Shown piece after piece: positions 1-64,000 of a stretch of 64,000 nucleotides of DNA (positions are counted from its first letter, which is position 1; each line of letters begins with the position of its first letter). Location of the stretch: assembly GCA_047601445.1 (NCBI GenBank), contig JASGJH010000001.1, positions 6,624,001 to 6,688,000 on the forward strand. The letters run 5' to 3'. The stretch is from Myxococcales bacterium. Lineage in GTDB: Bacteria; Myxococcota_A; Polyangia; Polyangiales; DASUME01. The notes under the pieces are model-generated. The model did not search any database. It was not told the origin of the DNA and worked only from the letters and a program-made list of their open reading frames with translations. The position numbers and the translations under genes are program-made.

Positions 1-2
1 CC

Positions 3-1565
3 ACGCTCAAGGGCTTCTTGGAGCAGGTGGGCGTGGTGCCTCCCGAGATCGCCGTGGCCATCTGCATCGATCTCGCACACGGGCTCTCGGCCGCGCATGC
101 CCAGGGCATCATCCATCGCGACGTGAAGCCCGAAAACGTGCTCTTGCACGAGGCGCGTCAGGTGAAGCTCACCGACTTCGGCATCGCGGACATGCTGGAT
201 CCAAGCATGTCCGCCATGACCGCCACGGGCCAAATCCTCGGCTCCCCGGCGCACATGGCTCCGGAGCAAGTCGAGGGCGGTGACACCGACGCGCGCAGCG
301 ACATCTTCGCTCTCGGGACCATTCTCTACTGGCTCGCCACGGGAAGCCTGCCCTTTACCGGCAAAAACCCGCACCAGGTGCTCAAGCGCGTGGTGGACTG
401 CGCGCCCACGGACCCGCTGGTGCTGCGGTCGTCCATCGGCCGTGATCTGCGCGACATCATCCTGCGCTGCCTATCCAAGCAGCCGAGCGATCGCTATCCC
501 AGCGCCGAGCAGCTCGCGCTCGACCTCGAAAAGTACCTGAACGAGCTCGGCATCCCCGACGGCCATGCTCTGCTCGAAAGTTACCTGCGCGATCCCGGCG
601 CCGAGTCCAAGCGCCTCCATACGCAGGTCCTCGAAGCGCTCCTCGCCCAGGCCCGCAAGGCGGTCAGCGCGCGCGACCGTCCCCGCGCGATCGCCTTGCT
701 CGATCGCGTGCTCGCCCTCGAGGACGGCCATGCAGAAGGGCTGCGCCTGCTCGCGGCCCTCGACCGCGCCGCCAAGCGTCGCATTCTCGCGCGTGCGGCA
801 ATCGGGGCCCTGGCGGCATCGCTGGTGGCCACCCTTTGGGTCACGTTCGTGCCTCGCTCGGAGGGAACGGGCAATCGCGCCGCTGCCGCCGCGGGACGCG
901 AGCCGACCATGGGCCCCGGAGGAGCCACGGCCGCCACCAAGCCCCGCGAGACGGGCACGGCCCCCTTGGCCTCCGCCCCAGCGACGCGGGTCCCCGGCTC
1001 GAGCACCGCCCCCGAGACTTCACCGACGCCCACCCCGCCCAAGCGCTCGAGCTCACCCCGTGGCTCCCGCGAACGCCCGCAGGTGCCCGTCAGCGAGGCC
1101 ACCGGCCCGCGCACCGTGCGCTTCGATCCCGACCCCGCCAACGTGAGCATCAGCGTCGATGGCGAGCCAGCGCGCCATTTCGGCCCGTCGTTCCGCATGC
1201 TCGAGCTCGCTGCCGGCACCCACAGCTTCCGCTTCATCGGCGCCCACGATTGCTGCGAGGACCGCGTGGTCGAAGTCGATGTCCCGGCGGGGCCCGGGGA
1301 AACAGTGGTGGCTGCCAAACTGCCGTTCCGACCCGCGCGTGTCTACGTGGTGAGCGACGTACCTGCCGACGTCCAGATCGACGATGGAGCCGCGGTAGGG
1401 CGTTCACGCAGCCTGATCAACGTGCCCATCGAGCGTTCCTATATCGAAAGGCGCCGGATTTCCGTGACAGCTCCCGGTCACGAGGCCTATACAGGATCCA
1501 TTCAGCTGCGGGCGGGTCAGGTCACGCAGCTCGACGTGGTCCTCAAACCCAGTGCAGCTCCCTGA
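3..1565 (+). CDS. Hanks-type Ser/Thr protein kinase with TM segment, Pro-rich linker and PEGA-like C-terminus (5' end outside the window)
   Basis: HRDVKPEN, DFG and GSPAHMAPE kinase motifs; frame open from the window edge; hydrophobic segment AAIGALAASLVATLWVTFV. Confidence 0.92.
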   Translation, partial: TLKGFLEQVGVVPPEIAVAICIDLAHGLSAAHAQGIIHRDVKPENVLLHEARQVKLTDFGIADMLDPSMSAMTATGQILGSPAHMAPEQVEGGDTDARSDIFALGTILYWLATGSLPFTGKNPHQVLKRVVDCAPTDPLVLRSSIGRDLRDIILRCLSKQPSDRYPSAEQLALDLEKYLNELGIPDGHALLESYLRDPGAESKRLHTQVLEALLAQARKAVSARDRPRAIALLDRVLALEDGHAEGLRLLAALDRAAKRRILARAAIGALAASLVATLWVTFVPRSEGTGNRAAAAAGREPTMGPGGATAATKPRETGTAPLASAPATRVPGSSTAPETSPTPTPPKRSSSPRGSRERPQVPVSEATGPRTVRFDPDPANVSISVDGEPARHFGPSFRMLELAAGTHSFRFIGAHDCCEDRVVEVDVPAGPGETVVAAKLPFRPARVYVVSDVPADVQIDDGAAVGRSRSLINVPIERSYIERRRISVTAPGHEAYTGSIQLRAGQVTQLDVVLKPSAAP

Positions 1566-2523
1566 CTCGTTCATCGCCCAGCTCCTGACGCGCTCGCGCG
1601 TGCTCGCCGCTTCGCGTGCTTGGCTTGCTGTGTTCGCGCTGACGTTGAGCAGCCTGCTCTGGTTCGCGCCTCAGGCGGCCCGCGCGGACGACCTGGCGGA
1701 TTTCGAGGCCGCCCGCATGCTCTACGACCAGCAGAGCTATGCGCGCGCGGTCGACGCCTTCCGCCTTCTGGTGGGCTCGGAGCCGCCGCGCTTGTCGGAT
1801 CCGCTGCTGGTGCTCGAGTCCCGCAAATACCTGGCGGCGAGCCTGCTTTTCATGGGGGCCGAGGCCGAGGCACGCACCCAGTTCCGCCTCCTGCTCCAGC
1901 AGGAGCCGAGCTACGCGCTCGATCCGCTCGCCTTTCCCACTGAGGTGTTCACCCAGTTCGAGCAGGTAAAGCGGGCCCTACGTGAGGAGCAGGCCGACCG
2001 CATCCTCGCCGCCGAGCTGGCGCGGCGCCGGGCTCAGCAGGCGGTCCGGGAGGCCGAGCAGCGGCGCGTGGAGAGCCTTGCCCGTCTGCGCTCGCTGGCG
2101 ACCACCGGTGAAACCCGTGAGCGCAACAGCCGCTGGATCGCCACCGTGCCCTTCGGGGTGGGGCAATTTCAGAACGGCGACAAGGGCCTCGGGGTGGCCT
2201 TGGGGCTCCTGGAGGGCATCGCAGCCGCCGCTTCCGTGGTGAGCTACGTCGAGCACCAGCGGGTCGGCAACGAGCACCCCAACTCCGAGGACATCCACAC
2301 CACCCAGTCCATCGAGACGGCCTGGCGCACGGCCAACATCGCTTCCTTCAGCGTGTTCGTGGCCCTCGCCCTGATCGGCGTCGTCGATGCCCACGTGCGC
2401 TTCGTGCCCGAGCGCGTGAACTATTCGCCCCGCAAACTTCCGCCCGATCTCGACCGCTGGCTGCGCGAGCAGAGCAAATCGGGCCCCTCACTTTCGTCCG
2501 GCGGCCTCCAGCTTCGCTTTTGA
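1552..2523 (+). CDS. Secreted/membrane TPR-like protein
   Basis: Signal peptide ending AARA, helical TPR-like region, two hydrophobic segments, C-terminal LQLRF; overlaps the kinase stop. Confidence 0.7.
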   Translation: MQLPDSFIAQLLTRSRVLAASRAWLAVFALTLSSLLWFAPQAARADDLADFEAARMLYDQQSYARAVDAFRLLVGSEPPRLSDPLLVLESRKYLAASLLFMGAEAEARTQFRLLLQQEPSYALDPLAFPTEVFTQFEQVKRALREEQADRILAAELARRRAQQAVREAEQRRVESLARLRSLATTGETRERNSRWIATVPFGVGQFQNGDKGLGVALGLLEGIAAAASVVSYVEHQRVGNEHPNSEDIHTTQSIETAWRTANIASFSVFVALALIGVVDAHVRFVPERVNYSPRKLPPDLDRWLREQSKSGPSLSSGGLQLRF

Positions 2524-2654
2524 GCGCCCAGGCCAGCGCCTTCGCGGTCCTCTGAACGGATCGACAGCTCGCCTGATCGTTGCGGATTTTCGCGCACCTG
2601 CGGCGCGCGCGCCGGACGCGGTAGCAAGCCTGATCTGGGAAAGCCCGAGCGAGC

Positions 2655-2682
2655 TTGACAGGCATCCTTCGATCGCTAATCT
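2655..2682 (+). promoter_or_regulatory. Putative sigma70 promoter of the str operon
   Basis: TTGACA (2655-2660), 16-nt spacer, TAATCT (2677-2682), about 95 nt upstream of rpsL. Confidence 0.65.
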
Positions 2683-2777
2683 TCCGCCTCCCGATTGCCG
2701 GGGGTGCGCCGCTGTGCGCACGAAACGAGTCGCGCGCGGAGGAAACCGCGCATTCGACTCACCCAATTAGAGGAACG

Positions 2778-3176
2778 ATGCCGACTATTAACCAGCTGGT
2801 GCGCCACGGGCGCAAGGCACGCCGGTCCAAGACCGACTCGCCCGCCCTTCAAAACTCGCCGCAGAAGCGCGGCGTGTGTGTTCGCGTTTACACGACCACG
2901 CCCAAGAAGCCGAACTCCGCTCTGCGTAAGGTCGCGCGCGTCCGCCTCAGCAACGGCATCGAAGTCACCACGTACATCCCCGGCGAAGGCCACAACCTCC
3001 AGGAGCACTCGGTGGTGCTCATCCGTGGCGGTCGCGTGAAGGACCTTCCCGGTGTTCGCTATCACGTCGTGCGCGGTGCGCTCGACGCCTCGGGCGCTGC
3101 GGGCCCCTCCAACACGAACAAGGCGAGCCGCACGCAGGGCCGCTCCAAGTACGGCGTCAAGCGCCCGAAGAAGTGA
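2778..3176 (+). CDS. rpsL: 30S ribosomal protein S12
   Basis: [40 protein letters not shown]. Confidence 0.99.
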
Positions 3177-3190
3177 GAAGGTAGAACGTC

Positions 3191-3661
3191 ATGCCGCGTC
3201 GCCGCGAAGTACCAAAGCGCAAGATCACGCCCGACCCCAAGTTCCGGGATCGCATGGTCGCCAAGTTCACCAACGTCGTGATGATCCAGGGCAAGAAGTC
3301 CACTGCCGAAGGCATCGTCTACGGCGCGTTCGACGTGATCCAGAGCCGCTACAAGGAGGACCCGCTCGAGGTCTTCCGCAAGGCGCTCGACTCCGTGAAG
3401 CCCCGCGTGGAAGTGAAGAGCCGTCGCGTCGGTGGCGCCACCTACCAGGTGCCCGTCGAAGTGCGCCCCGAGCGCCGCGTCGCCCTGGCCATGCGTTGGA
3501 TCAACAACTACGCGCGCGCCCGCGGCGAAAAGACCCAGACCGAGCGTCTCGCGGCCGAGCTGGTCGAAGCCGCCCAGGGTCGCGGTAACGCCGTGAAGAA
3601 GAAGGACGACACGCACAAGATGGCCGACGCCAACAAGGCGTTCGCCCACTACCGCTGGTGA
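3191..3661 (+). CDS. rpsG: 30S ribosomal protein S7
   Basis: MPRRR start, [21 protein letters not shown] end. Confidence 0.99.
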
Positions 3662-3665
3662 TCAC

Positions 3666-3699
3666 AGGCCGATCAGACTGATCGGCCTTGTTTGCTTTT
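3666..3699 (+). terminator. Hairpin plus U-rich tract after rpsG
   Basis: Perfect inverted repeat AGGCCGATCAG / CTGATCGGCCT followed by TGTTTGCTTTT. Confidence 0.55.
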
Positions 3700-3732
3700 G
3701 GAACTGCACTCTTCGGAGACCTAACCGACCAG

Positions 3733-3893
3733 ATGGCAAAGACCACATAGACGAATTCGTCGGGCTGCTCTCAGCCGAACCGAGAGCGAACAGCGGGCAA
3801 TAAGCCCCATTCAAGTAGCCGAATTCGAAGCCCTCCTCGATTAAGGAGCGACCCTAGGGTGGTCGCCGGGCTCGGGGAGGGTTTCTGTGTTTC
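3733..3893 (+). promoter_or_regulatory. Candidate structured leader/attenuator upstream of fusA
   Basis: Mini-ORF MAKTT* (3733-3750), nested stems, and a GAAGCCCTCCTCGA / TCGGGGAGGGTTTC stem followed by TGTGTTT. Confidence 0.4.
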
Positions 3894-3959
3894 CAGCACC
3901 TGGTTTTCCTGCTCTCGCCACTCGCCGCAATCGGCCGCCCTAGAAAGGAGTCCTCAGTC

Positions 3960-6068
3960 GTGTCCTTCCCCCTCGAACGCTACCGAAACATCGGAATCAT
4001 GGCGCACATCGATGCCGGTAAGACGACCACGACCGAGCGCATCCTCTATTACACGGGCGTCAACTACAAGATTGGCGAGGTCCACGACGGCGCCGCGACC
4101 ATGGACTACATGGTTCAGGAGCAGGAGCGAGGCATCACCATCACGTCCGCCGCCACCACGGCGTTCTGGACGGCGAACGGCGGACCTTTCGCGGGCGAGC
4201 AGCACCGCATCAACATCATCGACACCCCCGGGCACGTGGACTTCACCATCGAAGTCGAGCGTTCGCTGCGCGTGCTCGACGGCGCGGTCGCCGTGTTCGA
4301 CGGCGTGTCTGGCGTGGAGCCGCAGTCCGAGACCGTGTGGCGCCAGGCCGACCGCTACAAGGTCCCGCGCATGTGCTTCATCAACAAGATGGACCGCGCG
4401 GGTGCCAACTTCTGGCGCTCGGTGGACAGCATTCGCGACCGCCTCGGTGCGAACCCCGTGCCGGTGCAGATTCCGCTCGGTTCCGAAGAGACGCTCAAGG
4501 GCGTCATCGACCTGGTCAAGATGAAGGCCATCACCTTCGCGGACGATCAGCTCGGCTCCAAGTTCGAGGAAATCGAGATCCCGGAGGAGTTCCAGGTCGA
4601 GGCACGGAAGGCCCACGATCGTATGATCGAGGCCGCGGCCGAGGTCGACGAGTCCCTGATGGACCGCTTCCTCGAGGGCGACACCAAGTTCACGCCGAAC
4701 GAGATCCTGAGCGCACTGCGCAAGGGCACGCTGGCCCACAAGCTGGTCACCGTGGTGTGCGGCTCCGCCTTCAAGAACAAGGGCGTGCAGCAGCTGCTCG
4801 ACAACGTCGTGAACATGATGCCCTCGCCCATCGACATCCCACCGGTGGAAGGCGAGGACCCGGACAACCACGAGAAGAAGCTCACCCGCAAGGCGGACCG
4901 TGCGGCTCCCTTCGCGGCGCTCGTGTTCAAGATCCTCAACGACCCGTTCGTGGGCCAGCTGACCTTCCTGCGCGTCTACTCGGGCACGCTGTCGACGGGC
5001 ACCGCGGTGCTCAACAGCACCAAGGGCAAGCGCGAGCGCGTCGGTCGCCTGCTGCAGATGCACGCCAACAAGCGCGACGAGATCAAGATCGTCGAGGCGG
5101 GCGACATCGCGGCGGCCGTCGGCCTGCGTACGGCCACCACGGGCGACACCCTGTGCGAAGAGAAGCACGCCATCGTGCTCGAGCGCATGGTGTTCCCGGA
5201 GCCGGTCATCTCCATCGCCATCGAGCCCCGGACCACCAACGACCAGGCCAAGCTCTCCGAAGCCCTTGGAAAGCTCACCGCCGAGGACCCCTCCTTCCGC
5301 GTCAACACCGACGAGGAGACCGGCCAGACCTTGATCCGCGGCATGGGCGAGCTCCACCTCGAGATCATCGTCGACCGTCTGCGCCGCGAGTTCAAAGTCG
5401 AGTGCAACGTGGGCCGCCCCCAGGTGTCCTACCGCGAGTCCATCGACAAGAAGGTCAAGGCGGAGGGCAAGTACATCAAGCAGTCCGGCGGCCACGGCAT
5501 GTACGGCCACTGCTGGCTCGAGATCGAGCCTTCCGGCCCCGGCGCAGGCTTCGTTTTCGAGAACAAGATCGTGGGCGGGATCATTCCGAAGGAGTTCATC
5601 CCCTCCATCGAGAAGGGCGCGCGCGAGGCCCTCGGGCGCGGCGTGCTCGCCGGTTACCCCGTCATCGACGTGAAGGTGACCCTGATCGACGGCAGCTACC
5701 ACGACGTCGATTCCTCGGGTCCCGCCTACGAAATCGCCGCATCAATGGGCTTGCAAGACGGCGTAAAGCGCGCAGGATTGCACCTCCTCGAGCCGGTCAT
5801 GGCGGTCGAGGTCGTGTGCCCTGAGGGCAACATGGGCGACGTAATCGGTGATCTGAACAGCCGCCGCGGCCAGATCAATGGTATGAACCCGCGCGGCAAC
5901 ATGCAGGTGGTGACGGCAGAAGTCCCGCTCGCCACGATGTTCGGCTACTCCACGGACCTGCGCAGTAAGACCCAGGGACGTGCGACGTACACGATGCAGT
6001 TTGCGAAGTTCGAGGGAATGCCTCGGAACATCGAAGAAGAGATCATCGCGAAGGTCAGAGGCATTTGA
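3960..6068 (+). CDS. fusA: Elongation factor G
   Basis: [30 protein letters not shown] start with AAAGGAG RBS. Confidence 0.99.
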
Positions 6069-6185
6069 GCAGCGCCAGGAGCTGCAACGCTCGCGGGCGG
6101 TAGAGCCCGCTTCGACGAAACCCCAGAAAAAAGCGGGCCTGAAACTAGACGGCACGCTCGAAACCAGGTTTAGGGAGACACGATC

Positions 6186-7376
<1,191 letters not shown>

Positions 7377-7380
7377 TCAG

Positions 7381-7692
<312 letters not shown>

Positions 7693-7752
7693 TGCGGGTG
7701 GGCGGATCCCTTCGGGGGCCGCTTTCCAGGCACTCGGTTCGGAGACGAGAGA

Positions 7753-8388
7753 ATGCCCAAGGTCAAGGTTTACAACTTGCGTCGCGAAGAATCCGGAGAG
7801 ATCGATCTCGCGGATGACGTCTTCGCCACGGAGGTCAACGAGGCGCTCCTTTACGATATCGTGAAGGCGCAGCTTGCCAGTCGTCGTGCCGGTACGGCCA
7901 AGACGAAGGGTCGCGCAGAGGTGCGTGGCTCGACGCGCAAGCTCTACAAGCAGAAGGGCACGGGTCGCTCGCGACACGGCTCCATTCGCGCCCAGCAGTA
8001 CGTGGGTGGTGGCAAGGCCCATGGCCCGCAGCCCCACAGCTTCGCGTACCGTCCCACGCGCAAGATGCGTCTGGGTGCTCTCAAAAGCGCCCTCTCGCTC
8101 AAGCTCGCCGAGGGGCAGCTGATCGTGGTGAGCGACCTCCAGCTCGCCGAGATCAAGACCAAGGGCTTGGCCACGGTGCTCGACGCGCTCAAGGTCTCTG
8201 CGAGCGCTCTGCTCGTCGACACCAACGCCAACGAGAACCTCAAGCTCTCCGCGCGCAACCTCGAGAATCACCAATACCTTCCGCCCGAAGGTGTCAACGT
8301 CTACGACCTCCTTCGCTTCGAGCACCTCGTGCTCACGAAGGACGCGGCGGCAGCGATCACGAAGCGCTGCAGCAGCGAGAACGACTGA
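7753..8388 (+). CDS. rplD: 50S ribosomal protein L4
   Basis: [22 protein letters not shown]. Confidence 0.98.
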
Positions 8389-8396
8389 GGACGGTC

Positions 8397-8687
8397 ATGC
8401 AGATCGAGAACATCATCAAGCGTCCGTTGCTGCTCACCGAGAAGGGAAACGTGTTGCGTGAGACGCAGCACCAGTACCTCTTCGAGGTCGACCGTCGCGC
8501 GAACAAGATTCAAATCCGAGAGGCCGTCGAGAGCCTCTTCAAAGTCACGGTGACCGACGTGCGCACGATGATCGTGCGTGGCCGCATGCGTCGCATGGGT
8601 CGCGGGTACGCCAAGACCAAGAACTGGAAGAAGGCGATCGTGGCCGTCAAGGAAGGCGACACGATTGAGTTCTTCGAGGGAGCCTGA
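8397..8687 (+). CDS. rplW: 50S ribosomal protein L23
   Basis: [24 protein letters not shown]. Confidence 0.98.
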
Positions 8688-8692
8688 TCGTC

Positions 8693-9523
8693 ATGGCTAT
8701 CAAAGCATTCAAGCCCCGCTCGCCCGCTCGTCGCTACTACGAGGTCGCTGATTTCAAGGCGCTCGATGGCAACGACAAGGTCGTCAAGAAGCTCACCGAG
8801 CACCAGTCCGATACGGCCGGCCGTAACAGCCAGGGTCGCATCACCTCGCGCTTCCGGGGCGGCGGCCACAAGCAGCGCTACCGCATCATCGACTTCAAGC
8901 GCAACAAGGTCGGCGTGCCGGCCAAGGTTGCCTCGCTCCAGTACGATCCGAACCGCACGGCTCGCATCGCGCTGCTCAACTACCTCGACGGCGAGAAGGC
9001 GTACATCCTGGCGCCCGACGGCCTCGCGGTGGGTGACACCATCGTTTCCTCGCGCAATGCCGACATCAAGCCCGGCAACGCGATGCCCCTGCGCTTCGTC
9101 CCGGTCGGCACCATGGTGCACGCCCTGGAGCTGAAGATCGGCAAGGGTGCCCAGCTCGTGCGCTCGGCTGGCGCCGCGGCCCAGCTGATGGCCAAGGACG
9201 GCGACTACGGCCAGGTTCGCCTGCCGTCTGGCGAGGTGCGCTTGGTTCACCTCAACTGCCGCGCCACCATCGGCCAGGTCTCGAACCTGGACCACTCCAA
9301 GATCTCGCATGGCAAGGCGGGTCGCTCTCGCTGGCTCGGTCGCCGCCCCCACAACCGCGGCGTTACCATGAACCCGGTCGACCACCCCATGGGTGGTGGT
9401 GAAGGCCGCACCTCGGGTGGTCGCCACCCCTGCTCGCCCTGGGGCCAGCTCGCCAAGGGCAAGAAGACCCGACACAACAAGCGCACTGACAGGTTCATCG
9501 TCAAGCGCCGTGGCTCGAAGTGA
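8693..9523 (+). CDS. rplB: 50S ribosomal protein L2
   Basis: [24 protein letters not shown]. Confidence 0.99.
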
Positions 9524-9537
9524 TCTCGGAGATCTAG

Positions 9538-9843
9538 ATGGCACGCTCAGTTAAAAAGGGTCCCTTCATCGACCACCACCTGATGGAAAAGGTGGAGTCG
9601 TCCCAAAAGTCCGGCGATCGCAAGCTGATCAAGACCTGGTCGCGGCGCTCCACCATCACGCCCGAGTTCATCGGGCTGACCTTCGCGGTCCACAATGGCC
9701 GCAAATTCGTGACGGTTTTCGTCACGGAGAACATGGTCGGACACAAGCTCGGTGAGTTTGCCCCGACGCGTACGTTCCACGGGCACGCCGCCGACAAGAA
9801 GGCCGCGAAGCCCAAGGTCAACCCCTCCACCGGCAAGCGCTGA
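9538..9843 (+). CDS. rpsS: 30S ribosomal protein S19
   Basis: [27 protein letters not shown]. Confidence 0.99.
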
Positions 9844-9989
9844 TCGCTCACTTGATCCCTTCGGGACACGTGCTAGATCCGGCGCCTTCCCGCGTGGTTG
9901 GGGGCTAACCCCAAGTTTTCGTAGGAAGCGTCAGTCTCGCGCAAGCATCCGCTTGGACCTTGGCTGATAGAAAAAACGGGAAAACGTCC

Positions 9990-10340
9990 ATGGAATCGAC
10001 AGCGAAAGCACGCTTTCAGCGTATTTCCATCCGCAAGGCGCGGATGGTCTGCGATATGGTCCGCGGCAAGAACGCGGCCGTGGCCCTCGACGAGCTGCGC
10101 TTCACGAAGAAGGCGGCCTCGCCTCTCGTGGCCAAGCTGCTCGACAGCGCCATCGCGAACGCCAAGGTCAAGGACCAAAGCGTCGACCTCGATGACCTCT
10201 ATATCAAGACGATCCACGCGGATAAGGCCGGCGACCGCCACATGCGTCGCTGGCGTCCGCGTGCCCATGGGCGCGCCACGCGAGTCGCCAAGGGACTGAG
10301 CCACATCACGATCGTCCTCGATTCGCGAAAGGAAGCCTGA
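9990..10340 (+). CDS. rplV: 50S ribosomal protein L22
   Basis: RISIRKARMV, SAIANA, PRAHGRA, SHITI. Confidence 0.97.
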   Translation: MESTAKARFQRISIRKARMVCDMVRGKNAAVALDELRFTKKAASPLVAKLLDSAIANAKVKDQSVDLDDLYIKTIHADKAGDRHMRRWRPRAHGRATRVAKGLSHITIVLDSRKEA

Positions 10341-10343
10341 AAC

Positions 10344-11006
10344 ATGGGTCAGAAGACACATCCCCATGGATTCCGCTTGGGCGTGAACCGCTCCTGGGCA
10401 TCCAAGTGGTACGAAGACAAGAACTACGCGCTTTGGCTCCACGAGGACCAGAAGCTCCGTAAGGCGATCAAGAAGAAGTTCGCCCACGCGGGCATCGCCG
10501 GCATCGATATCGAGCGCGCTGCCAGCAAGGCCAAGGTGGTCATCCACACCTCGCGTCCCGGCATCATCATCGGCAAGCGCGGCGCCGGCGTCGACCAGCT
10601 CAAGGGCGAGCTCCAGAAGCTCACCCAGAACGAGCTGTTCATCGACATCCAGGAGATCCGCAAGGCCGAGACCAACGCCCAGCTCGTCGCCGAGAACATC
10701 GCGACCCAGCTCGAGCGTCGTGTGGCCTTCCGCCGCGCCATGAAGAAGGCGCTCCAGACCGCCATGAAGTTCGGTGCCAAGGGCGTCCGCGTGCGCACCT
10801 CGGGCCGTCTCGGCGGCGCTGAGATCGCCCGTACCGAGAGCTATCGCGAAGGTCGCGTGCCGCTCCACACCCTGCGTGCCGACATCGAGCTGGGCGAGGC
10901 CACGGCCTTTACCACCTACGGCACCATCGGCGTGAAGTGCTGGATCTTCAAGGGTGAAATCGTTCCACAACGCCGCCGCCAGAAGCTGCCGGCCCAGGCT
11001 CGCTGA
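10344..11006 (+). CDS. rpsC: 30S ribosomal protein S3
   Basis: [35 protein letters not shown]. Confidence 0.99.
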
Positions 11007-11015
11007 GGATATTTC

Positions 11016-11432
11016 ATGCTTTCCCCGAAACGCACCAAGTTCCGCAAGCAGTCGAAGGGCAAGAATCGCGGCCTTTCGTACAGCGCTTCTACCGTCGACT
11101 TCGGCGACTTCGGCCTCCAGGCGCTCGAGCCCGGCCGCATCAGCGCCCGTCAGATCGAAGCCGCTCGTATGGCGATCCAGCGCGCCACCAAGCGCCAGGG
11201 CAAGCTGCACATCCGCATCTTCCCCGACAAGCCCGTCACCAAGAAGCCCCTCGAGACTCGTATGGGTCACGGTAAGGGCAGCGTGGAAGAGTGGGTGGCC
11301 GTGGTGAAGCCCGGTCGCATGATGTACGAGCTCGAGGGCGTCAGCGAAGAGATGGCGCGCGAAGCGTTCAAGCTCGCCGGCATCAAGCTGCCCCTTCCCA
11401 CCAGGTTCATGAAGCGGGAGGCGCAGCTGTGA
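11016..11432 (+). CDS. rplP: 50S ribosomal protein L16
   Basis: [18 protein letters not shown]. Confidence 0.99.
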
Positions 11433-11635
11433 AGGCCACCGAAGCACGCAAGCAGATCCGCGAGTTGAGCAGCGACGAGCTCAAGGCCAAGGCCACCGAG
11501 CTCAAGAGCGAACTCTTCAAAGCGAAGATCCAGAATCACACCAACCAGTTGGACTCCACGGCCAAGCTTCGCGGGCTGCGTCGTGAGATCGCTCGCATCA
11601 ACACCGTGTTGACGCAGCGTGAGGCGAAGTCATGA
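11429..11635 (+). CDS. rpmC: 50S ribosomal protein L29
   Basis: GTG start overlapping the rplP stop; [18 protein letters not shown]. Confidence 0.95.
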
Positions 11636-11946
11636 GCGAATCGAATCAGCAGGCCGAAGTCGTCGAGACCGAGAAGGAGCGCTTCAAGCGCCACCTGACC
11701 GGTCGCGTGGTGAACGACACCACGAAGCCCGGGCGCATGCAGAAGACCGTCGTGGTCGAGGTGGTTACCCGCTACCGCGATCCGGTCTACGGCAAATACG
11801 TGAAGAACCGTAAGCGCTTCCACGCTCACGACGAGAAAAACGAGTACCGCACGTCGGACCTCATCGAGATCCGCGAGAGCCGTCCTCTTTCCCGCACCAA
11901 GCGCTGGGTCGCCGTGCGTCTGCTCGAACGTCCTGAGGAGGTCTAA
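11632..11946 (+). CDS. rpsQ: 30S ribosomal protein S17
   Basis: [26 protein letters not shown]. Confidence 0.97.
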
Positions 11947-11948
11947 CC

Positions 11949-12317
11949 ATGATCCAGACCGAAACCAACCTGGACGTCGCCGACAATAGCGGAGCCCGCC
12001 GCGTGCAGTGCATCCGCGTGCTCGGTGGCTCGCAGCGTCGCTACGCCGGTCTCGGCGATGTGATCGTCGTGGCCGTGCAAGAGGCGCTTCCGAACGCCAA
12101 GGTCAAGAAGGGCGAGGTCGCGAAGGCGGTCGTAGTCCGTACGGCCCGCGAGTATCAGCGCCCGGACGGCACCTACATCAAGTTCGACACCAACAGCGCA
12201 GTGCTGATCAACGCTCAGAACGAGCCGATCGGGACGCGCATCTTCGGGCCGGTCGCACGCGAGCTGCGCGGCAAGAAGTTCATGAAGATCATTTCGCTCG
12301 CACCTGAGGTGGTGTGA
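11949..12317 (+). CDS. rplN: 50S ribosomal protein L14
   Basis: [27 protein letters not shown]. Confidence 0.99.
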
Positions 12318-12658
12318 TGGCCAGCAAGATCAAGAAGGGCGACAAGGTCGTCGTGATCTCCGGCGCACACAAGGGGACCGTCGGCACCGTGAGCCGCGTG
12401 CTTCCCGAGTTCAGCCAGGTCGTCGTCGAGGGCGTGAACCGCGTGAAGCGTCACATGAAGCCCACTCCCCGCATGCCCGAGGGCGGCATCGTGGAGAAGG
12501 ATCGCCCCATCCACGTGTCCAACGTGGCCCTGGTGGATCCCAAGACCGAGAAGGCCACTCGTGTGCGTTTCCAGGTCGATGCGAACGGCAAGAAGAGCCG
12601 CGTCGCGGTCAAGAGCGGCAGCGTGATCGCTGACGTCAAGGCGCAAGCTGCGGGCTGA
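12317..12658 (+). CDS. rplX: 50S ribosomal protein L24
   Basis: KIKKGDKVVVISG KOW motif, PIHVSNV. Confidence 0.98.
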   Translation: MASKIKKGDKVVVISGAHKGTVGTVSRVLPEFSQVVVEGVNRVKRHMKPTPRMPEGGIVEKDRPIHVSNVALVDPKTEKATRVRFQVDANGKKSRVAVKSGSVIADVKAQAAG

Positions 12659-12692
12659 GCTCCGGCTATCACCCGTAGATAAGGATTGAGCA

Positions 12693-13244
12693 ATGGCTGA
12701 GTACATTCCGCGGCTGAAGACGCACTACTCCGACAAGGTGGTGCCCGCGCTGAAGAAGCAGTTCACCTACAGTAGCCCGATGGAGGTTCCGCGCCTCGAG
12801 AAGATCGTGCTCAACATGGGTCTCGGCAGCGCTGTGCAGAACAGCAAGATCATCGAGGCGGCAGTGACCGAGCTCGGCATGATCGCCGGCCAGAAGCCTG
12901 TGGTCACGAAGGCCAAGAAGTCCATCGCCAGCTTCAAGCTGCGCGAGGGACAGGCCATCGGCGCCATGGTCACGCTCCGCAAGGACCGCATGTGGGAGTT
13001 CTTCGATCGTCTGGTCAGCTTCAGCCTGCCCCGCGTGCGCGATTTCCGCGGCGTGAGCAGCAAGGCCTTCGACGGTCGCGGCAACTACACGCTTGGTATC
13101 CGCGAGCAGATCGTGTTCCCCGAGATCGAGTACGACAAGGTCTCTAACATCCACGGCATGAACGTCTCGTTCGTCACCACCGCCAAGAACGATGAGCAGG
13201 GCCGCGCTCTGCTGACCGAACTCGGCATGCCGTTCCGCAAGTAA
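12693..13244 (+). CDS. rplE: 50S ribosomal protein L5
   Basis: [26 protein letters not shown]. Confidence 0.99.
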
Positions 13245-13259
13245 GAAGAGAGAGCATCC

Positions 13260-13652
13260 ATGACGTCCGATCCCATCTCAGACATGCTCGCCCGCATTCG
13301 GAACGCCCAGCTCGCTCGCCTCGAGCGCGCGGAGATTCCGCTCTCCAAGCTCAAGCTTCACGTGGCCGAAGTGCTCAAGCGTGAAGGTTACGTGTCCGAC
13401 GTGCGCACCGAAGAGGGCATCCAGGGCAAGCTCGTGATCGTGCTCAAGTACGGTCAGGGTCACCAGGGCGCCATCGCTGGCATGCGTCGTCGCAGCCGCC
13501 CCGGCCGCCGCCTCTACATCGGCCACGACGAACTGCCCAAGGTCATGAATGGCCTCGGCATCGGCATCCTGTCGACGTCGCGCGGCATCATGACGGACAA
13601 AGACGCCCGCCGTGAGCAGATCGGTGGCGAGTTCCTGTGTGAGGTTTGGTGA
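13260..13652 (+). CDS. rpsH: 30S ribosomal protein S8
   Basis: DPISDMLARIRNA, SRPGRRLY, STSRGIM, GGEFLCEVW. Confidence 0.99.
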   Translation: MTSDPISDMLARIRNAQLARLERAEIPLSKLKLHVAEVLKREGYVSDVRTEEGIQGKLVIVLKYGQGHQGAIAGMRRRSRPGRRLYIGHDELPKVMNGLGIGILSTSRGIMTDKDARREQIGGEFLCEVW

Positions 13653-14257
13653 TGGAAACGGCACAAGAAAGCCAGCGCCAGTCTCGCGTCGGTAAGCGCC
13701 CTGTGGCTCTGCCCAAGGGTGTGGAAGTTACCGTCGACGCGACCTCGGTGAAGATCAAGGGCCCCAAGGGCTCGCTCGCTCGCACGCTGCCCCCGCTGGT
13801 CGCCGTCAAGAAGGACGGGGAGCAGCTGGTCATCAGCATCATCCCGAACGCCGGCGTCGAAGGTCCCAAGTTTCAGGGCCTCACCCGCGCGCTCGTGGCG
13901 AACATGGTGCAGGGCGTGTCGGCCGGTTACGCGCAGTCGCTCGACCTGTACGGCGTCGGCTATCGTGCGGAGCTCAAGGGCAAGGATCTCACCTTGTCCC
14001 TCGGCCTCTCCCACCAGGTGAAGTACCCGCTGCCCGCTTCGGTCAATGCCAAGGTCGAGATCCTCGACGAAGGTGGCACCAAGCGCCCGCGCATTCACCT
14101 CGATTCCTGTGACAAGGAACTCCTCGGCCAGGTGGCCGCTCGCATTCGCTCCTTCCGTCCGCCGGAACCCTACAAGGGCAAGGGCGTTCGTTACATGGGC
14201 GAGAAGATCAAGATGAAGGCTGGTAAGGCCGGTAAGACGGGCGCGAAGGGCAAGTAG
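13652..14257 (+). CDS. rplF: 50S ribosomal protein L6
   Basis: SRVGKRP, GVGYRA, RPPEPYKGKGVRY. Confidence 0.99.
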   Translation: METAQESQRQSRVGKRPVALPKGVEVTVDATSVKIKGPKGSLARTLPPLVAVKKDGEQLVISIIPNAGVEGPKFQGLTRALVANMVQGVSAGYAQSLDLYGVGYRAELKGKDLTLSLGLSHQVKYPLPASVNAKVEILDEGGTKRPRIHLDSCDKELLGQVAARIRSFRPPEPYKGKGVRYMGEKIKMKAGKAGKTGAKGK

Positions 14258-14324
14258 TCGAACGGGCGCACGGAGCGCCCTCTCGCACTAGGTTGCCATC
14301 GGCTCGCAAAAGATTGAGGACACC

Positions 14325-14681
14325 ATGGGTCAGACGAAAGAAGAAGGTCGCGCACGCCGCAAGCGTCGCATCCGCAAGAAGGTCTCGGGAGATGCGCAGC
14401 GTCCACGCCTCAGCGTGTTTCGCAGCACGAACCACATCTACGCCCAGGCCATCGACGACAGCACGGCCACCACGCTGGCGACCGTCTCGACCCTCAGCGA
14501 GGCGCTCAAGGGCGCCGAGGGAACCAAGACCGACGACGCCAAGGCCGTCGGTGCCGCGATTGCCAAGGTCCTGAAGGACAAGGGCATCGAGGCGGTGGTC
14601 TTCGATCGCAACGGCTACCTGTATCACGGTCGCGTGAAGGCGCTGGCCGAGGGCGCTCGCGAAGCGGGCCTCAAGTTCTAA
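14325..14681 (+). CDS. rplR: 50S ribosomal protein L18
   Basis: [27 protein letters not shown]. Confidence 0.99.
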
Positions 14682-14705
14682 TCGGTCGGTCAGGAGAACT
14701 CTTCA

Positions 14706-15221
14706 ATGGCGTACATTGATCCCAATCAGCTCGAGGACCTCAAGGAGCGCGTGGTTCATATCAACCGCGTGGCCAAGGTCGTGAAGGGTGGCCGTCGCTT
14801 CGGCTTCAGCGCCTTGATCGTCGTCGGTGACGGCCACGGTCACGTGGGCGTGGGGCTGGGCAAGGCCAACGAGGTGCCCGACTCGATCCGCAAGGGCAAC
14901 GACCAGGCTCGTAAGGCGCTCCACAAGGTGCCGCTCGTGAACGGTTCCATCACCCACGAAGTGATCGGTCGTCACGGCTCGGCCCGCGTCATCCTCAAGC
15001 CTGCCAGCCCTGGAACGGGCGTGATCGCCGGCGGCGCTGTGCGCGCCGTCGTCGAAGCCGCGGGTATCCGCGACGTGTTGTCGAAGATCATCGGCACCAC
15101 CAACGCTCACAACGTCGTGCACGCCACGCTCGACGCCATGCGTCGGCTGGAAAACGCGGACGACGTTGCCCGTCGTCGCGGCGTGAGCGTCGAGCAGGTG
15201 CTCACCGGCAACGCTGGTTGA
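14706..15221 (+). CDS. rpsE: 30S ribosomal protein S5
   Basis: [22 protein letters not shown]. Confidence 0.99.
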
Positions 15222-15258
15222 GCCAAAAAGTTTTCATCCTCGGAACAGGAACTTGGCG

Positions 15259-15447
15259 ATGAAGCCCAAACTCAAGGTCACTCAAATCCGGAGCGGCGCC
15301 GGTCGCATCCCGAACCAGCGCAAGGTGCTGGCGGGGCTCGGCCTGCGCGGTCCGCACACGTCGGTCACGGTGGATAACACCCCGTCGTTCCGCGGCATGG
15401 TCAAGAAGGTGTTGCACCTTGTCACGGTGGAGGAGAGCGATGGCTGA
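15259..15447 (+). CDS. rpmD: 50S ribosomal protein L30
   Basis: LKVTQIRS, LGLR, RGMVKKVLHLV; position between rpsE and rplO. Confidence 0.96.
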   Translation: MKPKLKVTQIRSGAGRIPNQRKVLAGLGLRGPHTSVTVDNTPSFRGMVKKVLHLVTVEESDG

Positions 15448-15940
15448 GTCTCAAGAGAAGCGCGCTCCCATTCTGTCTCGCCTGCGCGCGCCCGAGGGTG
15501 CGGTCAAGGGCAAGCACCGAATCGGTCGTGGTATCGGCTCCGGCTGGGGCAAGACGGCGGGCAAGGGCCAGAAGGGTCAGAAGGCCCGCGGCACCATGAA
15601 GCGCCTCGGCTTCCAGGGCGGTCAGATGCCGCTCCAGCGCCGTTTGCCGAAGATCGGCTTCAACAACATCTTCGCCGTGAAGTACGCCCCGGTGAACGTG
15701 TGTGACCTCGACATCTTCCCTGCCGGCACCGCGATCGACGAGACCGCGCTGCGCGCTCAGCGCATCGTGCGCGGCAAGTGGGACGGCGTGAAGGTGCTCG
15801 CGGCCGGCGAGATCACCAAGGCCGTCAAGATCAAGGTCAACGCCATCAGCGCGGCGGCCAAGGAAAAGATCGAGAAGGCCGGCGGCAGCGTGGAGCTGAT
15901 TCCGCGCGTCGAGCCCGGGCCCCGCAAGGCTCACGGCTGA
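15440..15940 (+). CDS. rplO: 50S ribosomal protein L15
   Basis: GRGIGSGWGKTAGKGQKGQKAR, GGQMPLQRRLPK. Confidence 0.98.
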   Translation: MAESQEKRAPILSRLRAPEGAVKGKHRIGRGIGSGWGKTAGKGQKGQKARGTMKRLGFQGGQMPLQRRLPKIGFNNIFAVKYAPVNVCDLDIFPAGTAIDETALRAQRIVRGKWDGVKVLAAGEITKAVKIKVNAISAAAKEKIEKAGGSVELIPRVEPGPRKAHG

Positions 15941-16016
15941 AGGATCCAACACAGGCGGTTCGCCGCCCGTGAGCACGGAAGGCCGCTTCGCGCAGTAGCG
16001 CCAGGCGACACGAAGG

Positions 16017-17342
16017 GTGGAACAGTTGAGCATCTTCGCCAACATCGGCAAGGTACCCGAGCTGCGGCGCCGCATCTTCTTCACGGTGGGGATGCTGGCG
16101 GTCTACCGCATCGGCATCTTCGTCACGACCCCTGGTGTCGACCGTAACGTGATGAAGTCGATCGTGGCCGATCAGAGCGCCACGTTCCTTGGCATGTTCA
16201 ACATGTTCTCGGGCGGTGCGCTCGAGCAGCTGTCGATCTTCGCCCTCGGCATCATGCCCTACGTCTCGGCGAGCATCATCCTGCAGCTCATGACCGTGGT
16301 CGTGAAGCCGCTCGAGGAGCTCCGCAAGGAAGGCGAGGCGGGTCAGCGCAAGATCAATCAGTACACGCGCTACGGCACGGTCGTGATCAGCATCGTGCAG
16401 AGCACGGGTCTCGCGATGTACTTCGAGGGCCTCAACGGCTCCACGCAGTACGGCGACGTGGTGCGCGAGCCCGGCTGGGGCTTCCGCCTGATGACCATGA
16501 TCTCCCTCACCACGGGCACCGCCTTCATCATGTGGCTGGGTGAGCAGATCAGCGAGCGCGGCATCGGCAACGGTACCTCGATGATCATCTTCGCGGGTAT
16601 CTGCGCAGACCTTCCAGACGCGCTGTTCCGCACCGCCTCGCTGCTCAAGACCAGCGAGAGCTTGCAGCCGGTGGACCTGCTGCTCGTGGTGGCCATCTGC
16701 GTGGCCATCGTGTGGATCATCTGCCGCGTCGAGCGCGCTCAGCGCCGCATCCCCATCCACTACGCGCGCCGCATGGTCGGTCGCAAGATGTACGGCGGCC
16801 AGACCTCGCACTTGCCGCTGCGCGTGAACATGGCGGGCGTGATCGCCCCCATCTTCGCATCCTCGCTTCTGCTCTTCCCCTCCACCCTGCAGCGCTTGAA
16901 CTTGCCGGGCATGGAGTGGGTCACGAACGCGCTGCAGCCCGGTAGCTGGGCCTACCTGGTCGTGTTCGTGCTGATGATCGTCTTCTTCTCCTTCTTCTAC
17001 ACCTCGGTGACCTTCCAGCCCGTGGAAGTCGCCGACAACTTGAAGAAGCAGAACGCCTTCATCCCGGGGATTCGTCCTGGCAAGAGCACGGCCGACTACA
17101 TCGATCGCATCGCCATGCGCCTGACGGCCGGCGGCGCGCTCTATGTCGCCCTGGTCTGCACCATCCCCTCGCTACTCCAGTCGTACTTCCACGTGCCGTT
17201 CTACTTCGGCGGCACATCAATCATGATCGTGGTGGGCGTCGCCCTCGACACCGTGCAGCAGGTGGAGTCCTACCTGATCACGCGCCACTACGAAGGTCTC
17301 ACCGGCCCACGCGGCCCGCGCATTCGCGCGCGAAAGGGGTGA
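16017..17342 (+). CDS. secY: Preprotein translocase subunit SecY
   Basis: [39 protein letters not shown]. Confidence 0.99.
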
Positions 17343-17345
17343 CAC

Positions 17346-17975
17346 GTGGATCTGGTCTTGTTCGGACCGCCCGGAGCAGGCAAGGGCACCCAGGCCAAGC
17401 GCCTCGTGGAATTGCTCAAGATTCCGCAGATTTCGACCGGTGACATGATGCGCGCCGAGCGCGCCGCCGGCACCGAACTCGGCAAGCGTTTCGATAGCTT
17501 CATGTCGCAGGGCCTGCTCGTTCCCGACGAGCTGGTGCTCGAGCTGATCCAGCAGCGCATCACCCAGTCCGACTGCGAAAACGGAGCAATTTTCGACGGT
17601 TACCCGCGTACCGTGGCGCAGGCCGAGGCCTTCGACGCGATGCTCGCCAAGCTCGGCCGCAAGATCGACAAGGTGATCTCCATGGAGGTCCCTCTCGAGG
17701 AGATGGTTGAGCGCGCTGTGGGGCGACGTATCCACGAAGAGACTGGACGCATCTACCATCTGCGCTATGATCCGCCCCCCCAAGGTCTCGAGGGGAAATT
17801 GGTGCAGCGAAAGGACGACACCGAAGAGGTGGTCCGGAAGCGCTTCACCGAATACGACGACAAGACCCGCCCGGTGCTCGGCTACTACACGACACGGGGC
17901 CTGGTCGGCGCAGTCAACGGGGTAGGTACCCTCGACGAGGTTACCGCCCGCATCCGAGCAGCCCTCAACGTTTGA
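17346..17975 (+). CDS. adk: Adenylate kinase
   Basis: GPPGAGKGTQA, STGDMMR, DGYPRT. Confidence 0.98.
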   Translation: MDLVLFGPPGAGKGTQAKRLVELLKIPQISTGDMMRAERAAGTELGKRFDSFMSQGLLVPDELVLELIQQRITQSDCENGAIFDGYPRTVAQAEAFDAMLAKLGRKIDKVISMEVPLEEMVERAVGRRIHEETGRIYHLRYDPPPQGLEGKLVQRKDDTEEVVRKRFTEYDDKTRPVLGYYTTRGLVGAVNGVGTLDEVTARIRAALNV

Positions 17976-18044
17976 GGCTGCATTCGCAGAGGATCGCACG
18001 CCCACCCGAGTTTGGGTGGGGAGTTCTGGAGAAGATTACGCAGA

Positions 18045-18254
18045 GTGTCCGCTGGCAGAGAGATTGAAGGCACGGTAGAGCTGGCCCTTCCGAAGGGGCT
18101 CTACCGGGTCCGCTGCGACGATGGCAGTAACATCGTGGCATCCCTCGGCGGCGTCGCTCGACAAGTTACGGTCAAAATCATCCCCGGGGATCGGGTGTTG
18201 CTAGAGATTTCAGCGTTCGATCCCACGCGTGCTCGCATCAAGAGCCGCATCTAG
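18045..18254 (+). CDS. infA: Divergent translation initiation factor IF-1-like protein
   Basis: EGTV..LP...YRV, PGDRV, D.TRARI pattern; size about 69 aa; syntenic position before rpmJ; start uncertain. Confidence 0.75.
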
Positions 18255-18312
18255 GGGCCCCGCGAGGGGCAAAGACGATGACCCGCAAGATGGAACCGAC
18301 AGAGGCACGATC

Positions 18313-18426
18313 ATGAAGGTACGCCCGAGCGTCAAAAAGGTCTGCGACAAGTGCAAGGTGATCCGCCGCAAGGGTGTGCTCCGGGTCATTTGCGAGAATC
18401 CGCGCCACAAGCAGCGGCAGGGTTGA
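18313..18426 (+). CDS. rpmJ: 50S ribosomal protein L36 (Zn-binding form)
   Basis: [14 protein letters not shown]...[11 protein letters not shown]. Confidence 0.99.
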
Positions 18427-18440
18427 GGGAGAGCTGAATC

Positions 18441-18803
18441 ATGGCCCGTATTGCAGGCGTAGACCTTCCCCCGCGCAAGCACGTCACCATCGCGCTTCGC
18501 TACATCTATGGAATTGGCCCCGCGAAGGCCAAGGCCATCTGCGTGGCTACCGGTATCCCGGAGAACCGCAAGACCGAGGAGCTCACGGAAGGCGACATCA
18601 AGCGCATCCGCGAATACCTCGATGCCAACGTGCGTGTGGAAGGTGACCTCCGCCGCGACGTGGCCATGGACATCAAGCGCCAGATGGACCTCGGCACCTA
18701 CCGTGGCCTCCGCCACCGTCGTGGCCTGCCGGTCCGTGGTCAGCGTACCAAGACCAACTCGCGCACCCGCAAGGGTCCGCGTCGTGGCGCAACCCGCCGC
18801 TGA
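18441..18803 (+). CDS. rpsM: 30S ribosomal protein S13
   Basis: [28 protein letters not shown]. Confidence 0.99.
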
Positions 18804-18879
18804 GATTGGGGCCGCTCGGCCCCTAGGAATTTAGGGCACGCAATGAACCGTGTCCGTTGAGTGAGAGACAAGGTAGACG

Positions 18880-19266
18880 ATGGCAAATCCGAAGGCCGTT
18901 AAGAAGAAGGTCAAGAAGAACGTCGCGACTGGCATCGCGCACATTCAGTCGACCTTCAACAACACGATCGTGACCGTCACGGACATCCAAGGGAACGTGG
19001 TGGCCTGGTCGAGTTCGGGTTCGAGCAACTTCAAGGGCTCGCGCAAGAGCACGCCCTTCGCCGCGCAGATCGCTGCCGAGAACGCAGCTCGCAAGGCGCA
19101 GGAGCACGGCATGCGCTCGCTTGCCATCTTCGTGAACGGCCCGGGCGCCGGACGTGAGTCCGCGCTGCGCGCGTTCCAGATCGTCGGCATGAAGATCACG
19201 CTCATCCGTGATGTCACGCCCATCCCCCACAACGGCTGCCGCCCGCCCAAGCGTCGTCGCGTCTGA
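18880..19266 (+). CDS. rpsK: 30S ribosomal protein S11
   Basis: [35 protein letters not shown]. Confidence 0.99.
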
Positions 19267-19289
19267 GTAACAGGTAGAAGGATTATCCA

Positions 19290-19916
19290 ATGGCTCGTTA
19301 TATCGGACCCGTTTGCCGTCTCTGCCGCCGCGAAGGCACCAAGCTCTTCCTCAAGGGCGACCGCTGTTTCACCGACAAGTGCGCGGTGGACCGTCGTCCT
19401 TACCCGCCCGGTCAGCACGGCCAGCGTCGCACCAAGTTCACCGAGTACGGCATCCGTCTGCGCGAGAAGCAGAAGGTGTCCCGCATCTACGGCATCTTGG
19501 AGCGTCAGTTCCGCAAGTACTTCAAGGAAGCTGACCGCGGCAAGGGCGTGACCGGTGAGACGCTGCTCTCGCTGCTCGAGCGTCGCCTCGACAACACCTG
19601 CTACCGTCTCGGTTTCGCGGCGACCCGCGCCGAGGCTCGCCACCTGGTCCGCCACAAGCACGTGTCGGTCAACGGCCGCGCCGTCAACATCCCCTCGTTC
19701 CGCGTGAAGCCGGGCGACAAGGTGGAGGTCCGTGAGGCCAGCCGCAAGATGGCGCGCGTGGCCAGTGCGCTGGACGCCGCTGAGAAGCGTGGCATCCCGA
19801 GCTGGCTCGACCTGAACCGCGGCGAGTTCGCGGGCACGGTCAAGACCATGCCGGTCCGCGAAGAGATCACGCTGCCCATCCAGGAGCAGCTCATCGTTGA
19901 GTTCTACTCGCGCTAA
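19290..19916 (+). CDS. rpsD: 30S ribosomal protein S4 (Zn-binding form)
   Basis: [31 protein letters not shown]. Confidence 0.99.
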
Positions 19917-19998
19917 TTAGCCAGCTCCGCAGGAGCGGCGTAGGGTGGGCGCCCTTGGCGAGAGAACGCCGAAGACCCAATAGCTTTTGTTTCGAATC

Positions 19999-20026
19999 TT
20001 GCTTGCGCGCGGGCCCCTATTATAGC
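19999..20026 (+). promoter_or_regulatory. Possible internal sigma70-like promoter for rpoA
   Basis: TTGCTT, 16-nt spacer, TATAGC in a 148-bp AT-richer spacer. Confidence 0.35.
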
Positions 20027-20064
20027 CCGCCCGCTTCGACCCCTTCGGGGTCTCAGGAGAGCAC

Positions 20065-21090
20065 ATGAGCACGTCGCAGATGGTGGCCCGCAATTGGCGT
20101 GACCTGATCCGACCGAAGTCCCTTTCGGTGGAGCAAGAGACGCTTACGCCCACGTATGGCCGCTTCGTTTGTGAACCCCTCGAGCGCGGCTTCGGCATCA
20201 CGCTGGGCAACTCGCTTCGTCGCGTGCTCCTGTCCTCGCTGCAGGGCGCTGCCATCACCGCCGTCAAGATCGACGGCGCGCTTCATGAGTTCACCTCGGT
20301 TCCTGACGTCGTCGAGGACGTGACCACCATCGTGCTCAACCTCAAGGAGGTTGTGGTGCGTGCCCACAGTCCGCGTACGCACGTGGTGCGTATCGAGAAG
20401 GACGGGCCCTGTGAGGTCAAGGGTGGCGACATCCAGACCGGCGACCAGATCGAAGTGCTCAACCCTGACCACGTCATCTGCACGGTGTCCAAGGGCGGCC
20501 GTTTCTCGGCGGAGCTCACCATCACGGTGGGTCGCGGTTACGTCCCCTCCGAGCGCACCAAGCAGCCCGGACAGCCCATCGGTACCATCGCCATCGACGG
20601 CCTCTACTCGCCGCTTCGCAAGGTCAACTACACGGTGACCAATGCGCGCGTCGGCCAGATGACCGACTACGACAAGCTCACCCTCGAGGTGTGGACCGAC
20701 GGCTCCGTGAAGCCGCAGGACTCGGTGGCCTACGCCGCCAAGATCCTGAAGGACCAGCTCACCATCTTCATCAACTTCGAAGAGGAGCCCGAGGCGACCA
20801 CTTCGGTGAAGGAAGAGGACGAGCCCCTCAACGAGAATCTGTTCCGCTCGGTGGAAGAGCTCGAGCTCTCGGTTCGCTCGGCCAACTGCCTGCAGAACGC
20901 CAACATCCACCTCATCGGTGAGCTCGTGCAGCGCACCGAGAGCGAGATGCTGAAGACGAAGAACTTCGGTCGCAAGTCCTTGAAGGAGATCAAGGAAATC
21001 CTTGCCGACATGGGGCTCTCGCTCGGCATGCGCATCGACAACTGGCCGCAGATGCTGGAGCGCTGGAAGCAGCAGCAGTCCGCCGGCTGA
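20065..21090 (+). CDS. rpoA: RNA polymerase alpha subunit
   Basis: [40 protein letters not shown]. Confidence 0.99.
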
Positions 21091-21154
21091 TTTAGTGGAA
21101 GCTCGTAGCAGCGAGCAAAGTTAGAGCGGCGGGAGCCGCGAGGAACTAGGTATC

Positions 21155-21625
21155 ATGCGTCATCTCAAGGCAGGCCGGAAGTTTGGCCGTAACACCAGCC
21201 ATCGTCGTGCGATGTTCCGCAACCTTGCGGCCAACTTGGTGCTCCACGAGCGCATCGAGACCACGGACGCCAAGGCCAAGGAGCTGCGTCGCATCGCGGA
21301 GCGCCTGATCACGCGTGCCACGCGTCTCGGTGACGGCCTCACCGCCGACGTGTCCAAGCTGCCCGAGGCGGAGAAGCAGGCTTTGCTTGCTCGCCGCGTG
21401 CACGCGCAGCGTCTCGTCGCTCGCTTCCTGCCGCGCAATGTGGTCAAGGAAGTCGAGGGCGGCGAGCAGGTCGAGGTCGACCTCGTGTACAAGCTGTTCC
21501 ACGAGATCGCGCCCCGCTACATGGAGCGCGTCAAGGCTGGCAAGGGCGGCGGCTACACCCGCATCGTCAAGGTCGGTCCCCGCCGCGGCGACAACGCCCC
21601 GATCTCCATCATCGAGTTCGTCTGA
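21155..21625 (+). CDS. rplQ: 50S ribosomal protein L17 (internally expanded)
   Basis: [30 protein letters not shown]. Confidence 0.98.
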
Positions 21626-21883
21626 GTGTCGTAGCGTCGGGCCGGCCAGCTCGACGTTCAGACTAGGCGAGCGCTCCTCCTGCAGGGAGGGCAAGAACGG
21701 GCACCCCAGGGGTGCCTGTTCACGTTTAAAGGCGCTGCGCGGGACGAGCGCGTGCCCGGCCAGGGTACGACGGCGCTGATCCTCGCGGGAATTGTCGTGG
21801 CCTGCACGAGCGGACGCTCGTAGACAAGCGTCACCGTTGCATGTGCGTCACGGACTAGCCAACTTAGTCCGCGGAGGAGTCCA

Positions 21884-23377
21884 GTGTCTGGTCTGGCGTA
21901 CTACCGATCTTACTGGGGAGTGCTCGTCTCCCTGGCTTTGCTCGGCATTTCCATCGCGCTCGTGCAGCCCACCCACTTCGTGCCTGACGAGGGCAATCAC
22001 TGGGGCTCCGGCCACGCGCGACTCGAGCGCATGTTCGGGCGCGAAGGCTGCGTGCCCACGCTGCCGATTCACCCTGAAATTCGGCAATCGGGACATACCC
22101 TGGCGCGCTACCCAGCGGGGGACTTGGTCTGCGAGTTCGAGTGGAAGATGTACGGCGACGCGCTCACCTATCCGGGGGTGCTGCTCTCCAAGCTGATCTT
22201 GCCGCACCAGGCCCAATCGGCCGTCCGCCAGCTACAGGGCTTCATGCTCTCGCGTCTGCTGCAGGGCCTCATGGTCCTCATCTGCCTGAGCAGGCTCGGC
22301 TTTCTTTCCCGCGCCGGGCGTCGCAGCGGTCCCTTGCTCGTGGGTGCCTTTGCGCTGTCGCCGCTGCTCGCGCAGCAGGCCTTCGGGATCTCTTCGGATG
22401 GGGTTCAGCTGTGTTTCGCGGTGTGTTTGGCGGCCGCGATCTTGTTTTGGGAACGTCTGACCTGGCTCGACGCGGGGTTGTTCTTGGTGATGGCGTGGGG
22501 AGCGGCGTCCAAGCCCTTCCTGCTCATGGTGGCCTTGCCTGCGCTGCTGGTGGCTTTCCTCTACGGGCGCGTTCGCGGCGCCGAACCCATGGGGCTGCGC
22601 GCGCTCGGCCAGGGGGGCTGGCAGCTTATCAAGCCCACGCGTCGGCCTTCGCCCCAGAACGTGATCGCGTGGTCGGTCGTCGTGCACTACCTGGCCGCCG
22701 TCTACTTTGCCATCGACTTCCAGCGGCCAGGAACGCCCGGTGTCCGCGTGGTAGGCAACCGGGCCGGGGTGGACCCGGGCGCGCAGTTTCGGGGCCTTTT
22801 CGAGCAGCCCGATTCGCTCATCGACCTCATTCGGAGCCTGCCGTTCTCGCCGTTCAAGCTGGCCGACTACGTGGGGTTGCTGGGGCAGCTCGATACCCGG
22901 ATGTCGGCCGCGGTTTCCAATACCTACGTCCGCTTCGTGCTGTTCGCGCTGCTCATCGAAGTCGCGCTCCTGGTGCGGTCGTTTCGGGCGCTACCCGCCG
23001 CGGAGCGAGCGCAGCGCTGGCGACGTGCCCCGTGGGCGAGCCTCGGGATTTTCCTGGGCGGTCTGGGAGCCCTGGGCAATGTGGTCTTCGTGGTGGCGGT
23101 GCTCTACGCGATGTGGACACCGGTCGGGCTCCCCATCGCCGAGGGGGTGCAGATACGCTACTGGTTCGCCTCCAACATCGTGCTGCTGGCCGCGTTTGCG
23201 GGCGGACTCGATGTGATGTTCGGGGCGAAGCCGGAGCCGCAGGCACGGGACGACGCAGCCATCGCCGGCTCGCGCTGGGCCGCACTGCTCGCTAGCAGCG
23301 CCCCGGCTTTGGTACTCGCGCTGACGCTTCCTTATGTGGCCCGGGTCTTCGTCGACCTGGTCAGGCGCTACGGCTGA
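21884..23377 (+). CDS. DUF2142-like multi-TM protein (putative GT-C glycosyltransferase)
   Basis: PDEGNH after the first TM, many TM helices, GVQIRYW near the C-terminus (resembles GVQGRYF). Confidence 0.7.
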   Translation: MSGLAYYRSYWGVLVSLALLGISIALVQPTHFVPDEGNHWGSGHARLERMFGREGCVPTLPIHPEIRQSGHTLARYPAGDLVCEFEWKMYGDALTYPGVLLSKLILPHQAQSAVRQLQGFMLSRLLQGLMVLICLSRLGFLSRAGRRSGPLLVGAFALSPLLAQQAFGISSDGVQLCFAVCLAAAILFWERLTWLDAGLFLVMAWGAASKPFLLMVALPALLVAFLYGRVRGAEPMGLRALGQGGWQLIKPTRRPSPQNVIAWSVVVHYLAAVYFAIDFQRPGTPGVRVVGNRAGVDPGAQFRGLFEQPDSLIDLIRSLPFSPFKLADYVGLLGQLDTRMSAAVSNTYVRFVLFALLIEVALLVRSFRALPAAERAQRWRRAPWASLGIFLGGLGALGNVVFVVAVLYAMWTPVGLPIAEGVQIRYWFASNIVLLAAFAGGLDVMFGAKPEPQARDDAAIAGSRWAALLASSAPALVLALTLPYVARVFVDLVRRYG

Positions 23378-23673
23378 CGGCCCCTCGAGCATGGGTGGCT
23401 CGGGTCGAAACCCGTTTCACCCCGTAGGACTCGGGCGAAAAGCAGCATTGCGCGTCAGATATGGAATCGAAAGCACCGGTCCAGTCGTTCTGCTGGGTTG
23501 GTCGGCCTGGGCTCGGTCCAGTGGTTGATGCGGTCGAGTGGCCCATCGAGCCGGAGCGCTTCTCACGGTGGGCGTGCGTTCACTTCGGCCGCAAGCGCTT
23601 CTTGGATCGCCAGCAGGGCATTTACGACTCACGTGGGGGGGCGTGCGGGATGAGAGCAGCGGAGCGTGCCAGG

Positions 23674-24630
23674 ATGGCCACGATGGAATTCGGCGCCGAC
23701 AGCGAGGCCCGCGTGGCCATCGTGCTGCCTTGCTACAACGAGGAGCTCGCGGTCGCCAAGACGGTCGAGGATTTCCGCGAGGTGTTCCCCGAGGCCAGCA
23801 TCTACGTGATCGACAACAACTCGAGCGACCGCACCGCCGAGATCGCTCGGAAGCACGGCGCCCGCGTGCTGCACGAGTCTCGCCGCGGCAAGGGCAACGC
23901 CGTGCGCCGCGCCTTCGCGGACATCGAGGCTGATGTCTACGTGATGGCCGACGGCGATGGCACCTACGACGCGGCGGCCGCGATTCCCATGGTCGACATG
24001 CTGGTGGACCAGCACCTAGACCTCGTGACCGGCTGTCGCGTGCATTCGGATCCCATGGCCTACCGGGCGGGGCACGTGATGGGCAACCGGATGTTTAACG
24101 GCATCGTGAACTGGTTGTTCGGCGAGCGCGTGCGCGACCTGTTCTCCGGCTACCGCGTGATGTCACGGCGGTTCGTGAAGTCGTTCCCCGCCATGTCGGC
24201 TGGCTTCGAGATCGAGGCCGAGATGAGCATCCATGCGCTGCAGCTGCGGCTCGCTCACCGCGAATACGACAGCCGCTACAGCTCGCGCATGCCGGGCTCC
24301 CACAGCAAGCTGAACACGCTGCGCGACGGTGTCCGCATCCTCTCGCATGTGATCCGCCTGCTGCGCCTGTACCGTCCGCGCAAGTTTTTCGGGGCCCTGG
24401 CAGCATTGATGAGCACGCTCTCGTTGGCCTTCGGCATCCCGGTCATCGTCACGTTCTTCGAGACCGGCCTGGTGCCGCGCTTTCCTACGGCCATCTTGGC
24501 CACGGGGCTCGGTTTGCTGGGGGCCATGCTCTGGCTGCTCGGTGTGGTGCTCGAGAGCGTGAGTACCTTGACCATCGAAGTGAAGCGCCTGAGCTACCTC
24601 GAGCACCCGCCGCGCGGCCACGAGCGCTGA
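23674..24630 (+). CDS. Family 2 glycosyltransferase (polyprenol-phosphate glycosyltransferase / DPM-synthase-like) with two C-terminal TMs
   Basis: LPCYNEE, IDNNSSD, GKG, DGD, FSGYR, FEIEAE; start uncertain. Confidence 0.9.
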   Translation: MATMEFGADSEARVAIVLPCYNEELAVAKTVEDFREVFPEASIYVIDNNSSDRTAEIARKHGARVLHESRRGKGNAVRRAFADIEADVYVMADGDGTYDAAAAIPMVDMLVDQHLDLVTGCRVHSDPMAYRAGHVMGNRMFNGIVNWLFGERVRDLFSGYRVMSRRFVKSFPAMSAGFEIEAEMSIHALQLRLAHREYDSRYSSRMPGSHSKLNTLRDGVRILSHVIRLLRLYRPRKFFGALAALMSTLSLAFGIPVIVTFFETGLVPRFPTAILATGLGLLGAMLWLLGVVLESVSTLTIEVKRLSYLEHPPRGHER

Positions 24631-24647
24631 GCCCGGCGCGTCTGCGC

Positions 24648-26063
24648 TCAGCAGGGGCAGTCGAAGTAGGGCAGTTTCAGCAAGAGCCGGGTCTTTCCAG
24701 AGAGGTCCACGATGGCGGCGCGGTCAGCGCCGATCGCGCTGCGCGTGATCACCTCGGGCTGCCCGTCGCCGTCCAGGTCAGCCACGGCCTCGACGTGCTC
24801 GGGCGTGCCTTGATCGACACTGAAGGCCACGCGCCCACCGCGGTCCAGGTCGAACAAGGCCTGAAGCACGGGCGCACTGCACTCACTGAAGGCCTCGGCC
24901 GATACCAGGGCGTGGGTCCCCGATGCAAAGCGTGAGAGCTTCAGGTCGGACAAGCTCTGCTCGCGTTCGTCTCGACTCATTCCGCGCAGGAACGGTAGCT
25001 TGGCGAAGCGGGCGCTCAGCTCGTTCTGGGCCGTGGGGACTTCGCTGCGCGCGTAGAGCTCGATGGGGGCATTGCCTGGCAGCGCGACCAGGGGTTCCTT
25101 CACGCAGCGTGACGCCAGCTCCACGGCCCAGAAGCCCTGGGGATCGAGCTCGCGGATCTCACGCTCGATCTGGGCCGCGTCGGGCTTGGGGAGATCGGGA
25201 TTCTCTCCGCGCCAAGTCATGACCTGTCCGAAATGAGCATAGGCGACGTGGGCGATGCGCAGGGCCTTTGCTCGCGTCGTGCATACGCCCTCAGGACCGA
25301 CGAGCTGCACGTCGCCCGCGAGGAACACACTCGCTTCTGCGGGCGCCTGTTCGAGCGAGGCTTCTTCCAGAACCGCTGCGGGCGCGCCGGCGTGGGTGGA
25401 CACGTGTTTGCCCGCGGCGAGCGCCTCGGGTGCGCGGCCCAGGATCACGAGCACGGGGCCTTCGGGCACGTCCACGACCATGCGCGCCGAAATGCTCGGG
25501 GGCGGACCCAGCTCCGAGGCCAACATCTCTTCGCGCACGATGCGCAGGGCGCCGCCTTCGCGCGCTAGCGTGAACTGCTTCTGCCCGCGATCCTGGTAGC
25601 CCGTCATGCGAAAGGATTGCGTGCCGAGCACCGTCACCGCGCCGCCCTGCAGATTCAGGCTTTGCAAGGCAAGATCCACCTGCATGGGCTTCTCGAACAT
25701 GCGCTTGCGGTCCTCGAGCCAGCCCTTGCGATCGAAGTTGCGCGTGCGAGGGCCGGCACGCTTTACGCCGGTGAAGCGCTGCCCGTAGAGCCGCTCATAG
25801 GCAGCGAAGTCGCCTGCGTTCTGCGCCGCTTGCCAGGCCGCGAGCAGGGCCCGCGCTTCGCCTTCGAGCTCGCTGGTCGGCTTCTCGCTCGCTGCGCGCG
25901 CGGCCGCGTCCGTGCGTTGCGGCGCCGGAAGACTGGGCGCGCTCACGGGCGCAGGAGGCGCGGGCGGTGTGGGGACGGAGTCCTTCGAGCAAGCCCAGCA
26001 CAACGTCGCGAGCAGAGCGAGTGCGTGAACGGAAGGTGTCGGAGCGCTCGGGTTGCCTGACAT
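24648..26063 (-). CDS. Lipoprotein with an NTF2/SnoaL-like domain, ending in FDCPC
   Basis: Lipobox-like WAC, Pro-rich linker, WQAAQNAGDFAAYERLY...LRIVREEM; DLDGDGQPE Ca-binding-like motif. Confidence 0.7.
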   Translation of the reverse strand: MSGNPSAPTPSVHALALLATLCWACSKDSVPTPPAPPAPVSAPSLPAPQRTDAAARAASEKPTSELEGEARALLAAWQAAQNAGDFAAYERLYGQRFTGVKRAGPRTRNFDRKGWLEDRKRMFEKPMQVDLALQSLNLQGGAVTVLGTQSFRMTGYQDRGQKQFTLAREGGALRIVREEMLASELGPPPSISARMVVDVPEGPVLVILGRAPEALAAGKHVSTHAGAPAAVLEEASLEQAPAEASVFLAGDVQLVGPEGVCTTRAKALRIAHVAYAHFGQVMTWRGENPDLPKPDAAQIEREIRELDPQGFWAVELASRCVKEPLVALPGNAPIELYARSEVPTAQNELSARFAKLPFLRGMSRDEREQSLSDLKLSRFASGTHALVSAEAFSECSAPVLQALFDLDRGGRVAFSVDQGTPEHVEAVADLDGDGQPEVITRSAIGADRAAIVDLSGKTRLLLKLPYFDCPC

Positions 26064-26265
26064 GGGGCCAGGGTATCGCTTTTCCGGGGGAAGGGGGCTC
26101 CGCGTGGCGCAAGAGGCGCGAGCCAGGCGGCTGTTGCGGGCAATGGCGCGCTCGAAAGTGCCTTTGTGACTGGGTCAGACGTCGTGAACGCGCTTGACGC
26201 ACTTGGGCTGCTGGAGCAAGACACCTGCGCTCCCCAACCGGGTCGATTGGCCCACGAGGCGTCCC

Positions 26266-28455
26266 ATGCGTGGCATCGGCGGTGTGTTTCCTTTTGTCTT
26301 GGCGGTACTCGTGCTCGCCTGCAGTGAGGAGCCTTGCCCTAGCGGCGCCCAGCGCATCGGCACGCGCTGTCTGTTGGAGGAGGGCGAAGCGGCCGACGCG
26401 GGCGACGGTGACGCAGGCGGTGCGCACGGCGGGCTCGACTCGAGCCCTGGGCCGAGCGACGAAGCCACGAACTCGGACGCAGCTGCGGGGGATGCGTGCG
26501 TCGACGGGGGCTGCACTCCGGTCACTCCCACGCTCGAGTTCGGTATCGACTTCCCGTGGCAGGGCTCGACGGATTAGACCGGGATCAGCGTGCGCCTTCA
26601 CTCCACCAGCAATGTCGGCGAGGAGATCACCGTCACGGTAGCCGAGCGTCCGGCGTACCTGCACGACGAGGGCTTCTTCCTCGCCGAGAACGTCCCCCTC
26701 AAGCCGGGTGCCAACGAACTGCTGGCCGTGGCTACCACGCCTTCGGGGCTGCGTGAGGAGCGCCGCGTGACCATCACGCGCGAGCTGCTGTGGGCGAAGA
26801 TCGAGGGGCTCGATCGCGGCAAGACCAACTACGACGGATTCCAGGATCCGGCGGTGCTCGCGTCGGACGGACAGCGGCTGTGGTGGATCGACTTGGGCAC
26901 CAAGAGCAAACGCTTGCTGCCCGATGGCGGAGGGCCTGCAGCGAACTGGAGCGTGATGGGGTTCGGATGGGCCTACATCTTGGTGGCTGGGCCGAGCGGG
27001 CAGCTGCTCTCGCTGAATCCGATCACGGGCTTGCGCACCGTGATGATGCAGTCCAACTCGTCGAAGGCGAGCACCACGTTCGGGAACGTATTGTCGGTTC
27101 GGGAGACGATGTTTACGACGGGCGATTTGGGGGTCCCCACCCAGTGGACGACCCATTTCATCACCAGCTTCGCAAATCAGACTCACACGACGGGGCCCGA
27201 CGCGTCCCAGTCGAAGCTAGGCTTCGTCAGTGGAATCCTGGGGAGCGCGCTGGCCGAAGACGAAGTGCATGTGAGCAGCTTTACGCCGGAGAAGGGCGGT
27301 GCCCGGATTCAGTTGTGGAGCCTCAAGGGTGACAATCGTGCGCCCAGGCTCATCAAACCAACTGACCTCGGCTCTGCGAGCAACCGCGTGGTGGGCGTTA
27401 GCCAGCGATCGGCCGGCGATGACATCTACATGCTCACGGACCTCCAGCGCCGAGCGATCCACCGAACCAACTTTAGCGACGGCGCGATCACCCTGGTCTC
27501 GGACGACGATCACGGCACCGGCCCCGGCTTCCTCGACCCGCGCGCGCTGGCCAGCGATACCAGCTCCTTTTTCGTCGGTGACGGACGCTCCGCCCGCGTC
27601 TTCAAGGTCGATCCCAGCAACGGCAATCGCAGCATCATCGCGGAGACCCGGCGCGGCTCGGGCGATCCGTTGTGGCCGGTGTCCGTGAACTACGATGCTG
27701 ATCAGCAAGTCGTGCAGGTGCTCGACAAGCTGGTGCTCCCCGGACGCCTGACCAAGGTCACGCTAGGCTCCGGAGATCGTATGGAGATGGCCCCATCCGT
27801 GGACCGGCTGTGCAAGGGCACGACCGGCGAAGCGGTTGCGATCCAGGGCACCGAGCTCCTGCGGTGGGCAGGCAATCTGGCACCCAAGGCGCTCTCGGGC
27901 GCTGCCCAGGGCAGCGGCCGCGCACTCACGGGAGCCCTCGACTGCGTGGTGGATCGCGCGAGCAACCAAGCCCTCGTGTTGTTTGCCGACGCGGTAGTTC
28001 GTGTGAACCTCGAGACGGGTGACCGTAGCGACGTCTCAGGAGCCTCGATCGGAGCAGGTCCCGCATTCACGCAGGTCGACCGCCTCACGTACGACGCCGA
28101 GGGGGACACCGTCTACGTCGCCAGCGACAGGATTTACGCCATCACGGCCAAGAGCGGAGACCGCAGCCTGCTGCAAGCGGATGGCACCGACCTCAGCTTC
28201 AACACGCTTGCAGACTTGAGCTGGAGCAAGGCACGCAAGCGGCTGCTCGTGCAGACCACGGACGCGTTGCTTTCCATCGATCCGGGCACCCAGGTTCAGC
28301 AGGTGCTCGCGGACGCTTCCCACGGCAAAGGCCCCTGGGCTGGCGAGTCCAGCGGCCTCGCGCTGGCCACGGGCGACACCGCCGTGGTGGGCACCTACTA
28401 CGCCGTGGTGCAGCTGGACCTGACCTCCGGCGAGCGCATCGTCCTGTCCAAGTAG
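26266..28455 (+). pseudogene. Lipoprotein with Ig-like domain and beta-propeller repeats, interrupted by an in-frame TAG at 26575-26577
   Basis: ORFs 26194-26577 and 26590-28455 share a frame; lipobox VLAC; repeats of V.x.x.GDR / G.GP. Confidence 0.7.
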
Positions 28456-28507
28456 CACCGAAAACCGGCCTCCCAGAGGCTGCCGCACACGCCAGAAGAA
28501 GGCCAGT

Positions 28508-29776
28508 TCACTGGCAGGAGTCGGCGCTGCACGTGCCGTTGCAGACGCTGCCGCGGGGACATTGATCGTCGCCCAGACACTCCTCACCTAGACCGACCAT
28601 GGCGGCGCACACGTCGTCGCCTTGGTCGGCGTCGTAGGTGCACACGAGGCCCTCCACGCAATCGAACTCGACGCAGGACTCTCCCGGTCCCGCTTGCGGC
28701 ACCACGACGCAGTGTCCGCCGTCGTCGCAGTAGAGCGCCTGCTTGCCGGTCGGGTCAGCGCACAAGGCCAGATGCGTGAGCGTGCTGTAGTCCGCGGTCT
28801 CGGGCGTACAGGCCTCGTTCAATCCGTGCAGGTCGAAGCCCACGCACCTGCGCACCGTGTTGCCATCGGCGTCGTCCTCCCCGGTGTTCAAGCAGATGTT
28901 CCCCTTGGCGCATTCGCGCAACGTGGAGCAATCGCCCGTGCTCGGCGGGGTCCTGCAATGCTTGGTCTCCGGGGCGTCCGGGCCGAGACTATCGTAGCCA
29001 CACACCAGGCCGTCGTCGCAGAGGGCCAGGGTGGCTTGATCGCCCGTGGTCAGCTCTCCGCACTCCGCGCCTTCGCCCACGTGCGTGACTTGCGTGGCAT
29101 GTACGCAGACGCCGGGCGTGGAGTCGGTGCCCGAGCAGTACACGGCGAGGCTCTCGTCCGGGGTGGAGCACTGCGTGTTCTCGTTACACGCGGCGCCCTG
29201 TGACAGGCGCGCGCGGCAGACGCCTTGGTCGCAAGTGTTGAAGCCGCTTTGGTCGCAGTACGCGTCACCGCTGCAGTCCGCGTCGTCGGTGCAGGCTCCG
29301 CCGTCGGCCACCGAGCCCTCGAACACGCCGGCGCAGATGGTCTCGAATGCGTCTTCCGGCTCCTCCGCCTCGAAGACGAAGCACTGGTGCGCGAAGCGCT
29401 CGAGGCAGGCGCTGGCATGCTCGGCGCGATAGGTGTGTGTCTTGAGCTCGATGTTCAGCAAGAACTCCCGCTTGGAGTCCATCAGCGTGGGCAGCACTGC
29501 GGTACGACAGGTCGCCTCGTCCTCGAGCAACGCGCGCATCTGCGAGGCGTCCGTGTAGCCCAGGCGGCAGCTAAACAGGTTGTCGCACATCGCTCGCGCG
29601 AGCTGCTCGGCGAAGCTCTCCACCGAGCTGGGATTGAGGTCGACGTGACCGTGTTGCTCGTCGCCCGGCCCGGAGTCACTCCCGTCGCAGCCCGCGCCGG
29701 CCAGTACGCACAGACTCACGGCGACGTGGCCAATCCAACCTGCCTGCTTCTTCAGCCCATCTCGCGCTCGCTGCAT
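28508..29776 (-). CDS. Cys-rich (Dickkopf-like repeat) lipoprotein
   Basis: Lipobox GAGC; repeated G..C....C...L.C units. Confidence 0.8.
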   Translation of the reverse strand: MQRARDGLKKQAGWIGHVAVSLCVLAGAGCDGSDSGPGDEQHGHVDLNPSSVESFAEQLARAMCDNLFSCRLGYTDASQMRALLEDEATCRTAVLPTLMDSKREFLLNIELKTHTYRAEHASACLERFAHQCFVFEAEEPEDAFETICAGVFEGSVADGGACTDDADCSGDAYCDQSGFNTCDQGVCRARLSQGAACNENTQCSTPDESLAVYCSGTDSTPGVCVHATQVTHVGEGAECGELTTGDQATLALCDDGLVCGYDSLGPDAPETKHCRTPPSTGDCSTLRECAKGNICLNTGEDDADGNTVRRCVGFDLHGLNEACTPETADYSTLTHLALCADPTGKQALYCDDGGHCVVVPQAGPGESCVEFDCVEGLVCTYDADQGDDVCAAMVGLGEECLGDDQCPRGSVCNGTCSADSCQ

Positions 29777-29863
29777 CGATTCCCCTCTGCGCAGGGTAAC
29801 GTGGGTTCGACGCGAGGTTGCGCGCAAATTCGGGGTGAAAAGTACCGTTTTCGGTTGGAGGGA

Positions 29864-30838
29864 CTACAGCGCGGAGCTGGTGCGTGTCCCTTGAACGGCG
29901 CGGCCCTGGGTCGGTGTGCGCCTCAAGATCGCGAGCACGGTGTGGCCCTTGATGCGCCGGCGAAGCGGCTCGAGCTTGAGCGCGCGTTCGGCCAGCGGCG
30001 CCAAGGCGCGCCACGCGAACCTGGACGCCAGGGACGCGCGCGGGAGGCTCTGCATGCGGGTGCTGACGTACCAGCCGATGTGGTGGTCGGAGAGCGGCTC
30101 GTATTCCAGGTGCTCGCACGCGAGCGGCAGAAAGCGCGGTATGTGGCGGAAGGTCTTGGCTCGAAAGCGCGAGCAGTGGTGGGGAGGTTGGTTGAGCTCC
30201 TGGTTGAGATCATCGCCGATGAAGCTGTCCTGATTGGGCACCGCCACGTAGATGCGCCCGTGGTCACTCAAGTGCGGCATCAACGAGTCGAGAAAGGCCC
30301 GCGGGTCGGGCACGTGCTCCAGCACCTGGAATGCGAAGATGTACTCGAAGCGCCGCTTGCCCAGCTGATCGAGGCGCGAGAATCCCTGGATGCCGCTTGC
30401 CTTGAGCGACTCCAGGGCACGTCGGTTCGAGTCGACCCCGCAGACGTCGGAGAAGCCGGCGAGGCGGAGGGCCCGCAAGAAGTTTCCGGTGCCGCAGCCG
30501 ACCTCGAGGGCCGACCCGGGCTTGCCGAGGCGCTCGAGCGACGCACGGAACTCCCATCGACTCTCTTCGTAGTACCAGGAGAAGCGTTGCAGCTGCTCGT
30601 ACATGCCCTCGTCGCCGGGGCTCGGTGGATGCGAGAACTCGAGCCCGCAGGCCACGCACAGGTAGTTGGTGACGAAGGCTTGCGGGAAGTACTGGCGCAC
30701 CGGGATCTCGTACTTGTCGAGCCAGCGCGCGTGGACCTGATCGGCCGGCAAGTGGCCCAGCACGCGCAGATTGAAGGAACCGCACAGCACGCAAGGAACG
30801 ACGGCGCCTGGCGCCGGGGTCGCAGCGGGAACGGGCAT
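29864..30838 (-). CDS. Class I SAM-dependent methyltransferase with N-terminal Zn-ribbon
   Basis: CVLC and CVAC pairs, LEVGCGTG, QVLEHVPDP, VAVPN; start uncertain. Confidence 0.88.
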   Translation of the reverse strand: MPVPAATPAPGAVVPCVLCGSFNLRVLGHLPADQVHARWLDKYEIPVRQYFPQAFVTNYLCVACGLEFSHPPSPGDEGMYEQLQRFSWYYEESRWEFRASLERLGKPGSALEVGCGTGNFLRALRLAGFSDVCGVDSNRRALESLKASGIQGFSRLDQLGKRRFEYIFAFQVLEHVPDPRAFLDSLMPHLSDHGRIYVAVPNQDSFIGDDLNQELNQPPHHCSRFRAKTFRHIPRFLPLACEHLEYEPLSDHHIGWYVSTRMQSLPRASLASRFAWRALAPLAERALKLEPLRRRIKGHTVLAILRRTPTQGRAVQGTRTSSAL

Positions 30839-31097
30839 TTCGGCTCCGAGGAGAGTTGGGCCTGCGGATGCCTCGGCGGGAGCGCACGCGGCACGCGCGG
30901 GACGTGATGTTGCTCGCGGGCGGACCCGCCCGCTCGACGCGAGAGCAATTACACCTGGCGCATGCACGCGTCGCAAGGGCCTGCGACGTGCGCGAGATGT
31001 GTGGAGGTCGCGCCGTCCCAGCTTGCGGAACACAGGACGATCAGCGCCAATGTCGAGGCGTAGCGTGCGAGAAGCACGACGCGCGCGCGGCCTCGCT

Positions 31098-32633
31098 TCA
31101 GTCCGGGGAAGCCGGCGTGCCGAGCTCGGGTTCGAGCGGGCTGGTCGTGGGCTCAGCTTCTGTACGCGGTTCGCTGCGGCCTTGCCGGCGCAGCAGCGTG
31201 AACCCGGCGCCTGCCATGAGCAGGGCCGCGGCCAGGCCTAGCCACTGTCGCTGCCGCTGTTCGCGCGCGGCGCGTTCGCCGCTGAGCTCGTCGAAGGCGG
31301 CTTCCGCCGGGGCGAACGCCGGGTCGAGCTGGCGCGCGCGCTCGAAGCTAGTCAGGTCGAGTACGCCCTGCGACAGGCGCAACTCGCCTTCGAGGTACGC
31401 GATGCGGGCCCGCAATTGCGGTTGCTGCGCGCTCTCCGGATCGAGGCGCAGCGCGCGCCGAAAGTAGGTGAGGGCCGGCTCGAGCGTGTCGGTATCGAGC
31501 GCGTGCTCCCCCAAGGCCGCGAAGAGCGGCGCGGCGCGCTTGTGATCTTCGGTGGAGGCGGAGATGCGCAGGGCCGTGTCGAGCGCCTGGCTCGCGGCCT
31601 CGAAAGCGCCGTCCTCGAGGGCGGCCTGGGCGCGCTTAAGCTCGGCTTCGAAGGCGCGCTGCTTGGGTTCGGCGTGCAGACGATAGAGCTCGTTGAGGAT
31701 GCGCTGGTGGCCCCAGTTCGGGTCAGCTTCTTTGCCGGTGGCGTTGAGATAGCGCTCGCGGATCTGCCAGATGGCGTTGCGTCCGAAGCGCGCCACGGCC
31801 TTGCGTGCCGCGCTCTGCACTTCGAGTCGATCGTCGGTGATGTACGAGACCACCACGGGCATCGCGTCGAAGTTCAGGGTGTCTCCGTAGGCCTCCAGGA
31901 TGGCAGCCAGGAGTGCGACGTCGTCCTGCTGCACGGCCCGGCCGGGCGCGCTGATGCCGAGCGCGTTCAAGGTGTCCTGGCAGAAGGAGCGCACCGAGGG
32001 CTTGAGGTGGTTCTGGTGGCGGATCACCGCCGGGATCAACAGCACGCTCAGGCGCTCGCGCACGCGCGGGGCTTCGTAGCGGAAGAGCTTCCCGTCGAGT
32101 GTGAAGAGGCGCGCCACGATGAGCTCGGACGCGTCGGGCGCCTTCTGTGCCTCGAGCGCGCGGAGCAGCGCGAGTAGCTCGGCGCCCAGCACCATGCCCG
32201 GTGTGCGGCTTTGCTCCAACGCGGGCAGCACGCCTTGGGCGAGATCGACCGGGGCCTCGGGGGCGTCCACGCCCTGGACCTTGCGGAAGCTGCTCCACGC
32301 CGCGAGCACACCTTCGTGGTCGAAGGTGGCCTGGCCGAGGGCGCTCAAGCGGGCGCTGATGGCAGGGAGGGCGTCGGGCCCGAGCGCGCGCAGGGACTCG
32401 AAGGCTGCGCGCCGAGTGGCGCGGTCGGGGCTGCCCAGGCTGCGCGCGAGGGAGTCGAGCTCGAGGCGCGTGGGGGCCGTGCTGGCTTCGAGCGGGCTCG
32501 CGCTGGACGGGGTGGACTCCGCGTGGGCCACTCCGGGGGCGGAAGCGAGGGCGAGGGCGAGGGCGAGGGTAGCGAACCTCGCGGTGGGGCGGGTCCCGGC
32601 GCAACTTTGCCGCGACGGGCGGCGAGGGCGCAT
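31098..32633 (-). CDS. Exported HEAT/TPR-repeat protein with C-terminal membrane anchor
   Basis: Signal peptide ending AHA, helical repeats (RALRLDP, ARQLDP), C-terminal TM followed by basic residues; GGAG RBS before the 32633 ATG. Confidence 0.75.
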   Translation of the reverse strand: MRPRRPSRQSCAGTRPTARFATLALALALASAPGVAHAESTPSSASPLEASTAPTRLELDSLARSLGSPDRATRRAAFESLRALGPDALPAISARLSALGQATFDHEGVLAAWSSFRKVQGVDAPEAPVDLAQGVLPALEQSRTPGMVLGAELLALLRALEAQKAPDASELIVARLFTLDGKLFRYEAPRVRERLSVLLIPAVIRHQNHLKPSVRSFCQDTLNALGISAPGRAVQQDDVALLAAILEAYGDTLNFDAMPVVVSYITDDRLEVQSAARKAVARFGRNAIWQIRERYLNATGKEADPNWGHQRILNELYRLHAEPKQRAFEAELKRAQAALEDGAFEAASQALDTALRISASTEDHKRAAPLFAALGEHALDTDTLEPALTYFRRALRLDPESAQQPQLRARIAYLEGELRLSQGVLDLTSFERARQLDPAFAPAEAAFDELSGERAAREQRQRQWLGLAAALLMAGAGFTLLRRQGRSEPRTEAEPTTSPLEPELGTPASPD

Positions 32634-32671
32634 GCCCTCTCCGTCAGCACCGAGGGCGGTTCGCACCGCCC

Positions 32672-32950
32672 TCATGGGACAATCCTGAAGTCGGCGAACT
32701 CCCCGGTGTAGCTCCGCCAGCGTGTCTCTGTTTTCTCGACCCGCGCCGTGGCGGGGCCGTGTTGGGCCCAGGAGAGGAAGTCCTTCACCTGGTCCTCCTC
32801 GCCCTCGACGACGCACTCGACGCCCATGTCGTGGCGGTTTTTGACCCAGCCGGTGAGCCCGAGCCGCTTGGCCTCGCGCTGCGCGGAGGCCCGGTAGTAG
32901 ACCCCCTGGACCCGCCCGCGGACGATCAGATGTAAGCGCTTCTGGCCCAT
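32672..32950 (-). CDS. acyP: Acylphosphatase
   Basis: GRVQGVYYR, GWVKN, GPATARV. Confidence 0.96.
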   Translation of the reverse strand: MGQKRLHLIVRGRVQGVYYRASAQREAKRLGLTGWVKNRHDMGVECVVEGEEDQVKDFLSWAQHGPATARVEKTETRWRSYTGEFADFRIVP

Positions 32951-33021
32951 TATTGCTCTGGTTTGTGTACCCGTGTGCGATCCGCCTAGCAACTTTTGGC
33001 GTCTCGCCGGCGGGCACGACT

Positions 33022-33220
33022 GGGGGACGGTTTTCGCTTTTTCGGTTTCGGGGAGCCATATGGCCCAGGCGACGGTTTTCGCTTTTTCGTCGTCTCCGCT
33101 ACGGAATCATTGATGAAAATGCGCAACTTTGCGTTGAGCCGGGTTCCGAAGAGCGAAAGCGCGAAAACCGTCCCCTCGGCCGGGGCGCTGGAGTTTCCGA
33201 GAAACCGAGAACCGTCCCCC
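33022..33220. repeat. Cluster of direct and inverted copies of a GGGGACGGTTTTCGC motif
   Basis: GACGGTTTTCGCTTTTTCG identical at 33026-33044 and 33071-33089; inverted copies GCGAAAACCGTCCCC (33161-33175) and CGAGAACCGTCCCCC (33206-33220). Confidence 0.85.
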
Positions 33221-33292
33221 CGTTGCGGGGGGCGGGTACGCGGGTTAGGTTAGCCGGCCTCGCTCCTATATCCGGAGCGGGAAGGAGACCCC

Positions 33293-33493
33293 ATGAAGCC
33301 CGAAATTCATCCCGATTATAAGGAGGCCACCATCACCTGCGCGTGTGGTTCGGCCGTCCAGACCCACTCAACCGGCGGATCCTTCTCCGTCGATATCTGC
33401 AGCCAGTGCCACCCGTTCTACACGGGTAAGCAGCGCATCGCAGACACCGCGGGTCGCGTCGAGCGCTTCAAGCGCAAGTACGGGAAGCAGTAG
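33293..33493 (+). CDS. rpmE: 50S ribosomal protein L31 (Zn-binding form)
   Basis: [31 protein letters not shown]. Confidence 0.99.
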
Positions 33494-33595
33494 CCGGGTT
33501 CATCGGTTTTCCCCGCATGTGCCCTGCCCGTGCGCTCCCGTAGCGCACCTCAAACGGGCACGGGCACTTCGTGTTTAACCGAACCTGAGAGCGAA

Positions 33596-34636
33596 ATGAG
33601 CGAGCCAGCAAAGCCGTACATTGGTGGTCAGGCCGTGATCGAGGGCGTGATGATGCGCGCCCCCAAGTGCCTGACGGTGGCGGTGCGTCGTCCCGACGGA
33701 TCCATCGCGGTCCGCGAGGGGCCCCTGCGCGCCAAACTGTTGAACGGTCCGCTCAGCAAGGTCCCGGGCCTGCGCGGCGTGGTGATGCTGGTGGAGTCGC
33801 TCTCACTCGGCTACGGCGCGCTGCGCTTCTCGGCCGAGCAGCAGATGACCGAGGAGGAGCGCAAGCAAGCCGGCGACGGTGGAGGCGCGGCCTTCATCTC
33901 GCTGGTGTTCGCGCTCGGGCTCTTCATGTTGCTACCCCAGGGGCTCACCTCGGGTCTGGCCAAGCTCATCGGCGCCCAGTGGGACCTGCAGTCGCCCGCC
34001 TTCCACGCCATCACGGGCGGCTTCAAGCTGCTGGTGTTCTCGGCGTATCTCGCGCTGATCAGCCGCTTCGAAGAAGTGCGCCGCGTGTTCCAGTATCACG
34101 GCGCCGAACACAAGACGATCTTCGCCTACGAGGCCGGCCTGCCGCTCAACGTGGAGAACGTGCGCAAGCAGTCCACGCTGCACCCACGCTGCGGCACCAC
34201 GTTCCTGGTAATCGTCATCGGCGTGTCCATCTTGCTCGGCGCCACCGTGACCCCGCTGCTCTTGCCCAACGCACAGGGCACCGTGGGCTGGATCCTCACC
34301 CTGCTCTTGCGCGTGGCGCTGCTGCCCTTCGTGGCAGCCATCTCGTACGAGCTGCAGCGCTTTTCGGCGCGGTACTGCACCACGGGGCCGCTGCGTGTGC
34401 TGCTCTATCCGGGCTTTCTGTTCCAGAAGATCACCACCCGTGAGCCCGACGATCAGCAGCTCGAGATCGCCATCGCGGCCATGGAAGTGGCGCGCGTGGG
34501 CGAGGAGAGCGCCCTGCGTGAGGCGCAGGCCAGCGCGCAACACGAGGCCACGCCCGATCGCGTGCATGTATTTCCGACCTTTGCGGGGGTTGCCGCCGCG
34601 GTCGATCGAGGACTCGCCCCCCAGATGGCGGAGTGA
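33596..34636 (+). CDS. DUF1385 domain membrane protein
   Basis: IGGQAVIEGVMMR, FQYHGAEHK, HPRCGTTF, TTREP; usual position after rpmE. Confidence 0.92.
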   Translation: MSEPAKPYIGGQAVIEGVMMRAPKCLTVAVRRPDGSIAVREGPLRAKLLNGPLSKVPGLRGVVMLVESLSLGYGALRFSAEQQMTEEERKQAGDGGGAAFISLVFALGLFMLLPQGLTSGLAKLIGAQWDLQSPAFHAITGGFKLLVFSAYLALISRFEEVRRVFQYHGAEHKTIFAYEAGLPLNVENVRKQSTLHPRCGTTFLVIVIGVSILLGATVTPLLLPNAQGTVGWILTLLLRVALLPFVAAISYELQRFSARYCTTGPLRVLLYPGFLFQKITTREPDDQQLEIAIAAMEVARVGEESALREAQASAQHEATPDRVHVFPTFAGVAAAVDRGLAPQMAE

Positions 34637-34645
34637 AGGCGCAGC

Positions 34646-35719
34646 ATGTTGCCGATCCGAAAGTTGGAGTCGCTCGCGGCGCGCTTCGCCGAACTCGAGG
34701 AGCTCCTCTGTCAGCCCCACATCCTGTCGGACGCCAAGAAGTACACCGAGCTCAATCGTGAGCGCGCCGACTTGAACGAGCTGGTGCAGACCTTTTCGCG
34801 CTACCAGACCACCACGAAGCAGCTGGCCGACGACCGCGCGGCGCTCGCGGACCCCGAGTTGCGCGAGCTGGCCGAGCTCGAGATCCCCGAGCTCGAGCAG
34901 AAACTCATCGAGCTCGAGGCCGCGATCAACCTGCTGCTTCTGCCGAGCGACCCCAACGACGCCCGCAACACCGTGCTCGAAATTCGCGCCGGCACCGGCG
35001 GCGAGGAGGCGGCGCTGTTCGCGGCCGACCTCTTCCGGATGTACTCGCGCTACGCCGAAGGCCGCCGCTGGAAGGTGGAAGTGCTCTCCTTGAGCGAAGC
35101 GGCCGCAGGCGGCCTCAAGGAGATCGTGGCCCTGGTGAGCGGCGAGCGGGTCTACTCCCAGCTGCGCTTCGAGGCTGGCGTGCACCGCGTCCAGCGCGTG
35201 CCCGCCACCGAGGCCCAGGGGCGTATCCACACCTCCACCGCCACCGTGGCCGTGCTGCCCGAGGCGGAGGATGTGGATGTGGAGATCCGTGAAGAAGATC
35301 TCGAAATCCAGAGCACGCACTCCGGCGGTCCCGGGGGCCAGCACGTGAACACCACGAACTCGGCCGTGCAGCTCTTCCACAAGCCCTCGGGCATCATGAT
35401 CAAGTGCCAAGAGGAGCGCTCACAGCACAAGAACAAGGCACGAGCGCTCAAGATTCTGCGCTCCAAGCTGCTCTCGGCGGCCCAGGAAGCCCACGACAAG
35501 GCCATCGCGGACGAGCGTCGCGGGATGGTCGGCTCGGGCGAGCGCTCGGAGAAGATCCGAACGTACAACTATCCGCAGAATCGTGTGACGGATCACCGCA
35601 TTGGGCTGACTCTCCACCAGCTAGACGCGATTGTTCAGGGCGATGTCGAAACCCTGTTCAGCGCCCTCCGGCAGCACCATCAGGCGGCCCTGCTGGAGGC
35701 TCAACAGAATAAGAGCTAA
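34646..35719 (+). CDS. prfA: Peptide chain release factor 1
   Basis: EIRAGTGGEEA, VPATE (PxT motif), GGQHVN, RTYNYPQNRVTDHR. Confidence 0.98.
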   Translation: MLPIRKLESLAARFAELEELLCQPHILSDAKKYTELNRERADLNELVQTFSRYQTTTKQLADDRAALADPELRELAELEIPELEQKLIELEAAINLLLLPSDPNDARNTVLEIRAGTGGEEAALFAADLFRMYSRYAEGRRWKVEVLSLSEAAAGGLKEIVALVSGERVYSQLRFEAGVHRVQRVPATEAQGRIHTSTATVAVLPEAEDVDVEIREEDLEIQSTHSGGPGGQHVNTTNSAVQLFHKPSGIMIKCQEERSQHKNKARALKILRSKLLSAAQEAHDKAIADERRGMVGSGERSEKIRTYNYPQNRVTDHRIGLTLHQLDAIVQGDVETLFSALRQHHQAALLEAQQNKS

Positions 35720-35734
35720 AGAAAACCCCAGGCC

Positions 35735-36346
35735 ATGCAGGCTCGTACCAAGCGCCGAGACGGACGTATCAGTCGTTACTCCGAGGCCTCCGTGCCCACG
35801 GAATACGGCGACATGCGCGTCGTCGTGTATCACGAGGCGGGCACCCACCACGAACACGCAGCCATCGTGTACGGCGACGTGCAAGGCAAGAGCGCGGTGC
35901 TCGTGCGGGTTCACAGCGAGTGCTTCACCGGTGAGGTCCTGCACTCCCTCAAGTGCGACTGCCGCGAGCAGCTCGACTACGCGCTGCGCGCCATCGTGGC
36001 CGAGGGAGCGGGAGCCGTGGTGTACCTGCGCCAGGAAGGTCGCGGCATCGGGCTCGGCAACAAGATCCGCGCCTATGCCCTGCAGAAGGAGCACGGTGCG
36101 GACACCGTGGACGCCAACCGCATGCTCGGCTTCGAGGACGACCTACGCGCGTACCACGCTGCCGCGGAGATGTTCGCCGACCTCGGCATTCAGTCGCTGC
36201 GCCTGCTGACCAACAACCCCGCCAAGGTGGACGCGCTGCGCCACGAGGGGCTGAGCGTCGAACGCGTGCCCGTGACCATCGAGCCGGGCGACCACAACAA
36301 GGACTATATCCACACGAAGCGGCAGAGGATGGGTCACCTCCCCTGA
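35735..36346 (+). CDS. ribA: GTP cyclohydrolase II (stand-alone)
   Basis: RVHSECFTG, CDC, QEGRGIGL, LLTNNP. Confidence 0.96.
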   Translation: MQARTKRRDGRISRYSEASVPTEYGDMRVVVYHEAGTHHEHAAIVYGDVQGKSAVLVRVHSECFTGEVLHSLKCDCREQLDYALRAIVAEGAGAVVYLRQEGRGIGLGNKIRAYALQKEHGADTVDANRMLGFEDDLRAYHAAAEMFADLGIQSLRLLTNNPAKVDALRHEGLSVERVPVTIEPGDHNKDYIHTKRQRMGHLP

Positions 36347-36547
36347 GGGATGGGTTGGCGGCCGAGGTTGCGACGGCGACGATCCCTACGCCGCAGCCAA
36401 CCACCACCGACGATCGGCGGCTGCCCTCCTGTGCGTCGAGGCTTCGGTGTCATCTCCGTAACACGCTCTCTCCCCCTGCAACATGCGTGTGCCAAGACTG
36501 CCGCATCCCTACCCGGCGCGCGAGGGCTGCACTAGATCGCGCTCGCA

Positions 36548-37774
36548 ATGGGACGTCGTCAGCGCCCGTCGAGGCCGTGTAGTTGCATCCTTTCAGCACG
36601 TGCGCTGCTGCTCTTCTCGCTCTCGATTCTCGTCGCATGCTCCGCCTCCGAGACGGTGAAGCCTGCGCGCGGCGCCACGCTCGATGAAGCGCGCGCACGC
36701 GACGCGGTCTCCACGTACGCAGCCATCGCCCACGCCAGCTACCAAGATTCGCTCGCGACGGCGCGCGTACTCGACGAGAAAATCGGCGCCTTCCTGAGCG
36801 CGCCCTCCGCGGAGAGCCAGGAGGCCGCCAAGCAGGCCTGGCTCGCTGCGCGCGTGCCCTACGTACAGACCGAAGTCTTTCGCTTCTACGACGGCCCCAT
36901 CGATCGCGTGGAGCTGTGGGTCAACACGTGGCCCATCGACGAGAATTTCGTGGATAGCAGCGATCCCAGCCTGCCACCTGGAGTGATCGGCGACCGCGCG
37001 CACTATCCGCAGCTCGACGAGGCCCTGCTGCTCAAGCTCAACGGAGCGAGCAGTGAGACCAGCATCAGCACGGGCTATCACGTGATCGAATTCTTGCTGT
37101 GGGGGCAGGACACCAACCCGGGCGGCCCCGGCGCGCGTGCTTTCAGTGACTTCGTGGGCGAACAGGGCAGCGTCCAGGTACGTCGCGGCGAATACCTCCG
37201 CGTCGCCTCGGGCCTCCTGGTGAAGCAACTCTCTGAGGTGGCCGCAGAGTGGGCGCCCGGCGTGAGCACCAACTTTCGCGCCCGTCTCGCCACCATGCCC
37301 GTGCGCAACGCGCTCGGTTTGATGTTCAAGGGTATGGGTGCGCTGTCGGGACCCGAGCTCGCGGGCGAGCGTCTCACGGTGGCCTACGAGACCAAGGATC
37401 AGGAGAACGAACACTCCTGCTTCAGCGACAGCACTCAGCGCGACATGGTCGGGGATGCCTATGGCGTCGAGAACCTGTGCCTCGGTCGCTACGGACGCGA
37501 CACGCTGGGACCCGGCTTGTGCGAGCTGGTGAAGTCGGTGGACGCCAGTTTGGGCGAGACCCTGCAGCGCCAGATCCGCGCGAGCGTGGCGGCTGCCCGG
37601 ACCATCCCAGCTCCCTTCGATCAGGCGATTTTGGGGCCCGACACCGAGCCGGGTCGCACGGCGATCCTCAAGACGATCCGCGCGCTCGAGGCGCAAACCA
37701 CCTCCATCGCTCAGAGCGCCAGCGCGCTCGGCGCCGACCTGGGGCTCGCGACGGCCAAGGCGGGCGCCCCATGA
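36548..37774 (+). CDS. Imelysin (IrpA-like, peptidase M75 family) lipoprotein
   Basis: Lipobox LVAC; NTWPIDE, TGYHVIEFLLWGQD (GxHxxE), EHSCFSD. Confidence 0.92.
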   Translation: MGRRQRPSRPCSCILSARALLLFSLSILVACSASETVKPARGATLDEARARDAVSTYAAIAHASYQDSLATARVLDEKIGAFLSAPSAESQEAAKQAWLAARVPYVQTEVFRFYDGPIDRVELWVNTWPIDENFVDSSDPSLPPGVIGDRAHYPQLDEALLLKLNGASSETSISTGYHVIEFLLWGQDTNPGGPGARAFSDFVGEQGSVQVRRGEYLRVASGLLVKQLSEVAAEWAPGVSTNFRARLATMPVRNALGLMFKGMGALSGPELAGERLTVAYETKDQENEHSCFSDSTQRDMVGDAYGVENLCLGRYGRDTLGPGLCELVKSVDASLGETLQRQIRASVAAARTIPAPFDQAILGPDTEPGRTAILKTIRALEAQTTSIAQSASALGADLGLATAKAGAP

Positions 37775-39156
37775 TGCAAGGCTGGTCGTGGTTGTGCGCA
37801 GCGCTCGCCCTGGCGCCGCTCGCAAGTGCGTGCAGTGAACGCGCTCATGCCTCGTCGGAGCCGCGCTCAGGCGGCGCCGCCACCGTATTCGACGCCACGC
37901 GCGACGCCTTCAGCTTGCCGGTTCCAGAGCTCACCGAGGTCCAGCGCGCACAATTCTTCGTGGGCAACTCGTTCTTCAACCAGAACTGGGTCGCCGCGCC
38001 CGCCAGCGTGCCCGAACGCGACGGCTTGGGCCCGCTGTTCAACGCTCGCTCTTGCTCGGGCTGCCACTTCAAGGACGGCCGAGGGCGACCTCCGGAACCT
38101 GGTGAGCCCTTCGTGAGCATGTTGTTGCGCATCGGCGTGCCCGGCCTCGACGAGCACGGCGCACCGCGCGGCCACGAAGTCTATGGCGATCAGCTGCAGG
38201 GATCGGCGCTGCCTGCGCTCGCCAGCGAAGGGGACGCGCGCGTGAGCTACAGCCCCGTCGAGCGACGCTTCGCGGACGGTGAGTCGTATCAGCTGCTCGC
38301 ACCGAGCTACCGCATCGACAATCCGGGCTACGGCCCGCTGCCGAGCGATCTGCGGATCTCGCCCCGCGTGGCGCCGATGATGGCTGGACTCGGTCTGCTC
38401 GAGGCGGTGCCCGAAGCGACGCTGCGGACACTGAGCGACGAGCAGGATCGCGACGGGGATGGCATCTCGGGTCGCTTGAACATGGTCTGGGATCAGGCTG
38501 CCCAACGGCAGGCGCCAGGACGCATGGGATGGAAGGCCGAGCAGCCTTCGGTGCGCCAACAGATCGCCGGGGCGTTCCTGGGCGATATGGGGCTCTCGAG
38601 TGAGCTCTTCGCCGGCGACAATCACTCGCCCTCGCAGACTGCGGCACAGGCGTTTCCCGACGGCGGCAAGCCCGAGGTCAATCCGCGCACGCTCGAGAGC
38701 ATCACCGTGTACGCGCGAGCACTGGCGGTGCCAGCTCGACGTGACGTGCAGAACGAACAGGTCCTGCGCGGGGAGCATCTATTCGCCGAGGCCAAGTGCA
38801 CGGCCTGCCACGTGTCCAACCTTCGCACCGGCAAGGTGCAGGATCTGGCAGCCCTCTCGGACCAGCTCATTCATCCCTACACGGACATGCTCTTGCACGA
38901 TATGGGCGAAGCGCTCTCGGACGCGCGCCCCAGCTTCCTCGCCGAGGGCAGCGAGTGGCGGACGCCGCCGCTCTGGGGCATCGGACTCGTGCGCAAGGTC
39001 AACGGACACACCCGCTTTCTGCACGACGGCCGCGCCCGTGACCTGCGCGAAGCCGTGCTGTGGCACGGCGGCGAGGCCAATGCGTCGCGCAGCGCTTTCG
39101 AGCGCATGCCGCGCGAAGACCGTGCCGCCCTGATCACCTTCTTGGAATCGCTATGA
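37771..39156 (+). CDS. Di-heme oxidoreductase family (DHOR) lipoprotein
   Basis: Two CXXCH motifs (CSGCH, CTACH); GLGPLFN, WRTPPLWGIG, LHDGRAR; ATGA overlap with imelysin. Confidence 0.92.
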   Translation: MMQGWSWLCAALALAPLASACSERAHASSEPRSGGAATVFDATRDAFSLPVPELTEVQRAQFFVGNSFFNQNWVAAPASVPERDGLGPLFNARSCSGCHFKDGRGRPPEPGEPFVSMLLRIGVPGLDEHGAPRGHEVYGDQLQGSALPALASEGDARVSYSPVERRFADGESYQLLAPSYRIDNPGYGPLPSDLRISPRVAPMMAGLGLLEAVPEATLRTLSDEQDRDGDGISGRLNMVWDQAAQRQAPGRMGWKAEQPSVRQQIAGAFLGDMGLSSELFAGDNHSPSQTAAQAFPDGGKPEVNPRTLESITVYARALAVPARRDVQNEQVLRGEHLFAEAKCTACHVSNLRTGKVQDLAALSDQLIHPYTDMLLHDMGEALSDARPSFLAEGSEWRTPPLWGIGLVRKVNGHTRFLHDGRARDLREAVLWHGGEANASRSAFERMPREDRAALITFLESL

Positions 39157-40250
39157 GGAACGAGGTCTCGCGGGAGATGCATCGCAGAGCTTTCTTGCGG
39201 CAGTTGGCCGCCTCGAGCGCCGCCCTGTACGGCGCAACCCTGTGGTCGGCCTGCTCGCATCCCCCCTCGCGCAAGGAAGTGCTCGCGGCCCTGGTGCAAG
39301 ACGTCGTCGTGCCCGACGTGCGGGCGCTGGCCAAGGAGAGCCAAGCACTCGAGGTCAGCGCCACGGCCTTCGCGCGCGCGCCGTCCCAGGCGGGACTCGA
39401 TGCGCTGCAAGCCCAGTGGAAGCGCTGCCTGCTCGCCTGGAAGAAGGGCTTCGCCTTTCGAGCGGGACCCATCGTGGAGTCCAACGCGCTTCTACGCACC
39501 ATGTTCTGGCCCGTGCGCAGCCGCGAGATCGACAGCTTGATCGGCGGCGCCCAGGCGATCACCGATTCGTTCGTCGAGCAGCTCGGGGTGGACCTCAAAG
39601 GGTTGTTCGCTCTGGAGCACCTGTTGTTCGATCCGCCGCAGGCGGGCCAGGGGCCGCTCGAGCGCTTCATGGGGTCGGGTGGCGCGCGCGCCAGCGAGTA
39701 CGCTGTGGCCCTCGCCAAGAACGTGAACGCCTATGCAGACGACATGCAGGCGGCACTGGGGGACGGCGCCGCCTTCGCGCGCAGCTTCTCGGAGAGCACC
39801 GAGCAGAACTTGAACTCGCTGGTGAATCAGATGGTGTCCACGGTGGAGACCGTGGCTGTGCAGCGCCTGGGCTTCACACTCGAGCTGCTCAAGAACCAGC
39901 GCTTGTCGTCGGACAGCCTGGAGGGCGGCAAGAGCGGGCTGTCGACGCAGATCTCGGAGACCCTGCTGGCGACCACGGAGCGCCTCTATCTGGGCGTGAA
40001 TGGGCATGGGCTCGCGGCGCTCACGAAGCAGGCCTCGGAGCCTATCGAGGCGCGCGTGGGCGCGGCATTCGAGGGCGCGCGCAAGACGCTCGCGGCGCTC
40101 GGTGCTCCGCTCGAGCAAGCGGCCACCAAGACCTTGGGCAAGCTCGAGGGCGCGGCGGCGGCGGCGCGCGAGCTCGAGATCGCGCTCAAGGTCGATTTGG
40201 TGAGCGCGCTCGGTGTCACCTTGACCTTCACGCTAGGCGACGGCGACTGA
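39153..40250 (+). CDS. Imelysin-like lipoprotein with Tat-type signal
   Basis: HRRAFL twin-Arg, SAC lipobox, FWP, KGLFALEHLLF, C-terminal GDGD; ATGA overlap. Confidence 0.88.
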   Translation: MRNEVSREMHRRAFLRQLAASSAALYGATLWSACSHPPSRKEVLAALVQDVVVPDVRALAKESQALEVSATAFARAPSQAGLDALQAQWKRCLLAWKKGFAFRAGPIVESNALLRTMFWPVRSREIDSLIGGAQAITDSFVEQLGVDLKGLFALEHLLFDPPQAGQGPLERFMGSGGARASEYAVALAKNVNAYADDMQAALGDGAAFARSFSESTEQNLNSLVNQMVSTVETVAVQRLGFTLELLKNQRLSSDSLEGGKSGLSTQISETLLATTERLYLGVNGHGLAALTKQASEPIEARVGAAFEGARKTLAALGAPLEQAATKTLGKLEGAAAAARELEIALKVDLVSALGVTLTFTLGDGD

Positions 40251-40378
40251 ACGAAGCACGGCATTTCGTGAGCGCAGCGAACCTCGCGCGCAGGGTGGGG
40301 CCCGGCGCGTGAGGAAGCAAACCTCGCGGAGGGGGCGTGCGAGAACCGCGACGGGCGGGGAGGTCGCCTGACCTCTCG

Positions 40379-41695
40379 TCAATAAACGCGAGCAAGCACG
40401 AAGTCGGCGCTGCTCGAGCCGGCCAGGTCGAACTCGGGATCGATTACACGTTGGGCGGGGCGGCCGTTGAGCGAGAGGAACGCGTCGGCGTACACGGACA
40501 CGGCGTGCCCCTGGGCCTGGTATTCGCTGGCGAGGTAGCGCGCGAAGGCGCGCACCAACTCGGGATCCTGCGCCATCGCGTGGGTCTGCGAGCGGGTGAG
40601 AAAGCGCTGAGGCAAGACGCGTAGCTCGCTGCCTTGCTGTTGGTCGCGTACGCGGAAACTCACGCTGCCGGCGCGCTCGGCGAGCATCACCTTCCAGGCG
40701 AAGTCGAAGCCGCGGCCGCTCCAGGCAGCGTCCGTGCCCCGCGCGTGCTGGTAGAGCGGCACAGCCAACTGCGTGAGCACGTGCAGGGCGAACAAGGGCT
40801 TGAGCCAGGTGAGCTTCCGCGCCTGTACGTCTGGCAGGTCGCGGCGCGTCGGCGGAAACACGTTGCGCAAGAACCGGCGCGGCCAGTCGGGTGCGAAGAA
40901 AAGCGTGGCAGCGAGCATCATGATCCACGGAAACATGCCGATCGGGAACCACAGCCCGGTGAGCGCGTGGAAGCTGACCAAGGCCGCGTAGGCCCAGGCC
41001 CGTGTGCGGCGCCAGAGCAGGGCAGGCACGATGAAGAGATCGAACGCAGCGCCAGCCCAGCTGAAGGCGAAGGCCACCTTTGGTTCACTCAACCAGGCAC
41101 CGACGAGCGGAAAATCACGCTGTGCCGAGAGCCAGATGCGGAGCGGCTGGGCGTGCAGGAGCCAGTCAGCGTCCAGCTTGGCGATGCCCGCGAACACGTA
41201 GACCACGCCGACCTGCGCGCGCAGGGTCCACAGGCAGAAGGCGGGGATGCTCGCGGCCGTGCGTCCCTTGCGCAGTGCATCGAGCGAGAACGCGTCGGCT
41301 GCGGGCAAGCACGCGAGCAAGAAGCAGAGCAACGAGATCAAGTAGTAGTGATTCAAGTACGTGGAGCGCTCGATCAACTCGAGGTACACGAAGCCGAGCC
41401 CGAACAGCACGCTCGAGGCGCGATAAAACAGCCCGAGCGACATGCAGGCTGCGCACAGCGCGAGCACGCCGAGCGAGAGTTCGAGCCACGGTGCGGGCAA
41501 CGGGCGCACGAAGGAGAGTCCTTCGTAGGTGAAGTGAAATTGGGGTTGTACTAGTTGGGCCGCGAAGAAGCCCTTGAGCCAGAAGCGCACGAGCGCAACG
41601 CACATCACGGCGCCGAAACCCGCCCGAAAGAAGGCCAAAGACGCGATGTCCACGCGCGCGTCGAGCCCAACCTTCCGTGCATGGCGTTCAAGCAC
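40379..41695 (-). CDS. HTTM domain protein (vitamin K-dependent gamma-carboxylase-like)
   Basis: ASLAFFR, YLNHYYL, AGIAKLDADWL, IGMFPWIM, FAWKVML, SLNGRP; start uncertain. Confidence 0.9.
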   Translation of the reverse strand: MLERHARKVGLDARVDIASLAFFRAGFGAVMCVALVRFWLKGFFAAQLVQPQFHFTYEGLSFVRPLPAPWLELSLGVLALCAACMSLGLFYRASSVLFGLGFVYLELIERSTYLNHYYLISLLCFLLACLPAADAFSLDALRKGRTAASIPAFCLWTLRAQVGVVYVFAGIAKLDADWLLHAQPLRIWLSAQRDFPLVGAWLSEPKVAFAFSWAGAAFDLFIVPALLWRRTRAWAYAALVSFHALTGLWFPIGMFPWIMMLAATLFFAPDWPRRFLRNVFPPTRRDLPDVQARKLTWLKPLFALHVLTQLAVPLYQHARGTDAAWSGRGFDFAWKVMLAERAGSVSFRVRDQQQGSELRVLPQRFLTRSQTHAMAQDPELVRAFARYLASEYQAQGHAVSVYADAFLSLNGRPAQRVIDPEFDLAGSSSADFVLARVY

Positions 41696-41893
41696 TGGGG
41701 CAAAACTGACCTTGTGTGTTCTCGGTTCGATGGCGCTTCGGTGACGTCGTGGAAACGATGACGAACGTGCGACGAACGTGCGCGCAACCAACTGGGGATG
41801 ACGCCAGAGCGCCGTCAATTCGCTCCCGAGATGTGACGGTAGATGTCTCGCTCACCCCGTAGATTCCGCGGCACTAAAGGAAGGACCACCAAG

Positions 41894-43717
41894 ATGCGCA
41901 CACGTGACTTGCTCGCGACCGCGATGCTGCTCTCCATGGGCACCGTCGGTTGCGCCGATCTCTCGGGATCAGACGCACAGGACGACAACCAGGAGCAGCT
42001 CGGAACTGCTACCCTCTCGCTCACCAAGGCGCCTGCCGATGCGCAGTGCCTTCGCGTCAGCGTCCAGGGCTCGGCCCGCAGCCTGACCAAGCTTCTGCCC
42101 CTCACGAACGGGCAGTCCTCGATCTTCCGCCTGGAAGGTCTCCCCGTCGGCCTCACCTCGTTCACCGGTGAAGCCTTCAACGCTCCCTGTGCTGGCGTGT
42201 TCACGAACTCCGTGCGCAGCTGGTACAGCGAGCCCGTGCAGGCCCAGGTGAAGGTCTCGCCCGCGGTGCACGTGGTGCTCGAGATGATCCGCAACGGCCG
42301 CGCCGAAGTCGCCGTCGACTTCAACGACACGAACGGCCCCAAGTCCGATCCGGCCGCCGCAGAGCTGCCCGGCGTGACCTCCTCGCAGACGCCCTACCTG
42401 GTCCCCGTGGCCGCGGGCGTGCAGATCAAGGCGCTGCTCACGGTGGGTGACGCCGTGGGTCTCAAGCCCGACGGCGTGACACCCTACCGCATGGTGGGCA
42501 TCCCCGACGGCCTTGGTGCCTTCGAGAACGGCGACGGCACCTTCACGCTGCTGTCGAACCACGAGATCAGCACCGGTGGCATCGTGCGCGCCCACGGCGG
42601 CACGGGCGCGTTCGTGTCCAAGTGGCGCATTCGTCAGTCCGACAAGGCCGTGCTCTCGGGCTCCGACGTGATCCAGACGGTGATGCTCTGGGACAGCACC
42701 CTCAATGCGCACGTGGCGTCCGCCACGCCCGTGAACTTCGCCCGCTTCTGCTCCGCTGACCTCCCGCTCACCAGCGCGTTCTACGACGCGGTCAGCGGTC
42801 TCGGGACCGAGCAGCGCTTCTTCCTCAACGGTGAAGAGTCCGGCGCCGAAGGCAAGCCCATGGCCCACGGCCTCGACGGCGTGAGCTACGAGATCGCCCG
42901 TCTCGGCAACGCCTCCTGGGAAAACCTGCTCGCCAACCCCGCCACCGGCATCCGCACTGTGATCGCCGGTACGGACGACGGCGACGGTGGCCAAGTGGTG
43001 TTCTACGTCGGCGACAAGACCAACACCGGCACCCCCGCCGACAAGGCCGGTCTCACCAACGGCCTGCTCTACGCAGTGGCCGTGCCCGGCATCGACGCCG
43101 AGTCCGACGCGACCGGCATCGCCGCCAATCGCTTCGAGATGGTGGAACTCGGCGACGTGTCCGGCATGACCGGCGCCCAGGTGGAAGCGGCCCACGACGC
43201 GCTGCACTCCATGAACTTCCAGCGTCCCGAAGACGGCGCCTGGGATCCCGTCAACCCCAACGACTTCTACTTCAACACCACGGCCAGCTTCACGGGTCAC
43301 AGCCGCCTCTGGCGCCTGCGCTTCGACGACGTGAACTCGCCTGAGCTCGGCGGCAAGATCGAGATGCTGCTCGACGGCACCGAGGGCTTCAAGATGCTCG
43401 ACAACCTCACGATCGACCGCCGGGGTCACGTGTTGTTGGTCGAGGACGTCGGCAACAACGCCTACATCGGTCGCGTGCTGCGCTACGACATCGCCACGGA
43501 CACCCTCACCGTGCTCGCTCAGCACGACCCGAACCGCTTCGTCACCGGCGCCGCTGGCTTCCTCACGCAGGATGAAGAGGCTTCCGGCATCGTGGACGCC
43601 TCCGACGTGCTCGGCGAGGGCTGGTTCCTCGTGGACACGCAGGCCCACTACGGCACGGACGCGGAGCTCGTGGAAGGCGGCCAGTTCATGGCCATCTACG
43701 ACCCGGGTTCGCTCTGA
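41894..43717 (+). CDS. Lipoprotein with PhoX/DUF839-like (alkaline phosphatase-type) domain
   Basis: Lipobox TVGC; PDGLG, NHE, RFCS, RPEDG, DNLT, VED, EASG, QAH motifs. Confidence 0.8.
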   Translation: MRTRDLLATAMLLSMGTVGCADLSGSDAQDDNQEQLGTATLSLTKAPADAQCLRVSVQGSARSLTKLLPLTNGQSSIFRLEGLPVGLTSFTGEAFNAPCAGVFTNSVRSWYSEPVQAQVKVSPAVHVVLEMIRNGRAEVAVDFNDTNGPKSDPAAAELPGVTSSQTPYLVPVAAGVQIKALLTVGDAVGLKPDGVTPYRMVGIPDGLGAFENGDGTFTLLSNHEISTGGIVRAHGGTGAFVSKWRIRQSDKAVLSGSDVIQTVMLWDSTLNAHVASATPVNFARFCSADLPLTSAFYDAVSGLGTEQRFFLNGEESGAEGKPMAHGLDGVSYEIARLGNASWENLLANPATGIRTVIAGTDDGDGGQVVFYVGDKTNTGTPADKAGLTNGLLYAVAVPGIDAESDATGIAANRFEMVELGDVSGMTGAQVEAAHDALHSMNFQRPEDGAWDPVNPNDFYFNTTASFTGHSRLWRLRFDDVNSPELGGKIEMLLDGTEGFKMLDNLTIDRRGHVLLVEDVGNNAYIGRVLRYDIATDTLTVLAQHDPNRFVTGAAGFLTQDEEASGIVDASDVLGEGWFLVDTQAHYGTDAELVEGGQFMAIYDPGSL

Positions 43718-43764
43718 GCTGCTAGCCGGCTCGATCACCCCGCAAAAGCGTGGGTAGCCCAACG

Positions 43765-43801
43765 ATCCCGCTCGAGTCTCGACTCGGGCGGGATTTTTTT
43801 T
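43765..43801 (+). terminator. Rho-independent terminator
   Basis: ATCCCGCTCGAGTC / GACTCGGGCGGGAT stem followed by a T run. Confidence 0.9.
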
Positions 43802-43826
43802 CGGTGGGCAGCGAGTTAGGCCGGGC

Positions 43827-44366
43827 ATGCGGGCGTCAGTGAAAGCTCGTCGGAGCTCGGCGTTGATGGGTTTTGGCCTGTTGATGTGCTCCTTCGCGCT
43901 GGGCCCGCTGAGCATGGGCCACGCTGAGTCCTCGGAGCCGAGCCACTCTGAAACGGTCCAGGCCAGAGAGACCCTGCGCCTGCGGATGGCCCACGACCGC
44001 CTCGCTGCGCGCGGCCTACGCTTGCAGGCTCCGGCGCTCACGATCGGTGCGGGCGTCGCCAGCATCGTGGGCGGGGCCGTGCTCGTGATTTTTTCCGGCG
44101 CTGGATACGATCCACCCGCCGGTTGCGACGGAGCTTGCGAGGGGTCCGAGTTCTCCCGTGCGCGCTTTGGCGCCGGGATCGGGCTGTTGACGCTCGGCGC
44201 AGCCGCGGTCGTGGTCGGCCTCCCCATGTTCGTGGTGCGGGTCGCACGTCGCCGCCGCATCCACACGCTGGAGCGGCTGCTGAGCGAACGCGGTGTCGAC
44301 CTGGCGCTCGCACCGCACTTCGCACCACGCGAGCAGGTCGGGCTCTCCGCCCGTCTGCGCTTCTGA
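43827..44366 (+). CDS. Hypothetical membrane protein
   Basis: Signal-like N-terminus, two TM segments flanking a Cys-pair loop, C-terminal RLRF. Confidence 0.6.
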   Translation: MRASVKARRSSALMGFGLLMCSFALGPLSMGHAESSEPSHSETVQARETLRLRMAHDRLAARGLRLQAPALTIGAGVASIVGGAVLVIFSGAGYDPPAGCDGACEGSEFSRARFGAGIGLLTLGAAAVVVGLPMFVVRVARRRRIHTLERLLSERGVDLALAPHFAPREQVGLSARLRF

Positions 44367-44369
44367 GCC

Positions 44370-45053
44370 CTACTGGACCGTGCCGCGACCCTGGGTGTTC
44401 TGGGTCTCGAGCTGTCCCAGCACCGTGGCCACGTAACCGGTGAGGCGCTTCACGCGTTCGGCCACGTCGAGCGTGTCGAGGATGTCCTGGCGTGCGTTCG
44501 GATCGGCCAGTAGTCGGTCGGCCAGGGTGTCGGCCACCTGTTGGGGCGGATCGTCTGGCTGGACGCCCAGACTGAAGTCGGGGTGCTGCCGGCGTACCAT
44601 GGCTGCTACCAACGAGGCGGTGGAGAGCAGGGTGGTCATGGCGTCGCGGCTGACGCGGTCCGTTCCACGCTTGGCCTCGAGGTGGTCCACACGCGCCCGG
44701 CGGAACGTCACCTCGCCCATGGGCAGCTCGTGCAAACGTGCCCGAAACAGGCCACGCAGCACCAAGTTGTAGCGGCCGTCGGCGAGCTCCTCGTGCTTCT
44801 CGATCTTCCCAACCGTGCAGATCTCATGCATCGGGGGGCAGCCGTCGTAATTTGCCTCATAGCCCGGTTTGAGCAGCGTGACGGCCATCACCATGCGGTC
44901 GGACTCGATGCAGGAGCGCATCATGGCGCGATAGCGAGGCTCGAAGATGTGCAGCGGCAGCTGGGTGCCCGGGAAGAACACCACGTTGGGCAAGGGAAAA
45001 ACGGGAATTTCGGCCAGCCAATCCAGTGGCAGGTAGGTGCTCGAGGAAGACAT
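44370..45053 (-). CDS. Stand-alone LON peptidase substrate-binding (LON_N) domain protein
   Basis: PVFPLPNVVFFPG, LPLHIFEPRYRAM, DGRYNLVLRG. Confidence 0.92.
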   Translation of the reverse strand: MSSSSTYLPLDWLAEIPVFPLPNVVFFPGTQLPLHIFEPRYRAMMRSCIESDRMVMAVTLLKPGYEANYDGCPPMHEICTVGKIEKHEELADGRYNLVLRGLFRARLHELPMGEVTFRRARVDHLEAKRGTDRVSRDAMTTLLSTASLVAAMVRRQHPDFSLGVQPDDPPQQVADTLADRLLADPNARQDILDTLDVAERVKRLTGYVATVLGQLETQNTQGRGTVQ

Positions 45054-45365
45054 GGTGACCGGGCTCGCTTCGAATGCCGAGGGCGATGACCATAGCCTCC
45101 AGGCTAGTGCTGGGTCAAACCGGCCCCGCGTCCCGGCCGTCCGAATCTCGGAGCCGAGCGTTCGGTGTGATTTCAGGCAACCGGTCCGGCGCGGGGACGA
45201 TAGAAGAGCACCACCGCGCTTGCCCTTCCGAACGAGGCTGTCAAAAGGGGGAGCGCGAGCGATTGGGCAAGGGGGCACCCGCGTGGGTCGTGCCTCCGAC
45301 TCCACGGACGCAGGCAGCGGCGGCCGCTTTGGAGGTACTCTGCGCGGCAGATAGGGAGAGGTTCG

Positions 45366-45746
45366 ATGAGCTCATCGATTCGTCCGCCAGGGGGATCCCC
45401 CCCGACCCCAACACCGGGTGGACCCGGAGAGTCGTCGCGGATTCGAGGGGCCGAGGCCGCAGAGCCCACGCGCCCCGCGGGAGGGGTCGACCAGGCGAGC
45501 CAGGTCGGAAGCACGCAGCAAGGGGCAGCGGCAGGCGGTGCCGAGTCGGCCACGGCGCGCTGGATTCGCAGGCTCGAGGCCGGAGAGGTCACGCGAACGG
45601 AAGCCATCGAAGGACTCGTGGCCCAGGCCGTGGAGCAGCGCGGGGGCCAGCGCCTGAGTCCTGCCGTGCGCGCGGAGCTCGAAGGGGTGCTGCGCGCCGC
45701 GTTGCTGGGGGATCCAGTGCTCGGCCGGTTGCTCGGAGGGCCATGA
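45366..45746 (+). CDS. Hypothetical protein
   Basis: GGGAGAGG RBS; disordered N-terminus, helical C-terminus; ATGA overlap with next gene. Confidence 0.65.
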   Translation: MSSSIRPPGGSPPTPTPGGPGESSRIRGAEAAEPTRPAGGVDQASQVGSTQQGAAAGGAESATARWIRRLEAGEVTRTEAIEGLVAQAVEQRGGQRLSPAVRAELEGVLRAALLGDPVLGRLLGGP

Positions 45747-47113
45747 ACCACGGCGCTGCCAGACCGCAGTACCGTGTCTCGATGAGCTACGGCGGGCTCG
45801 GGTCAAAGCGTGCTCTGCAGCTGGGACGCGTGGCGCTGGTCGCCGCGTGGGGCCTGTTGCTGGGGCCGCTGGCGGTCGCGCGCGCCGAGGCGGTGCCGGT
45901 GTACATCACGGCCAAGGCCGCCGATCCCGAGCTCAAGCTCGAGGCGCTCGAGGTGGCGGCCCTGGCGCGTGCGGCCTTGCTCGAGGCCCAGGGCTTCGAT
46001 TGGCAGACGGCGGACAGCCGCGTGCGCGGTGCCCAGAGCGTGGCTCGCGCGGCCCAAAAACGCGCGCTTGCGGGGCTGCGGCGCGGTCGCCAGGCCTACC
46101 TCAAGCTCGAGCTCGATGCCGCAGTGGCCGACTTCCGCGCCGCGCTCATCGACTGGGGCGCCGCGCAGCCGGTGCTCGATAGCCCGGAGCCCGTGGCAGA
46201 GACTCTGATGTATTTGGGCGCCTGTCACGTGCTGGCCGACGACCGCGAGCGCGCGGCGGAGGTGTTCACCCGCTACCACCAGCAGTTCGCGACGGTGCGC
46301 CCCAATTCCGGCCTGTTCAACCCGGCGATCATGCAGCAATGGGAGGCGGCCGGCGCGGCGCTGCGCAAGCGCCCCACGGGCACCCTCGATGTTCGTGTGA
46401 AGCCCGCCAGCGCAGTCGTCAGCGTGGACGGCCTGGCGCGCGGCACGGGCAATACGCGGGTCCCTCAGGTGCCGCCGGGCCGCCACTGGGTGCGCGGCGC
46501 GGGCCTGGGCAGTGAGGGTCGCACGCTCGAGGTGGTGGTCGAATCGGGCCGTGTGGCCAGCGCAAACCTGGGAGAACTGAGCGACAGCGCGGTGCTCCTG
46601 GACCTGTTCGAGCACGCCTCGAGCCCCAAGGGCGCGCAGGCGCTCGCGCAGGAGCTCGGCGTGCGGGCACTCGGGGTCATCGAGGTGCGTCGGGGCGAGA
46701 AACCAGGCGAGCTCGCGCTCGATTTGCGCAGCTTCGAGGGCGAGAGCGGGCGTGAGCAGGCGGCCTTCCAGCGGGTCCTCACGGGGGCTTTGGTCGAGCG
46801 CTCCCAGGCCATGCGCGGACTCGTCGCGGCCTGGCTCGACCGCGTGCTGAACGACGCGCCCCACGCGCCGCGTCCGGTCGCCCGGACCAGCGCGACCCGG
46901 CAGGCGACGCCGGCCGTTGCCATGGTGCCGCCAACGAGCGAGCGCAGCCGGCACGACGAGGCCAAGCCCGTCTGGTATCGCCGTTGGTGGGTCTGGGCCA
47001 TCGCCGGTGGCGCGCTGGCGGCCGGGGCCATCACCACCGCCTTGGTCGTCCAGAATCGTGACGACGCGCCCCCCGCGCCCTCCGACAAGGGCACCCTGGT
47101 GCTGCAGTTCTGA
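45743..47113 (+). CDS. Exported TPR + PEGA domain protein with C-terminal TM
   Basis: Signal ending ARA; PEGA-like PASAVVSVDG; PVWYRRWWVW followed by TM. Confidence 0.8.
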   Translation: MNHGAARPQYRVSMSYGGLGSKRALQLGRVALVAAWGLLLGPLAVARAEAVPVYITAKAADPELKLEALEVAALARAALLEAQGFDWQTADSRVRGAQSVARAAQKRALAGLRRGRQAYLKLELDAAVADFRAALIDWGAAQPVLDSPEPVAETLMYLGACHVLADDRERAAEVFTRYHQQFATVRPNSGLFNPAIMQQWEAAGAALRKRPTGTLDVRVKPASAVVSVDGLARGTGNTRVPQVPPGRHWVRGAGLGSEGRTLEVVVESGRVASANLGELSDSAVLLDLFEHASSPKGAQALAQELGVRALGVIEVRRGEKPGELALDLRSFEGESGREQAAFQRVLTGALVERSQAMRGLVAAWLDRVLNDAPHAPRPVARTSATRQATPAVAMVPPTSERSRHDEAKPVWYRRWWVWAIAGGALAAGAITTALVVQNRDDAPPAPSDKGTLVLQF

Positions 47114-47133
47114 CCCCGAAACGGGGACTCGAC

Positions 47134-47739
47134 TCAGTGCAGAAGGCCGCTCTGCTTGCGGTCCCGCAGGGCTGCGTAGACCTCGGGGCCGAAGCGTCGG
47201 GCCAGCTCGTTTTGCGCGATGGCGCGCTCCACCAGGAGCACCACCACCTGCTCGATGACCTCGAAGCGCACGGCGAGCCGGAAATAGTCGTCGGGGCTCA
47301 CATCACCGGTGCGCTCCAGGGCTTCGCGCACGAGCGGCTCCTCCTCCTTGAGCAGGGAGAGGTTGCTGCCATAGCCCTCGGTCTCGGACTGCACCACGGC
47401 CTCGAGCGCGATGCCGATGGGGTTGAAGGCGAGAAAACAGCGCTCGAACTCCAGGCGGCACTCGCTGAATTCGTCGCTTTCCCAGTGCCAGCGGCTCGGT
47501 CCGAGCTGCCGACGCACGACCTCGCCGAAGTAGGCCCCGGCTGCCGGGGCGACCAGACCCAGGATCTCCTCCTGCGACACGCCGTGGGCTCCTCGCAGAT
47601 AGTGATCGAGGATGGGCAGGGTGTCCGGGGTGTAGTCCAGCTCGATTCCCAGGGTCCGCTGAACGAAGCGCACACAGGAATCTGCGAGGTCGAGTACCAC
47701 CGACGGGGCCTCGGTGTCATCGGCAGCTTCGTTCGCCAT
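47134..47739 (-). CDS. Hypothetical protein (LDYT...GAYFGEV family, DUF3806/DUF6278-like)
   Basis: ELDYTPDTLPILD and AGAYFGEVVRR motifs. Confidence 0.7.
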   Translation of the reverse strand: MANEAADDTEAPSVVLDLADSCVRFVQRTLGIELDYTPDTLPILDHYLRGAHGVSQEEILGLVAPAAGAYFGEVVRRQLGPSRWHWESDEFSECRLEFERCFLAFNPIGIALEAVVQSETEGYGSNLSLLKEEEPLVREALERTGDVSPDDYFRLAVRFEVIEQVVVLLVERAIAQNELARRFGPEVYAALRDRKQSGLLH

Positions 47740-47817
47740 ATCCGTCCCAGCATAGCGCAGCGAGGCACAGGTCGCGCATAATGGCGCGGGGCCAAGGGAC
47801 AGGGGCCCGGGAGGCGC

Positions 47818-50292
47818 ATGGTCAGCGAGCAGGGGGCACGGCGGGGTAGTGGAGACGAGGGCCCCTACCAGGGCGCGCTCGGGCGAACTCGCGCGGAGAC
47901 CGTTCAGGTCTGGATGCCTGACGGCAAGGTGCGCGCGCTTTCCGTCTACGTGGGCGTGGACCGCTCCACCGATGCCGGGCTCGCGACGCTGGCGCGCTCG
48001 GGGGCACTCCATCACGTCGCCGAGGGAGTCGCGCTGGCCGTTCCATTCGTCTTTCATGATCCGGCGGCCCGCATGTTCTTGCTGGTGGTGCCGGAGGCGC
48101 TGCGACACCAGGCGCTCGCTCTGCGCGCGCAGTGGATGACGCGCCTGGCGTCCGACTCCGAGCACGCCGTGCCGAGCTACGTGCGCGACGTCGAAGTGGT
48201 GATCGGACATCAAGCGCTGGCGGCGCGCCTGGACGGTACGCTCGCGGTCTCGACGGCCGAGCTTCCGGATCCGGCCCTGTGGAGCGCGGCGCGCAGTGAG
48301 GCGCTCGAGGAGCGCGAGCGTGAAATCGCGCGGCGTGAGCGCGTCCTGGCATTGCGGGAAGAGGCGCTGCGCGTGCCGTCGCGCGCGGTGGAGGACACCG
48401 AGCTCGAAGAGGTCGACGACGACAGTACGCTCGCCTACGAGCGCGCCGTGGTGGAGGCGGAGCTCGAGGGCAATGCCGACGACGAATTCGAGAGCGTGGA
48501 CGCCGCGGCCGAAGACGAGCACGTGGTGGACGACGCCGACGACCAGGTGGAAGAGGTCGAGGACATCGAGGCCGAGTCGGTGGCGGTGGCTGAAGACGAT
48601 GGCAGCTACGACGACGACCTCGACGCCGTCGCGGGCGAGAGCACCACGGTGAGCGCCCTCGTCATCGACGACCGCCGTCTGTTCGCGGCGCCCGGCATCG
48701 AGAGTATCGGCGTCGCGCCCGAAGCCTTCGTGAACGATCCCGAGGTGCAGCTGTTCTTGAGCTGCATCGCCGGGCGCGTGTGGCTCTTCGTGCGCGGACG
48801 CCCGCCGTTCTTGCCCGCTGGCGCCGAGCTCGAGCTCCTCGTGCAGATCGATCCCAGCGCGGACGTGCTGGTGCCCCTCGTGACGCTGGTGTTCGACACC
48901 ATGGGCTCACCCGAGGTGCGCCGCGGTGTGGTCGACTGCATCGATCCCGAGCAGCGCGAGGCCCTGCGCGCGCTCGGGCGCGCCTTCGTGGTCGAGCTGG
49001 TGTCCTGGTCCCCCGACGGCAGTCTCGACCACTGGGCCACCCTCGAGGCACCCCGAGAGGCCAACGCGCGCGCCATCGTGGCCGCCCTCGAGGATCGACC
49101 CGAGCTGAGCCCCGCCCGCTTCCGCGGAGCCGGTGAGCGCCTGTTGGCCGCACCTCCTGCCTGGCGCGACCTCACCCATCCCTTCCAGTCCGATCGCGAC
49201 ATCGACCCGCCACTGACGGCCACCGAAGCGGCCGTGCTGCTCGACGAGCTCTCGGACTGGCTCACCCCCGAGCGGCGCGAGCGCGTGCGCCTCTCCCTCT
49301 GCGTGCCGGACGAGGTGGTGGATGAGCGCACCGTGCAGAGCCTGAATTACGCCCTGGACTGGGGCCTGGCCTTGCCGCCCCTGCTGGCCGAGCGCGCTCT
49401 GGCGCTGGGGGTCGCGGCCGACGAGGCCAGCCTCCTGATGCGGCGGATCGCGGGCCTCACCCGTACCTCGCGGGAGGTCGAGCTGGGCGGCCTCGAGGCC
49501 ACCGTGCTGCACCGTATGTGGTCGGAAGCATTGGAGCAGGCGGCCCGGCTCGGGGTGCCGCTCTCGGAAGACGCCCTGGGGGCCGCCAAGTTGCACGGCG
49601 GCGAGCGCGCACAGGTCCACGCCGACGCCCTGGCGCCCAGCCATGACCCGGACCTCGAGCCCCTGCGCGAGGAGCTGAGCGCTGCCGAACCCGACCCCGC
49701 GGTGCTGAGCGATCTGATGGCCCGCGGTGGCTATCGCGACCTCATCGACGCCTGCCGCGCGTCCGAGCGGCTGAGTCCCGAGGCCGCCGCCCGCCTGTTC
49801 GCGCAGGCCGCCCGCCGGCCCGACTCGGTGGCGGCCGATGCCCTGCTGTCCATGCTCACTTTGGCCGAACCCCTGCGGGTCCGGGCAGGTGCCGCCCTGG
49901 CGCTGGCGGAGCGCCGCTCAAGCGTAGCCATCGACGAATTGGCCCTGCGCGTCGCCAACGAGAGTGACGACGATTGGCCCATCTTCGCACGCGCCCTGGG
50001 GCGCTACGGCGCGGGCAGTTTCCGAGCAATTGCGCGCGCCCTCACCGAACACGCGGTTCCAGACGAGCGTTCGGTGCTCGTGCTCGCACACCTGGCGTTA
50101 CATGGCGCGCGCTCCCAGGTTCGTGCGAAAACCCGTGTAGAAGACGCCCATGAGGCCCAGCTCGCGACGCGCGCGCTGACCGTTGCCGGTGAGCTAAAGG
50201 GCGGAAAAAACCCAGGTCTAGGCCTTGAGCAGCAAGCCGCGTTGACAGTATTCTCCGAACTATTCGATCGCAGCCCACGCGACGCCGTATGA
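47818..50292 (+). CDS. Large hypothetical protein with acidic linker and HEAT-like C-terminus
   Basis: 824-aa ORF with GGAGG RBS; D/E-rich tract; Ala/Leu-rich helical end. Confidence 0.8.
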   Translation: MVSEQGARRGSGDEGPYQGALGRTRAETVQVWMPDGKVRALSVYVGVDRSTDAGLATLARSGALHHVAEGVALAVPFVFHDPAARMFLLVVPEALRHQALALRAQWMTRLASDSEHAVPSYVRDVEVVIGHQALAARLDGTLAVSTAELPDPALWSAARSEALEEREREIARRERVLALREEALRVPSRAVEDTELEEVDDDSTLAYERAVVEAELEGNADDEFESVDAAAEDEHVVDDADDQVEEVEDIEAESVAVAEDDGSYDDDLDAVAGESTTVSALVIDDRRLFAAPGIESIGVAPEAFVNDPEVQLFLSCIAGRVWLFVRGRPPFLPAGAELELLVQIDPSADVLVPLVTLVFDTMGSPEVRRGVVDCIDPEQREALRALGRAFVVELVSWSPDGSLDHWATLEAPREANARAIVAALEDRPELSPARFRGAGERLLAAPPAWRDLTHPFQSDRDIDPPLTATEAAVLLDELSDWLTPERRERVRLSLCVPDEVVDERTVQSLNYALDWGLALPPLLAERALALGVAADEASLLMRRIAGLTRTSREVELGGLEATVLHRMWSEALEQAARLGVPLSEDALGAAKLHGGERAQVHADALAPSHDPDLEPLREELSAAEPDPAVLSDLMARGGYRDLIDACRASERLSPEAAARLFAQAARRPDSVAADALLSMLTLAEPLRVRAGAALALAERRSSVAIDELALRVANESDDDWPIFARALGRYGAGSFRAIARALTEHAVPDERSVLVLAHLALHGARSQVRAKTRVEDAHEAQLATRALTVAGELKGGKNPGLGLEQQAALTVFSELFDRSPRDAV

Positions 50293-50353
50293 TGGTGTAG
50301 TAGGCGTCGACAGAGCTACGTGGGTAGCCTAAGAAGGGAGCACTCAAGCACCT

Positions 50354-51091
50354 ATGCGTCTCGCTATCTTCAGTGACGTACACGCCAACATCGAGGCCCT
50401 CTCGGCCGTGATGGAGAGGGTGCGTCACGAGGGCGTCGACAAGTGCTTCTGTCTGGGCGACGTCGTGGGTTACGGCGCCAGCCCCAACGAGTGCTGCGAT
50501 GTCGTCAAGCGCGTTGCCGAAGTCACGATCCTCGGCAACCACGATGCGGCCGTCGCAGGCCGCATGGACTACTCGTATTACTACGAGGCCGCGCGCCACG
50601 CGCTCGATACCCACGCGGGCATGCTCACGCGCGAGAACATGGCCTGGCTCAAGACGTTGCCCTACAAGCACCGTATCGAGGGCACGGGCGTGGACCTCTG
50701 CCATGGCTCCCCGCTGCGCCTCGAAGAGTTCGAGTACATCTTCGCACCCGAGCAGGCGCGCGAGTGCCTGCAAATCTGGGAAGACCTCAACCACATCACG
50801 CTCATCGGACACTCGCATCTGTGCAAGGTGTTCGCGCTGCGCCCCAACATGGTGCGCGAGCTGACTCCGCAGACGTTCCGCCTCGAAGAGGGCACCAAGT
50901 ACATCGTGAGCGTGGGCTCGGTGGGGCAGCCGCGGGACTACGACAACCGCGCGAGCTTCACCATCTACGACAGCGAAGAGAAGATCTTCGAGTTCCACCG
51001 CGTGGAGTACGACATCGAAGCGGCGGCCAACCGCATCTTCGCGGGCTCCCTCGAGCGCAACTTCGGGCATCGTCTGTTCATCGGCGTCTGA
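50354..51091 (+). CDS. Calcineurin-like metallophosphoesterase
   Basis: SDVHAN, LGDVVGYG, GNHD, HGSP, GHSH, GSVGQPRD. Confidence 0.95.
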   Translation: MRLAIFSDVHANIEALSAVMERVRHEGVDKCFCLGDVVGYGASPNECCDVVKRVAEVTILGNHDAAVAGRMDYSYYYEAARHALDTHAGMLTRENMAWLKTLPYKHRIEGTGVDLCHGSPLRLEEFEYIFAPEQARECLQIWEDLNHITLIGHSHLCKVFALRPNMVRELTPQTFRLEEGTKYIVSVGSVGQPRDYDNRASFTIYDSEEKIFEFHRVEYDIEAAANRIFAGSLERNFGHRLFIGV

Positions 51092-51676
51092 GCCCGCGAG
51101 CACAGCGTCAGGCGCGGTGCCTGCGACGCGCACGCAGGCACGCGCGGCGAGTCTTGCGCGCGCGCGAACGCACGTGGACATGACCATGCCCGCGCACCAG
51201 GAGATACGAACAGGTCGTGCTGCGCAGCGTGGGGTGGAAGACCCAGCGTTTACGCACGATGCTAGCCGCGGTCACGAGGACCTCGAGCCGCTCGCCTCGA
51301 CCGCCGCGAGGGGGGCGCGCTTGGCGGGTGATGCGCGCGTAGGTTGCATGAGATGGCGGAGCCGGGGTCGTCCTTGCATGCAGGTCGTATCGGTCGGTGG
51401 CGCGGCGGGTTGCTCGAAATCTCCTCGTGTCCCGTGGCCTTCTGTTCGCTTCGCTCGCGGTCTCACCCCAGATCCCTCTGACGCGGCCGGACTGGGAAAA
51501 ATTCCGAGTCCCGGCGAAAAAAATCCTGGGGGCGAGCCGAATCTGGCCGGGAGCCTCCGTAAGAAAGTCGTGTGTGTCCGCCGCCCGCGACGAGCTCTCG
51601 CAGTGGGCCCGCTGGTTGCTTCGTGAGGCTCGACCCGACGTGGGCAAGCGCGGGTCTACGTGAGGAGAGGTTCCGT

Positions 51677-52099
51677 TTGAGTGCTCCCTGTCGTCTGTCT
51701 CCCGAGCTGCAGCATTTCTTGAGCTATCGCGTTGGATCGCTCGAGTGCTTGCAGGTGCTCGCCGCCTTGTGTGCCCGGCGCAAGCGTGGGGCGCTTGCGG
51801 TGCAGGTCGCGGCGACGCTCGATATCTCGGAGGTCGCCGCCATGGTGGCGCTCGAGCAGCTCGTGGCTTCGGGACTTGCCGAAGTCGTGACTGGCTTGAC
51901 AGGCCCCAGCTATCGGCTGGCCTGCTGCCAGCCCGAAGAGGAGCGTGTGCTCGAGGAGTTGATGTTCGTCTACTGGAACGCGCGGGTCGATCTGTTGGCC
52001 GAGATGGCGGGGAACTCTCTCAAGCGTGTGCGCTTCCACGCCCATCAGCTGCTGCGAGGGGCCCTCCGCCTGCAGCGGGCTCCGCTCGCGCAGGGATAG
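51677..52099 (+). CDS. Small hypothetical protein with winged-HTH-like pattern
   Basis: GAGGAG RBS before TTG; VAATLDISE...ALEQLVASGL. Confidence 0.55.
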   Translation: MSAPCRLSPELQHFLSYRVGSLECLQVLAALCARRKRGALAVQVAATLDISEVAAMVALEQLVASGLAEVVTGLTGPSYRLACCQPEEERVLEELMFVYWNARVDLLAEMAGNSLKRVRFHAHQLLRGALRLQRAPLAQG

Positions 52100-52142
52100 C
52101 GAGCGCCCGCGCGGGGCGCGAGATGGTCTACAATCGCGGGTC

Positions 52143-53276
52143 ATGCGCTTCGTGCGCTTCATCCCCAAACTCTCCTCCTGGGTCGTCCTGCTCGCTCTGC
52201 ACGCGCCTGGCCTCGCGCGCGCGGAGTCTGCGACGCAGCCGGTGCGAAAAAAAGCACCGCGGACCGCCGCCGCGCCGTCCGCAGCGCAACCCACCAGCAC
52301 ACTGCGCCAGCGTGCGCAGTCCGGCCTCTATGCACCCGGCACGCCCTACTACCCGGAGCGCTATTGGGCACTCGAGAAGAAGCTCGGCGTGCGCGCGGAG
52401 ATCGTGTCGGGCTTCGTGGACTTCGAGTACGTGTTCGGGGAGCCGCGTGATCTCGCGCTCTCGCTCAAGGGCAAACGCAAGCTGCTCTACAGCTGGGAGC
52501 CGCACTGCGTGGGCGAGGGCACGCCCGAGCAGAGCTGCACCGACTTCCGCGCCGTGATCGACGGCAAGCTCGACGAGTACTTCGAGCGCATTGCGTTGAG
52601 CATGCAGAGCTACCCGGGTGAGATTTACGTGCGACCCTGGGCGGAGCTGAACGCTCCGTGGTCGCCCTATCGACCTGGCTCCTCGAGTTCACGCGCTGGC
52701 ACCCGCGACGAGTTCATCGCGGCTTGGCGCCATTTGGTGAAGTTCTTTCGCACGCGCGGCATCAACAACCTGCGCTTCGTGTTCTCGCCGGACGCCAACG
52801 AGGACGCCGAGACGGTGCCCGTGGCGAGCTTGTTTCCCGGCACCGAGTTCGTGGATGTGCTCGGCATCGATGGCTACAACTGGGGCGACGGCGGTCGCGA
52901 TGGCAACACCAGCTGGCGCGAGTTCGACGGCGTGTTTGCGGACATGTACCGGCGCTTGACGGCCTTGCATCCGAATGCGCCGGTGTGGATCTGCGAGTTC
53001 GGATTGAAGGAGCCCAAACGTGACGACGGCAGCGCGGAGAGCCCGGCGCCCACGGACCCCAAGCACGACAAGGCTCAGTGGCTCGAGCGCGCGCTGAACT
53101 CGAGCGAGTTCCCCCATCTCGCGGCGCTGGTGTTCTACAGCTCGCGGCCAGCGAGCGGATACCAGCGTGACTTCAACGTGGACTCGTCAGCAGGTTCGCT
53201 GCGGGCCACGCGCGCGTGGTTCAAGTACCGGCAGGGGGTGAAGCGAGGGAAAAGACCCGGAAGTAGCTCAAGATGA
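52143..53276 (+). CDS. Secreted glycoside hydrolase family 26-like protein
   Basis: SWEP, RPWAELN, VDVLGIDGYNWG, ICEFG; signal ending ARA. Confidence 0.85.
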   Translation: MRFVRFIPKLSSWVVLLALHAPGLARAESATQPVRKKAPRTAAAPSAAQPTSTLRQRAQSGLYAPGTPYYPERYWALEKKLGVRAEIVSGFVDFEYVFGEPRDLALSLKGKRKLLYSWEPHCVGEGTPEQSCTDFRAVIDGKLDEYFERIALSMQSYPGEIYVRPWAELNAPWSPYRPGSSSSRAGTRDEFIAAWRHLVKFFRTRGINNLRFVFSPDANEDAETVPVASLFPGTEFVDVLGIDGYNWGDGGRDGNTSWREFDGVFADMYRRLTALHPNAPVWICEFGLKEPKRDDGSAESPAPTDPKHDKAQWLERALNSSEFPHLAALVFYSSRPASGYQRDFNVDSSAGSLRATRAWFKYRQGVKRGKRPGSSSR

Positions 53277-53345
53277 CGAGAGCCGAGAGCGCGCGCACGC
53301 TTTGCATCCTGGCGCGATTTACCCCGCTGCACTAGGTAACCCGCC

Positions 53346-53876
53346 ATGCGCCAACGCCTCGTGTTTTTGGGCACTCTCGTCGTCCTGTGGTTCAGCTTCA
53401 CGAGCGGGCATGCACAAGACGGTGGACGCCTCGACCCTGGTAAGCAGGTGCAGCGCGACGTGTCAGCGATCCTGCACAGCTTGTATCGAGGGGAAGTCGA
53501 GGTGGTGCTGCGGTACACGCATCCCGCCATCGTGCAGATGCTTGGCGGCCCGGACAAGGCACGTCGTGCCTTGAACGACGGTGCCGCGCAGATGGCGAAG
53601 GCCGAAATGAAGATCGAGTCGCTATCATTTCCCCGGTCGCCGGAATTTTTTGACGGCGGGCAACGACGATTTGTCTTTGTGCCGACGTTGCTGATCATCG
53701 TGGCGAAGGGCGCGCGCATCGAGAGCCTGAATTTTCAGCTCGGCATCTTGGAACCTGGCAAGACTGATTGGAAGTACGTCGAAGGTTCCCGCGTCACGCC
53801 CGAGAACGCGCAAGCCCTCTTTCCAGGATTTCCCAAGGAGCGCGCGCTGCCGCCTTTCTACAGGAAGAGGATCTAG
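53346..53876 (+). CDS. Hypothetical secreted protein
   Basis: Signal peptide ending GHA; compact 176-aa ORF. Confidence 0.65.
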   Translation: MRQRLVFLGTLVVLWFSFTSGHAQDGGRLDPGKQVQRDVSAILHSLYRGEVEVVLRYTHPAIVQMLGGPDKARRALNDGAAQMAKAEMKIESLSFPRSPEFFDGGQRRFVFVPTLLIIVAKGARIESLNFQLGILEPGKTDWKYVEGSRVTPENAQALFPGFPKERALPPFYRKRI

Positions 53877-53912
53877 GCTGCGCCGACTCGGGCCACCGTT
53901 GCCACCACTCCG

Positions 53913-55802
53913 CTACGGAGGGAAGCTCGCCGGTAGGTCCGCCAAGACTTCCGAGGTGGTGCGCGTGGTGGTGAGGCCCGCGGTGCTGACTTTCACCACG
54001 CCTGCGCTCGCGTTCTTCACGGTGGAGGTGGTCGCGGGCAGCCAGCCGGCCTGGAAGTTCGGCAAGCTCACGAGCTCCTGGGGGAACTTGATGCTGTGTA
54101 TGGTCTCGCCGACTGGGAACCAGCCTGCCTCCGCGTGGACCGTGAAGATGTGGGCGTTGGGCACGGCTACGTAGTTGAAGCCCAGCGTGTACTCGGTGGC
54201 CCCGGGATCGTCGTCGAAGTTCGCCTCGGGCGCGAAGTGGTCGTAGCCACCCGACTGCAGGAGGCTGGCGCTGAAGTCGACCGGCAAGGTCACCGCATAG
54301 GGAGAGCCGGCGGTGGTGTAGGCCTCGACCGTGTGCGTGTGGCTGCTGTCGGGGCTGTCGGAGGCGACGAAGTGCAGTCGATCGCTCGGTATGCGATTGG
54401 CGTTGGGCAAGGTCTTGAAGTTGACCGTGGCAGTGGAGCCCGCTGGCACAGGATTGTCCGAGATCTTCATGCCCAGGTCGGCATTGCTGACGGTGAACTC
54501 CACGTAGGCCTGCGGGGCCGCGCTGACCACGCCGGAAACGTTAAGCGTCTCCGCCTGAGGAGCGAAGCCGCCCGTGTCCAAGTTCACGCCCTGGAAGTCG
54601 CTCGACGGGAGCTTGATGTTGCGGAAGACGTTGATTCTGATTGGTGCGCCGCCGCTGTCGATGCCGAAGACGATGTCGGAGGCCTGGTTGGCCACGAGCT
54701 TGTCCATCGAGTAACTGAGGTCGCTTGGATTGCTCCAGCCCTTGAGGTTGTTGTACCACTTGTGCGCGTACCGGAAGTTGCCGGCAGTGGGGTTGGTGGG
54801 CGGCGTGATGCTGCCGCTGCGCGACACCTGCGTGGGCCCACTGCCCGTGCAGTAGGCCATCTGCTTGATGAACACCGCGGCATGCGACGCGGGCGCGAAC
54901 AACACCTGACCGCTCGAGGCGCTGCCCGAGCACACGTAGGCAAGGCCGTAGCGCGGCGAGCTGACCTTGAAGATGTAACTGCCCGTCGATGCAGCCGACA
55001 GCTCCTGCCAGGGACCATTGCCATCCTGATAGGCGAACCAGGTTTGATTGGCGGGCGCGCCCCAGGGATTGGTGCTGGACACGATGATGGTGGTGTCGGC
55101 CACGGCCGCATCGGGTTGGCCCGTGCCCCCATCGGGAACACTCACGCTGCCGTCCTTGAAGGGCGCGCCCGAGTCGATTGCGCCCGCGTCAGTGCGGGTG
55201 CCCAGCCCCGAGTCCATACCTCCGGTGTCGCCCGCGTCGGGCTCGCCGAGTCCGGCATCCATGCTGCCCGGGTTGCCCGCGTCGGGCCCGCCGACGCCTG
55301 CGTCGAAGTTACCCGCATCCGCAGGAATGCCCGCGAAACCGAGGCTGAAGTGCTTGGTCTTGGCGGCCACGGACTTGCCGTCGTTGGTGCTCGCGAGCTT
55401 CTCGAACTCGGTGTCGGAGCCCTCCTTGGTGAAGAACACCTTGGCCTGGGGCTCATCCTTGTCCGTGTCGATCTTGACCGTGACTTCCTTGTTGAACGTG
55501 GTGCCCTTGGGCCCGAACTCGTAGACCCCGGAGACCAGGTCCTTGGCTTCGGCTGGCAGCGTGACCTTGTCGGTGTCGATCTTCTTGGCGGAGATCATCA
55601 CATCTTTGTCGAGGGCGCCCGCCGGGATCTCCAGGCTCACGCCCTTGCCCTGCACCATGCCGCCCTTCTCGCCGACGATGACTCTGACCTCGTCGGGCAG
55701 CGTCTCGCCTTGCTCATCGGGGGAGGAGGTGTCGGAGCAGCCCACGAAACCTGCGCAGCAGACCACCACGGCCAAGCCGCGAACCAAGTGACCCAATGAC
55801 AT
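53913..55802 (-). CDS. Lipoprotein with ZU5-like N-domain, DAG-rich linker and beta-rich C-domain (paralog 2)
   Basis: Lipobox FVGC; GG...LEIPAGAL, YEFGPKG, KHFS. Confidence 0.85.
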   Translation of the reverse strand: MSLGHLVRGLAVVVCCAGFVGCSDTSSPDEQGETLPDEVRVIVGEKGGMVQGKGVSLEIPAGALDKDVMISAKKIDTDKVTLPAEAKDLVSGVYEFGPKGTTFNKEVTVKIDTDKDEPQAKVFFTKEGSDTEFEKLASTNDGKSVAAKTKHFSLGFAGIPADAGNFDAGVGGPDAGNPGSMDAGLGEPDAGDTGGMDSGLGTRTDAGAIDSGAPFKDGSVSVPDGGTGQPDAAVADTTIIVSSTNPWGAPANQTWFAYQDGNGPWQELSAASTGSYIFKVSSPRYGLAYVCSGSASSGQVLFAPASHAAVFIKQMAYCTGSGPTQVSRSGSITPPTNPTAGNFRYAHKWYNNLKGWSNPSDLSYSMDKLVANQASDIVFGIDSGGAPIRINVFRNIKLPSSDFQGVNLDTGGFAPQAETLNVSGVVSAAPQAYVEFTVSNADLGMKISDNPVPAGSTATVNFKTLPNANRIPSDRLHFVASDSPDSSHTHTVEAYTTAGSPYAVTLPVDFSASLLQSGGYDHFAPEANFDDDPGATEYTLGFNYVAVPNAHIFTVHAEAGWFPVGETIHSIKFPQELVSLPNFQAGWLPATTSTVKNASAGVVKVSTAGLTTTRTTSEVLADLPASFPP

Positions 55803-55888
55803 CGATTGCCCTTCTCGAGCGCGACGGCGCGCCTAGTGATCGTACGGGTGACTGAGCGCCGCACACAAGCAGCACACTCGGGGCAGGC

Positions 55889-57697
55889 TCACTGGGGGAG
55901 GTTGGTCAACGAGCCCTGGCTGACGGCTCGCGCGCGCAGCTGGCTGCCCGCGCTGTCGTCGATGAACATGCCGCAGGCCTCGGTGTTTACGTAAGACAAC
56001 TGTGGGGGCGCCCATGCGGCCTTGAACTGGGGCAAACCCGTGAGGTCCGGATAAACCAGGGTGTGGTTGGTGCCGCCATCGACCATCAACCAGGCGCGCT
56101 CCCAGCTCATTTCCACGTAGCCCGTGTTCCAGGAGAAGTTCAGGCCATAGGTGTTGAAGCTGGGGTCTTCGTCGAATTGCATGCTGGGTGCGAAGCGGGA
56201 CTCGTCGGCCAGCGAGACGTCTGCGGCGAACAGGGGCGGCATGCTGATGTTGGGCCCGGAAGAGGTCGTGAACAGCGTCAGGTCGCGATAGCCGCCGCTC
56301 ACGGTGTCCATGACGTAGTACCGGATGCGATCGCTGGGATCCTTGAGCCCTGCGGGCAACGAGGTCACGGGGGCGGTGGCGTTCTTGCCATCGAACTCCA
56401 CCGTGCCGAGCACATCCATACCCGCGCTCGCACCGGACACGGTGTACTGCGCGCTGATGATGTGCTCGGCGCCCAGATCGCCTACCTGCAGGGTGCCGAA
56501 CTCGGGGGCCGCGCCGGCGTCGAAGAAGTTGAGGTCGATGCCGCTCTCGTCGCCGGCGAGCGTCACGTCGCGCAACACGTTCACCTTCACGAAGTTGCTG
56601 CCATCGTGCAGACCCACCACGAGGTCGGTGGTCTTGCCGGGGATGAAGCCGGGGATGCTGTAGGCGTACTCAGGATCGGCGAAGGGCGACACGTCGGCAA
56701 ACCAGCGGTGACCGAAGCGCACCTCGCCGTTGGTCACGCTGGCCGGGGCCAGGATGTTGCCCGAGCGCGCGACCGTGATCGGCAACGGTGCGCAGTCGCC
56801 CTGGGCTTCGATGGTGAGGGTGGCCGTGGTCTTGCCGGCGTGGATGATCTGCTGCCGCGGCTGCTCACCGTCGCACACCGCGACGAAGCTGTAGCGCTCG
56901 CCCTTGATGTCGAAGCGATAGATGCCGGCCGACTCTGCCGTAATGACCTGCCAGGCGCCGTCGCCGTCCTGGAACGCGGCCCAGGTCTGGCTCGTGGGGG
57001 TGCCGTAAAAGTCGTAGCTGCGCACGGTGACCTTGGGCAGCGGCGTCACGCCGGAGTCGCTGGTCGTGCCGCCGTCGGGGAGCGTGACGCCCGCGTCGAG
57101 CTTGGCGCCGGCATCGGGCGCGCCCGTGCTCGCATCGTCGTCGCCGGCATCGAGTCCACCATCGCCGGTGCCGGGATCGATGGGACCCGCGTCATGGCCC
57201 GCGTCCATCACGGCGACGTCGTCGGCAGGGACGCCGACGAAGCCGAGGCTGAAGTGGTTGGTCTTGGCGGAGACTTGCTTGCCGTCATTCGCGCTGGCCA
57301 GCTTCTCGAAGTCGGTGTCGGAGCCTTCCTTGGTGAAGAACATCTTGGCCCCGGACGTTGCCTTGTCGGTGTCGATCTTGACGGTGACGTCCTTCATGAA
57401 CTTCGTGCCCTTGGGACCGAACTCATAGACGTCCGAGACGACGTCCTTGGCGGAATCGGGCAGGCTCACCTTGTCCGTGTCGATCTTCTTGGCCGAGATC
57501 ATCACGTCCTTGTCGAGTGCGCCCTCCGGGATCTCGAGGCTGACGCCGTTGGCTTGCACCACGCCGCCGCCCTTGCCGACCTGGACTACGACTGCGTCGG
57601 GGAGCTCGCTGTCTTGGTTGGGATCGTCAGAGCAAGCCACGACGCCCGCGCAGCTCAGCAAGAGGGCGAGGCAACGCATCGAATTACGCAGTGACAT
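55889..57697 (-). CDS. Lipoprotein with ZU5-like N-domain, DAG-rich linker and beta-rich C-domain (paralog 1)
   Basis: Lipobox VVAC; LEIPEGAL, YEFGPKG, NHFS; AAGGA RBS. Confidence 0.85.
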   Translation of the reverse strand: MSLRNSMRCLALLLSCAGVVACSDDPNQDSELPDAVVVQVGKGGGVVQANGVSLEIPEGALDKDVMISAKKIDTDKVSLPDSAKDVVSDVYEFGPKGTKFMKDVTVKIDTDKATSGAKMFFTKEGSDTDFEKLASANDGKQVSAKTNHFSLGFVGVPADDVAVMDAGHDAGPIDPGTGDGGLDAGDDDASTGAPDAGAKLDAGVTLPDGGTTSDSGVTPLPKVTVRSYDFYGTPTSQTWAAFQDGDGAWQVITAESAGIYRFDIKGERYSFVAVCDGEQPRQQIIHAGKTTATLTIEAQGDCAPLPITVARSGNILAPASVTNGEVRFGHRWFADVSPFADPEYAYSIPGFIPGKTTDLVVGLHDGSNFVKVNVLRDVTLAGDESGIDLNFFDAGAAPEFGTLQVGDLGAEHIISAQYTVSGASAGMDVLGTVEFDGKNATAPVTSLPAGLKDPSDRIRYYVMDTVSGGYRDLTLFTTSSGPNISMPPLFAADVSLADESRFAPSMQFDEDPSFNTYGLNFSWNTGYVEMSWERAWLMVDGGTNHTLVYPDLTGLPQFKAAWAPPQLSYVNTEACGMFIDDSAGSQLRARAVSQGSLTNLPQ

Positions 57698-58066
57698 AGG
57701 AGTGTCCTTGTGAAAGCGGAGTCGCTGAGAGGGAAGGAGAAGGATGTAGATCAAAGCCGTGGTTCCGGGGCTGGCTACCTGATCGGGTAGTTCGGGGCCT
57801 GCTCGTTTCGGGCGATGAGCCACCCAAACTAGCCACGACTCCAGCGCAGTTCGCCGACGAGGCGAGACCGCGCGCCCAACTTCCCGAAGCCATGTTTCGT
57901 GTCCCCACCGCGACGCGTGTGGGCCGATGTTAAAGGGCGGCGTACGTCGGGCACAAGAAGCAGGCTCGATTTCCGCTCACATGTTTCCGTCCGCGCGCGC
58001 TTTTCCCCTGCGAAGCGGCGCTGCGCGGTGCCCGAGGGGGACGTGAGCGACCTGTACGGCGATGAA

Positions 58067-59318
58067 TCAACACTCGGCCCAGCGCAGCAGGCCCTCCCAT
58101 GGTGGGAGTCCATCGTGCAGCGCGTGGAGCGGCGGTGTCTGCATGCTCCCCACATCGCACACGCGGGGGGCCAGCCGGGGAGGCAGGTTGCTCAGGAGCG
58201 CGTCCCAATCGTGCACGCCCGCCACGCCCAGGGTCTTGAGGTGCACCCCCAGCGGAGCCAACTTGGCCGGCAAATCCTTGGCGCTCGCGAGTCCCAGCAC
58301 CTGCAGGTTGCGATAGCCCGGGGTCAGGCGTAGGGCGCCGCGCTCCTCACAGCACACCGAGAATCCGTCGCCCTCGAGCAGGCGTCCGCGCATCGCCCCC
58401 ACGCCGCGCCAGCTCACCTGGGCGCTGGCGATTTCGAGGGGCAAGGTGCCCCGCGGCAGCGTGGCATGTAGCGCCTCGAGCTCCGCGAACACCAGCTCGC
58501 CGAACTCCTCGAGCCCCACGTTCGCGCCGTTCACGACCCAGGCCACCAGCGGCGAGAGACAACCGCGTTGATCGTAGGCTGCCACGTCGAGCGCGAGTCC
58601 GCGGGCCACCTCGCGTGCGCTCTCGAAGCTGGCGAGGGCTGGCTTGTCCACGAACACCGCCCCCAGGCCATGTCCGTGGGGCACGAAGCTCACGGTGGCG
58701 CCGAGGTTGCCGCGGATTCTCGTTTAGCGTGCGGTCGCTGCCGTAGGCGATGACCGCGTCGGCCTGCTCGAACAGGGCGTTCAGATGATGGCTCTCGTCG
58801 CCGGCGAAGGTGGCCACGCCGAAGGCATCGCTGAGGCCCGAGTCGCTCTCGTCGAGGGCCTCCTTGAGCAGGCGCGCGAACACGTCGTCATCGGAGGAAG
58901 CCTTGGCCACCACGGGCCAGCCGAACAGGAGCGGCAGTGCTGCGCCGCGTGCGCCCGCCGTGAACACGTTGCCCGCCAAGATCAAGGCGCACAGCTGTCC
59001 GGGTCGCACCAGGCGCGCGCGTGGATGGGGAGGCTTCACGCTCCTGGCTAGGGCCAACAGGTTCGGTTCACTGAGGTCCGCGAGGGCGTGCTCGAGGGCC
59101 CAGGCCACCATGGGTGCGCTCAGGCCCGAGCTCTCCGGGATCTCCGCGCGCGCACGCTTACCGAGCGTGCTGTCCTTGGCGAGCAACAGCTCGAAGGCGC
59201 GCCCGAGCCAGCGCGCACGGCCCGCGTAGTCCGCGTGCCACAGCGCATCGCCACGCGCCACCACCTGGGTGGCCAGCGCGCGCACCGAGCGGCCGTCTCG
59301 GGTGACGCCGTGGATCAT
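58067..59318 (-). CDS. LuxC-like acyl reductase, split by an apparent +1 frameshift near 58717
   Basis: LAGNV, KASS and AYGSD in the upstream frame; VPHG and YDQRGCLSP (catalytic Cys) in the downstream frame; removing one base joins them (NE-IRGNLGATVSF). Confidence 0.85.
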
Positions 59319-60430
59319 GAGGTCCTCCGCTGCAGCAGCTGGTCGGCCGTGATGGAGCAGCCGCGCGCCACCGCCCCCTGGGCGCGCCCGAGCAGCGAAA
59401 GGCCATGTGCGTCGAGCTGGCCCAAGTCAGCAGTCTGGATGGCACCCACGCTGTCCAAGTTGGCCACGTCGTCGATGCGCACGAGCCCGCGTTCACCGTC
59501 GGCTGCGGGCAACAGCGATTCCGGATCCACCACGCTCACACGTACGAAGCTCGGGGCCCACAGCCGACGCGGCCCGACCTGTTGGCCGAGTACTGCCTGG
59601 CGCAGGCTGGTCTCGTAGAGCTGCGACGAGAGCTCGGTCATGCCGTACTCCGCCACGACGAATGCCTCGGGGATGCCGAAGCTCTCGCTCAGCCATGCCC
59701 GCATGGCCTCCGGTGCCACCTCACGTGAACGACCCTTGAAACCGCCCGTCTGCATCACGCGGCTGCCCGGCGGCAGCCGATACTTGGTGCTGCCCAGGAG
59801 ATCGAGCGCATGCACGAAGGCGAACGACGTCCCGAGCAAGGCCACTGGCTCACCGGTCTCCTCGGTCGCGCGCAGCGTGTGATCGAGCGCCCTGATCTCG
59901 TCTTCACCGATGGGCCAGACGTGGCGCGTGCGTCCGTTGCCGAACCACTCCACGAAGCGCGCCAACATGTACGAGAGGGACGAGTCGCCGAGCTCGGACT
60001 CCGAGGGAGCGAGAATCAACAGCGACATGCGCGGGCGGTCCGGGAACAGCGCGTAGCGCGCGGCCACCTTGGCGGAGGCGTCGTAGAGCGAGAGATCGGC
60101 GAGCGCATGCTCGCTGCGCTCGTCGTGGGTAGTGCCGGAGCTGCGGAACAGGCGCTGCTGATCCTGCGGGTGTCGGCTCGAGATGCGAGCGAACCGGAAG
60201 GCGTCGGTGGGCAGCGCGGGCACGTGGGCCACGTCGACGGGAGTCTTGCCCTTCAGGCGCTGAGTGCTGAAGTTCTCGTAGGGTTGCACGTAGCGGCGCT
60301 GGTACTCGGCCAGCGCAAGCAGGAGCCTGTCGCGGGTGACGTCGTCACGGGTGCCGTCGCTCAGGCGTGCGATCAGAGCGAGGGCACGCCCATGGAGCTC
60401 GGCGCGTTCGTGGGCCTGCTCTGGCGTCAC
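59315..60430 (-). CDS. LuxE-like acyl-protein synthetase
   Basis: FRSSGTT, MQTGGFKGR, EYGMTELSSQ, TADLG, LLGR, C-terminal RGCS; GTG start overlapping the upstream stop. Confidence 0.88.
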   Translation of the reverse strand: MTPEQAHERAELHGRALALIARLSDGTRDDVTRDRLLLALAEYQRRYVQPYENFSTQRLKGKTPVDVAHVPALPTDAFRFARISSRHPQDQQRLFRSSGTTHDERSEHALADLSLYDASAKVAARYALFPDRPRMSLLILAPSESELGDSSLSYMLARFVEWFGNGRTRHVWPIGEDEIRALDHTLRATEETGEPVALLGTSFAFVHALDLLGSTKYRLPPGSRVMQTGGFKGRSREVAPEAMRAWLSESFGIPEAFVVAEYGMTELSSQLYETSLRQAVLGQQVGPRRLWAPSFVRVSVVDPESLLPAADGERGLVRIDDVANLDSVGAIQTADLGQLDAHGLSLLGRAQGAVARGCSITADQLLQRRTS

Positions 60431-61752
60431 GACAGGCACTCCGCGAGCGCTTGGGCGAAGGCGTCGATCTGGGCGTCGGTGATGCACAAGGGCGGCGTGA
60501 GGCACAGCACGCTGGGCGGGGAACCTCCGGGCGAGGTGATGAAGCCCTTCTCGAGCAGAGCGCGCGTCAGCCACAGCACACGCGCTGGATTCGCCTCGGC
60601 TTCGACCTTGGTGAGCTCCACGCCCAGCAACAGGCCGCGACCGCGTACGGCCACGCCCGGGACACGCTCGATGGCACGGCGCATGCGCTCGCCGCGCTCC
60701 ACCGCGCGCGCGCCCACGTCCATGCGCTCGAACTCGGCCAGCACGCTCAGCGCGGCGGCGCAGGCCGGCGGATTGCCGAGGAAAGTGGAAGTGTGGATGG
60801 CCTCCCCGCCCGGGTCGCCCCAGGCGCGCATCACTTCTTCGCGGCCCAGGCAGGCGCTGATCGCCACGCCGCCACCGAGCGCCTTGCCCAAACAGATCAG
60901 ATCCGCCTCGGCGCCCATCTCCAGATGCAACCAGGTGGGACCGGTGCGCCCGAGTCCGGTGTAGATTTCGTCGACGATCAGAAGCGCCCCCTGCTGCTTG
61001 CAGATCTCGGACAGCTCCTGCAGAAAACCCGCCGGCGGCACGTGGACGCCGCCGCGACCCTGGATCGGCTCCACCAACAGCGCACCCACGTTCTCGGGCA
61101 ACGTGGCGAACGCGCGCGCCACGCTCTCGAGGCAAGCCTCCAGCTCGTCGGCGTGGCGCGGGAAGCGCGCGAACGCCACGTGCTGATTGAGCTGAGCCTG
61201 GAAGGGTGCGCGGAAGCCTTCGCTATAGCCACAGGCCGCGAGTGGCCCGTGCGAGAGCCCGTGGTAGCCGCCCTCGAAGGCGATGACTCCCGGGCGCCGC
61301 GTGTAGAGCACGGCCGTCTTGAGTGCGGCCTCGATGGCATCGGCGCCACTCAAGCCGAGGATCACACGCGCGGCCGGAAAGGGGGCACGCCGTGCGAGCT
61401 CCTTCAAGAGCTGCACCTTGGTGTCCGAAGGATGCACGTCGCCCAGCGCATGCAGGAGGTTCTCTTGCTGGATACTCAGGGCCTTCACCACGCTCGGATG
61501 GGCGTGCCCGAACATGGCTGCGCCGAAGCCCGCGGTGAGATCCACGAATACGTTGCCGTCCACGTCGCGCACGTTGGCCCCGCGGGCGCTCTGCCAGCTG
61601 ATGGGGTCGTGGGAAGCGCCACTCGCTTCCTTGCGCCGCGCCCGCCGTGCCGTGAGTGCCGGACACTCCACCTGGGACAGGGTCTCCGCCAGGGCCGCGG
61701 AGCGCGGACCCGGGATTTCTGTGAGCAGGCTGGGCAATTCTTCGCCGAACAT
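60427..61752 (-). CDS. Class III PLP-dependent aminotransferase
   Basis: DVDGNVFVDL, GGYHG, VEPIQGRGG, DEIYTGLGRTG, GKALGGG, RGRGLLLG. Confidence 0.95.
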   Translation of the reverse strand: MFGEELPSLLTEIPGPRSAALAETLSQVECPALTARRARRKEASGASHDPISWQSARGANVRDVDGNVFVDLTAGFGAAMFGHAHPSVVKALSIQQENLLHALGDVHPSDTKVQLLKELARRAPFPAARVILGLSGADAIEAALKTAVLYTRRPGVIAFEGGYHGLSHGPLAACGYSEGFRAPFQAQLNQHVAFARFPRHADELEACLESVARAFATLPENVGALLVEPIQGRGGVHVPPAGFLQELSEICKQQGALLIVDEIYTGLGRTGPTWLHLEMGAEADLICLGKALGGGVAISACLGREEVMRAWGDPGGEAIHTSTFLGNPPACAAALSVLAEFERMDVGARAVERGERMRRAIERVPGVAVRGRGLLLGVELTKVEAEANPARVLWLTRALLEKGFITSPGGSPPSVLCLTPPLCITDAQIDAFAQALAECLS

Positions 61753-61933
61753 CGCAGCGAGTGTACCCCCGGGAACGCCCGCTGCCCATGCCCGCGGCGC
61801 GTAGCACCTGGGCCCCCCGCGACGACCTGAAAGCCCATGAGCCGCTCCCGGAGTTCACGCGCCCTTCGCCGAGCGCACTCGAAGCTGCGCGGCGTGCGCC
61901 CGTGAGCGCGCGCTTCCAAACAAGGGGGATCTC

Positions 61934-63224
61934 GTGACGCAAGACGCCATCCTGCTGCACGGCGTGCGGGTGTTCGACGGCCATCACGGAAGCCTCCGGG
62001 AAGCCTGTGATGTGCTCGTGCGCGGTCGTCACATCGACTCCATCGGACCCGTTTCGGATCATCCACCGTCGGGCCCTGGCTTGAAGGTGATCGAGGGCAA
62101 GGGACGGGTGCTGATGCCGGGCCTCATCGACGCCCATTGGCACAGCATCTTCGCCGCGATCTCCCTGGCCGACGGCTACACCGCCGATGCTCCCTTCTTG
62201 CACCTTGTGGCGGGCCGCGAGGCCGAGCGTACGTTGCTGCGCGGCTTCACTACGGTGCGCGACGCGGGTGGGCCTGCCTTTGCGCTCAAGCGCGCCATCG
62301 ACCAGGGCATCCAGCCGGGTCCGCGCATCTTCCCGTGTGGGGCTTTCATCACGCAGACCTCGGGCCACGGCGACTTTCGCATGCGCCACGAGCTCCCGCG
62401 CGATCCATGCCGGCACCTCACGCACACCGAGATGATGGGCGCGGCTAGTATCGCCGACGGAGCGAGCGCCGTGCTCCGCGCCGTGCGCGAGCAGCTCATG
62501 CTCGGGGCCAGTCAGATCAAGTTGATGGCCGGGGGGGGGCGTCTCCTCGCCGCACGATCCCATCGACGTCACGCAATACACGGAGGCCGAAATGCGCGCC
62601 GCCGTCGAGGCCGCGGACAACTGGGGCACCTACGTGATGGTTCATGCCTACACGCCGAGGGCGATCGAGCAGGCCATCCGCGTGGGCGTGCGCTGCATCG
62701 AGCACGGGCACTTGGTGGACGAACCCACCGCGCAGCGCATCGCCGAGACGGGCACCTGGTGGAGCATGCAGCCGTTCCTCGACGATGAGGACTCCATCCC
62801 GCTGCCTGACCCGTCCGCACGCCAGAAGCAGCTCGAGGTCATTGCGGGCACCGAGCGCGCGTATGCGCTAGCCAAGAAATGCGGCGTGAAGCTGGCCTGG
62901 GGAACCGACGTGTTGTTCGATGCGTCACTCGCGGCGCGCCAAGGGAAGATCCTCGCCAAGATGACGCGCTGGTTCAGCCCCGCTGACGTGCTGATCTCGG
63001 CCACCTCCGGCAATGCGGAGCTGCTCGCGCTCTCGGGCAATCGCAACCCCTACGCAGGAAAGCTCGGCGTGGTGGAGCGCGGCGCGCTCGCGGATCTACT
63101 CCTGGTGGATGGCAATCCGCTGACGGACGTTTCCTTGCTTGCCCGTCCGGAGCGCGCGCTGGTGATGATCATGAAGGACGGCGTGATCCACAAGGACACC
63201 AGCGGCGAGCTCAATCAGCGCTAG
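61934..63224 (+). CDS. Metal-dependent amidohydrolase (prolidase-like), frameshifted in a G9 tract at 62531-62539
   Basis: PGLIDAHWH and GFTTVRDAGG in the first frame; HAYT, IEHG and GTD in the second; G8 restores GGGVSSPHDP. Confidence 0.88.
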
Positions 63225-63311
63225 CTATGCGGGCCGCCAAGCCCCTGGGAGAAGCACGTCGGCGGTGCCGCGCACTGATGCTGAAAAACGCTGCAGTAGA
63301 AGGTCTGCGCG

Positions 63312-64000
63312 CTACTTCACGATCGCCTTCGCCACGGCTTCGGACAACACGGTCACCACGTCGAGCCCGGTGAGGTCTGCGCCCGAGAGCGCCGTACTGG
63401 CCACGTCCGCGGAGCCGCCGATGCGTGTGAATACGATCTCGTGCTCGGGGTCCACGCCGATGACCTGTCCGCCCAGTCCCAGTGCGGCGAAGGTCGTGTC
63501 GGGCAGGGCGGGCATTTGCTTGCCGTCGCCTTCGCGCCGACCCGGTGAAGAGGGCAACACGTAGTGACCCGGTTGGTTGAGCCACCACAGATAACCGTAA
63601 GCCGAGTTGAGTTCGGTGGAGATGGAGGTGGCCTCCGCGACCCAGGCCTCGGAGACGATGCGCTTGCCGTCGGCCCACTCGCCCTTGCGCAGAAACAGAT
63701 AGCCGAAGCGCGCGAGGTCGCGGCAAGAGGCACTCAGGTCGGCGAACATCACGCTGTTGCCCGCGCCGTCGTGGCCCATGTGGGACTTCATGCCGATGGG
63801 CTCGAGCAGGTTGGTGCGAGCGTAGTCGGCCACATCACTCACGCCGAGCGAGACCTTGAGCACGCGCTCGAGGGTCTGAATCGCGCTGTTGTTGTACTCC
63901 CAGTAGCTCCCGGGATCGTGGTCTTGTCCGAGGTCGATGGCGAACTGGGTCTTGTCGCTGGCGCCTGCGGCCATGCGCACGTAGTCGGTGAGGAAGCTCC
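63312..64000 (-). CDS. Serine hydrolase (beta-lactamase class C-like), C-terminal part; 5' end outside the window
   Basis: YNN (YxN), LLEPIGM, RDLARFGYLFL, YGYLWW, ALGLGGQ. Confidence 0.88.
   Translation of the reverse strand, partial: SFLTDYVRMAAGASDKTQFAIDLGQDHDPGSYWEYNNSAIQTLERVLKVSLGVSDVADYARTNLLEPIGMKSHMGHDGAGNSVMFADLSASCRDLARFGYLFLRKGEWADGKRIVSEAWVAEATSISTELNSAYGYLWWLNQPGHYVLPSSPGRREGDGKQMPALPDTTFAALGLGGQVIGVDPEHEIVFTRIGGSADVASTALSGADLTGLDVVTVLSEAVAKAIVK

Follow-up and report, generated by a model that had tools for sequence, protein, structure and literature searches.

On the minus strand of the window (the whole 64,000-nucleotide stretch of DNA that was analysed), three consecutive genes encode a class III aminotransferase (60427–61752, 441 aa; PF00202, E 3e-90), a LuxE-like protein (59315–60430, 371 aa from a GTG start; PF04443, E 2e-9), and a LuxC-like protein spread over two frames (58067–59318; PF05893). 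A GTGA stop/start overlap (60427–60430, minus strand) joins the first two genes and an ATGA overlap (59315–59318, minus strand) the last two; both can be read in the sequence, as an earlier note describing three coupled genes with 4-bp overlaps had proposed. The gene identities given there agree with the Pfam domains, and the SSGTT, C-terminal RGC, and DQRGCLSP motifs are all present. The note's statement that luxAB and luxD are not found nearby also holds, with none of the 13 proteins scanned (window 47.8–64 kb) matching the luciferase or LuxD families, which are likewise absent among the 51 recurring neighbour families of the phylum loci. An LLM (luciferase-like) oxidoreductase is encoded elsewhere in the genome, away from the trio. 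A promoter and terminator scan found nothing.

According to the accessible part of the report on LuxC–LuxE of luminous bacteria (PDB 7XC6; PMC9157457), the catalytic residues are Lys238, Arg355, and Cys364 in LuxE, and Cys296 and His442/Asp443 in LuxC. This LuxE is the best solved match of the LuxE-like protein (E 1.5e-6), which scores over the PF04443 cut-off and holds the equivalent adenylation residues Lys232 and Arg349 and the C-terminal thioester Cys358 (the Arg and the Cys assigned from the spacing of motifs), with the Lys and the Cys retained in 41/41 aligned homologues. Its score against the true-LuxE equivalog NF052244 is far under the cut-off (27.3 vs 550 bits). Judging from these features, it is predicted to be an acid-adenylating, self-thioesterifying enzyme that would activate 7-carboxy-7-deazaguanine (CDG).

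In the LuxC-like protein, the N-terminal half (58719–59318, minus strand) matches positions 74–183 of PF05893 (E 2e-8), and the C-terminal half, in the other frame (58067–58720, minus strand), matches positions 185–401 (E 2e-18). The catalytic Cys (DQRGCLSP, about 58560) and an HDG motif sit in the C-terminal frame, downstream of the frameshift in this assembly; in the LuxC family profile, which matches 7XC6 LuxC (7XC6_A) with E 3e-36, they align with Cys296 and, for the HD, His442/Asp443. The frame is broken by an extra base (58717–58718, no strand), seen as a single uncompensated 1-base gap against the intact orthologue of the relative L131, to which the N-terminal half is 76% and the C-terminal half 84% identical. 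Relatives carry both halves in one frame, and the extra base is probably an assembly error, or otherwise a recent mutation. The trio shares with 7XC6 LuxC–LuxE the protein families, the catalytic residues, and a CoA- and carrier-free relay. Unlike that system, it is coupled to an aminotransferase, has no luxAB or luxD beside it, and combines a LuxE under the equivalog cut-off with a LuxC about 60 residues shorter, its substrate likely being a heteroaryl acid.

The aminotransferase holds the PF00202 fold, the PLP lysine, and the DE motif of class III enzymes, and its predicted structure (pLDDT 94) exhibits a GABA-transaminase fold (TM 0.89); among solved structures, a racemase matches its sequence best. 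The closest NCBIfam families are the acetylornithine and GABA transaminases, and the protein scores below the cut-off of every family among the 25 matches listed (best 266 vs 457 bits). It reaches neither the curated cut-offs nor the substrate-binding residues of GabT, ArgD, PatA, BioA, or PigE. The reference positions were Arg141, Glu211, Gln242, and Arg398, the substrate-binding residues of GabT. In 78/78 orthologues, position 166 (GabT Arg141) is Leu, Met, or Val, Arg233 occupies the Glu211 position, the motif DE[IV][YFW]T lacks the Gln of position 242, and the Arg398 position holds no Arg. Lys290, G104-D105, and Arg233 are invariant in the same 78, and His320 is invariant alongside Arg233 and Asp105. 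Since the usual carboxylate-binding arginines are missing, plain transamination with 2-oxoglutarate or pyruvate is not assured. By these sequence traits, the protein belongs to an uncharacterised class III subfamily.

The proximity to acetylornithine and GABA transaminases, together with a near-universal single-copy presence that suits core metabolism, would be compatible with a trio that bypasses a step in amino-acid or cofactor metabolism (ArgBCD, or tRNA-free ALA synthesis) or degrades an amine in reverse. This is extremely improbable: every NCBIfam family among the 25 matches listed scores below its cut-off, and LuxC, as far as the available portion of the source describes it, is devoid of the hydrolytic residues of aldehyde dehydrogenases. 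Because two ArgD-family genes of the genome exceed the TIGR00707 cut-off and a third gene is ArgD-like, the ArgBCD-like bypass suggested in the earlier note is unlikely. A stand-in for ArgD or BioA was rejected, as the genome has both, and so was tRNA-independent ALA synthesis replacing HemA/HemL (HemA occurs in 364/401 genomes including this one, which also has HemL).

The aminotransferase gene lies directly upstream of luxE in 28 of the 29 closest relatives, many of which belong to one genus, and contiguous aminotransferase-luxE-luxC genes were found in 67 of 100 hand-picked, diverse loci; this gene order is not due to chance. A lack of such conservation had been named as what would refute the note's reading, and the test did not refute it. 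An initial protein-only genome scan returned nine loci. No conserved fourth partner gene was found in the phylum, the recurring neighbours being lineage-specific housekeeping genes.

That LuxE and LuxC of luminous bacteria use myristate, and that cascades from acyl group to aldehyde to amine are known, both as described in partial sources, would speak for the main idea of the note, conversion of a fatty acid by the trio into a fatty amine or another aliphatic amine. In the accessible part of a preprint on tambjamine alkylamines (bioRxiv 10.1101/2025.08.11.669332), TamA/TamH and TabQ/TabE/TabA turn an activated acyl group into an aldehyde and then a primary amine, combining, like the trio, a reductase with an omega-transaminase. 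However, as described there, these systems rely on an acyl carrier protein, work with a C12 chain, and lie in a natural-product cluster, whereas the trio has no carrier and behaves like a single-copy core module. Neither a carrier protein nor a thioesterase, acyltransferase, or product cluster is conserved around the trio, and no acyl carrier protein was found among recurring neighbours or the window proteins scanned, in a scan of calls from 80–90 aa upwards that could miss a small carrier. A fatty product would also leave the QueC/QueF exclusion and the queE clustering described below unexplained, the LuxE-like protein scores far under the true-LuxE cut-off, and such a product is very improbable. 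The carrier-free logic from acid to aldehyde to primary amine is supported by the conserved catalytic residues and co-occurrence; the proposed fatty amine, polyamine, or amino-lipid products find no positive evidence at the locus, and distribution and clustering favour CDG.

Presence and absence were counted over 401 genomes of the phylum, among which kin are not independent. The aminotransferase subfamily occurs in 323 of them and LuxE in 320 (both in 313, neither in 71), and the trio is present in about four in five of those sampled. A LuxC orthologue (E < 1e-40) was detected in 27/27 LuxE-positive genomes tested, most of them chosen because LuxC had not been seen beside luxE, and in 0/25 QueC-positive genomes (three weak matches). 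Aminotransferase, LuxE, and LuxC behave as one unit, which is single-copy and retained in a closed genome of 1.8 Mb. The 24 viral hits are other class III enzymes without luxE, luxC, or que genes, and the annotated phages hold no LuxE match.

QueC, in turn, is found in 67/401 genomes and coincides with the aminotransferase in only six (54 expected), against 317 with the aminotransferase only, 61 with QueC only, and 17 with neither, a table that overstates the exclusion because the genomes are related, the QueC-positive ones forming a limited number of clades. The QueC of four of the six overlap genomes is an extra copy of the DNA-modification type, encoded in a separate queC/queE(/folE2) cluster that is accompanied by dpdB in two cases; the other two overlap genomes (G297 and G329) have no such explanation. 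G285 and G138 carry QueC and QueF and no trio, although their family-mates carry the trio. QueF is present in 8/9 QueC-positive genomes, and QueF matches appear in 4/80 trio genomes, the three examined being without the catalytic Cys. One LuxE- and QueC-positive genome (G279) was rejected as an exception, its LuxE falling in a separate branch linked to a FAD oxidoreductase.

The genome studied here (98.7% complete) has a QueD-like protein, QueE, two TGT, QueA, and QueG, and gives no match to QueC or QueF with models that match both in control genomes. The downstream proteins (TGT, QueA, QueG/H) are all over cut-off, and both TGT copies carry the Cys158 and Val233 equivalents of the preQ1 type. 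QueE is best matched by TIGR04349 (280 of 300 bits; a QueE beside queC scores 266), and QueD reaches 66 of 89 bits in NCBIfam, yet its PTPS domain is over the Pfam cut-off. Among 80 trio genomes, QueE is clear in 59, weaker and QueE-like in 20, and not found in one. In 13 of 80 metagenome loci from several lineages (42–87% pairwise identity), queE is directly upstream of the aminotransferase gene; three of these 13 also contain luxE together with luxC, fused in one of them, nine show neither within the stretch examined, and one ends at a contig edge. One metagenome contig (L265) bears the order aminotransferase-luxE-luxC-queD-queE.

In bacterial queuosine synthesis, QueC and QueF take CDG through preQ0 to preQ1 (PMC5699537, PMC11130926). 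The phylum distribution and the gene clustering with queE/queD make CDG the likely substrate of the trio, which probably replaces QueC and QueF and leads from CDG to preQ1 without a nitrile. From the genes, residues, co-occurrence, near-exclusion, and clustering observed, we infer all the substrates and products of this route. The LuxE-like protein would adenylate CDG using ATP and hold the acyl group on Cys358; the LuxC-like protein would receive it on its catalytic Cys and, through NAD(P)H reduction, yield 7-formyl-7-deazaguanine, which the PLP aminotransferase would transaminate to preQ1, leaving TGT, QueA, and QueG to complete queuosine on tRNA. Like QueC and QueF, the trio is predicted to act between QueE and TGT, with CDG as substrate, preQ1 as product, and ATP used before NADPH. 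The two systems share no homology, and the predicted route passes through a thioester and an aldehyde instead of an amide and a nitrile, takes its nitrogen from a PLP amino donor, and forms no preQ0. A literature search returned no such nitrile-free route to preQ1. Against this reading, luxC is frameshifted as sequenced, the trio lies 1.9 Mb from queE in this genome, and queE falls within the stretch in only 1/100 luxE-centred phylum loci (L038, 3 kb away). The genome could also salvage preQ1, since a YhhQ/QPTR transporter is present; this transporter is missing from 2/5 trio genomes tested.

The atypical active site, with invariant Arg233, Asp105, and His320 and without Arg141, Gln242, and Arg398 equivalents, and the racemase as best solved-structure match would also suit a trio that acts on CDG without releasing free preQ1 as proposed, whether by a different chemistry, by use of an unusual donor, or by making another 7-deazapurine for tRNA, DNA, or a metabolite. 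CDG does enter other pathways without QueC, such as those of tubercidin and roseomycin, as far as the accessible portions of the sources describe them. Nevertheless, preQ1-type TGT, QueA, and QueG, which require the aminomethyl group, are retained, QueF is lost along with QueC, and the single-copy trio persists in the 1.8-Mb genome, all of which renders this alternative improbable.

Heteroaryl acids fit as substrates of this LuxE/LuxC branch because a related clade lies behind TPP riboswitches with genes of the thiamine-salvage type. Homologues with 35–38% identity are encoded after a TPP riboswitch on plasmids of Pantoea and Azospirillum (NZ_CP155067.1, NZ_CP029832.1), in operons comprising luxE-luxC and an SDR, joined in Azospirillum by an NMT1-type ABC transporter and an M20 hydrolase. 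These operons share with the trio the luxE-luxC order, the SSL motif, and the LuxE identity noted above. They, together with a thiD gene upstream of queE-aminotransferase in L255, could point to salvage of the thiamine pyrimidine, from an aminopyrimidine carboxylate to aminomethylpyrimidine. However, the plasmid LuxE proteins form a branch of their own (support 100/100), the aminotransferase is absent from both regions read, where the SDR likely leads from acid to alcohol in a thiamine context, and neither the window nor any of 23 metagenome loci containing the aminotransferase yielded a riboswitch. Such a role for the trio has at best a slight chance, smaller still than that of a fatty amine.

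The preQ1-forming, nitrile-free route is probably the main queuosine source for most of the phylum, and probably for several other phyla, and the task of a large luciferase-free LuxE/LuxC branch that reduces heteroaryl acids and whose sister branch serves in thiamine salvage. Reviews assign the steps from CDG to preQ1 to QueC and QueF and class genomes without them as salvagers; if the route is correct, about 80% of the phylum would be misclassed queuosine makers, and the same would probably hold for lineages of other phyla. It would likewise provide a function for a large set of proteins that carry lux annotations in dark bacteria, set the aminotransferase apart as a new subfamily, and make available a cascade of three enzymes that converts a heteroaryl acid into a primary amine without a carrier.

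The class III aminotransferase, LuxE-like and LuxC-like genes constitute a real, conserved three-enzyme module. They lie on the minus strand of the window, and the translational coupling claimed in the earlier note is borne out, since 4-base stop/start overlaps join the aminotransferase (441 aa; gene call at 60427-61752), the LuxE-like protein (371 aa; gene call at 59315-60430) and the LuxC-like gene (58067-59318; a Pfam match split over two frames). A survey of 401 phylum genomes gave LuxE homologues in 320 and this subfamily of aminotransferases in 323, as single copies with few exceptions; both occur together in 313 genomes, and 71 have neither. In 100 luxE loci, chosen for diversity and contig size among 240 matches listed, the three genes are contiguous in 67, luxC adjoins luxE in 86, and the aminotransferase adjoins luxE in 76, the linkage on which the earlier note had staked its reading. 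An unlinked member is usually found elsewhere in the same genome, and in one closed genome from this order, 1.8 Mb in size (locus L067), all three remain in order. Because the unit is conserved while its remaining neighbors are lineage-specific housekeeping genes, this distribution suggests a core pathway rather than a natural product. Directly downstream in the window (53913-57823, minus strand) lies a tandem pair of 630-aa paralogues, both with a ZU5 domain and an N-terminus like that of a lipoprotein, which were not seen as conserved neighbors of the trio in relatives. The source records of close protein relatives give Myxococcales/Polyangiales as their origin.

In the sequence as it stands, a single extra base at 58717-58718, located by comparison with a relative 76% identical in DNA, deprives the LuxC product of its catalytic cysteine. 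Compared with the intact orthologue, the two LuxC halves show 76% and 84% identity, at least as much as the other two genes (76% and 74%), and the break is thus either recent or an error; an assembly error is probable. The source assembly (9.5 Mb, single contig) contains a further frame break in an aminotransferase at 9.47 Mb of contig C1, and two more were found among 51 genes tested. An amidohydrolase gene at 61934-63224 (plus strand) likewise spans two frames, which meet in a G tract around 62534-62540, probably through another assembly indel. A YhhQ/QPTR transporter is also encoded in the genome, which could therefore survive even if luxC were really broken.

The trio is not a lux operon, and would act instead as LuxCE plus a transaminase. 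Lys232, Arg349 and Cys358 of the LuxE-like protein correspond to Lys238, Arg355 and Cys364 of LuxE in 7XC6, the solved LuxC-LuxE fatty acid reductase, residues assigned to adenylation and thioester transfer in that paper (PMC9157457). Yet true LuxE is set a threshold of 550, where this LuxE-like protein reaches 27. When 34 intact LuxC orthologues are combined into a profile, the best match is 7XC6 LuxC (E 3e-36), with an aldehyde dehydrogenase as runner-up (E 4e-8). The aminotransferase, of GABA-transaminase fold, falls below every curated family among the 25 shown and is a distinct subfamily: its 78 orthologues keep Lys290, Gly104-Asp105, YHG[LMV], Arg233 and HT-x-T, and lack the equivalents of Arg141, Glu211, Gln242 and Arg398 of the GABA transaminase GabT. 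Given the roles of these four residues in GabT, the sequences fit a substrate that need not bear a carboxylate and may be an aryl aldehyde. A structure-atlas cluster of 698-aa GNAT acetyltransferase-class III aminotransferase fusions, mostly from Acidobacteriota, is similar in structure to the model of the aminotransferase (TM 0.91).

The acid-aldehyde-amine logic of the earlier note probably survives in this LuxCE-plus-transaminase anatomy. Its ArgBCD-like bypass is unlikely, ArgD being present in the genome, and replacement of ArgD, BioA or HemA/HemL was rejected because each is present. QueC and QueF were not found in this genome, which encodes QueE (C1:4.74 Mb), a QueD-like gene, queA-tgt, a second tgt and queG. 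The bacterial-type TGT genes (C1:666758-667819 and C1:4727004-4728056) both hold Cys158/Val233; one follows queA, and the other has an LLM-class oxidoreductase as its neighbor and is 13 kb away from queE. The step that this gene set lacks, from aryl-COOH to aryl-CH2NH2, likely matches the chemistry predicted for the trio. 7-Carboxy-7-deazaguanine (CDG) would react with ATP to CDG-AMP, be loaded onto the cysteine of LuxE and then onto that of LuxC, in a thioester relay modelled on LuxCE, and be reduced with NAD(P)H to 7-formyl-7-deazaguanine, which the PLP enzyme would convert to preQ1 with an amino donor. This aldehyde is already known from QueF mutants, which release it. We infer all these substrate assignments, and consider synthesis of preQ1 from CDG via thioester and aldehyde likely.

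The distribution of QueC, present in 67 of the 401 genomes, is in line with this assignment: 317 genomes hold only the aminotransferase, 61 only QueC, 17 neither and 6 both, against 54 expected by chance in a set that includes kin and is thus not independent. Additional clusters account for four of these six (L196, L197, L199, L201): queC-queE-folE2 with dpdB in G192 and G247, queC beside queD and folE2 in G308, and queC-queE interrupted by a transposase in G363. These are likely 7-deazaguanine DNA-modification islands, which would need their own QueC because the host trio route would make no preQ0; G297 and G329 have no such explanation. Conversely, G285 and G138 hold QueC and QueF and no trio, which other members of their families have. 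Eleven genomes (completeness 81-94%) lack aminotransferase, LuxE, QueC and QueF. QueF matches occur in 4 of 80 trio genomes, compared to 8 of 9 QueC-positive ones, and the three examined (L293, L294, L295; trio-positive, family f38) are T-fold proteins without the catalytic cysteine, not linked to the trio. QueE is clear in 59 of the 80 (49 by a TIGR04349 match at E < 1e-60, 10 by passing the cut-off of TIGR04508); 20 have a weaker match that is QueE-like, and 1 has none. In G095, a closed 1.8-Mb genome, queG is apparently broken (its C1:855693-856165), and the trio, queD, queE, queA, tgt and the YhhQ transporter are still present.

Clustering with queE is a second line of evidence for linking the trio to preQ1. 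Among the best 80 of 583 confirmed metagenome loci for the aminotransferase profile, 13 carry queE directly upstream, 4 of these QueE proteins passing the TIGR04349 cut-off; luxE and luxC also follow in L219, L225 (where they are fused) and L235. L265 (38% GC) reads aminotransferase-luxE-luxC-queD-queE, with divergent LuxE and LuxC and with QueD and QueE under cut-offs. These queE-linked aminotransferases, from several groups, share the signature and are 40-46% identical to that of the window. However, 9 of the 13 loci show no luxE or luxC within the stretch covered, and queE is nearby in only one (L038) of the 100 phylum luxE loci. Look-alike clusters in the atlas, mostly from Verrucomicrobiota, Vulcanimicrobiota, Gemmatimonadota and Myxococcota, are leads, not a host range.

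Other luxE-luxC systems have different partners. Pantoea and Azospirillum plasmid homologues hold a TPP riboswitch followed by a luxE-luxC-SDR operon (L342 5745-9352; L343 5742-13059), to which Azospirillum adds an NMT1-type ABC transporter and an M20 hydrolase, a candidate for an undescribed acid-aldehyde-alcohol salvage route for thiamine moieties. By inference, this thiamine link fits aminopyrimidine-type acids as LuxE/LuxC substrates. In five phylum loci (L084, L090, L092, L093, L096), a FAD-dependent oxidoreductase lies directly upstream of luxE-luxC, with an aconitase-family gene in four and a LuxE without the SSL motif. Each type forms its own branch (100/100) in a 41-row tree, where the two are sisters (97/98), with deep forks open and an arbitrary root. 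Therefore, preQ1 synthesis would be predicted by the aminotransferase subfamily, and not by luxE-luxC alone.

No LuxE/LuxC/aminotransferase route from CDG was found in the literature searched, which covered few subscription journals; the supplements of a 2026 QueE genome-mining preprint may list such windows. The sources compared were PMC9157457, PMC12041015, PMC5699537, PMC11130926, PMC13740343, PMC3660597, bioRxiv 10.64898/2026.04.15.718813 and bioRxiv 10.1101/2025.08.11.669332. Queuosine reviews treat the lack of QueC/QueF as salvage. In G065 and G013, two genomes without a YhhQ/QPTR transporter, QueE and QueG are nevertheless retained together with the trio, which is likely a non-homologous replacement of QueC and QueF.
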